A stretch of DNA of 35,176 nt, from positions 1 to 35,176 of IMG/VR virus record IMGVR_UViG_3300008964_000232. The stretch is one strand, 5' to 3'. The DNA is from a virus (Duplodnaviria; Caudoviricetes). Both the position numbers and the translations under genes were made by a program. Below are positions 1 to 35,176 of the stretch, piece by piece (the stretch's first letter is position 1; every line of letters starts with the position of its first letter). The notes below the pieces were generated by a model. That model was not told the origin of the DNA, searched no databases, and saw only the letters and a list, made by a program, of their open reading frames with translations.

Positions 1-49
1 AATACTTGTCACTAACAGTATCGTATATTGAATATACATATGCTTGCAT
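1..49 (-). CDS. N-terminus of an ORF running off the window, possibly a GIY-YIG (Seg-like) homing endonuclease
   Basis: Minus strand reads MQAYVYSIYDTVSDKY..., like the YVY-x10-YIG start of GIY-YIG enzymes. A minus-strand TATAAATA lies at 86-93, next to a tRNA cluster. Only 16 codons are visible. Confidence 0.35.
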   Translation of the reverse strand, partial: MQAYVYSIYDTVSDKY

Positions 50-56
50 TTTTTAG

Positions 57-85
57 TTGACACCTGCTGCTAAATTAGTTATAAG
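57..85 (+). promoter_or_regulatory. sigma70-type promoter for the tRNA cluster
   Basis: TTGACA (57-62), 17 nt spacer, TATAAG (80-85). Confidence 0.65.
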
Positions 86-93
86 TATTTATA
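86..93 (-). promoter_or_regulatory. T4-type late promoter (TATAAATA), leftward
   Basis: Exact TATAAATA on the minus strand upstream of the ORF starting at 49. Confidence 0.5.
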
Positions 94-111
94 CAGAATA
101 GAAAAAAATAC

Positions 112-187
112 AGGCCTGTAGCTCAATGGTTAGAGCTGAGCGCTCATAACGCTTAGGTTGGGGGTTCAAGTCCCTCCGGGCCTACCA
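112..187 (+). tRNA. tRNA-Ile2 (CAT anticodon, lysidine type, reads AUA); tRNA-Met is the alternative
   Basis: 76-nt cloverleaf: acceptor AGGCCTG/CGGGCCT, anticodon loop CTCATAA, T-loop TTCAAGT, discriminator A, encoded CCA. Has the C4:G69 and C5:G68 TilS determinants and lacks initiator features. Confidence 0.9.
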
Positions 188-193
188 AAATAC

Positions 194-284
194 GGGCGGT
201 TGCCAGAGCGGCCGAATGGAGCGGTCTACTAAACCGTCAGACGTGATGAGCGTCTCGTGGGTTCGAATCCCACACCGCCCGCCA
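194..284 (+). tRNA. tRNA-Ser with ACT anticodon
   Basis: Acceptor GGGCGGT/ACCGCCC, anticodon stem GCGGT/ACCGT with loop CT-ACT-AA (anticodon 228-230), long variable arm (AGACG/CGTCT), T-arm GTGGG-TTCGAAT-CCCAC, G73, CCA. Confidence 0.92.
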
Positions 285-287
285 TAA

Positions 288-459
288 ATTAACTTTGTTA
301 CGGGGTGACAATTACAATGGAGATTTTGTCACAACAGGCGTAAAAATGGACCCGACTAGGACCGCGATGCAACGCAATGTGTAGGACCCCCTAAGGCTGC
401 TGGTAAAACCGTTAAATGCTTTCTCAGGCTGTGCAGATGCCGCCCGTAACAAGGTTAAT
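288..459 (+). ncRNA. candidate structured ncRNA of unknown family
   Basis: 288-304 pairs with 443-459 (17 bp, one G-U), with an internal hairpin GTGACAA/TTGTCAC. GC-richer than its flanks, directly after tRNA-Ser, no credible ORF. Confidence 0.55.
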
Positions 460-474
460 ACAAAAGGAAAAGAT

Positions 475-591
475 ATGGCTTGTCGTAAACACAATTATAA
501 AGGTAATAAACCCTGTAGAGTATGCCAAGAAGAAGGTAATAAATTTTGGTTTTGGGTTTTCATTATCCTTTTTCTAATCATAATCTTTTAA
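475..591 (+). CDS. 38-aa membrane protein with CxxH...CxxC motif (not in ORF track)
   Basis: AAAGGA SD; MACRKHNYKGNKPCRVCQEEGNKFWFWVFIILFLIIIF*; C-terminal TM helix. Confidence 0.6.
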   Translation: MACRKHNYKGNKPCRVCQEEGNKFWFWVFIILFLIIIF

Positions 592-603
592 CTAAATAAG
601 TTT

Positions 604-702
604 GATGGGCTGGCATGGTGTGCTATGCTGTTTTGTTAAAATCCATGGGCAGGCGGATAAAACAGAGTGTTCAAGTTGGGTTCGATTCCCACCCCATCTC
701 CA
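604..702 (+). ncRNA. atypical tRNA-like RNA
   Basis: Acceptor GATGGG/CCCATC + T + CCA, T-arm TGGG-TTCGATT-CCCA, 6-bp D-like stem GCATGG/CTATGC with 4-nt loop, extended central arm with no canonical anticodon loop. TAAATA at 593-598. Confidence 0.55.
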
Positions 703-717
703 AGGTTACAATAAATA

Positions 718-793
718 CTCGTGGACACTACGATTAGGAAAGGGGTGGTTACCTAATAAACCCGCGGGAGGCCAACGGTAAGCCTCCCTTTTT
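718..793 (+). ncRNA. candidate small late RNA
   Basis: Lies between ATAAATA (711-717) and a terminator; hairpins CGTGG/CTACG and ATTAGG/CCTAAT; no ORF. Confidence 0.35.
766..793 (+). terminator. Rho-independent terminator
   Basis: GGGAGGC-9nt-GCCTCCC followed by TTTTT. Confidence 0.85.
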
Positions 794-794
794 A

Positions 795-825
795 TTGACT
801 TGTCAATAATATCAATATATAAATA
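795..825 (+). promoter_or_regulatory. overlapping sigma70 and late promoters for the lysis genes
   Basis: TTGACT (795-800), 17 nt, TATAAA (818-823), which is also TATAAATA (818-825). Inverted repeat TTATTGAC-TT-GTCAATAA covers the -35. Confidence 0.6.
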
Positions 826-847
826 TTGACAACAGAGGAGATCTAAC

Positions 848-1045
848 ATGGATTTTAATTTTATTTTTGCTTATCTTAAAGAACAACTTGCTGGACTATG
901 GACAGAACGTACAACGTGGGACGGTGCAGTTCTTATTGGTGTTGGCGTAGCATATTTGGTACTAGCACCACTAGCGCAATGGGCAGCATATATTGCAATT
1001 GCTTATGGTGCTTGGACTCTATTAAAGAGAGAAATCAATAAATGA
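848..1045 (+). CDS. small two-TM membrane protein, holin candidate
   Basis: GAGGAG SD; hydrophobic segments and basic C-terminus; ATGA overlap with the endolysin. Confidence 0.6.
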   Translation: MDFNFIFAYLKEQLAGLWTERTTWDGAVLIGVGVAYLVLAPLAQWAAYIAIAYGAWTLLKREINK

Positions 1046-1905
1046 CCGATTATAAAATCGAAGAGGGCCTAGTCTTCCAATCAATTAATTCTGGTGGTTG
1101 GAAACAAGTAGACTTTTTTCCAACACCTAATCAGGGCGGGCTAATGCGCCCAAAGTTTTTGGTTATTCACTATACTGCTGGTGCAATGGATGCTCATGGC
1201 ACAGCGGCATATTTCCAAAAACCAGAAGCCAAAGTAAGCGCACACTTGAATTTAAGTCGTGACGGTACACTAACGCAGAGCGTAAGTTTAGAGACAAAAG
1301 CCTATCACGCAGGTAAAAGCACCTGGGCAGGCATTAACAATCTAAACGATTGTAGCATTGGTATTGAGGTTTGTAATCCGGGTCCATTAAGTATTACCAA
1401 GGGCGGATACAAGACATGGTGGGGGGCAAACTGGCCAGCTGACAATGTTATTGAAGCACCGCATCAAAACAATCCAAGTGGACCAGTATATGGCTGGGAG
1501 ATGTTTACTCCAGAACAAAACGAAGTGCTTCTAGCACTTGGTAAAGTTATTGTGGAACGTTTTAAAATTGTTGAAGTCGTTGGTCATGACATGATTTCAC
1601 CAGGACGTAAGACAGATCCTGGCCCAGCAATGAACCATAGAATTTATGATCAGCTCAATAACAGTAGAGCAGATGATAATATTTCATTCTCATGGTATGT
1701 TTCCAAAGTAAATGACTATTTAAATGGACGTAGTGGCCCAGGAACAAACTACAGTGTTGTACAGCAATTACCAAAAGGCACTGAACTTGATATCATCAGC
1801 AAACGGGGCGAATGGTGGTTTGTTGAAAACCCAACAGGACAACAGATGTGGGTACACAGTCGTTTCTTAGGCAGTAGGATAGTAGACAGCAGGATTAACA
1901 AGTAA
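1042..1905 (+). CDS. N-acetylmuramoyl-L-alanine amidase (Amidase_2/AmpD-like) with C-terminal SH3b; endolysin
   Basis: LVIHYTAG, VSAH, AYHAG, SIGIEV, VGH-x6-RKTDPG; C-terminal LNGRSGPGTNYSVV...GEWWFV...WVHSRFL. Confidence 0.9.
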   Translation: MTDYKIEEGLVFQSINSGGWKQVDFFPTPNQGGLMRPKFLVIHYTAGAMDAHGTAAYFQKPEAKVSAHLNLSRDGTLTQSVSLETKAYHAGKSTWAGINNLNDCSIGIEVCNPGPLSITKGGYKTWWGANWPADNVIEAPHQNNPSGPVYGWEMFTPEQNEVLLALGKVIVERFKIVEVVGHDMISPGRKTDPGPAMNHRIYDQLNNSRADDNISFSWYVSKVNDYLNGRSGPGTNYSVVQQLPKGTELDIISKRGEWWFVENPTGQQMWVHSRFLGSRIVDSRINK

Positions 1906-2486
1906 TGTTAATTGAATATGAACGGCACACTTATCCAGGCTCCTGGGTTAGTCTAAGTCATGCATTTACATATAACTTTGTAACTGACTTAATGGAGTTT
2001 TTTCCAGAGCCTTACATTATTGATTACGATGGCAGGCGTGCGTGTACAAACGAAGTACGCACTTTTGCTAATCGTGAAGCAACACCAGAACTAGCAGCAT
2101 ACTTTAGTGAATGGGATACTGATCATGCACGACAGTTTTTTACTGATCTGACTGGTGTTGATTGCAGTGCTGGCAGATTGCGTGTTGAACTATGTCAGGA
2201 TGGGCCAGGATTTTATTTGGACAGGCATATTGACATTCCAGAAAAACTTATTACATTACAAATATACTTGGGTGGCGGTAGTGATAGTTGGGGTACTAGT
2301 CTTTATGACAATGATACTGGAAAACTTGTACACACTAACTTGTTTAAGCACAACACTGGATGGTTAACCTGGGCCTATGGTAATGTATTACACGGCGTTG
2401 AAAAAAATATGGTTGACGATACACGCCGTAGTGTTATTATTAACTATGTTGCTGGGGACTGGAAAGATCTGGATCAGTTATATTAA
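1905..2486 (+). CDS. 2OG-Fe(II) oxygenase superfamily protein
   Basis: H-x-D (RHID), distal His (VLHGV), RRSV 2-oxoglutarate-binding motif. Confidence 0.8.
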   Translation: MLIEYERHTYPGSWVSLSHAFTYNFVTDLMEFFPEPYIIDYDGRRACTNEVRTFANREATPELAAYFSEWDTDHARQFFTDLTGVDCSAGRLRVELCQDGPGFYLDRHIDIPEKLITLQIYLGGGSDSWGTSLYDNDTGKLVHTNLFKHNTGWLTWAYGNVLHGVEKNMVDDTRRSVIINYVAGDWKDLDQLY

Positions 2487-2689
2487 TGTCTAAAACTCGT
2501 AAAGAAAAAATGTTTGGTATAGAAAGCGTTCCTCCAGGATATCGCTTTATAATGATCAGTAATCGTAGTCCCAGTGGACGTTGGGAAAGTGACGAGGTAC
2601 ATCTAGTAACTGAGATGGATGCTATACGTCTTAAGATGTTGCACGGTGAAGATTTTTATGATGCGACAGATTTAGCTAATGGTAATTGA
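2486..2689 (+). CDS. hypothetical protein with DAxx(F/L)K(L/M) C-terminal motif
   Basis: TAATG coupling; motif shared with 21120..21335 and 13484..14167. Confidence 0.7.
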   Translation: MSKTRKEKMFGIESVPPGYRFIMISNRSPSGRWESDEVHLVTEMDAIRLKMLHGEDFYDATDLANGN

Positions 2690-2692
2690 TAA

Positions 2693-3598
2693 ATGCCAAT
2701 CAAAATAGCCATATGTTTTTCTGGATATTATCGTTCGTTCAGTGATCCGTTTAACGATGATGGTATGCCTGTTTGTGACTATTGGTTAAAATTTACAAAA
2801 GAAATTTATGAACTCTCCAATGGAGAGATTAGTTTTGATTTTTATGGGCATGGCTGGTATATTAATAACTTACCATCTTCAATAAATTTCAAAAATATTA
2901 AATCTGATGCTCAAATTGAATATCTTGCTAGTTGGATTTCAGAAAACCCAGATACCAGGCTATTATCTCTTCCAATGGTAATTAGATTTCATGAAGATAG
3001 ACTTTGGCAAGGGGAAGTGTTAGGATATTTAATAGGACAACATATAAGTGCGTGGGAAAGTATTTCTTTAATAGAAGAAGAATACGACTATGTAATTAAA
3101 ACAAGGTGGGATGTGTTTCCAGCATTTAATAAAAAACCATTTATAAATTTCTTAAAAGAACGCCATGAAAACATATTATTCGTTGAACAATATACTAGAG
3201 ATGAAAATAATAATTTTTTAGATCTCAAAGACTATTCATTTTTGATATCAGGACCCGAACTAATAAAACATATACGTTCTAGCGATATTTCTGCATTAAT
3301 AGAAACTATTAATTTAAAAAATTTAAAAAATTTAGAATTGAGAAACAGGTACAATTCAAAAGGTATTATTGTTTATGAAACAGTTGCATATATTGAACTT
3401 TGGTTTTCAATTTTTTATGAATTAAATATAAACTTCCAGAATGTTCCGATAGTAGATAGTAATCTTTTATTTGCAACAAAACCCGTGGCCGATAGACACA
3501 AACACACGCCATACCAAGGGCAAGAACTCTTCGGACACAAGAACAAGATGTTAAAAGAAAAAAGCATAGAAAAAAGTAAAAATAAAGACATGTCGTAG
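2693..3598 (+). CDS. putative glycosyltransferase, paralog 1
   Basis: KIAICFSGYYR, FYGHGW, GQH, YDYVIKTRWD; AT-rich. Confidence 0.6.
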   Translation: MPIKIAICFSGYYRSFSDPFNDDGMPVCDYWLKFTKEIYELSNGEISFDFYGHGWYINNLPSSINFKNIKSDAQIEYLASWISENPDTRLLSLPMVIRFHEDRLWQGEVLGYLIGQHISAWESISLIEEEYDYVIKTRWDVFPAFNKKPFINFLKERHENILFVEQYTRDENNNFLDLKDYSFLISGPELIKHIRSSDISALIETINLKNLKNLELRNRYNSKGIIVYETVAYIELWFSIFYELNINFQNVPIVDSNLLFATKPVADRHKHTPYQGQELFGHKNKMLKEKSIEKSKNKDMS

Positions 3599-3608
3599 AC
3601 TAAAATAG

Positions 3609-3638
3609 TTGACAGCAACCGTTGAAATATGCTATAGT
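3609..3638 (+). promoter_or_regulatory. sigma70 promoter with extended -10
   Basis: TTGACA, 18 nt, TGcTATAGT. Confidence 0.7.
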
Positions 3639-3666
3639 AAAGCGTATACAACAACGGTGGTTTATC

Positions 3667-4053
3667 ATGACTATGCATCTAGAAAAAGCCCATATCACTA
3701 CTACACGATATAACGGCAAACAAAAGAAAAGCAAAAGCAAACGCCTAGCGAAGGCAAAGGCGGATCATGAAGCCTGGCTAGAGAGCATGGGTGTTGGTAA
3801 GAACAAGGACGCATTCTATGACAAATGGGGTAAGCGTATTGGACTTAATGAAATCCCTGATTATCGTGCTGATTTGCGAAACACTGTTCCTATGAGTAAT
3901 AGCGTTGCAGGTCATGGTCCTGCACGTGAACAAGTAAAATACACTGGTGAACGTAAACTGTTGGGTGTGGCCACTATGCACAAATCTAACATGGTTCCAG
4001 TGTTTGCAGATCGCAAAGAAGATGCCAAGGATATTGCGTCAATGAGAAGATGA
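3667..4053 (+). CDS. conserved hypothetical phage protein
   Basis: Start moved to ATG 3667 because the track start lies inside the promoter. C-terminal GVATMHKSNMVPVF...IASMRR is familiar from T4-like phage hypotheticals. Confidence 0.7.
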   Translation: MTMHLEKAHITTTRYNGKQKKSKSKRLAKAKADHEAWLESMGVGKNKDAFYDKWGKRIGLNEIPDYRADLRNTVPMSNSVAGHGPAREQVKYTGERKLLGVATMHKSNMVPVFADRKEDAKDIASMRR

Positions 4054-4343
4054 TCTTAGACGATTACGCAGCAGAGTTATTCTCTAAGAATATAAACATG
4101 ATGGTGCCATATTATCTTATGGCATCATATGCTTATTATGTGGAAGATGATCCTATCTTTAGTGATGCGTTCTATGACAACTTGGCTAAAACTATACTGG
4201 CAGTATGGGATAGTATAGAACACCGTCATAAACACATACTAAATACGGACATGTTAGAAGCAGGTAGCTTCATGGGCGAGTATCCTAGTATTATTAGCGG
4301 TGCTCTTGAAAGTCTGCGTAAAAATATCGGAAAAAATAAATGA
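4050..4343 (+). CDS. stand-alone NAD-dependent DNA ligase domain Ia-like protein
   Basis: ASYAYYVEDDPIFSDAFYDNL matches the LigA Ia motif Y-Y-x-x-D-x-P-x-x-x-D-x-x-Y-D; no adenylation domain. Confidence 0.65.
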   Translation: MILDDYAAELFSKNINMMVPYYLMASYAYYVEDDPIFSDAFYDNLAKTILAVWDSIEHRHKHILNTDMLEAGSFMGEYPSIISGALESLRKNIGKNK

Positions 4344-5239
4344 GAATAGCAGTCGTTTTTTCAGCTGAATCAAGAACTTTTAATACAAAAACTGCTGTGT
4401 ATTGGTTACAGTGGAAAAATCTTGTAGAGACTATATCAGAAGACCGTATTGAAATTGTATTTTACGGTCACACATGGGATCACTGTCCAGAAGAGGATAT
4501 ACCTAATACAAAAATATTACCATTAAAATATATTTGGGTAGAGTCAGAAAATATTATAAGTGACTGGGTGTGCGGATTATATAGTGAACGTGTATATCGT
4601 ACTTCCCCAACAGCAAACGTTGTAGATTCTTATCTTGGAAAAATTGATCCAAGCAATGATGCCTCTAAAATAAAATATATAGATGAAACATTGTTCCATT
4701 CTAGAAGGCACTGGGGTCAGCATGTTGGTGCGTTCCTTAGTTTCAGTAAGATACCAAAAGAAGAATATGATAATATTGATGGGTTTATAAAAGTAAGATG
4801 GGACTCTATCCCTGTCTACGCTTATGGTATCAAGGACTTTGATAATAACGACCCTAGTGCTTGTGAGTTTAAAAATTCTGTTTTAGTTATGGAAAATTAC
4901 TTTAAATTTAATCAATGTACGTATTCTTCAGACATTACAAAAATAGTGTTAATACAATATCAAAACCGTTATGTTAATAATGTAATGCCTAATGATGTAA
5001 TTATATACCTTACAAAATCCGCCATGAATAAATTTATTAATAATGTTACCGCTGAAGAGTTTTTAAATGCTACCATTGGAAAATTTAATAGTCATGGGAT
5101 GGCAGGGCATACAATGTGGGAGGCAGTGATGGCTTCAAAAAATATAAATTATAGAGCTATTGACGATAGAAACAATCTTTTTAAAGCAAAGATTATACGG
5201 CCAGACAACTATAGTCCAAAAATTTATAATTATTACTAG
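4340..5239 (+). CDS. putative glycosyltransferase, paralog 2
   Basis: RIAVVFSAESR, FYGHTW, WGQH, FIKVRWD. Confidence 0.6.
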   Translation: MRIAVVFSAESRTFNTKTAVYWLQWKNLVETISEDRIEIVFYGHTWDHCPEEDIPNTKILPLKYIWVESENIISDWVCGLYSERVYRTSPTANVVDSYLGKIDPSNDASKIKYIDETLFHSRRHWGQHVGAFLSFSKIPKEEYDNIDGFIKVRWDSIPVYAYGIKDFDNNDPSACEFKNSVLVMENYFKFNQCTYSSDITKIVLIQYQNRYVNNVMPNDVIIYLTKSAMNKFINNVTAEEFLNATIGKFNSHGMAGHTMWEAVMASKNINYRAIDDRNNLFKAKIIRPDNYSPKIYNYY

Positions 5240-5269
5240 ATTTAAGATCAAGAAAAGATAAAGAATAAT

Positions 5270-6088
5270 ATGAAAAAAGTAGCATATTATATGACTGGAG
5301 AAGTCAGAACATGGGAATCTTATGACATATCCAGTGGTGCAAAGCATACATATAAAAATCCTTATGAATCAGTCACAAATCTAAAAAAACTTCTCTGGGA
5401 TCGTGGAATAGATCTGGACATATATGGGTATACTTGGGATTATGCTACGCCTATTAATGATACATCTGTATTCAAGAATTTACATCTCATCAGTGATAAC
5501 GAATTAAATGCATGGATAGCAAAGCATTTTGTATATCTGTGTGACAATATTTTACCACACTTGTACCATGATGACAGTCTAGACACGCTACCAGCTGATG
5601 TAAAATACAATACAATAAAAAATAGCATATCACAACTTTTCATGCACTACTTTGTGTGCAATGATATTCCATTGGATTATGATTGGTATATAAAATCAAG
5701 ATGGGACGTAATACATACTGTATGGGAGGATAGTCTTGATGACCTAGTGGATATTATCAACAACGGACAAGATGATTCAATACACTGTCTAGCACGTAAT
5801 TTCAGAATAAAAGACGGCGATATAGGATTTTTAGATTTTGCTTACATGTTTGATAACATCTTTAGACAGAAACTTCCAGCAGTGAATTCTGTTATAGGAT
5901 CATTACATAGTTTTGTAAAGAAAGGACTGTATAACAAGTATACATCTAATATACTATATCAGACAGGTTCTGTTCTGAGAACAGATTTACCAGATAATTT
6001 CTACGTATGTTATAGCAATTCATTTGATCATTGGTGGGATTTGAGCGACACTGAAAAATGTATAGTGATGGGAGACCGTCCCGTATGA
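5270..6088 (+). CDS. putative glycosyltransferase, paralog 3
   Basis: KVAYYMTGEVR, IYGYTW, YDWYIKSRWD. Confidence 0.6.
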   Translation: MKKVAYYMTGEVRTWESYDISSGAKHTYKNPYESVTNLKKLLWDRGIDLDIYGYTWDYATPINDTSVFKNLHLISDNELNAWIAKHFVYLCDNILPHLYHDDSLDTLPADVKYNTIKNSISQLFMHYFVCNDIPLDYDWYIKSRWDVIHTVWEDSLDDLVDIINNGQDDSIHCLARNFRIKDGDIGFLDFAYMFDNIFRQKLPAVNSVIGSLHSFVKKGLYNKYTSNILYQTGSVLRTDLPDNFYVCYSNSFDHWWDLSDTEKCIVMGDRPV

Positions 6089-6918
6089 AACGTATAGCAT
6101 TTTGCTTGGGTGGAGAAACACGAACGTTCAATGATATATCACATAAAGAACTTAACTTTTTAATTGAACAGTTAGATGAAAATGGTTTTGAGAGTGATGT
6201 ATACGGACACACTTGGGAACACGCTAGCATACCCGATACTAGCCTAGTAAAAAATTTTAAAAAATTAATAATTGAAGACCAAATATCCATTGACAATTGG
6301 ATAATGAGAGAATTCCCAGTTAGAGTATTCTCGGATAGAAAATATAATAGGCCATTTGAAGATCCAGAAGAAATGGTACGCTTCTATCTTGATATGTCAC
6401 GAGATAGATATGGGCAGTTTGTTTCTGGAGTTCAATCATTACAGATGCCTGATAATAGTTATGACATTATAATACGTGTTAGATGGGACTGTAAATTTAA
6501 CTATAAGAATGTAGATCACGATATCAGTAATATAGTTTACGAGTTTAATAAAATTGTAAACATAAACGACGATGATAATTTACCATACTGTTTAGCTACA
6601 GCAGACAGCAGGTTGGGCGGTAGGGGTAACTCAGGTATAAGACGGTCTCCTGTACTAGCATTAGGCGATATGTTTATAGTATTCAATAATTTGGGAAGGA
6701 CGGATTTTGTTTCTGACGGGCCGTATGATCTAATAGACGAAGTAAACTCGTTAGTACCAAAAACACACCATACTCCGTTTGGTCATCAGCAATGGAGTGA
6801 AGCACTATGTCTTAAACATTTACACATTGAGACAACGTTGCCAAATATATTTCAGACACACAGAATGGAAGGCGACTATCGTGGCCCTACCCCAGGATAT
6901 AAACATATAAGGTTTTAG
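6085..6918 (+). CDS. putative glycosyltransferase, paralog 4
   Basis: Start at the ATGA overlap 6085 (MKRIAFCLGGETR); VYGHTW, YGQF, YDIIIRVRWD. Confidence 0.6.
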   Translation: MKRIAFCLGGETRTFNDISHKELNFLIEQLDENGFESDVYGHTWEHASIPDTSLVKNFKKLIIEDQISIDNWIMREFPVRVFSDRKYNRPFEDPEEMVRFYLDMSRDRYGQFVSGVQSLQMPDNSYDIIIRVRWDCKFNYKNVDHDISNIVYEFNKIVNINDDDNLPYCLATADSRLGGRGNSGIRRSPVLALGDMFIVFNNLGRTDFVSDGPYDLIDEVNSLVPKTHHTPFGHQQWSEALCLKHLHIETTLPNIFQTHRMEGDYRGPTPGYKHIRF

Positions 6919-6967
6919 GACCCTCATAGTTATAAGCCAAAAAAAACAAATATTTGTGATTTTTCTC

Positions 6968-6996
6968 TTGACAAACCAAGACACATTGCTTATATT
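6968..6996 (+). promoter_or_regulatory. sigma70 promoter
   Basis: TTGACA, 17 nt, TATATT. Confidence 0.7.
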
Positions 6997-7020
6997 AGTA
7001 TTGTAACAGAGAAAGAAAAT

Positions 7021-7599
7021 ATGATGACTGATAAAATTATCCTCACAGACTGCGACGGTGTGCTGCTAGACTGGGAGGCTGCGTTTCACGATTGGATGAG
7101 CGCAAAGGGCTACGACAAAGTTGTTGAGGCTGTTTATGACTTGGGTGTTGCGTATGGTTTGCCCAAAGCGGAAGCTAAGAATCACGTTCGTGAATTTAAC
7201 GAGAGTGCTTGGATGGCTTTCCTTCCTGCGTTCCGTGATGCTCGTAGTGGTGTTGCAACGCTGGTTGAAGCAGGATACAAGTTTGTGTGTATTACTTCGC
7301 TAAGTTTGGATCCCAATGCTGCCAAACTGCGGATGAAGAACCTGGAAGATGTATTTGGGAAGGGTGTGTTCACTGAGCTAATTTGCTTGGACACTGGCGC
7401 TGATAAAGACGAAGTACTGGCACGGTACACTGGGTCCGAACTATTTTGGATTGAAGATAAGCCAGAAAACGCGGCTTGCGGCACAAAGTTTGGCCTCAAG
7501 AGCTTGCTTATTTCTCACGCTCACAATGCAGATTACGTTAACGAAGATGTTGTGCGGGTAGCCGACTGGGCTGAAATTACCAAAGTTGTCCTTGGTTAG
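7021..7599 (+). CDS. HAD-superfamily phosphatase/nucleotidase, T4 gp30.2-like
   Basis: ILTDCDGVLLDW (motif I), CITS (II), WIEDK (IV). Confidence 0.85.
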   Translation: MMTDKIILTDCDGVLLDWEAAFHDWMSAKGYDKVVEAVYDLGVAYGLPKAEAKNHVREFNESAWMAFLPAFRDARSGVATLVEAGYKFVCITSLSLDPNAAKLRMKNLEDVFGKGVFTELICLDTGADKDEVLARYTGSELFWIEDKPENAACGTKFGLKSLLISHAHNADYVNEDVVRVADWAEITKVVLG

Positions 7600-7605
7600 T
7601 TATAA

Positions 7606-8334
7606 TTAATCTTCGTCGCCGTAAATGTGCAGTACAGCGGTGACTGCTTCGTGTCTTTCCACGTCTTCACGTTGGAATTCCACAATACCAAACATTTTAT
7701 TTTGGCGTTGTTTTAGTCTCGCGATAAAATCCTTGAGACCGTTTTGTTCATATCCCCTATCATGTTGAGCTAGGTCACCAGTAACAACGATTCTACTACC
7801 TGTACCAATACGTGTTAGCAACATCTTCATCTGTGAGGGTGTTGCGTTTTGCATTTCGTCCGCAATAATAAATGCGTTCTTAAATGTGCGACCACGCATA
7901 TAAGCCAATGGTGCAATCTCAATGATGTTGTCAGCAAGCATACTTTCAATCTGTACTGGACTGAAGTATTCCTGGAATACGTCAAAGATTGGTCGTGTCC
8001 ATGGAGCCATTTTTTCTTCCAATGTACCTGGAAGGAACCCGTGTTGTTCGTCAACACTTACCGCAGGACGGGTTACAACTATCTTTTCAATCTCGCCATT
8101 CTTTAGGGCACGAATTGCTGCAAGCACTGCTAACAGTGTCTTACCTGTACCCGCTGGACCCATCGCAAACACAATATACTTGCGATCGTCGTCTAGCATT
8201 TCAATGTAATCTTCTTGGCGGAGATTTTTTGGAATCATGGTAACATAACGCTGACGGCGTTTCATACCATTTAGTTGAATAACACCTTCATCCTGGTGTT
8301 CTTGGTTTTTTGTTCTACGAGCTCTTTTAGCCAT
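7606..8334 (-). CDS. phoH: PhoH-family ATPase
   Basis: GPAGTGKT, VTRPAV, GFLPG, LAYMRGRTF, DEMQN, VTGDLAQ; AGGAG SD. Confidence 0.95.
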   Translation of the reverse strand: MAKRARRTKNQEHQDEGVIQLNGMKRRQRYVTMIPKNLRQEDYIEMLDDDRKYIVFAMGPAGTGKTLLAVLAAIRALKNGEIEKIVVTRPAVSVDEQHGFLPGTLEEKMAPWTRPIFDVFQEYFSPVQIESMLADNIIEIAPLAYMRGRTFKNAFIIADEMQNATPSQMKMLLTRIGTGSRIVVTGDLAQHDRGYEQNGLKDFIARLKQRQNKMFGIVEFQREDVERHEAVTAVLHIYGDED

Positions 8335-8380
8335 GTTAACTCCTATTAAGTTAATAACCCTACTGAGCTACCCGCACATG

Positions 8381-8436
8381 TATTTAACACCTTAAAATTT
8401 GAAATTAACACTACAGAAAAGTAAAAAGCATAAATA
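8381..8436. promoter_or_regulatory. divergent pair of late promoters
   Basis: Minus-strand TAAATA at 8381-8386 toward phoH; plus-strand ATAAATA at 8430-8436 toward 8459. Confidence 0.55.
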
Positions 8437-8458
8437 GTATTACAGAGGAAATATATTC

Positions 8459-8983
8459 ATGGATCAAACAGATATCGTTAGTCAACTTGACAATAATATT
8501 AATAGCAACAGCGCATTAGAGACACTAATGCAGATTGACAATGTTCTTGAGCGGCTAAATGTGTATGCTTACAAGAACTGGATTGAAGGTGAGGTTGTTG
8601 AAGGCCCACGCATTGAACGTTACTGGGTTACAGTAACAATAATGTATCCATATAAGTTAATGCCAGACCCAAGTGGTGCTGAACGTATCATTGATTTTGG
8701 TGGCAAAGTATATTATGCTAAAGACAGATTGATTACAGCAGCAAAGCTAGTGGATCCAGAAGATCGTGATGTTGTAGATGGTGGCGATGGCTTGCGTCCA
8801 GGTAAACCACGTGCTAAGAAAATTGAACGTCCAGTCTGGCTAGTCACAATCGAACTACCACGTGAAGCAATGGATAGTATGATTACAGCTAAGAACCAGA
8901 TTGCCGATATGAGTATTGACACTGATGCGGTAGAAAACGCATATGATGATGGATTGGGTGATGAAGATGCAATCAGAGCATAA
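8459..8983 (+). CDS. conserved hypothetical large-phage protein
   Basis: GAGGA SD, late promoter, core-like codon usage. Confidence 0.75.
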   Translation: MDQTDIVSQLDNNINSNSALETLMQIDNVLERLNVYAYKNWIEGEVVEGPRIERYWVTVTIMYPYKLMPDPSGAERIIDFGGKVYYAKDRLITAAKLVDPEDRDVVDGGDGLRPGKPRAKKIERPVWLVTIELPREAMDSMITAKNQIADMSIDTDAVENAYDDGLGDEDAIRA

Positions 8984-9467
8984 CGATAAACTAGACGAAG
9001 CAATTCAATCAAACGATCTAAAGGCGCTCGTTGAGCCAGTAATCAGTATTGATCAGTTCAAAAGCAAAGTTGCTGATGATGATCAGGCAGTGGTAGTTGC
9101 AATAAAAATTAACGGCAATTATCCAGCACTAGATCTAAGCCAATTTTTAGAAACAGGCTTTCCAGATGCAATGGATGTAGATATTTCCCCAGGCCCAAAC
9201 GACAAGGGTCTTTACACAGTTTTTATCGAGTTTAAACGCGACAGCAAATTGTTCGACAATATAGATCGTATGCTAGAGGACATCAAGCAAGTAGACAATG
9301 AAATTAACGAATGGACATTTATTAGTTACGAGAACAAGACTCCACAGCTATGGAGTGCTGAAGCGTTTAATGCTAGTGTGATTTCAGACAGCTACGAGTA
9401 TGTTAAAAAGCATAACAAAGATGCCGCTGCTGTTAGTGAACGTATAAAGTTTTTGAACAAATATTAA
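8961..9467 (+). CDS. hypothetical protein, possibly virion-associated
   Basis: Start uncertain (8943/8961/8967); KLDE-A site near the N-terminus; TAATG coupling to infA. Confidence 0.7.
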
Positions 9468-9685
9468 TGGCAAAAGAAGACGGAATTAAATTTAAGGGCA
9501 AGATAGTTGAGTGCTTGCCCAATGCTATGTTTAAGGTAGAGCTGGAAAACAAGCATACTGTAATTGGCATTATTAGTGGAAAGATACGCAGATTCAACAT
9601 TAACATATTGCTTGGCGACACTGTAGAAATTGAAATGACGCCATATGATCTTACCAAGGGTAGAATTACATATAGGTTTAAATAA
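9467..9685 (+). CDS. infA: translation initiation factor IF-1
   Basis: 72 aa, colinear with bacterial IF-1: [19 protein letters not shown]-x-[18 protein letters not shown]. Confidence 0.95.
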
Positions 9686-10176
9686 TGGGCTTGATGTTTA
9701 GTCTTTTTAGTAAAATTAAAGTATACCTAATAATGCTGGCATTATTGGGTGCCGCCACCTATGCTGCATATTACTATTATAATGATACCCAAGCAAAACT
9801 AGCACAGTATGCAGCTAACCAAGCACGTCTTGAAATCGCATTAGAAACACAACGAGCGGCAACTGCGGCACTACAACAAAATATACAAGTAATGCAAACA
9901 ACTGTTCGTACATTAAATCAGCAATTTGCTGATAGTCGTAGAACGGTGCAAGACCTAGAGAGAAGATTTAACGAGACAAGTGCTGGGCAACAGCGTGATT
10001 TTGGCGCACTGGCAGCGGCAAGACCAGGGCTTGTTCAAACGATAGTAAATACAGCGACACAAGATGTGTTTAAGTGTTTTGAACAAATTTCAGGCGCTAA
10101 CGTGGAGACTGACAGTGACTTATACAAAAATTGCGATAGCATTAGTAGCAGCACTAACACTAACGGCGTGCAGTAA
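9685..10176 (+). CDS. inner-membrane spanin (Rz-like)
   Basis: N-terminal TM, long Q/A-rich coiled coil, two C-terminal Cys; overlaps the lipoprotein gene. Confidence 0.75.
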   Translation: MGLMFSLFSKIKVYLIMLALLGAATYAAYYYYNDTQAKLAQYAANQARLEIALETQRAATAALQQNIQVMQTTVRTLNQQFADSRRTVQDLERRFNETSAGQQRDFGALAAARPGLVQTIVNTATQDVFKCFEQISGANVETDSDLYKNCDSISSSTNTNGVQ

Positions 10177-10468
10177 ACCTGTTGAGCCAATAGTTGTTGA
10201 TCAGCGACCAATTGAGAAGCCTGTGATAGTTCTGCCACCTGTTGATGAATTTAACTCTAGAACTGTAGAATGGATTGTTGTTACACCAGACAACATAGAG
10301 CAAGTATTTAAAGATTTAGAAGACTCTGGACAGCACATAGTATTGATAGCTCTAACCAGCGATGGTTATGAACACCTATCGCTGAATATGGCAGACCTGT
10401 TAAAATTAGTTCAACAACAGCGCGCCATAATAGCAGCCTACCAAAAATACTATGAAGCACAATCGTAA
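10115..10468 (+). CDS. outer-membrane lipoprotein spanin (Rz1-like)
   Basis: GTG start at 10115 with GGAG SD; signal [19 protein letters not shown] with lipobox; Pro-rich segment. Confidence 0.8.
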
Positions 10469-11132
10469 TCCCTGGGACATTTTAGGAATATCAGAAGACG
10501 CTTCACAGGAAGAAATCCGTGAGGCGTTCAAGCGTCTTGCGATGAAGTATCACCCTGATCGTGACAGTGGTGATCTGGAAACATTTAAACTCATAAACTC
10601 AGCCTACAACAAGTTGAAAAACAATCAGATGGTGCCCATTGTAAAAGCCCCCGAAACAAAGATGGTAAATCTAAAGCTAACACTAAAACAGCAAATTGAA
10701 GGTGTTAACGACTATGTTGATGTGGAAGGTGTGCTACTTAAAGTGAAAATACGCCCAGGTGCTCAAGTGGACGAGAAGATAAAAGTTCGCGGTGACAATC
10801 AAAATTTTATATTAAATATCAAAGAACAAGCACATGAAGACTTTACAAGATACGGATTTAGTCTTATAATGGAGTATGATTTGGACATATTGGAAGCCAT
10901 GACAGGCGGTACGATAAGTATAATTAGTCCAACTGATGAACCATTAGAAATACCAATTCCAGCAAGTGTAACCACAGGATATATCTTGACAATACCGGGC
11001 CAAGGCCTGTATAATAGAAGAACAAACAAACGCGGTAATCTTAACATACATTTACGTTTAAGGGTGCCAATACTAGATACAAACGATAAAATAGAAGAGT
11101 TTATTACAAGGTTAAAGAATGTCAGAAATTGA
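10452..11132 (+). CDS. dnaJ: DnaJ/CbpA-like co-chaperone without zinc finger
   Basis: J domain (NPWDILG...KYHPDR) and DnaJ C-terminal domain (EAMTGG...GQGL...RGNL). Confidence 0.85.
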
Positions 11133-13512
11133 AAACATTGTCCTACAGTCGATCAACTTGGCTAAAAAACTACGTCACCAATACGTAACAATCGAACACT
11201 TGACAATCGTTGTCATGGACGATGTTTCAGTACGTGCTATGTGCTATGAAGTTCAAGCAGATTGTGTGGGTATTCAGGAATCTCTTCTAGAGTATTTGAA
11301 GCAAGATTGTACTGAGCTAAAAGGCGCACCTGATGAAGAAGTACAACCGCGAAAAACACAGATGCTTGAACGTGTGTTTAATCGTGCGTTAACACAAGCA
11401 CTATTTCAAGGTAAACAAGCTATCAATCAGATAGATTTGCTACAAAGTATTTTGAGTGAAGAAGCCAGTGCCGCAAGTCTGTTCAGTGGTGAAATGGGAT
11501 TGGACAAACATGTAATTACTGAATGGCTTATGGACGTTCGTATGGAACAGCAAGCTGAGTTTGAAGAACGTATGAGTCAGTTGACTGACGAAGAGCGTGA
11601 GGAACAAGACGAGTTTGGGCCTCCGGAATACCGAAAAGTAGTTTCAAACAATAAGCAACAGCAACGTGCTCGTAATACAAACAAAACAAGTCAAGCCTGG
11701 GACGTACTATCACAATTCACAGTTAACATGAATCAAGTAAGTCCTGAATACGACGATGTTGTTGGTCGTCGTGAAGAACTACGTGATCTTGTACAAACAC
11801 TTTCCCGTAAGAAAAAATCCAACGCTATCCTTGTCGGCCCAAGTGGGGTAGGTAAAACTGCTATTGTCGAGGGACTTGCTAAACTTATCGTTGAAGGCAA
11901 TGTTCCAGAAGTAATGGAAAAGTATACTGTACTATCACTAGATATGGGAAAGCTAGTTGCTGGAACAAAATATCGTGGTGACTTTGAAGAACGTATGAAG
12001 AACTTGGTCGAGGCACTTGAACTAGTTGACGATGTGATCCTGTTTATTGATGAAATTCACATGGTTATTGGTGCTGGCTCGACTGGCGGCGGTGCTATGG
12101 ACGCTGGCAACATGATTAAACCAGCACTAAGCGGCGGCACACTAAAAGTAATCGGTGCAACTACAGATGAAGAATTCCGTAAGATTTTTGAGAAGGAAAG
12201 CGCACTTGCCCGCCGCTTTACTAAAATCAACGTTGGTGAACCAAGTGTAGAAGAAGCAAAAGAAATCCTACGTAATACTATTGTGAGTTACGAAGTACAC
12301 CATGGATTTGATATTGATCCTGAAGCATGTGACTTGGCAGTTGACCTGACCGCTGAATATGTGTTTAACAAAAAACTACCAGACAAAGCATTTGATATCA
12401 TTGACCGTGCGTGTGCGTATAATAAGATTCTACCAAGTGATCAACAAGTATCAATTATTAGTGCTACAGAAATTCGTAATGAAGTAGCACGTACAGTTGG
12501 TATTCCAGCAGAGCATTTGGGTAACCAAACTGAGGAGCATACCATTAATAAGCACGGACACGTTGAGGACTATCTCAAAGGCACTGTATTTGGACAGGAT
12601 TCTGTAATTATGCGTGTATGTGATTCTATCACTGTTAGCATGGCTGGACTTAAAGATCCTACTAAGCCAGTTGGCTCATTCTTGTTTACTGGACCTACTG
12701 GTGTTGGTAAAACAGAACTCGCAAAACGTTTGGCACAAGCTATGGGTATGAAACTTGTGCGTTACGACATGGCTGAATATCAGGAGCGTCACACTGTAAG
12801 TAAACTTATCGGTAGCCCTCCAGGATATGTAGGACATGGTGACGGCAAAGCTGGCGATGGTTTGCTTATCAGCAACCTTGAAGATAGTCCAAACTGTGTG
12901 TTGCTACTAGACGAAGTTGAAAAAGCACACCCAGACATTATGACTGTTCTACTGTCACTACTTGATGAGGGTGTTATTACCAGCAGCACAGGTAAAAAAG
13001 TAAGTGCCAAGAACGCTATCATTATAATGACCAGTAACCTTGGCGCTCGTGAAGGCGCGACAAAGGCTATTGGCTTTAGTGACAAGACATACAACTCTAA
13101 AGCAGTTGACGATGCAATCAACAACTTCTTTGCTCCTGAATTCCGCAACCGTTTGGATGCTATTGTTCGTTTTAATGCACTACGTCCAGAGAACATGCAA
13201 CGTATTGTTGTTAAGTTCTTGGGACAGATTGAAGGCTTGACAGCAGGCCGTAACATTGAACTAACCTGGACGCAGGATTTGAAAAACTATTTGGAAAAAG
13301 AAGGCTTTGATCCAGCAATGGGCGCTCGCCCACTAGCACGACTAATTAATGAGAAAGTTAAACTACCACTGGCCAAGTTTATGATGGAACATGGAGAAAT
13401 CCATAATTCAAAGTTTACTGTAAACTGGGATGGCACCCAGACTATTATCACTGTGAAGAGTGATAGAAAACCAGAGGCTTTAATTGATGCAAGACCTGAC
13501 CCAACATCCTAA
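11119..13512 (+). CDS. clpA: ClpA-type AAA+ unfoldase
   Basis: Clp N domain, NBD1 ([15 protein letters not shown]), NBD2 ([17 protein letters not shown]), no ClpB middle domain, IGF loop (KAIGFS), MGARPL. Confidence 0.9.
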
Positions 13513-14167
13513 ATGGGTGCAAAGTAATAAACTATATTACGGAAAATATGAGTGTGCGATTACTATTGGACCGTACACTCAATATAACTATGTAAATTTA
13601 CAACACTATATTATTCCAAATCGCAAAGCAAGTGATGATATTAGTCATAGAACACGCCGTCTTATGAACTTAAATTTTTCTCATACACAGCAAAGCGATG
13701 ATATAAAGTTTCACTACATGCTAACAGTGTATACAAGTCACCGCGGGTTTGTAGATTGGATTGTATACCAAAGCGGATATCCTATTGCAAGCGTTGTTTC
13801 ACCAGCTAACGCAGACCATGCCAAGATTATGCACAGTTTGGATGAAAAGAGCGAATTTAGAAAACGTTTATATCACGGCAAATACAAGTTTAGAGTAAAT
13901 GCAACTCGTCCTTGGCGTAGTAATACCACTGATGAGGAAATGATTGCAGCCTATGACTGGGCAATGGATCAATTTGATACCACTGATAATAAAATACTGC
14001 GCCGCGCTGGGGGATATTATAATTATAGATACACTGGACGCCGTATGACTACCATACCTTATATCTACACTAATAACGAGGCAGCTATTATGTTGTTTAA
14101 AATGGCGTTCAGTAACACACTCAGCATTAAAGTAACACGTGCAATAACACTAGACAATATAGACTGA
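13484..14167 (+). CDS. hypothetical protein
   Basis: 227-aa ORF overlapping the clpA end; C-terminal EAAIMLFKMAF. Confidence 0.7.
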   Translation: MMQDLTQHPKWVQSNKLYYGKYECAITIGPYTQYNYVNLQHYIIPNRKASDDISHRTRRLMNLNFSHTQQSDDIKFHYMLTVYTSHRGFVDWIVYQSGYPIASVVSPANADHAKIMHSLDEKSEFRKRLYHGKYKFRVNATRPWRSNTTDEEMIAAYDWAMDQFDTTDNKILRRAGGYYNYRYTGRRMTTIPYIYTNNEAAIMLFKMAFSNTLSIKVTRAITLDNID

Positions 14168-14176
14168 GCTTTTTTA

Positions 14177-14183
14177 ATAAATA
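14177..14183 (+). promoter_or_regulatory. late promoter
   Basis: ATAAATA upstream of an AAAGGAG SD. Confidence 0.6.
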
Positions 14184-14207
14184 CTATTATTAAAGGAGAG
14201 CTCACGA

Positions 14208-14384
14208 ATGGCAAAAATTAACGAGTCTATTATCGTTGTTAAAGTCAGTAAGCTAGTAAAAGATTCAGATGCTAGTCGTCCAGCCTTAGATGCAGACGTA
14301 ATAGCACAGCTAGAAGAAGTTATTAGAACTCTAGCTGATGAAGGTTCACTGGTTGAAATTGAGACTATGGATAACAACGGATAA
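14208..14384 (+). CDS. 58-aa hypothetical protein (not in ORF track)
   Basis: AAAGGAG SD; MAKINESIIVVKVSKLVKDSDASRPALDADVIAQLEEVIRTLADEGSLVEIETMDNNG*. Confidence 0.8.
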   Translation: MAKINESIIVVKVSKLVKDSDASRPALDADVIAQLEEVIRTLADEGSLVEIETMDNNG

Positions 14385-14390
14385 CAAGAC

Positions 14391-14762
14391 ATGGCAAACA
14401 GCACAATAATTTTATCAAATCAAACGCAGATGTCGTACACTGGGGAGAAACACCGCGGTGACGGCTTTTATGGCTTTGCGGATGGTTTACACACAGTAAG
14501 TTTCCACGTAACAAACTTCACTGGCCGTATTTGCTTACAGGCAACACTGTTAGAAAATCCTACAGAAGCAGATTGGTTCTTCATTCAATTACAGCAAGAT
14601 ACTGTGCATATTGAGTGGGACAACGAATCAGAAACACTTGGTACAAGTTTTATTGGAAACTTCGTTTATATTAGAGCTGTTGTCGATAGAAGCTACTTAA
14701 TAGATCAAAACTATAACCCATCAGTTCATGGATTAGTTGACAAAGTAGTATTAATGATTTAA
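14391..14762 (+). CDS. hypothetical beta-rich protein, probably structural
   Basis: In a late operon just before the fibre gene. Confidence 0.7.
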   Translation: MANSTIILSNQTQMSYTGEKHRGDGFYGFADGLHTVSFHVTNFTGRICLQATLLENPTEADWFFIQLQQDTVHIEWDNESETLGTSFIGNFVYIRAVVDRSYLIDQNYNPSVHGLVDKVVLMI

Positions 14763-14777
14763 TGGGGGTAGTAAAAA

Positions 14778-16928
14778 TTGGCAATTAAGGCGTATAATAG
14801 TAATACTGGCAATAGTATTATTGATACTAGTATTAAATTTGTTGAGGGCGACATGCTGGCATTTGATGCTAGAAAAAACTTGTTTGTTCGCACAACACGG
14901 GCAGAAATAGCAACCGTAGACTTAACTGGATACGCTACACTTGCACAAGTACAGTCACTGATAGACAATATAGATGGTGGCACTGCTACTACTATAGATT
15001 GGGCAAATGTTACTACCAAACCAACAATCCCAAGCATTGATGGGTTAGCAAGTGAAGCATATGTAACACAACAAATTGCGCTAAGTCAACCAGACTTAAC
15101 TTCATATTCTACTAAAACATATGTTGACACGGCTATCGCCGCAGCACTGGCTAGTGCGGGCAGTGGTGATCTTTCAACCTATTACACTAAAACCGAAGTA
15201 GACAATCTGTTAGCAAATTATCAGCCATCAATAGATCTATCAGGATATGCTACCACTGGTTATGTTACAAATCAACTAACTGCCTACCAACCAAAATTTG
15301 ATCTATCACAATACGCTACAAAGGCATATGTTGCTGGCGAAGTATTCAGCGGCGATTATAACGATTTAACAAACAAACCAACACTATTCAGCGGCAGTTA
15401 TAATGATTTAACAAACAAGCCAATTATCTTCAGTGGCAACTACGCCGACCTTTATAATCAGCCAATCATTCCAAGTATTGACGGATTGGCAAGCATTGCG
15501 TATGTTGATCAACAGATTGCAAACGTAGCCAGTGGTGGCAGTATTGATTTAAGTAGTTATGTAACTGAAACTGAACTAGCAACTGCCCTAGCTGGTTATC
15601 AACCAAGTGTTGACCTAACATCATACTACACAAAGACTGAAGTAGATGGTTTAATAACACCACACTTTAGTGGCGATTATACTGATCTAACCAATACGCC
15701 AACTATCCCAAGTTTAACTGGATATGCTACACAGGCATATGTAGATAGTGCAGTTGCAAACAGCAGTGGCGGTGGTAGTGTTGATTTAACTGGATATGCC
15801 ACACAAACATATGTGCAACAGCAAATCAGTGCAGCAACACTTGGAGTAATTGCAAACGTTGGCGACTTAAATGATGTTGCCATTGATACTAATCTTGACG
15901 CATTGCACCAAGCATTAATATGGAACGGTGTTAACAATCTCTGGGAAAACGTTGACCTAGAAGATACATTTGCTACAAAGGTTTATGTTACTGAACAGCT
16001 AGCAAACATTCTAAGTAACGGACAGATAACACTTGACGGTTATGCCACTGAGTCTTATGTAACACAAAAGCTACTGGAACGTGGTGATCACTTTAGTGGT
16101 AACTATAACGACCTAGTCAACCGTCCAATTCTTTTCAGTGGTGATTATCGTGATCTAATTAACGCACCAGCAGACAACAGCGATCTGAGACTTATGTTAG
16201 TTGGTGATGAACTACAGTTACTAAACATTGAGCCTGAACCAGATACCGTTATTAGTAGAATTACACTAGATGATCTAGGTACAGCGGTGTCAGCTTATAT
16301 TGACTACAATCAAGTAAGTAACTTACCAGACATTTTTAGTGGTGACTACAATGATCTAGTTAACCGCCCAATACTATTCAGTGGTAACTACAATGACCTA
16401 GCAAACAAGCCATACATTCCAAGTATTGCTGGCTTGGCTACTGAAACATATGTTAACAACAAACACGCTGAACCAACTATCTATGGTGATAAAACATTCA
16501 AAGGCAGCGTAACATTTGAAAGTTTCACACTGCAAAAAATTAGTACTGTTAGCCATACTGCCGCTATCAAGAATATGGTTATGGCGATCCGCACAACTAA
16601 TGCTATTCCAACAGAAGTACTATTAAATGGTGGCAGCAGAATTACTATTGCCAGTGGCACAACTGCGATGTTTAAAATTACGTTTGTTGCAACCAGCGGG
16701 GCTGACTCAGCAAGTTTTGTTGTACGTGGTATTATTGACAACAACAGTGCTGGCCTAAGGCTAATTGGTTCAAACATTACAGAGACAATTGCTGACAGCG
16801 ATCAAACTTGGTCAGGCGCGGCAAGTGCTAACATTGTAAACGATAGCTTAAAAATTGTAGTCACAGGCAGCGATGCAACCACAGTTGACTGGACAGTGTT
16901 TGTAGAACTAAATGAAGTAGTAAGATAA
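14778..16928 (+). CDS. repeat-rich fibre-like virion protein
   Basis: TTG start after a GGGGG SD; about 10-14 DLxxYATxxYV repeats, 8 FSGxYxDLxNxP repeats, beta-rich C-terminal domain. Confidence 0.75.
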   Translation: MAIKAYNSNTGNSIIDTSIKFVEGDMLAFDARKNLFVRTTRAEIATVDLTGYATLAQVQSLIDNIDGGTATTIDWANVTTKPTIPSIDGLASEAYVTQQIALSQPDLTSYSTKTYVDTAIAAALASAGSGDLSTYYTKTEVDNLLANYQPSIDLSGYATTGYVTNQLTAYQPKFDLSQYATKAYVAGEVFSGDYNDLTNKPTLFSGSYNDLTNKPIIFSGNYADLYNQPIIPSIDGLASIAYVDQQIANVASGGSIDLSSYVTETELATALAGYQPSVDLTSYYTKTEVDGLITPHFSGDYTDLTNTPTIPSLTGYATQAYVDSAVANSSGGGSVDLTGYATQTYVQQQISAATLGVIANVGDLNDVAIDTNLDALHQALIWNGVNNLWENVDLEDTFATKVYVTEQLANILSNGQITLDGYATESYVTQKLLERGDHFSGNYNDLVNRPILFSGDYRDLINAPADNSDLRLMLVGDELQLLNIEPEPDTVISRITLDDLGTAVSAYIDYNQVSNLPDIFSGDYNDLVNRPILFSGNYNDLANKPYIPSIAGLATETYVNNKHAEPTIYGDKTFKGSVTFESFTLQKISTVSHTAAIKNMVMAIRTTNAIPTEVLLNGGSRITIASGTTAMFKITFVATSGADSASFVVRGIIDNNSAGLRLIGSNITETIADSDQTWSGAASANIVNDSLKIVVTGSDATTVDWTVFVELNEVVR
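15344..15470 (+). repeat. 42-nt-period coding tandem repeat (three FSGxYxDLxNxP units)
   Basis: Units of the form ttcagcggc...tataa(c/t)gatttaacaaacaa(a/g)cca; further copies near 15665, 16090-16170 and 16335-16415. Confidence 0.75.
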
Positions 16929-16975
16929 ATAAGCATAAGCGTAACAACGCAGATTTTTAAAAAGGAGTCATTATA

Positions 16976-17281
16976 ATGGCAACACGTAACCCAGCAAACG
17001 TTATCCGGTTTAATGTAGGTAACTTTGGCGCACCAGTAAGCGTTTATTTAATTGGAAATGCAGCAGGCGCAGACGCACAAGTAGCACCGGGCGAAGACAT
17101 GGAAGCATTTGTAGAAGCAGTACAAAAGCGTGGCATTACGCTAGCTATTGGTGCATACAATGCAGGCGCATTCCGCATTTATGTTGAGAACTCAGGATGG
17201 GACGCAGCAACACTTGAAACAGCAGTACAAGCAGTTGGCGGTGTTTTTGCAGCAGCTACAGTAGCAGACGCAACACTGTAA
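16976..17281 (+). CDS. Ala/Gly-rich small protein, likely an abundant late virion protein
   Basis: Own late promoter (ATAAATA 16925-16931), AAGGAG SD, terminator downstream. Confidence 0.75.
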   Translation: MATRNPANVIRFNVGNFGAPVSVYLIGNAAGADAQVAPGEDMEAFVEAVQKRGITLAIGAYNAGAFRIYVENSGWDAATLETAVQAVGGVFAAATVADATL

Positions 17282-17308
17282 TAATTGCTCTCCAACTGAG
17301 AGTGGCCC

Positions 17309-17334
17309 AAGCCCAGTGTTTCCACTGGGCTTTT
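17309..17334 (+). terminator. Rho-independent terminator
   Basis: AAGCCCAGTG-TTTC-CACTGGGCTTTT. Confidence 0.8.
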
Positions 17335-17383
17335 CCATGGATATCAGCTAAATACATATAATTACGGGGGTAACACATGCATT

Positions 17384-17797
17384 ATGGCAATACGAGATCT
17401 AGGTCCAATGGATTTGAATAAAGACGGAACGATAAGTAAATGGGAACTATTCCCATATTGGTTTGATAGACTGCGTCTATTTCCACGTGCATTTATCACA
17501 ATGTACATGTATATGTTCTATCGTGTAGTAGAATGGTTTATGGCATTGCCAGACCCAACTATGGAACAAGCTGGACTTGTAAGCGTAGTAACTGGCGCAG
17601 GTGCAGCATGGTTTGGACTTTATGTAAATAGTGGTAATATCACCCCTGGACCAATTGTAGTACAATCAACTACAACACCAACAGTTGCAGCAAGATCAAC
17701 TAATAGTACTAGAAGGCAGTCAAATAGATCAAGAACAACAGAGCCAGCAATTGCTCCACTTGATGACGACGACATAACGGAAAACCCACACGGTTAA
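17384..17797 (+). CDS. two-TM membrane protein with an EF-hand-like N-terminal loop
   Basis: DLNKDGTISKWE; two hydrophobic helices; S/T/R-rich tail; TAAATA at 17349-17354. Confidence 0.7.
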   Translation: MAIRDLGPMDLNKDGTISKWELFPYWFDRLRLFPRAFITMYMYMFYRVVEWFMALPDPTMEQAGLVSVVTGAGAAWFGLYVNSGNITPGPIVVQSTTTPTVAARSTNSTRRQSNRSRTTEPAIAPLDDDDITENPHG

Positions 17798-17810
17798 AAA
17801 AGGATTATCA

Positions 17811-18374
17811 ATGTTTTATCAAAATCACATACAACTAAAGACTCCAGAAATGCTAGACGCTGATACTGCTAAACAGTGGTATCAGACAGTGAAAAGTTTT
17901 GGGCCTGAAAATATAACATACAGTTATCAGATGGGAGAAAACTTTATTGCTATGGAGTACGGTACATGTGAAGATTGTGAATTTCAACACGCATATGTTG
18001 TTCCACTAGTTCGTAACTTAACAGAGACAGAAGCAGCGTTTATTGTGCAAGCATGGGAATATTTGTACGATGGTGACTTTGATGTTGAACTAAGCAGCAA
18101 CTATGATGCTGGTATGCTGGGTAACGATGGTGTTGAGTTAAGTGTAGATGAAGAAACAAGAGCTCAGGCTGTAGCGGAGATGAGCAAATGGAATCACAAT
18201 CGTTGGGTTGACAGTATGGTAAACGAAGGTTGGCGCCATGGTCCATATTTTAGCAATACTGGTAAAACACATCCAGCATTGCGCAGTTGGGATATGCTGC
18301 CAGAAAGCCATCGTAGAAGTCCATCATTTACAGATGCTGAAGTTATCCAGTGGGTAATGCGTAATAAATCTTGA
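17811..18374 (+). CDS. RyR-domain protein
   Basis: C-terminal HNRW...GWRHG...KTHPALRSWDMLPE matches the RyR repeat. Confidence 0.75.
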   Translation: MFYQNHIQLKTPEMLDADTAKQWYQTVKSFGPENITYSYQMGENFIAMEYGTCEDCEFQHAYVVPLVRNLTETEAAFIVQAWEYLYDGDFDVELSSNYDAGMLGNDGVELSVDEETRAQAVAEMSKWNHNRWVDSMVNEGWRHGPYFSNTGKTHPALRSWDMLPESHRRSPSFTDAEVIQWVMRNKS

Positions 18375-18398
18375 CAGTCTATGCATATATGCTATAGT
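18371..18398 (+). promoter_or_regulatory. sigma70 promoter with extended -10
   Basis: TTGACA, 16 nt, TGcTATAGT. Confidence 0.65.
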
Positions 18399-18437
18399 TA
18401 AGTATGTGCAATACTATCATCAAGGATCTATAGGACT

Positions 18438-19466
18438 GTGTTCAATCAATCAATTAAACGTGTAGGCTTTGCCTGCAAATATATGCATCATGATCAAAGC
18501 CTCAAGAAAAAATTACTTGAGGAGATTCAACGTGAATATAGTGAACGTAGCACTACTATTACGTGGTTAAATAGACAGCAGCGTGATGTAGCTGAAGAAC
18601 GTCTTTACGATATTTCACTACACAACGTAGCAGCACTGGAAAGGATGATTCGTTATGTGGGTAACTTACCTCCAACACAACGTATGGTACGCATTGGGTC
18701 CAATCAGCTTCCTGCTTATACTGAGCGTAGCTGGTCTTATTTTTATAGGCAGTCAGATATCCAGGAACGGCTCCAGCGAGCATACGCGAATGTGGGCGAA
18801 GTCGCTCGTAGCCTTGATGTACGCCTGTCTATGCACCCTGGGCAGTTTACTGTGTTGGCTAGCGATAATCCAGAAATTGTAAATAATAGCATAGAGGAGT
18901 TTGAATACCATGCGGATCTCATCAGGTGGATGGGCTACGGTAAAAGTTGGCAAGACTTCAAGTGTAACGTCCACATCTCAGGACGCCAAGGTCCAGCCGG
19001 TATCAAAGCCGTCCTTCCAAGACTGTCTCCAGAAGCACGAAACTGTATTACTATCGAAAACGACGAAAACGCCTGGGGTCTCGAAGCTAGCCTAGAACTA
19101 GAAAAAGATGTTGCACTGGTTGTAGACATCCATCACCATTGGGTAAACAGTGGAGGAGAATATATTGAACCAACGGACGATAGGGTTAAACGAGTTATTG
19201 ATAGCTGGCGTGGTGTTCGGCCTGTTATTCACTACAGCGTATCTAGAGAGGATTTACTGGCCGGCGAAGCAACAGATGTCCGTCCAGACTTTGGATCCCT
19301 AATTAATAGAGGATTTAAAAAGGCAAAACTTCGCGCACACAGCGACTATATGTGGAACAGCGCAGTCAACGAATGGGCCGCTACTTTTAGATCACAATTC
19401 GACATCATGGTAGAGGCAAAGTGTAAAAACTTGGCTAGTATACCGTTCGAGGAATCAGCAGGTTAA
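18438..19466 (+). CDS. uvsE: UV DNA damage endonuclease (UVDE)
   Basis: RVGFAC, RLSMHPGQFTVLAS, IENDE, VDIHHH, HYS, AHSDY, MVEAKCK; GTG start. Confidence 0.92.
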   Translation: MFNQSIKRVGFACKYMHHDQSLKKKLLEEIQREYSERSTTITWLNRQQRDVAEERLYDISLHNVAALERMIRYVGNLPPTQRMVRIGSNQLPAYTERSWSYFYRQSDIQERLQRAYANVGEVARSLDVRLSMHPGQFTVLASDNPEIVNNSIEEFEYHADLIRWMGYGKSWQDFKCNVHISGRQGPAGIKAVLPRLSPEARNCITIENDENAWGLEASLELEKDVALVVDIHHHWVNSGGEYIEPTDDRVKRVIDSWRGVRPVIHYSVSREDLLAGEATDVRPDFGSLINRGFKKAKLRAHSDYMWNSAVNEWAATFRSQFDIMVEAKCKNLASIPFEESAG

Positions 19467-20038
19467 TGAGCAGAGATATTTGGGTAATCAGTGACACACA
19501 TTTTAATCACGCCAATATGTTAAAGTTCACAGACTGGACAGGGGAGTTGACCCGTCCGGGATTTCGTGATGTTGAGCATATGGATGAAATGCTGATGGAC
19601 AACTGGAATAGTGTTGTCAAACCTGGTGATAAAGTTTATCACTTGGGTGATGTCGTAATGGGTCCAGATCCTGAAGGTTGGATGAAAAAGAACTGGAATA
19701 AACTAAACGGTCAAAAGCGTTTGATTGTTGGCAATCATGATAACATCAAAATGCTAAGTAGTGGCGGATGGTTTAGCAAAGTGGAACTATGGCGTCCTTT
19801 CATATCATTCGGCCTACTGTTCAGCCATGTACCACTACACGAAGGTAGTCTAATACGCCCTAAGAGTGCAGATGGTGATACACCAGTAGATAAAGACAAC
19901 CCTGAACTGTGGACATCTGTAATTAATGTTCATGGGCATATACACAGCAATCCCAGTCCAGCGGGACCTTATCGGTGTGTATGTGTGGAACAGATTAATT
20001 ATACGCCAATCAATATTGAAGAATTAAGGATTTGGTAA
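19466..20038 (+). CDS. calcineurin-like metallophosphoesterase
   Basis: ISDTHF, HLGD, GNHD, SHVP, HGHIH. Confidence 0.9.
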   Translation: MSRDIWVISDTHFNHANMLKFTDWTGELTRPGFRDVEHMDEMLMDNWNSVVKPGDKVYHLGDVVMGPDPEGWMKKNWNKLNGQKRLIVGNHDNIKMLSSGGWFSKVELWRPFISFGLLFSHVPLHEGSLIRPKSADGDTPVDKDNPELWTSVINVHGHIHSNPSPAGPYRCVCVEQINYTPINIEELRIW

Positions 20039-20404
20039 ATGAGTGAATGGATAAAAAGAGTAATGAATAATTCAGCAGATACTCTATTTAAAGAGTACAT
20101 TGATGCATGGAATGATCGTGATACATTTGAACTTGGGCGTATGTTCCATGACAATGTAACATTGCGTGATTGGGAAGTAGAAGTCACTGGTCGTGACAGC
20201 GTGATTGGTGCAAACGCAAATATCTGGGCGGCTGTTCCTGATATTAAAATCCGTGTTAAGCATACAGCATTTAATCCAGATACTAAAAAAATCTTTGGAC
20301 GCATTCAAGTGTATAGTGCGCAACAAAACTTTACAATTAATGTTATTGACGTATTGACACTTGAAGATGGTAAGATTATTCAAGTAAGTGCGTATAAACA
20401 GTAA
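20039..20404 (+). CDS. SnoaL/NTF2-like protein
   Basis: YIDAWNDRD...FHDNVTLRD...GRDSV...IDVLTLEDGKIIQV. Confidence 0.75.
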   Translation: MSEWIKRVMNNSADTLFKEYIDAWNDRDTFELGRMFHDNVTLRDWEVEVTGRDSVIGANANIWAAVPDIKIRVKHTAFNPDTKKIFGRIQVYSAQQNFTINVIDVLTLEDGKIIQVSAYKQ

Positions 20405-20406
20405 CT

Positions 20407-21123
20407 ATGAAATATATTTTAAATTGGCCCAGTGGTGGAGGTGGTGATTTTATACTTGCCTTGATATCTATCGCCAAAGGATGGAATACAGAAATAATAC
20501 ATTTGCACAGATTAAATGCATGGAACCATATGTCTAGCAGTGTATTAAAATATCGTACATTTAAATATTACGATGATCTTGAAAAGCATCAAGAACTTTA
20601 TGATAATATGCCAGATGAACATGTATTGCAGACACATACATTGCGTGAATTAAAAATAAACACTGACGATAATACAACCGCCGTCAATATATACGTTGAT
20701 GGCATCTTTCAAGAAACGTTTATTGGAGTATTATGGAAATTTAAGACAGAGCCGATAGATGAAAACGAAGGTATCAATCACATTTACAAAGAGAATGGGT
20801 TCATTGAAGGCGCTGTTAATCTTAGTTATGAAAAATTAATAGTTCAACAAGATGAAACGGAAATAATGCGATTATTTAAAGCATTTAATACTGATATCGT
20901 CAATATTGATATTATCAAACACGCATTGTATCTATACCATAACAAAAATATTAAACTATTACAAATAGCACATAATGAAAACAATATTAATAGGAAAGCA
21001 TTTAGTGATATATTAAACATGGATGATTTAATATTTTCCCTTGAACAGCCCATGCGTAAAACATTAGAAGATCAAATATCACTGCGTGAGTATTTGCCAA
21101 GCACAGGATTTAAAATTAAATGA
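20407..21123 (+). CDS. sulfotransferase-like P-loop protein, paralog 1
   Basis: ILNWPSGGGGDFI, QTH, LSYEKL; AT-rich. Confidence 0.5.
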   Translation: MKYILNWPSGGGGDFILALISIAKGWNTEIIHLHRLNAWNHMSSSVLKYRTFKYYDDLEKHQELYDNMPDEHVLQTHTLRELKINTDDNTTAVNIYVDGIFQETFIGVLWKFKTEPIDENEGINHIYKENGFIEGAVNLSYEKLIVQQDETEIMRLFKAFNTDIVNIDIIKHALYLYHNKNIKLLQIAHNENNINRKAFSDILNMDDLIFSLEQPMRKTLEDQISLREYLPSTGFKIK

Positions 21124-21335
21124 GACGCCCTGGCTGGACATTTAATATTAAAGACAAGATACGGGTGTATCCTGACAGAACCAGGATAATCGAAAAAGAA
21201 ATTACCACATGGCTTCATAATAATACGTCTGGTTATTATGATTATAATTTTCCTGAACTTTATGTTTTCTTGGAAAATTCAGAAGATGCTATGATCTTCA
21301 AACTAAAATTTGGCGAATATATCGAGTCAGTATAA
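21120..21335 (+). CDS. hypothetical protein with EDAMIFKLKF motif
   Basis: ATGA overlap; motif shared with 2486..2689. Confidence 0.7.
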   Translation: MRRPGWTFNIKDKIRVYPDRTRIIEKEITTWLHNNTSGYYDYNFPELYVFLENSEDAMIFKLKFGEYIESV

Positions 21336-21338
21336 ATA
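21331..21338 (+). promoter_or_regulatory. late promoter
   Basis: Exact TATAAATA before the putative head-cargo block. Confidence 0.7.
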
Positions 21339-21361
21339 CCCATAGCAGAGGGTGTATCGCC

Positions 21362-21586
21362 ATGAAAATAGACGAAATCTATAAACTAAAGCGTTTAGCT
21401 GGTATTATTGACAAAGAAGGCAATACTGTTGACGGTGACGACGAGTCAAACATCAGTATTGTTGGTTCTGAAAAGGGCCGCTATCAGCGTGAGAAAAACA
21501 TTAGGCCAGGAACTCCTGAGTGGTTTAAGCTCTGGTTCTCAAAGCCTTATCTGACAGGCGAAAAACCAATGGATAAAGATAAATGA
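21362..21586 (+). CDS. small late protein with MKIDEI leader
   Basis: GAGGG SD; leader shared with downstream genes. Confidence 0.75.
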   Translation: MKIDEIYKLKRLAGIIDKEGNTVDGDDESNISIVGSEKGRYQREKNIRPGTPEWFKLWFSKPYLTGEKPMDKDK

Positions 21587-23208
21587 GAATTACAGAAGTA
21601 GACACTCCAGTAACACAGCCACAACTTGATGCACTTGAAAAAGTGTTGGATCGAGTATTTTCTCAACTAGGAATTGATGTTGAATTTACACGACACTTCC
21701 TAGACCGTGTTAATGATGAACGTAACATTAAACAAATTACACTTAGTGAGCTTGGACAGCTATTTAAAAAAGAATTTATGAAATGGGGTAAACCCATTGC
21801 ACGTCTTGGCCCAGATGCTGAAGCCGTTATGAAGGACTTATCTAGCGATATTAATATTCCCTTCGCGCTAAACTGGAACAAGGGAAGCGGTATGCTTGAA
21901 CTGGTAGCCAAGACTGTAATGCGCAAAAAGAACTTCCGTACACCAAACAAAGAGTTTCCTGTTGAAAGTGTCATGGAAGCTGAAGGTAAAAATACACACC
22001 TTGAGCATTTGGAAGATGAAATTATTAATGCTGGCCATGATGGAGCACAGCGCATTATCGCTTACCTAAAAAGTTTAGAGAGTATGCTACAAGGACACGG
22101 TGGTAAAGGAACAAACGTTACCGTTAAGTGGGATGGCGCACCAGCAATTATTTGTGGTATTGATCCAGAAGATGGCAAGTTCTTTGTAGGCACCAAGGGC
22201 GTGTTTGCTAAAAGTCCAAAGCTAATCAAATCAGTGCAAGATGTTGAACAGTTCTTCCCAGATCAACAGGAACAAGGCGATCGTGCAAATCTACGTAACA
22301 AACTAAAAATTACGTTTACTAGCCTAAGCAAGCTAGGCATAGAGGGCGTTATGCAAGGCGATCTATTGTTTACTCCAGACAGTTTAAAAACAGTTGATAT
22401 TGCTGGTGATTCATACGTAGCATTTAAGCCAAACACCATTACATACGCAGTACCACTGGGTAGTGATTTGGCGACACGTATTCAAAACAGTGCAATGGGT
22501 ATTATTTTCCATACACGTTACAGCGGCGGTGAAACACTGGCTGACATGAGTGCAAGTTTTGATGTAGATGTTAACAAGTTTAAAAATGCATCTGGTATCT
22601 TTGTTGACGATGCTTATTACAAAGACTTAACTGGCGTTGCTACACTAACGACACAGGAAGATGCTGCACTGCGTAAAGCTATCGCAGATGCTGAAAGTTA
22701 TTTAAGCACACTTGATGATCGTACATTTGGTCTACTAAGCAACAGTCCAATCCAAAGTATTGGGGTTGAGCTAAAAGCACACATCAACAGCTATGTACGT
22801 GGAGGTAGTTTTGAACAGGATCCACAGAAATTTGTTGCTGACTTTGTAAAGCGTGTAAACGAAAAAGCAGCGAAGAAAATGGCTGGACTGAAAACAGGTC
22901 CAGAGGGTGCCGCAGGCCAGCGCCTGGCACAAGCAACAGAACAATCCGTACAATGGGTTAACGACAACACTGAACAACTTGTCGCTATGTATGGATTGTA
23001 TATGAGAATTATTGCCGCAAAATTGTTAATTGTTAAAAAACTACGCGGTATTGGTAGTATTGAAAGTTTCTTGCAACAGGGAGACGGCAGCTACAAAGTG
23101 ACATCACCAGAAGGTTATGTCGCAATTGACCATATGGGTAATGCAGTAAAGCTCGTTGACCGACTAGAGTTTAGTGCAGCCAACTTTGGTGATAAAGAAT
23201 TTGGTTAA
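21583..23208 (+). CDS. fusion of a RegB/RelE-like domain and an ATP-dependent ligase-like nucleotidyltransferase (DUF6267-like)
   Basis: N domain EFTRHFLDR...VAKTVMRK; linker PVESVME; C domain TVKWDG (I), MQGDLL (III), EGYV (IV), VKLV (V). Confidence 0.6.
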   Translation: MRITEVDTPVTQPQLDALEKVLDRVFSQLGIDVEFTRHFLDRVNDERNIKQITLSELGQLFKKEFMKWGKPIARLGPDAEAVMKDLSSDINIPFALNWNKGSGMLELVAKTVMRKKNFRTPNKEFPVESVMEAEGKNTHLEHLEDEIINAGHDGAQRIIAYLKSLESMLQGHGGKGTNVTVKWDGAPAIICGIDPEDGKFFVGTKGVFAKSPKLIKSVQDVEQFFPDQQEQGDRANLRNKLKITFTSLSKLGIEGVMQGDLLFTPDSLKTVDIAGDSYVAFKPNTITYAVPLGSDLATRIQNSAMGIIFHTRYSGGETLADMSASFDVDVNKFKNASGIFVDDAYYKDLTGVATLTTQEDAALRKAIADAESYLSTLDDRTFGLLSNSPIQSIGVELKAHINSYVRGGSFEQDPQKFVADFVKRVNEKAAKKMAGLKTGPEGAAGQRLAQATEQSVQWVNDNTEQLVAMYGLYMRIIAAKLLIVKKLRGIGSIESFLQQGDGSYKVTSPEGYVAIDHMGNAVKLVDRLEFSAANFGDKEFG

Positions 23209-23918
23209 TGGAACATTATTTGGTTGTATACATGACAGGCCATTCTGGGCAATGGCTTACGTGGTTTATTGATCAACATAAAAATTTTCCAAAATATAAA
23301 ACATACCTTGAGTGTAATGAAAACGGCGCCTGTGATTATAAATCTCCTGGCACACATTGGCTTAATTCTACAGTTGATAGCTATCCAGATCATGAGTCAG
23401 ATGGTGAGTTTGATGTATCAAATTTTGATAGTAGTTTTGAAACATATACAAAAAGTTGGATACCATTATATACACAGGATATATCGTCTACAAAAAATGC
23501 ACTTCAGTTAATTGAATATCACGAATTGTGGATGAAGTCTAAAGACGAAATATCTGCTATCGTCAATGAGATAAATCCTGCAGGAATAATTGTTGTTTAT
23601 ATAGATCCCAGCAACACATGGACGACCCCTATTGAAAATAGATCACATAATTTATTTAAAAATGTAGCGCCCGCATGGGCTACGATAGAAACAACAAAAA
23701 CTATAACATGGGAATGGTATTCAGAGATTTATGTTGGTAGATTTTTTGATTTTCTTTCTGACAAATATAGATTACATTATTTGAATATTGGTAATATATT
23801 AGATTGTGATATTAATGAATATAAGTCATTATTGGAATTCATTGATGAGGAACCTATTAATAATTACGAGTATCTTACTAAGGATATGATAGAAAAGGTT
23901 TATAAAAAATATGTCTGA
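23208..23918 (+). CDS. sulfotransferase-like protein, paralog 2
   Basis: LVVYMTGHSGQWLTWFIDQH; C-terminal EYKSLLEFI-x3-P shared with the next gene. Confidence 0.5.
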   Translation: MEHYLVVYMTGHSGQWLTWFIDQHKNFPKYKTYLECNENGACDYKSPGTHWLNSTVDSYPDHESDGEFDVSNFDSSFETYTKSWIPLYTQDISSTKNALQLIEYHELWMKSKDEISAIVNEINPAGIIVVYIDPSNTWTTPIENRSHNLFKNVAPAWATIETTKTITWEWYSEIYVGRFFDFLSDKYRLHYLNIGNILDCDINEYKSLLEFIDEEPINNYEYLTKDMIEKVYKKYV

Positions 23919-24546
23919 AATTTTTATTTTAGGTTGTTACAGCGGATCTCCTATTAGACAACTTACACATTTTGTTAATAGGCACGAAGGAATGTTTTGC
24001 GCTGAGATAGAAGCAACCGGTATATATGGAAACACTGAAACAGTGTGGTATTATGGTCGTGACACTTTTGAAGAATATACTGCTTCAATAAATTACGACA
24101 ACAGTAAATCTTTAGCAGTATCACTTCGCCCTGAACCGGACCTATGGGCTGATATTTTTGCTGAAGAATTTAGACCAATTGGAGTTGGAAGTAATGTATC
24201 AAAAATACTAATATTTACTATCCCAAACTCGCCAGAATCAGATGCTATGTTTGACCGTATCTGGAAAATATCAGAAGTATCAGATGTATTGTATTATGAA
24301 TCTATACCTATAATGATATCAACAAATGCTGAGTATAATTTAGAAATACCTGAACGATTTGAAATATTTCAGTCAGCACACCAATTTGAGTACGGGTTCG
24401 TTGATATGATAAAGATTTTAAACAAGGACGAAACTGAATATCATAAAATGTTAGACTTTCTTGGATTGAAACCTTTAGAAAACTGGACTAAGATAATTGA
24501 TTATGTCAACGATCAATTCTTTAATACAAGTTTAAAAACATTTTAA
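23911..24546 (+). CDS. sulfotransferase-like protein, paralog 3
   Basis: ILGCYSGSPIRQLTHFVNRH; EYHKMLDFLGLKP. Confidence 0.45.
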   Translation: MSEIFILGCYSGSPIRQLTHFVNRHEGMFCAEIEATGIYGNTETVWYYGRDTFEEYTASINYDNSKSLAVSLRPEPDLWADIFAEEFRPIGVGSNVSKILIFTIPNSPESDAMFDRIWKISEVSDVLYYESIPIMISTNAEYNLEIPERFEIFQSAHQFEYGFVDMIKILNKDETEYHKMLDFLGLKPLENWTKIIDYVNDQFFNTSLKTF

Positions 24547-24558
24547 ATAAATAGTAAT

Positions 24559-24759
24559 ATGAAGATTAGTGATATCATATCAGAAGGTGTGGGTCGAATA
24601 GTGAGTGGAGTAAACACTACTGTAGACGTTAAGCCAGGTGAGACTGAACGCCAAGCCAAGAAGTTTTTTGGCGGCGATGGTAAACCAAAGTTGCTGGGCG
24701 GCAGTAGCGTTCACAAGCTATACAATATGGGATTAGCAGAGCAGCGTAAAGGAACCTAG
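24559..24759 (+). CDS. small putative internal head protein (MKISDIISE leader)
   Basis: ATAAATA (24547-24553) 5 nt before the ATG; I-S-E site. Confidence 0.7.
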   Translation: MKISDIISEGVGRIVSGVNTTVDVKPGETERQAKKFFGGDGKPKLLGGSSVHKLYNMGLAEQRKGT

Positions 24760-24760
24760 C

Positions 24761-24880
24761 ATGTATACAGACGCATTTGTAGAGTTTTATGTAGCAAAGA
24801 TTAAAGAACACGAAGCAGCGAGGATGTCTACAAATGATCGAAATATGTTTTGGCGAGAATACTGGGAAAATAAAAAATGA
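24761..24880 (+). CDS. 39-aa hypothetical protein (not in ORF track)
   Basis: AAAGGA SD; MYTDAFVEFYVAKIKEHEAARMSTNDRNMFWREYWENKK*; ATGA overlap with the next gene. Confidence 0.65.
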   Translation: MYTDAFVEFYVAKIKEHEAARMSTNDRNMFWREYWENKK

Positions 24881-26328
24881 AAATAAATGAATTTACTGAG
24901 GGCAAGAACCCACTATTTAAGATTAATAAGTTTCTGGACGATAAAAAGAAACGTGAAGAGTATGCTCGCAAACTACAGCAACAGTCAGTGAAAACGGATA
25001 ATAACGTCAACGAAGACTTTGGTTCAATTCCAGCACTCACCGACCTTATTGTTATGGCGGTTGTTGGGCAGACCACAGTAGCAGCATTGAAGGCAGCATA
25101 CAAGACAGGAAAGTATGCTCTAAAGTTGAAGCGACTTGCCGACAAAGCAGGTGTAAAACTCAACAATGCTGTTATGGGTGAATCAAATCCATTTACTGAT
25201 GCCAGAATGAATGCTATTAAAGCAGGTAAAAAAGAGTTTACTGTAAACGGTAAAAAGTATCAGGTAACTGGTGATACAAGTGATGAACGAGAAGCTATAG
25301 AATTAGACGAAGACATACCAGACATGGCACCGGTATATAGAAACATAAAATCAGGTATAAATGATGCATATGGTACAATAGACGAACTTGATTTTATAAT
25401 CTTAAAATTACAAAAAACCATTGCAGAAGAATATGGGGAAGATGATGTACCAGATGAGTATCTAAAACCATTGAATTTCATTACTAATACGAGCCAAAAA
25501 ATTACTAGTGCATTACGTCATATTGCAGATATTGCAAAAAATGATGAAATATTTGAAGCAGTAAACCGTGATGAATATACAGCAACCCTAGCAGCAAAAC
25601 AAAACGATAAATTCTTTGCGGCAGCACTAGCAGCACTAGATCGTCTTGTAAAGAGCGATCCACGTGGTCAAGACGTTGGCGGTTATGCTTTTGATATTGC
25701 ACGTGCATTTAATGGTGTTAATGGTAAAGAACTAGTAGCGGCGTACAGTGCAAGTGCAATGAACGAAGAAAGCGGTAAAACTATCCAAGTAAGTGAATTA
25801 GACACTCTTAAACTTCCAGATATTGCAGTTGGCGACGAAGTGATGGTGGGTAAGTTTAAAAATCGTAAAGCAGAAGTCAAAGGCTTTAGCAAAGATGCCC
25901 ATAATCAACCAGTATTAAAAACAACCAAGGGTGATCAAAAACTATTTAAACCTAGATTATCTAAACTAACCTCAATGAACGAGGAAAACGGTAAAGAGAT
26001 GCTGCAAATCTTTAGAGGTATGCATCACGATGCTGGCATGAATAAAAATATGGATCGTTACATACAATCCCATGATTGGAAACTAGGGGATTTTACGCCC
26101 GACATGTTCCCAAGCGAAGAAGAGTTTTTTGATTACGACGATCCATTTGATCGTATTATTGATATTGACTACAGCCACCGTGTAAATCTATCACAACCAA
26201 TTATTGTTGGTCCACAGTTTAGCGATGGCAAGTATAGTGTTATTGATGGCAATCACCGTGCAGCATCAGCACAAAAGATGGGTAAAACTATCCAAGCATA
26301 TTTTCCTATTAATACAAAAGAAAAATGA
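24877..26328 (+). CDS. modular putative head polyprotein with a C-terminal ParB/Srx-like domain
   Basis: MKINEFTE leader; VNE, MGE, LDE, IFE, MNE linkers; PIIV...YSVIDGNHR. Confidence 0.7.
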   Translation: MKINEFTEGKNPLFKINKFLDDKKKREEYARKLQQQSVKTDNNVNEDFGSIPALTDLIVMAVVGQTTVAALKAAYKTGKYALKLKRLADKAGVKLNNAVMGESNPFTDARMNAIKAGKKEFTVNGKKYQVTGDTSDEREAIELDEDIPDMAPVYRNIKSGINDAYGTIDELDFIILKLQKTIAEEYGEDDVPDEYLKPLNFITNTSQKITSALRHIADIAKNDEIFEAVNRDEYTATLAAKQNDKFFAAALAALDRLVKSDPRGQDVGGYAFDIARAFNGVNGKELVAAYSASAMNEESGKTIQVSELDTLKLPDIAVGDEVMVGKFKNRKAEVKGFSKDAHNQPVLKTTKGDQKLFKPRLSKLTSMNEENGKEMLQIFRGMHHDAGMNKNMDRYIQSHDWKLGDFTPDMFPSEEEFFDYDDPFDRIIDIDYSHRVNLSQPIIVGPQFSDGKYSVIDGNHRAASAQKMGKTIQAYFPINTKEK

Positions 26329-26705
26329 AACTAGAGTTACGTAGGTTACATCAACGAGACTTTTATAAACTAACGGCGATTGTAGACCAAAATATAGCAA
26401 CTGCTGCGAGTCTGGAATGGCCGTTCGTTCGTGATGCAGCTAATATGTTTATAAATGATTACTACACCTGGGGAATATGGTTAAATAGTGGTATACTAGT
26501 AGGGGCGCTGGAAATCAAAGAGGATTGCGAGACAGCATATTTTGTAGCTAAACAATGGCAGGGCCAGGGTATTGCTACATGGGCAGTAAAACGTGCTAAA
26601 GAATTATTTGCTGATCGTCAACTTTGGTGCTTGATTCATCCAGCCAACCGTGCTAGTTTACGTGTAGCACAGAAGGCTGTTATGCGTATACAATACCTAC
26701 AGTGA
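26325..26705 (+). CDS. GNAT acetyltransferase (RimJ/RimL-like)
   Basis: QWQGQGIAT motif A; HPANRASLRVAQK motif B. Confidence 0.85.
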   Translation: MKLELRRLHQRDFYKLTAIVDQNIATAASLEWPFVRDAANMFINDYYTWGIWLNSGILVGALEIKEDCETAYFVAKQWQGQGIATWAVKRAKELFADRQLWCLIHPANRASLRVAQKAVMRIQYLQ

Positions 26706-26714
26706 GGCTTAATC

Positions 26715-26957
26715 ATGTCACGCAAAAAATTTAATCCAGACGACCTTGACGAAACAGTTGGTCCTATGAATCATGTAGCAAAGGAAGACGCTATGGTTTG
26801 GGCAGGCGTTAAAAATCCAGACAACATGAACGAATACGAAAAGCGTACAGTAGTAGTCAAAAAGCAAAATATTAAGAAGTCTACAGTTAAAAATGAACGT
26901 AGACTAAGTAAAAACATAATCAAAAATTTAGACGACAGTAATAATGATAGAAAATAA
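26715..26957 (+). CDS. basic hypothetical protein
   Basis: GAGG SD; 80 aa. Confidence 0.7.
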   Translation: MSRKKFNPDDLDETVGPMNHVAKEDAMVWAGVKNPDNMNEYEKRTVVVKKQNIKKSTVKNERRLSKNIIKNLDDSNNDRK

Positions 26958-26977
26958 TGATAGAAAATAATGATAGA
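26940..26977 (+). repeat. 13-nt tandem repeat x3 across a stop/start junction
   Basis: AATAATGATAGAA AATAATGATAGAA AATAATGATAGA. Confidence 0.9.
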
Positions 26978-27709
26978 CAAGTAATATTTGTATCTAACCC
27001 AATTGGTCATGGCGGTAACTATTTTGCATGGGCGTTACAGGACGCGATGGGTTATGATTACTATATATTAAAAGCAGGTCCTAACCGAGATTTTACCGCA
27101 GGAGAAAAAGACGATACTACTTTATCATTGGATAGGGATCCTTATTGGACAAATTCAGGTGTTGTTGGAAACAATTTACGTTTAATGAGTTTTCTATTAG
27201 ACCCTTACAAACACGAAATATTTGAAAGAGAAAAATACGACAATGAGATAGCTGGTGCTGATGATTCTAATCGTACATCTAGAATTTATAATTTCGTAAT
27301 AGAACAAATAAAATTGATGATAAATTCTAAAAAATTTATATTTTTAGATAATATTAAAACAGTAATAATACAAAACGAGCATTTTATACTAATGCCAGAA
27401 ATAGAGAATAATGATATGTTATTCTTTATTACAGATGCTGACAGTTATTTAAAACGTTTTAATATTGAACGATTTAATAGTGAAAGACCACAGCAGTATT
27501 TAGAAACTATGATAGGCTGGTTTAATCATATAGATAAAGATAATATGAATCCATATCATTTCATAATTAATATGGAGGATATGATTTGTAATAAAAACTA
27601 TGACTTTATTGAACATCTTAAAGAAAAAGATCGTGTAGACGTGGACAAATTACACAAAAATATGCTCGTATGGCATGAGTTTATACTCGAAAAGAACTTA
27701 AATAAGTGA
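26957..27709 (+). CDS. sulfotransferase-like protein, paralog 4
   Basis: IFVSNPIGHGGNYFAWAL, NEH, INMEDM; AT-rich. Confidence 0.5.
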   Translation: MIENNDRQVIFVSNPIGHGGNYFAWALQDAMGYDYYILKAGPNRDFTAGEKDDTTLSLDRDPYWTNSGVVGNNLRLMSFLLDPYKHEIFEREKYDNEIAGADDSNRTSRIYNFVIEQIKLMINSKKFIFLDNIKTVIIQNEHFILMPEIENNDMLFFITDADSYLKRFNIERFNSERPQQYLETMIGWFNHIDKDNMNPYHFIINMEDMICNKNYDFIEHLKEKDRVDVDKLHKNMLVWHEFILEKNLNK

Positions 27710-27727
27710 GTTAGCATAAATACATAC

Positions 27728-27940
27728 ATGAAGATATCTGATATTTTAAACCTAAACGAAGACGCATCTGCGGGTGCTACTAGCGCAGGCAACATTGCTA
27801 GCGTAAATTTTCCTTTATTCGGTGATAAAAAAATGATACGACGAGCTGTTGACCCTAACGGATACTTGGGCAGCGGTAAACAAAAAAAGCGTAGCACAGG
27901 CTACGTACACCCAGTTAAAGTTAGAGGTAACGACAAATGA
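27728..27940 (+). CDS. small putative internal head protein (MKISDILNLNE leader)
   Basis: ATAAATA (27716-27722) 5 nt before the ATG; L-N-E followed by DASAGATSAG. Confidence 0.7.
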   Translation: MKISDILNLNEDASAGATSAGNIASVNFPLFGDKKMIRRAVDPNGYLGSGKQKKRSTGYVHPVKVRGNDK

Positions 27941-29025
27941 ACGTAGGCAAAATTGATAGAACAATTATGAAAGCCCTAGACATGGTTGAGAAGTTAGAAA
28001 AACTTTTCGCTAACAACGGTGCTTTTGAAAACGCAGTCATGGAAATAGACGGCGACATCAGCTACTTTGGCGATGTAAGAAAAAAGTTAGCACAACTATA
28101 TGTAGACATTGAAGACCTACATATGGGTGCAGTAGGACACAACATGGATGAGAGTGTAACAGAGAGTGTTAAGCTAACAGAAGGTGTATTGGACGGCGAT
28201 GATGAAGATGGGTTTATGGCTCGCAGTCAACTATACTTCCTGGCAAAAGATGCTATCAGCCTACACGGCATGATTAGCGATCGTGATAATCTAGAACCAT
28301 GGGTGCAGTCAAAGATTACCACAGCAGCAAATGATATGGAAGCAGTTCGTCGTTATACTGAATACAATAAATCACAAGCAGACAGTCAACTACCAGTACC
28401 AGTTGAACAGCCAGCTGAGCCAGAGATGGACGTAGAAGAAGGTTGGGAAACACTTCCAGCAGTTGATGCAGACCGTTATGGTGAGCGGCCTGGTCTAGAA
28501 GGTCCATTTCAAACACGTGTTGGCAAAGTAGTATACTACGATCCAAAAGCTGGCAAGTATTATGACCCAGACAGTGATCACTATCTAGAGTATGATGAAT
28601 GGCGTCAGCTAGACATGCCAGATACTCCACTGCGTAATGAATCTGTCGCAGAATCAAAAGAACGTCCTTACGTTTGCGTTCATGCTAAAAAAGGCAAGCA
28701 TAGTTGCACAGCAGGATCATCATACGAAGCAGCGCAAAAAGCAGCTAAAGCATGGGGTCTAAAATCAACAGCAGGTATCGACGCACACTTAGCGGATGTT
28801 GAAAAAGTGGCAGAAGGCAAGAAAAAGCAAATCGATCGCAACGGCGATGGCAAAAACGATTGGGAAGATGTAAAACTTGCTCGTAAGGCAGCAGCCGCAA
28901 AAGCACAAAAGAAACCAGTTGAAGAAGGCATGAACTTTGATGATAATCGTGATGGCGATCTAAAGCAGACAGCCGCTGATATGTTTTCACATGCTAAAAA
29001 AGCAGCAGCTAAGAAGGTGAAATAA
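27937..29025 (+). CDS. modular putative head polyprotein
   Basis: MDE-SVTE-SVKLTE, VEE and VAE linkers; YYDP-x4-YYDP module; EF-hand-like DRNGDGKNDWED. Confidence 0.7.
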   Translation: MNVGKIDRTIMKALDMVEKLEKLFANNGAFENAVMEIDGDISYFGDVRKKLAQLYVDIEDLHMGAVGHNMDESVTESVKLTEGVLDGDDEDGFMARSQLYFLAKDAISLHGMISDRDNLEPWVQSKITTAANDMEAVRRYTEYNKSQADSQLPVPVEQPAEPEMDVEEGWETLPAVDADRYGERPGLEGPFQTRVGKVVYYDPKAGKYYDPDSDHYLEYDEWRQLDMPDTPLRNESVAESKERPYVCVHAKKGKHSCTAGSSYEAAQKAAKAWGLKSTAGIDAHLADVEKVAEGKKKQIDRNGDGKNDWEDVKLARKAAAAKAQKKPVEEGMNFDDNRDGDLKQTAADMFSHAKKAAAKKVK

Positions 29026-29026
29026 G

Positions 29027-30622
29027 ATGCGTTTTGATAATATTAATGAGGGCGTAGCAAAAATTGCTTGCACAAAGTGTGACGAGGTTTCAACTGCAAA
29101 GGCATGGGAAAAGAACAATGGGTTTTGTCCTAAGTGCAAGACATCTTCTCAAGGTGTTGCTGAATCAACAATTGTTGAAGTTTCAAACGCAGTAAAGGAT
29201 CAGTTGGGCAACATCGACTTGTCAATTCGTGATTGGACAAGACGTTGGAAAAATAAGAGTGCTGGCAATCCAAACGATATGAAAGCACCTCAGAAAATCC
29301 AGGATCTGAAAGCTCAAAAAGCTGCGCTCATGAAAAAGCATGGCATCAGTGAAGATGTTAAACGTATGGCAGGCAATCAGCAATTGTATCCACAGCAAGG
29401 TATAACAGAAGCAAAACTTTCAACAGAACAACGAGACAGACTTGATGATTTAATAGATGAGCTTCGTTATCTAACTATGCCCTACATTGATTGGGATGAC
29501 TTTGATAATGTAGAAGCTGCGCGTAAAGTTATAGATACTATTCGTAGTGAGTTTGGCGACAAGATTGCAGCTGAAATTGAAAAAGGATCAGAAGAAATTT
29601 GGCATGGTTATAGACCTAATGTTAGACAAGGATACGATAAACTAGATAATAAGAAAAGCACTAGAGTTACCAAGTCAGGCAAAGCCAACAAAGCAGATAT
29701 CAGCGCACTAAAAAGTCAAATTAAAAGACATAGAGGTTACTCAAAAGATCCAAGCAGACTGCCAGAATCTGACAATGTACAAGAATCACTGACACTAGAC
29801 TATTCACGTTATATGCGTTCACATGGTAAAAAGCCACGCCCTGGTTCAGGGGTGTGGATGTTTACAACAAAAGACATGGGTGAACCAGACGAAAAAGAGA
29901 TTTTCCAATTCCAAGGCAACTTGGCTGACGCAAAACGTGCAGCGGCCAAATGGGCAAAAAGCCAAGGTGCATATCGTTTTTACGTAATGGAAAAAACCGT
30001 TACTGAAGATGACTGCCAGTGTGCAAATGGAGAAACAACACGAGATCAACTGCTAGATATGTTAGAAAATGCTATGATCAGTATTGAGCAGGATCTAGAA
30101 AGCGGCAAGCTAATGGATGCACACCAGCTAGCATTGGGTGAGCAATATTTGGTATATGAAGCACTGTATAACAAAATTAGCAGTGGCGCTGATTTAGGCG
30201 AAAGTGCAAATCAAAAACTAGACGAGATTGATTGGGGTACTGTTGCTAACGTTGGTATGACAGTGGCACCACTGCTACTAGGTCCAGTTGGTATTGGCGG
30301 CGCACTTGCGGGAATGGCTGGCCGTGCAGCACTTGGCGCACTAGCACGTCGCGGCGGTATGGCGCTTGCAAAGCGTGGACTACAAAAGGTAGCACCAAAC
30401 CTAATGCAGCGTTTGGGACAGACAAAAGCTGGTCGTGCTGCAACTACAGCAGGCGGACAAGCCGCAGTAGGTGTATTAAATCCAGCAGCGGATGGTCCAG
30501 ATGTAGATCGTCCAGATTCAAACGCTGCCGCAGGGCAGGATTTACTGGGCCTAGCGGCGAAGTCAGGTTTAAGTTCAACAGACTTGGAACTTGTAAAAAA
30601 AGCAGTAGCAGCTCGCAAGTAA
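29027..30622 (+). CDS. modular putative head polyprotein
   Basis: MRFDNINE leader; CxxC-x14-CxxC zinc ribbon; VAE, IVE, ISE, ITE, VQE, VTE, LDE linkers; Gly/Ala-rich hydrophobic C-terminal module. Confidence 0.7.
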   Translation: MRFDNINEGVAKIACTKCDEVSTAKAWEKNNGFCPKCKTSSQGVAESTIVEVSNAVKDQLGNIDLSIRDWTRRWKNKSAGNPNDMKAPQKIQDLKAQKAALMKKHGISEDVKRMAGNQQLYPQQGITEAKLSTEQRDRLDDLIDELRYLTMPYIDWDDFDNVEAARKVIDTIRSEFGDKIAAEIEKGSEEIWHGYRPNVRQGYDKLDNKKSTRVTKSGKANKADISALKSQIKRHRGYSKDPSRLPESDNVQESLTLDYSRYMRSHGKKPRPGSGVWMFTTKDMGEPDEKEIFQFQGNLADAKRAAAKWAKSQGAYRFYVMEKTVTEDDCQCANGETTRDQLLDMLENAMISIEQDLESGKLMDAHQLALGEQYLVYEALYNKISSGADLGESANQKLDEIDWGTVANVGMTVAPLLLGPVGIGGALAGMAGRAALGALARRGGMALAKRGLQKVAPNLMQRLGQTKAGRAATTAGGQAAVGVLNPAADGPDVDRPDSNAAAGQDLLGLAAKSGLSSTDLELVKKAVAARK

Positions 30623-30645
30623 AGATAAATTTTAAAAGATACATC

Positions 30646-30671
30646 AGGGGGGCCTATTGGTCCCCCTTTTT
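30646..30671 (+). terminator. Rho-independent terminator
   Basis: AGGGGGGCC-TATT-GGTCCCCCT-TTTT. Confidence 0.85.
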
Positions 30672-30711
30672 ATTAGGATTACTAAATATCCGAAAGAAGG
30701 GGTATTAAAGT

Positions 30712-30975
30712 ATGTCCTATTGCAAAAATTGTGGCCATCCAAGTCACTGTGGAATTCCATTATACAGTGAAAATCATTTTAGTTTAAAAGACGAAATCCA
30801 GCAAGGTATAAAACTATGCGACAGTTGTAGCTGTGAAGAATGTTGTAAGCATAAATGTTCTAAATGTAAAGAAAATAAAGTGTGCAGTCAATTTGATTAC
30901 AGAGACTACTGGGGCAAGTTGCGAGGTCAGATGTGGATTTGCAAGGATTGCCAAGATGACATTAGCCAGCACTGA
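30712..30975 (+). CDS. Cys-rich putative metal-binding protein
   Basis: CKNCGHPSHC, CDSCSCEECCKHKCSKC, CKDC; TAAATA at 30683-30688. Confidence 0.65.
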   Translation: MSYCKNCGHPSHCGIPLYSENHFSLKDEIQQGIKLCDSCSCEECCKHKCSKCKENKVCSQFDYRDYWGKLRGQMWICKDCQDDISQH

Positions 30976-31561
30976 AGACGATGTATGGAAAAACATAGAT
31001 CCAGATGATATCTGGATTCTTGACAAACTTATACTTAGTCGTAAATTAGGATACAACTGTGGACCAATTGGATTAGATGTTCCGTACTCAGGGTATTACA
31101 TTGTACGTCCATGCGTTAATATGCTAGGGCTAGGGTTAGGCGCAAAGAAAATGTGGCTTGAAAAAGACACTTGCGATTTGCCCTACGGTTACTTTTGGTG
31201 CGAGTGGTTTACAGGATTTCATCACAGTGTAGATTATTACAACGGCACACAGATACTGTGTGTTCAAGGTAATAAACCCGAAGACACATTCATAAAATGG
31301 AGTGAATGGATAAGATCTGATAAAAGATTTAAGTTTCCAACCTTTTTAAATAGTTTAATTGAACGGCACCCATGGATTAATTGTGAGTTTATTGGTGACA
31401 AATTAATTGAAGTACACTTTAGGCGCAATGAAGATTTTGATGGCAATACAAATCATTTTATTCCGGTCTGGGAAGGACAAGATACTACTCCGCCCCCAGG
31501 ATACAAGTATCGAGAATACCCAGACGTACACGGCAGAATCGGCGCATTTGTCAACAAATAG
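30956..31561 (+). CDS. ATP-grasp-like protein
   Basis: Start moved to ATG 30956 (AAGGA SD); IVRPCVNMLGLGLG, WCEWFTG...SVD, INCEF...LIEVHFR. Confidence 0.6.
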   Translation: MTLASTEDDVWKNIDPDDIWILDKLILSRKLGYNCGPIGLDVPYSGYYIVRPCVNMLGLGLGAKKMWLEKDTCDLPYGYFWCEWFTGFHHSVDYYNGTQILCVQGNKPEDTFIKWSEWIRSDKRFKFPTFLNSLIERHPWINCEFIGDKLIEVHFRRNEDFDGNTNHFIPVWEGQDTTPPPGYKYREYPDVHGRIGAFVNK

Positions 31562-31598
31562 ATAAAATAGCATAAATAGTGGTAAGGAGATCTTTACA

Positions 31599-32030
31599 AT
31601 GAGTGATATGAGAAAATGGATTGATGCTGTCAATGAAAAGAAGGATGATCCATGCTGGGACGGTTATCGTCAGCTGGGTATGAAGAAAAAAGGCGGCAAA
31701 AAAGTCCCAAACTGTATTCCTGAAGATGTTGAAGAGTTTACACTAGAAGAAGCTGAGGAAATCTTTGGCGATCTAGATGAGACACTAACTGAAGCAGAAT
31801 ATCAGGGACGCACTGTTAAACTAAACAAGCCTATGCAGGGCGATGTAAAGAAATTCAAAGTATACGTAAAGAATGAAAAGGGCAACGTAGTTAAAGTTAA
31901 CTTCGGTGATCCTGACATGCGTATTAAAAAATCAAATCCAGCACGCCGCAAGAGTTTCCGTGCGAGACACAACTGTGACAATCCTGGACCAAAGACCAAA
32001 GCACGTTACTGGAGTTGCAGGGCCTGGTAA
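31599..32030 (+). CDS. two-module putative head protein (PCWxGY module + DUF6321-like domain)
   Basis: ATAAATA 31572-31578, AAGGAG SD; DPCWDGY...VPNC; LTE-AEYQG...VNFGD...RRKSFRARHNC...ARYWSC. Confidence 0.75.
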   Translation: MSDMRKWIDAVNEKKDDPCWDGYRQLGMKKKGGKKVPNCIPEDVEEFTLEEAEEIFGDLDETLTEAEYQGRTVKLNKPMQGDVKKFKVYVKNEKGNVVKVNFGDPDMRIKKSNPARRKSFRARHNCDNPGPKTKARYWSCRAW

Positions 32031-32031
32031 T

Positions 32032-32268
32032 ATGAAAATTAGTGAAATTACTTCTTGCTGTGACGATTGTGTCAATGAAGCCGTTGGATTAATGTTTAAA
32101 GGTTATCCATGTACAAAAGACTGTGGCGGTCACAAGGCAGGCTTCCGCTATGCGGCACTTAAAATGCCCAATAGAACACAAGCTGACTGGCAAAGAATAA
32201 TGAGCGGAATAGGAACAGCGCACAATAGCTTCTGGGAAGGCGCTAAATCTTTCCTAGAAGGAAGATAA
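32032..32268 (+). CDS. small putative head protein (MKISEI leader)
   Basis: Start moved to 32032, just after the upstream stop; VNE site; CTKDCGGHKAG...SFWEG. Confidence 0.7.
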   Translation: MKISEITSCCDDCVNEAVGLMFKGYPCTKDCGGHKAGFRYAALKMPNRTQADWQRIMSGIGTAHNSFWEGAKSFLEGR

Positions 32269-32283
32269 CAAAGGAATAATATT

Positions 32284-32436
32284 ATGGCAAAAATATCAGG
32301 CGGAGCAGCAACAAAGCGTAAAGCTGCACTACACAAAGGCACGAGCCAGGGTAACACAAACAGCTCACTAAAATTTAGTTCAATGAATAAGAGCAAAAAG
32401 CGTAGCTTCAAAGCATATAGAGGGCAGGGCCGTTAG
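32284..32436 (+). CDS. 50-aa basic protein ending YRGQGR (not in ORF track)
   Basis: AAGGA SD; MAKISGGAATKRKAALHKGTSQGNTNSSLKFSSMNKSKKRSFKAYRGQGR*. Confidence 0.8.
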   Translation: MAKISGGAATKRKAALHKGTSQGNTNSSLKFSSMNKSKKRSFKAYRGQGR

Positions 32437-32445
32437 GCATTCATT

Positions 32446-33273
32446 ATGATCATTAATATTATAGGTTTGCCTAGAACTGGAACCACTGTATTGTATCAGT
32501 CAGTTTTTTCCGGAATAAACAAATGTGATATGTTAGTTAAGCGAGATACATTTTTAGATAGATGGGATGAACCTTGGATATTTAGTAAACAGGATAGAGG
32601 TAATCCTGAATTTATTAAAAATTTGTCATTGAAAATAGATGAAGCAATAGAGTTGGGCACAACTGGCCATTTGGTAATCAAAACACACTATGGACACTTG
32701 TCTGATCTCAAAAAATATGTTCCAGAGTCGTATGAAAAGCTATTATCTGTAGAAACGTACAACATAAAGATATTTAGAGCCAACATATTTGATTCAACGT
32801 TGAGTAATATGATACTTACAAAAGCAAATATAGAAGGACCTGAAAAATTCTTAACCGTTCTAAATTCAGCAATACCAGACATGTCAGAGGAACAGGTCAT
32901 AGAATCTATCAAATCTATATCTTATGAAATCGACGAGGCGGAGTTTTTAAAGTTTTTTGACGGTTATATCTTTTCCCATTGTGAGATGTTGAGAAATCAT
33001 TTAAATTTATCTGTAGATGATTATGTTCTATATGAAAATCTTCCTAAAACAATCAAGGGCATCTGGGAAAGTTTAAAGCTATCATTAGATGACAGATTTA
33101 AATTTGATATAAATGATAGTTTTGATGTGGTAACAAAAAAATCTTTCTACAGTAAAAAAGATCTGATCAAAAATTATGACAATTTACACGCCGCCGTCTC
33201 AAAATATAATGGTGAGTATAGTTCAATGACATTGACTGATGGATTCTGGACTACTAAAGTTGTTGACTTTTGA
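32446..33273 (+). CDS. PAPS-dependent sulfotransferase-like protein, paralog 5
   Basis: 5'-PSB loop IIGLPRTGTT, EP, VIKTH, 3'-PB-like FRANIFDSTLS, LYENL. Confidence 0.7.
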   Translation: MIINIIGLPRTGTTVLYQSVFSGINKCDMLVKRDTFLDRWDEPWIFSKQDRGNPEFIKNLSLKIDEAIELGTTGHLVIKTHYGHLSDLKKYVPESYEKLLSVETYNIKIFRANIFDSTLSNMILTKANIEGPEKFLTVLNSAIPDMSEEQVIESIKSISYEIDEAEFLKFFDGYIFSHCEMLRNHLNLSVDDYVLYENLPKTIKGIWESLKLSLDDRFKFDINDSFDVVTKKSFYSKKDLIKNYDNLHAAVSKYNGEYSSMTLTDGFWTTKVVDF

Positions 33274-33291
33274 TACACATCATTGTATAGT
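33263..33291 (+). promoter_or_regulatory. sigma70 promoter
   Basis: TTGACT, 17 nt, TATAGT. Confidence 0.65.
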
Positions 33292-33336
33292 ATTAGAAGT
33301 TAGTATACTGACTACAGATTGTACCGGAGATTATAT

Positions 33337-33591
33337 ATGACACAATTTTCAGATTCTGATATTAATAAGCTAAAACGACTGGTTACTGAAGGTATCCAAG
33401 TTAAAGAAGAAGTTAAAACACTAAACGAAGGACTGCGCGATACTGTCAAGTCTATCGCAGAAGAGCTTGGCATTAGTCCAAAAGTTCTTAATAAAGCTAT
33501 CGCTATTGCACATAAAGCAGAATTCGACAAGAATCGTGAAGAATTCGAAGAGCTTGAAAGTATCCTTGCGTCAGTGGGCCGTAATCATTAA
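33337..33591 (+). CDS. dsDNA-binding protein, T4 DsbA/GapR-like
   Basis: GGAG SD before ATG 33337; helical LKRLV...IAEELGISPKVLNKAI pattern. Confidence 0.65.
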   Translation: MTQFSDSDINKLKRLVTEGIQVKEEVKTLNEGLRDTVKSIAEELGISPKVLNKAIAIAHKAEFDKNREEFEELESILASVGRNH

Positions 33592-34356
33592 ATGATATTA
33601 AATCCTATTTTTTCAATAGACAACTATCACCAAGAAAAATTTGGCTGCAAGCATCCTAAAATTCAAAGAGGATGGGGCCAGATCTATGATGTTATCTTTA
33701 ACGAGTTAGGTGATAAGATTGATGTTATTACTGAAATAGGTATAGGCAATGCATCATGCCAACTAGCGTGGGCAAGAACATTTCCAGGTAAAAAAATTGT
33801 TGGTATTGATATTGCAAGTCCAAGCATACAGCTATGCGATGAAAACGACAGTTATACAAAGCAATTTACAAATGCTATGAACGGGGTATATAATTTGCAC
33901 AGATTACCTATGAAAGAGATTTGCAATATTGACCTTTATTATAATAAAAATGCTTATGAAATGGACGTTGCTAATCAATATCTAGAAATTTATGGAAAAC
34001 AAATTTTTTTCATCAATGATGGTAAACAAGACGGAATAGCACACCACAAATTTAAAGAGTCTTGGAGTCCACTACTACTACCAGGGGGAGTTCTTCTTCA
34101 AGAACGTATAGCCCGTAAAGGATACGATGGCATCAGAATAAATCAGATGAGAAAAGCAGTCCAGGGAGAATGGCTAGTGTATGATTGTAGAGAATATGTA
34201 CAATTTGAAAACCCAAATGCTAATGGATTTTTAGGAATTTGGTCACGCAGCCCTGATTTCTGGATAAATGTTTTAAAAGACTTCAAACGTGTGACGGATC
34301 CCGAATCACAAATTGAACCCAAATACCAACTTCCAGATGACGATAACATATTATAA
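33592..34356 (+). CDS. class I SAM-dependent methyltransferase-like protein
   Basis: TEIGIGNAS (motif I), IVGIDI (II), FINDG, LLPGGVL. Confidence 0.7.
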   Translation: MILNPIFSIDNYHQEKFGCKHPKIQRGWGQIYDVIFNELGDKIDVITEIGIGNASCQLAWARTFPGKKIVGIDIASPSIQLCDENDSYTKQFTNAMNGVYNLHRLPMKEICNIDLYYNKNAYEMDVANQYLEIYGKQIFFINDGKQDGIAHHKFKESWSPLLLPGGVLLQERIARKGYDGIRINQMRKAVQGEWLVYDCREYVQFENPNANGFLGIWSRSPDFWINVLKDFKRVTDPESQIEPKYQLPDDDNIL

Positions 34357-34385
34357 TAGACATATCTGTAGTGACGTGTTATATT
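34357..34385 (+). promoter_or_regulatory. sigma70-like promoter for the DNA polymerase
   Basis: TAGACA, 17 nt, TGtTATATT. Confidence 0.55.
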
Positions 34386-34405
34386 ATAAAAAATAAGGAA
34401 AATTT

Positions 34406-35176
34406 ATGAGTTACGTAGACGGCTTTCTTGATAGGGAAGCTGACAAAATTCACATCGTAGAACGTGTAAACGGCAGGCGCGAATATCGCGAATATCCTGC
34501 ACGTTACACGTTTTATTACCCTGATCCACGCGGTAAGTTTACCAGCATTTTTGGTGACAAGCTAGAGCGTGTAGTATGCAATACTGGCAAGAAGTTTCAA
34601 GCTGAAAAGAAAATCCACGGACACAAAAAGTTATTTGAGAGTGATATCAATCCAGTGTTCCGCTGTTTGGCTGACAACTATATGGATGTGGAAGCCCCAG
34701 AACTACAACTAGCATTTTTCGACATTGAGGTTGACTTTAACAAGGATTTGGGTTTCGCCAATCCAGAAGATCCTTTCAATGCCGTTACTGCTATTGCAGT
34801 ACATCTAAGCTGGCTAAAGCGCACAGTATGTTTAACTATCAAGCCCAAAACACTCACCAAAGAAGCAGCACAGGCTATTGTTGATAAGTTTGACGACACA
34901 ATTCTGTTTGATACTGAGGCCGAACTACTTGAATCGTTTATTTCATTAATTGACGATGCTGACGTACTCAGCGGTTGGAACAGTGAAGGCTTTGATATTC
35001 CATACATTGTTAACCGTATTCAGCGTGTACTAAGTAAAAGTCACACACGGCAGCTATGCCTGTGGGATAAGTTTCCAAAGCCAAAAACAGTTACCAAGTT
35101 TGGTAAAGAAAGCGGCACATATGAACTCATGGGCCGTGTACATTTGGACTATTTGGAACTGTATCGCAAATACACA
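34406..35176 (+). CDS. family B DNA polymerase, N-terminal and 3'-5' exonuclease region, truncated by the window end (not in ORF track)
   Basis: AAGGA SD; MSYVDG...; ExoI FFDIEV; ExoII SGWNSEGFDIPY; GRVHLDYLELYRKY; frame open to the end. Confidence 0.92.
   Translation, partial: MSYVDGFLDREADKIHIVERVNGRREYREYPARYTFYYPDPRGKFTSIFGDKLERVVCNTGKKFQAEKKIHGHKKLFESDINPVFRCLADNYMDVEAPELQLAFFDIEVDFNKDLGFANPEDPFNAVTAIAVHLSWLKRTVCLTIKPKTLTKEAAQAIVDKFDDTILFDTEAELLESFISLIDDADVLSGWNSEGFDIPYIVNRIQRVLSKSHTRQLCLWDKFPKPKTVTKFGKESGTYELMGRVHLDYLELYRKYT

Follow-up and report, generated by a model that had tools for sequence, protein, structure and literature searches.

The plus-strand gene at positions 21583..23208 of the window, a stretch of 35,176 nucleotides of phage DNA, encodes a 541-aa protein with two domains, recognized from the list of open reading frames and from homologues. 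Structural models assign the N-terminal domain (aa 10-128, 21610..21966, plus strand) to the RegB/RelE (BECR) fold, and the C-terminal domain DUF6267 (PF19782; aa 136-535, 21988..23187, plus strand) to the OB-less core of covalent nucleotidyltransferases, i.e., a predicted ligase. The gene stands behind a late-promoter-like site, both domains carry conserved residues, the junction between them ends in a Glu whose presence depends on context, and the RNase-like module is reshuffled among phage proteins. In our preferred reading, which as a complete chain stands at about an even chance, the protein would be late head cargo that a gp21-type protease cuts, so that two independent enzymes are injected. 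The full-length fusion was found in three IMG/VR contigs with 98-100% identity, and full-length homologues share 96, 90, 55, and 54% identity with it; the fusion is therefore genuine, and an assembly artefact was ruled out.

The operon begins with a 74-aa ORF (21362..21586, plus strand) that overlaps the start of the 541-aa gene and had no match in Pfam or PHROG searches. In G001 and G002, its homologues (L253, L252) lie immediately 5' of an unfused DUF6267 gene. The site TATAAATA (21331..21338, plus strand), read from the sequence 23 nt 5' of the operon, resembles a T4-type late promoter, and its core is retained in L001-L003; this site and TAAATA were called late-promoter-like by comparison with the T4 late consensus. 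TAAATA is not enriched across the whole window (43 observed vs. 52.8 expected), so only its position is informative: for 8 of the 25 plus-strand copies an ORF start follows at a distance of 8-50 nt, where 1.3 such copies would be expected. By Pfam, the 35 kb window, a fragmentary virus record, codes for a ClpA-type ATPase, DnaJ, PhoH, UvdE, and an amidase, and no protease or capsid gene was found within it. The source is most likely a jumbo T4-related phage, because a gp23-type capsid protein and a gp21-type protease are both encoded in all five long contigs (222-343 kb) with the RegB-like module, which were chosen for close relatives of the N-terminal domain.

The initial annotation had likened the N-terminal half to T4 RegB and the BECR-fold RNases, and fold searches after structure prediction agree with this. 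The domain was of low confidence in the full-length model and was therefore folded alone, giving an AlphaFold2 model (88 sequences) with a pLDDT of 86.2. The best solved match in the VIA search was T4 RegB (2hx6; Z 7.6, rmsd 4.5, 116 of 128 residues aligned), which covers model residues 3-128 vs. chain residues 5-153 and includes the extra first helix. RelE-family RNases came after RegB (Z 6.2-5.0), a second fold comparison concurred on RelE, and ParE rows were also among the VIA matches. In Foldseek, predicted viral structures yielded a phage protein annotated as RegB/site-specific RNA endonuclease (E 6.3e-6, TM 0.66), and the PDB yielded no match with E below 0.001. At the sequence level, residues 10-123 match PHROGs 23027 and 14518, both of unknown function. 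At E 5, the RegB profile PF10715 matched neither the query nor two or more of the 88 members, and the PBECR and MuF-C Pfam families likewise failed to reach two of these members; hhalign of the N-terminal profile with T4 RegB gave a non-significant probability of 0.5. The RegB Pfam model did not match the module in the five related contigs either, and one weak match (E 0.005, G005) lay elsewhere. As there is no profile match, membership of the RegB family (PF10715) proper was rejected.

Residue conservation is consistent with the model. All 331 unique RegB-like domains have H38, R47, N48, P93, and K110, and R42 and T/S111 are each kept in 330. The segment EFTRHFLDR corresponds to KYSQHLLDR in T4 RegB and places His38 (21694-21696, plus strand), the candidate catalytic residue, in the position of RegB His48. 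T4 RegB uses H48 and H68 and leaves products with 5'-OH and cyclic phosphate ends (PMC3014915), whereas no conserved counterpart of H68 exists in the alignment of the N-terminal domain. The BECR pattern has been described as a His in the N-terminal helix plus a C-terminal Thr/Ser (PMC5512222), and it is present here in H38 and T/S111. The likeness to T4 RegB thus consists of the H-x-L-D-R helix and a predicted fold that spans almost all of the domain; in contrast, the identity is 9%, and the second conserved His is lacking. S1-stimulated GGAG cleavage is a property of RegB. In addition, regB has been described as a stand-alone early gene (PMC3014915), whereas the present domain is a module of a late, leader-bearing polyprotein. 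Modeling makes a RegB fold of the N-terminal half very probable, and the predicted metal-independent endoribonuclease is likely to be active.

For the C-terminal half, the proposed ligase likeness was also borne out by the fold search. The Pfam match to DUF6267 is strong (E 1.5e-99, 334 bits vs. a cut-off of 27, model positions 1-372 of 376), and the AlphaFold2 model of the full protein (70 sequences) is confident over approximately residues 140-530. The six best VIA matches of this model among 48,161 solved chains were all RNA ligases, with Z scores of 7.2-8.6 that are middling, as Z under 8 is common according to the tool, and with 175-199 residues aligned at an rmsd of 3.7-4.5. They are the Naegleria nick-sealing ligase (5cot, 8.6), Trypanosoma REL1 (1xdn, 8.1), T4 Rnl2 (2hvq/1s68, 7.7 and 7.5), and fungal Trl1 (6n0t, 7.5 and 7.2). 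DNA ligases in the list reached a Z of 6.3 or less. Below rank 6, helical bundles are interspersed in the list. Foldseek against the PDB gave no row with E below 0.001, and sequence searches against solved structures with the protein and both domain profiles returned nothing relevant. Alignment of DUF6267 with the T4 Rnl2 and Rnl1 profiles by hhalign gave probabilities of 0.05 and 0.59, neither significant, and a loose Pfam scan of the 70 members placed no ligase family among the 25 families listed. The ESM Atlas returned viral clusters without names and a single RNA_ligase cluster of low score (0.75), which is a lead only.

All strings quoted in the initial annotation are present in the protein (EFTRHFLDR 34-42, PVESVME 126-132, KWDG 182-185, QGDLL 258-262, EGYV 510-513, VKLV 522-525), and the suggested order of nucleotidyltransferase motifs I, III, IV, and V was confirmed in the homologues. 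The core residues run K182-W-D-G, K205, Q-G-D260, F/W309-H310, E510-G, and K523, which correspond to motifs I, Ia, III, IIIa, IV, and V. All 70 aligned homologues share K182, W183, D184, G185, K205, Q258, G259, D260, E510, G511, D526, and R527, and 69 of them have K523; these residues stand against a mean column identity of 42%, so the ligase-type motifs exceed chance. Lys182 (22126-22128, plus strand) in motif I is the residue predicted to be adenylated. Motif III is an invariant QGD, vs. GEF/FEF in T4 Rnl2/Rnl1, and motif V is an invariant K-L-V-D-R that has no second Lys, vs. KCK/KIK; this correspondence was set by motif order and not by residue-level superposition. As motifs III and V differ and there is no profile match, DUF6267 was rejected as a member of the Rnl1/Rnl2 family proper. 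ATP-dependent DNA ligases and mRNA capping enzymes require an OB domain after motif V. The present protein ends 18 residues past K523, with neither an OB domain nor an Rnl2-type C-terminal domain, and it was not accepted as a DNA ligase or capping enzyme proper for this reason. The OB-less RNA ligases resemble it in the predicted core and in motif order, whereas they share 9-15% identity with it, carry GE/FE and K-x-K where it has QGD and K-x-V-D-R, and differ from it in the C-terminal domain and in a helical insertion of about 130 aa between motifs IIIa and IV. This insertion (aa 357-490, 22651..23052, plus strand, from the secondary structure of the model) is a possible candidate for a substrate-recognition element. 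The assignment rests on the predicted fold together with invariant residues in the correct order, and a ligase fold of the DUF6267 half is highly probable on the model.

The substrate of the predicted ligase was considered from its genomic context. An ATP-dependent DNA ligase is encoded alongside DUF6267 in all five related jumbo contigs, and an NAD-dependent ligase in none of them. Because these relatives have an ordinary DNA ligase, the substrate in this lineage is more probably RNA than DNA. DNA retains some probability for two reasons: each of five cultured T4-like phages encodes either DUF6267 or a conventional DNA ligase but not both (3 vs. 2), and in 36 of 65 dereplicated loci DUF6267 is found no more than 4 kb downstream of the replicative helicase, which was named from annotated records. 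The ligase half might then seal nicks in the injected genome or take part in repair together with a PolX-like enzyme or a nuclease, with the RNase-like half as unrelated cargo. The KxDG motif and the DNA-ligase rows among the fold matches would fit such a role, but the missing OB domain, the lower rank of those rows beneath the RNA ligases, and the coexistence of both ligases in the jumbo contigs speak against it, and we regard it as unlikely.

The RegB-like module comprises about 1,300 cluster representatives at 50% identity, and its partners vary. Among the 150 RegB-like proteins nearest to it, the single carrier of DUF6267 is the 96% relative. Among the other 149, the 75 scanned for Pfam partners were longer proteins of our choice; they carried a P-loop kinase (10), DUF5661 (9), lysozyme-type domains (4), a CCA/poly(A) polymerase (3), a HAD nucleotidase/phosphatase (2), superoxide dismutase, or no Pfam partner (44). 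Seen from the ligase side, the module occurs in 19 of 119 DUF6267 homologues (119 of the best 120 parsed, in a ranking that favours full-length matches) and in 5 of 120 long DUF6267 forms, and two sets of DUF6267 loci contain fused forms in 2/80 and 1/79 cases. Of 80 RegB-like loci, 1 is fused (the present phage), 17 have a separate DUF6267 gene within 10 kb, and 62 have no DUF6267 within the stretch covered. Both genes are present in the five jumbo contigs, 68-205 kb apart. In cultured-phage records, 16 contain the RegB-like module and 465 contain DUF6267, at least 460 of the latter lacking a RegB-like match; Melnitz has both domains as separate genes, and phiM12 and PANV1 have the module but not DUF6267. 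Reshuffling is also apparent at close range. The RNase-like domain of G001 is 85% identical to that of the window and is joined to modules that occur in window ORF 24877, and that of P0121, with a different partner, is 92% identical.

Fused forms occupy two places on a quick ligase tree of 45 rows. The fusion needs 5 changes on a wider ligase tree, and on the RNase-domain tree the ligase-fused forms are as scattered as shuffled labels (6 changes, 6 rows). These counts come from FastTree trees that used 61 of 285 and 47 of 239 rows after dereplication; the RNase-domain tree had few columns. The fusion therefore recurs, but its two domains do not move as a unit. The fusion is found in at least three architectures with the RNase always directly before the ligase in the cases seen, and this recurrence could mean a functional link. 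An obligate cut-and-seal pair was rejected, as the domains are shuffled, stand separately in the jumbo contigs, and RegB-type ends are unsealable unless healed; direct resealing of such ends is described as chemically barred without healing enzymes (PMC7824862, PMC3014915). Thus, of the virion-delivered cut-and/or-seal pair in the initial annotation, delivery gained comparative support and the dedicated pair did not, given the single DUF6267 carrier among 150 and the distances in the jumbo contigs. A dedicated RNase-ligase pairing is probably absent.

In a more elaborate version, the RNase would cut one particular RNA of host or phage, the ends would be healed by a kinase and a phosphatase packaged with it, and the ligase would join them again in another arrangement or undo the cut at a later time. 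The fixed RNase-ligase order, the 5 changes on the ligase tree, the kinase, CCA-type transferase, and HAD phosphatase partners, and the 17 loci with a nearby DUF6267 gene are in line with such a dedicated system, and the P-loop kinase family matches a polynucleotide-kinase PHROG (E 1.8e-7) and occurs in 3 of the 5 related contigs. T4 RegB has also been reported to work with Pnk (PMC3014915). However, nearly all cultured DUF6267 records gave no match to the module, the reverse holds for phiM12 and PANV1, the two domains are not co-clustered on the tree, and other partners, such as lysozymes, superoxide dismutase, and DUF5661, are unrelated to RNA. This explanation is therefore also doubtful in our judgement. 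Known tRNA repair by T4 Pnkp and Rnl1 against PrrC is comparable in its ATP-dependent ligase-fold enzyme, and related polyproteins carry kinase- or phosphatase-like cargo; it differs in that the T4 system has no RNase, and the present protein has no Rnl1 profile match and no fixed kinase-phosphatase partner.

Comparative evidence supports the earlier suggestion of a cleavable linker in a late virion protein, through the junction Glu, the late-promoter-like site, and L-x-E sites in capsid proteins. T4 gp21 is reported to cleave after L/I-X-E (PMC9026906). The leader MRITE (21583..21597, plus strand) is short and basic, ends in an I-x-E motif, and may be a head-targeting or cleaved tip; the linker PVE-SVME-A (aa 126-133, 21958..21981, plus strand) is where the prohead protease is predicted to cleave, after E128 and/or E132. 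Both fit loosely: VME-A relaxes the L/I-X-E motif, and the match of MRITE to the T4 targeting peptide is loose because it is shorter than the IPII/IPIII leader MKTYQEFIAE, which the starts of many unfused DUF6267 forms resemble. The position of Glu128 holds Glu in 132 of 140 domains that continue for 40 or more residues vs. 0 of 6 that end the protein (149 of the best 150 RegB-like proteins parsed, 3 intermediates excluded). A second set, taken from loci, has Glu at the domain end in 47/51 continuing and 0/13 terminal domains. In 91 of 119 homologues (of the best 120), vs. 9.6 in control windows, the motif [ILVM]xE occurs in the 14 residues that precede DUF6267, and it stands ahead of DUF6267 in 48 of the 52 dereplicated loci, out of 65, that match the start pattern. 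After the RegB-like module, [ILV][NTSM]E, a motif picked after inspecting the data, is found in 41 of 140, compared with about 10. In the five relatives, the capsid proteins contain L-x-E-(A/S/N) near residue 40.

These data argue against a late protein that stays in the cytoplasm, escapes both packaging and cleavage, and has Glu motifs that are domain-boundary sequence. Such a protein would agree with the atypical leader, with the occurrence of L/I-X-E-like motifs inside both folded domains as well, and with published virion proteomes of cyanophages. The DUF6267 protein S-SZBM1_141 is absent from virion Table 1 of S-SZBM1 (PMC9146016), T4-GC71 (DUF6267) from virion Table S8 of S-SM1/S-PM2/Syn9 (PMC3037559), and a remote DUF6267 homologue of S-CREM2 from virion Table 3 (PMC10665884). 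The publication on PANV1 yielded no virion proteomics. The three printed cyanophage DUF6267 sequences have no leader, which explains their absence from these tables, though it does not cancel it, and DUF6267 can therefore function without packaging; a leader-bearing cytidylyltransferase that adjoins DUF6267 is listed among the proteins detected in S-SZBM1 and S-SM1 virions (PMC9146016, PMC3037559). However, the junction Glu appears only where another domain follows, leader-type motifs ahead of DUF6267 far exceed background, and the relatives encode both the protease and matching capsid-protein sites. We consider a purely cytoplasmic protein improbable, and packaging and cleavage of the fusion protein, as deduced from sequence patterns, fairly likely.

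A further reading, equally improbable, denies one or both folds a role as nucleic-acid enzyme. The RegB fold would then only bind ribosomes or RNA or, like ParE-type members, inhibit another target, or DUF6267 would act with the HIGH nucleotidyltransferase that is often its neighbour and transfer NMP onto a protein or a small molecule. ParE rows, deviant motifs III and V, a cytidylyltransferase-like neighbour (13/65 loci, fused in some long forms), and a protein of about 250 aa and unknown function after DUF6267 (24/65) are compatible with it, but the invariant His/Arg/Lys set is positioned as in the RegB helix that holds His48 and as in the BECR pattern of a His plus a Thr at the C-terminal side (PMC5512222), and K182, K205, and E510 are invariant.

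Returning to head cargo with two independent enzymes, the 541-aa precursor would be made late and loaded into the prohead of a jumbo T4-related phage, where a gp21-type protease would cut the Glu-ending linker after E128/E132 and release pieces with predicted masses of about 14 and 44 kDa. Both pieces would be injected and then act separately. The smaller piece might cleave mRNA through His38 and a basic patch of K110/R114/K115, leaving 5'-OH and cyclic phosphate ends, and might damp or redirect host translation in the first minutes, ahead of phage gene expression; T4, by comparison, produces RegB early and does not bring it along. The larger piece would adenylate Lys182 and seal 5'-phosphate/3'-OH breaks. 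The fusion would serve co-loading, and the ligase need not act on the cuts of the RNase.

If this is true, an RNase injected alongside the DNA could reach host translation or defences based on RNA before the phage expresses anything; to our knowledge, no phage case of an RNase injected with DNA has been demonstrated. A wider proposal, which we offer tentatively and consider rather doubtful, is that aquatic jumbo and T4-related phages carry a RegB-type mRNA nuclease in the head as a counterpart of virion host shut-off, delivered with a complete cut-heal-seal kit (RNase, kinase, phosphatase, CCA enzyme, DUF6267 ligase) that would rewrite host RNA before the first phage transcript, cutter and sealer being here one precursor. 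The general theme of injected polyvalent proteins with BECR RNases is already in print (PMC5512222). The PBECR modules described there are similarly BECR RNases in multidomain, probably virion-packaged proteins, whereas the carriers here are T4-related head-cargo proteins with Glu-ending junctions and not MuF/portal fusions. Full-text searches, which left most subscription journals outside their range, found no literature on DUF6267 or joining cyanophage, RNA ligase, and structure prediction, and for the RegB-like module they returned only an unrelated sensor kinase. The main texts of a jumbo-phage review and an NAD/ADPr survey contain no RegB or BECR, and their supplements could contain such annotation. 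The widespread RegB-like cargo module was thus not found in print. With these results, the RegB-fold module and DUF6267, two large phage families lacking annotation, each receive an identity that can be tested.

The cargo reading has its closest parallel in T4 IPI-III and Alt, internal head proteins that bear a capsid targeting sequence, are cleaved by gp21, and are injected. The points in common are a late signal, a short basic Glu-ending leader, L/I-X-E-like junctions, and, in the relatives of the present phage, a gp21-type protease (PMC9026906). The T4 proteins differ in that the leader here is shorter than the 10-residue T4 peptide, packaging is predicted, and the predicted internal cut would free two enzymes. 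The Glu rule at domain junctions may also offer a means to divide 'hypothetical' polyproteins into real cargo units. Starts resembling MRITE are present in other ORFs of the window.

Several further ORFs of the window, located at 24559-26328, 27937-30622, and 31599-32030, also begin with short basic N-termini in the form of leaders ending in Glu, including MKISDIISE, MKINEFTE, MRFDNINE, and MSDMRKWIDAVNE. Some of them are preceded by TAAATA sites, the core of T4-type late-promoter-like sequences. These ORFs are mosaics, and the same modules are joined to the RegB-like domain in relatives. They probably represent further head cargo polyproteins.

A protein of ~250 aa (4306-5082 in the DUF6267 locus L024, and homologs) was found downstream of DUF6267 in 24 of the 65 dereplicated loci, directly adjoining it in 18, and was its most constant partner in jumbo phages. 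The 628-663-aa forms of DUF6267 carry a fused sequence similar to this protein. The protein had no Pfam or PHROG match, and no match to it was found within this window. Each of five records of cultured T4-like phages (W01-W05) has either DUF6267 or a conventional ATP-dependent DNA ligase, but not both. However, this exclusivity was not kept in five jumbo contigs, which have both.

The N-terminal model matched small uncharacterized proteins of Atu_ph07, vB_PcaM_CBB, PTm1, and VH7D in BFVD (E < 2e-4), pointing to a wider, unrecognized RegB-fold family that cultured large phages may hold. In addition, the 1244-aa protein P0255 contains the RegB-like domain twice. The second copy is degenerate and apparently interrupts a ligase-like domain of the GGAAGH type, where it is flanked by TEKTDG and INLEII; this arrangement could be a true insertion or a chimeric assembly.

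Low-GC ORFs around the gene (20407-21123, 23208-24546, 26957-27709, and 32446-33273) contain N-terminal glycine-rich P-loop-like strings and vary from relative to relative. No Pfam family match was found for them, and by eye they might be sulfotransferase-like. The 716-aa protein at 14778-16928, with internal repeats of the LFSGDYNDL type, matches PHROGs of unknown function and is possibly a fiber or decoration protein. ARAGORN predicted adjoining genes for tRNA-Met (112-187) and tRNA-Ser (194-284), the latter with the anticodon ACT, which is unusual in bacteria.
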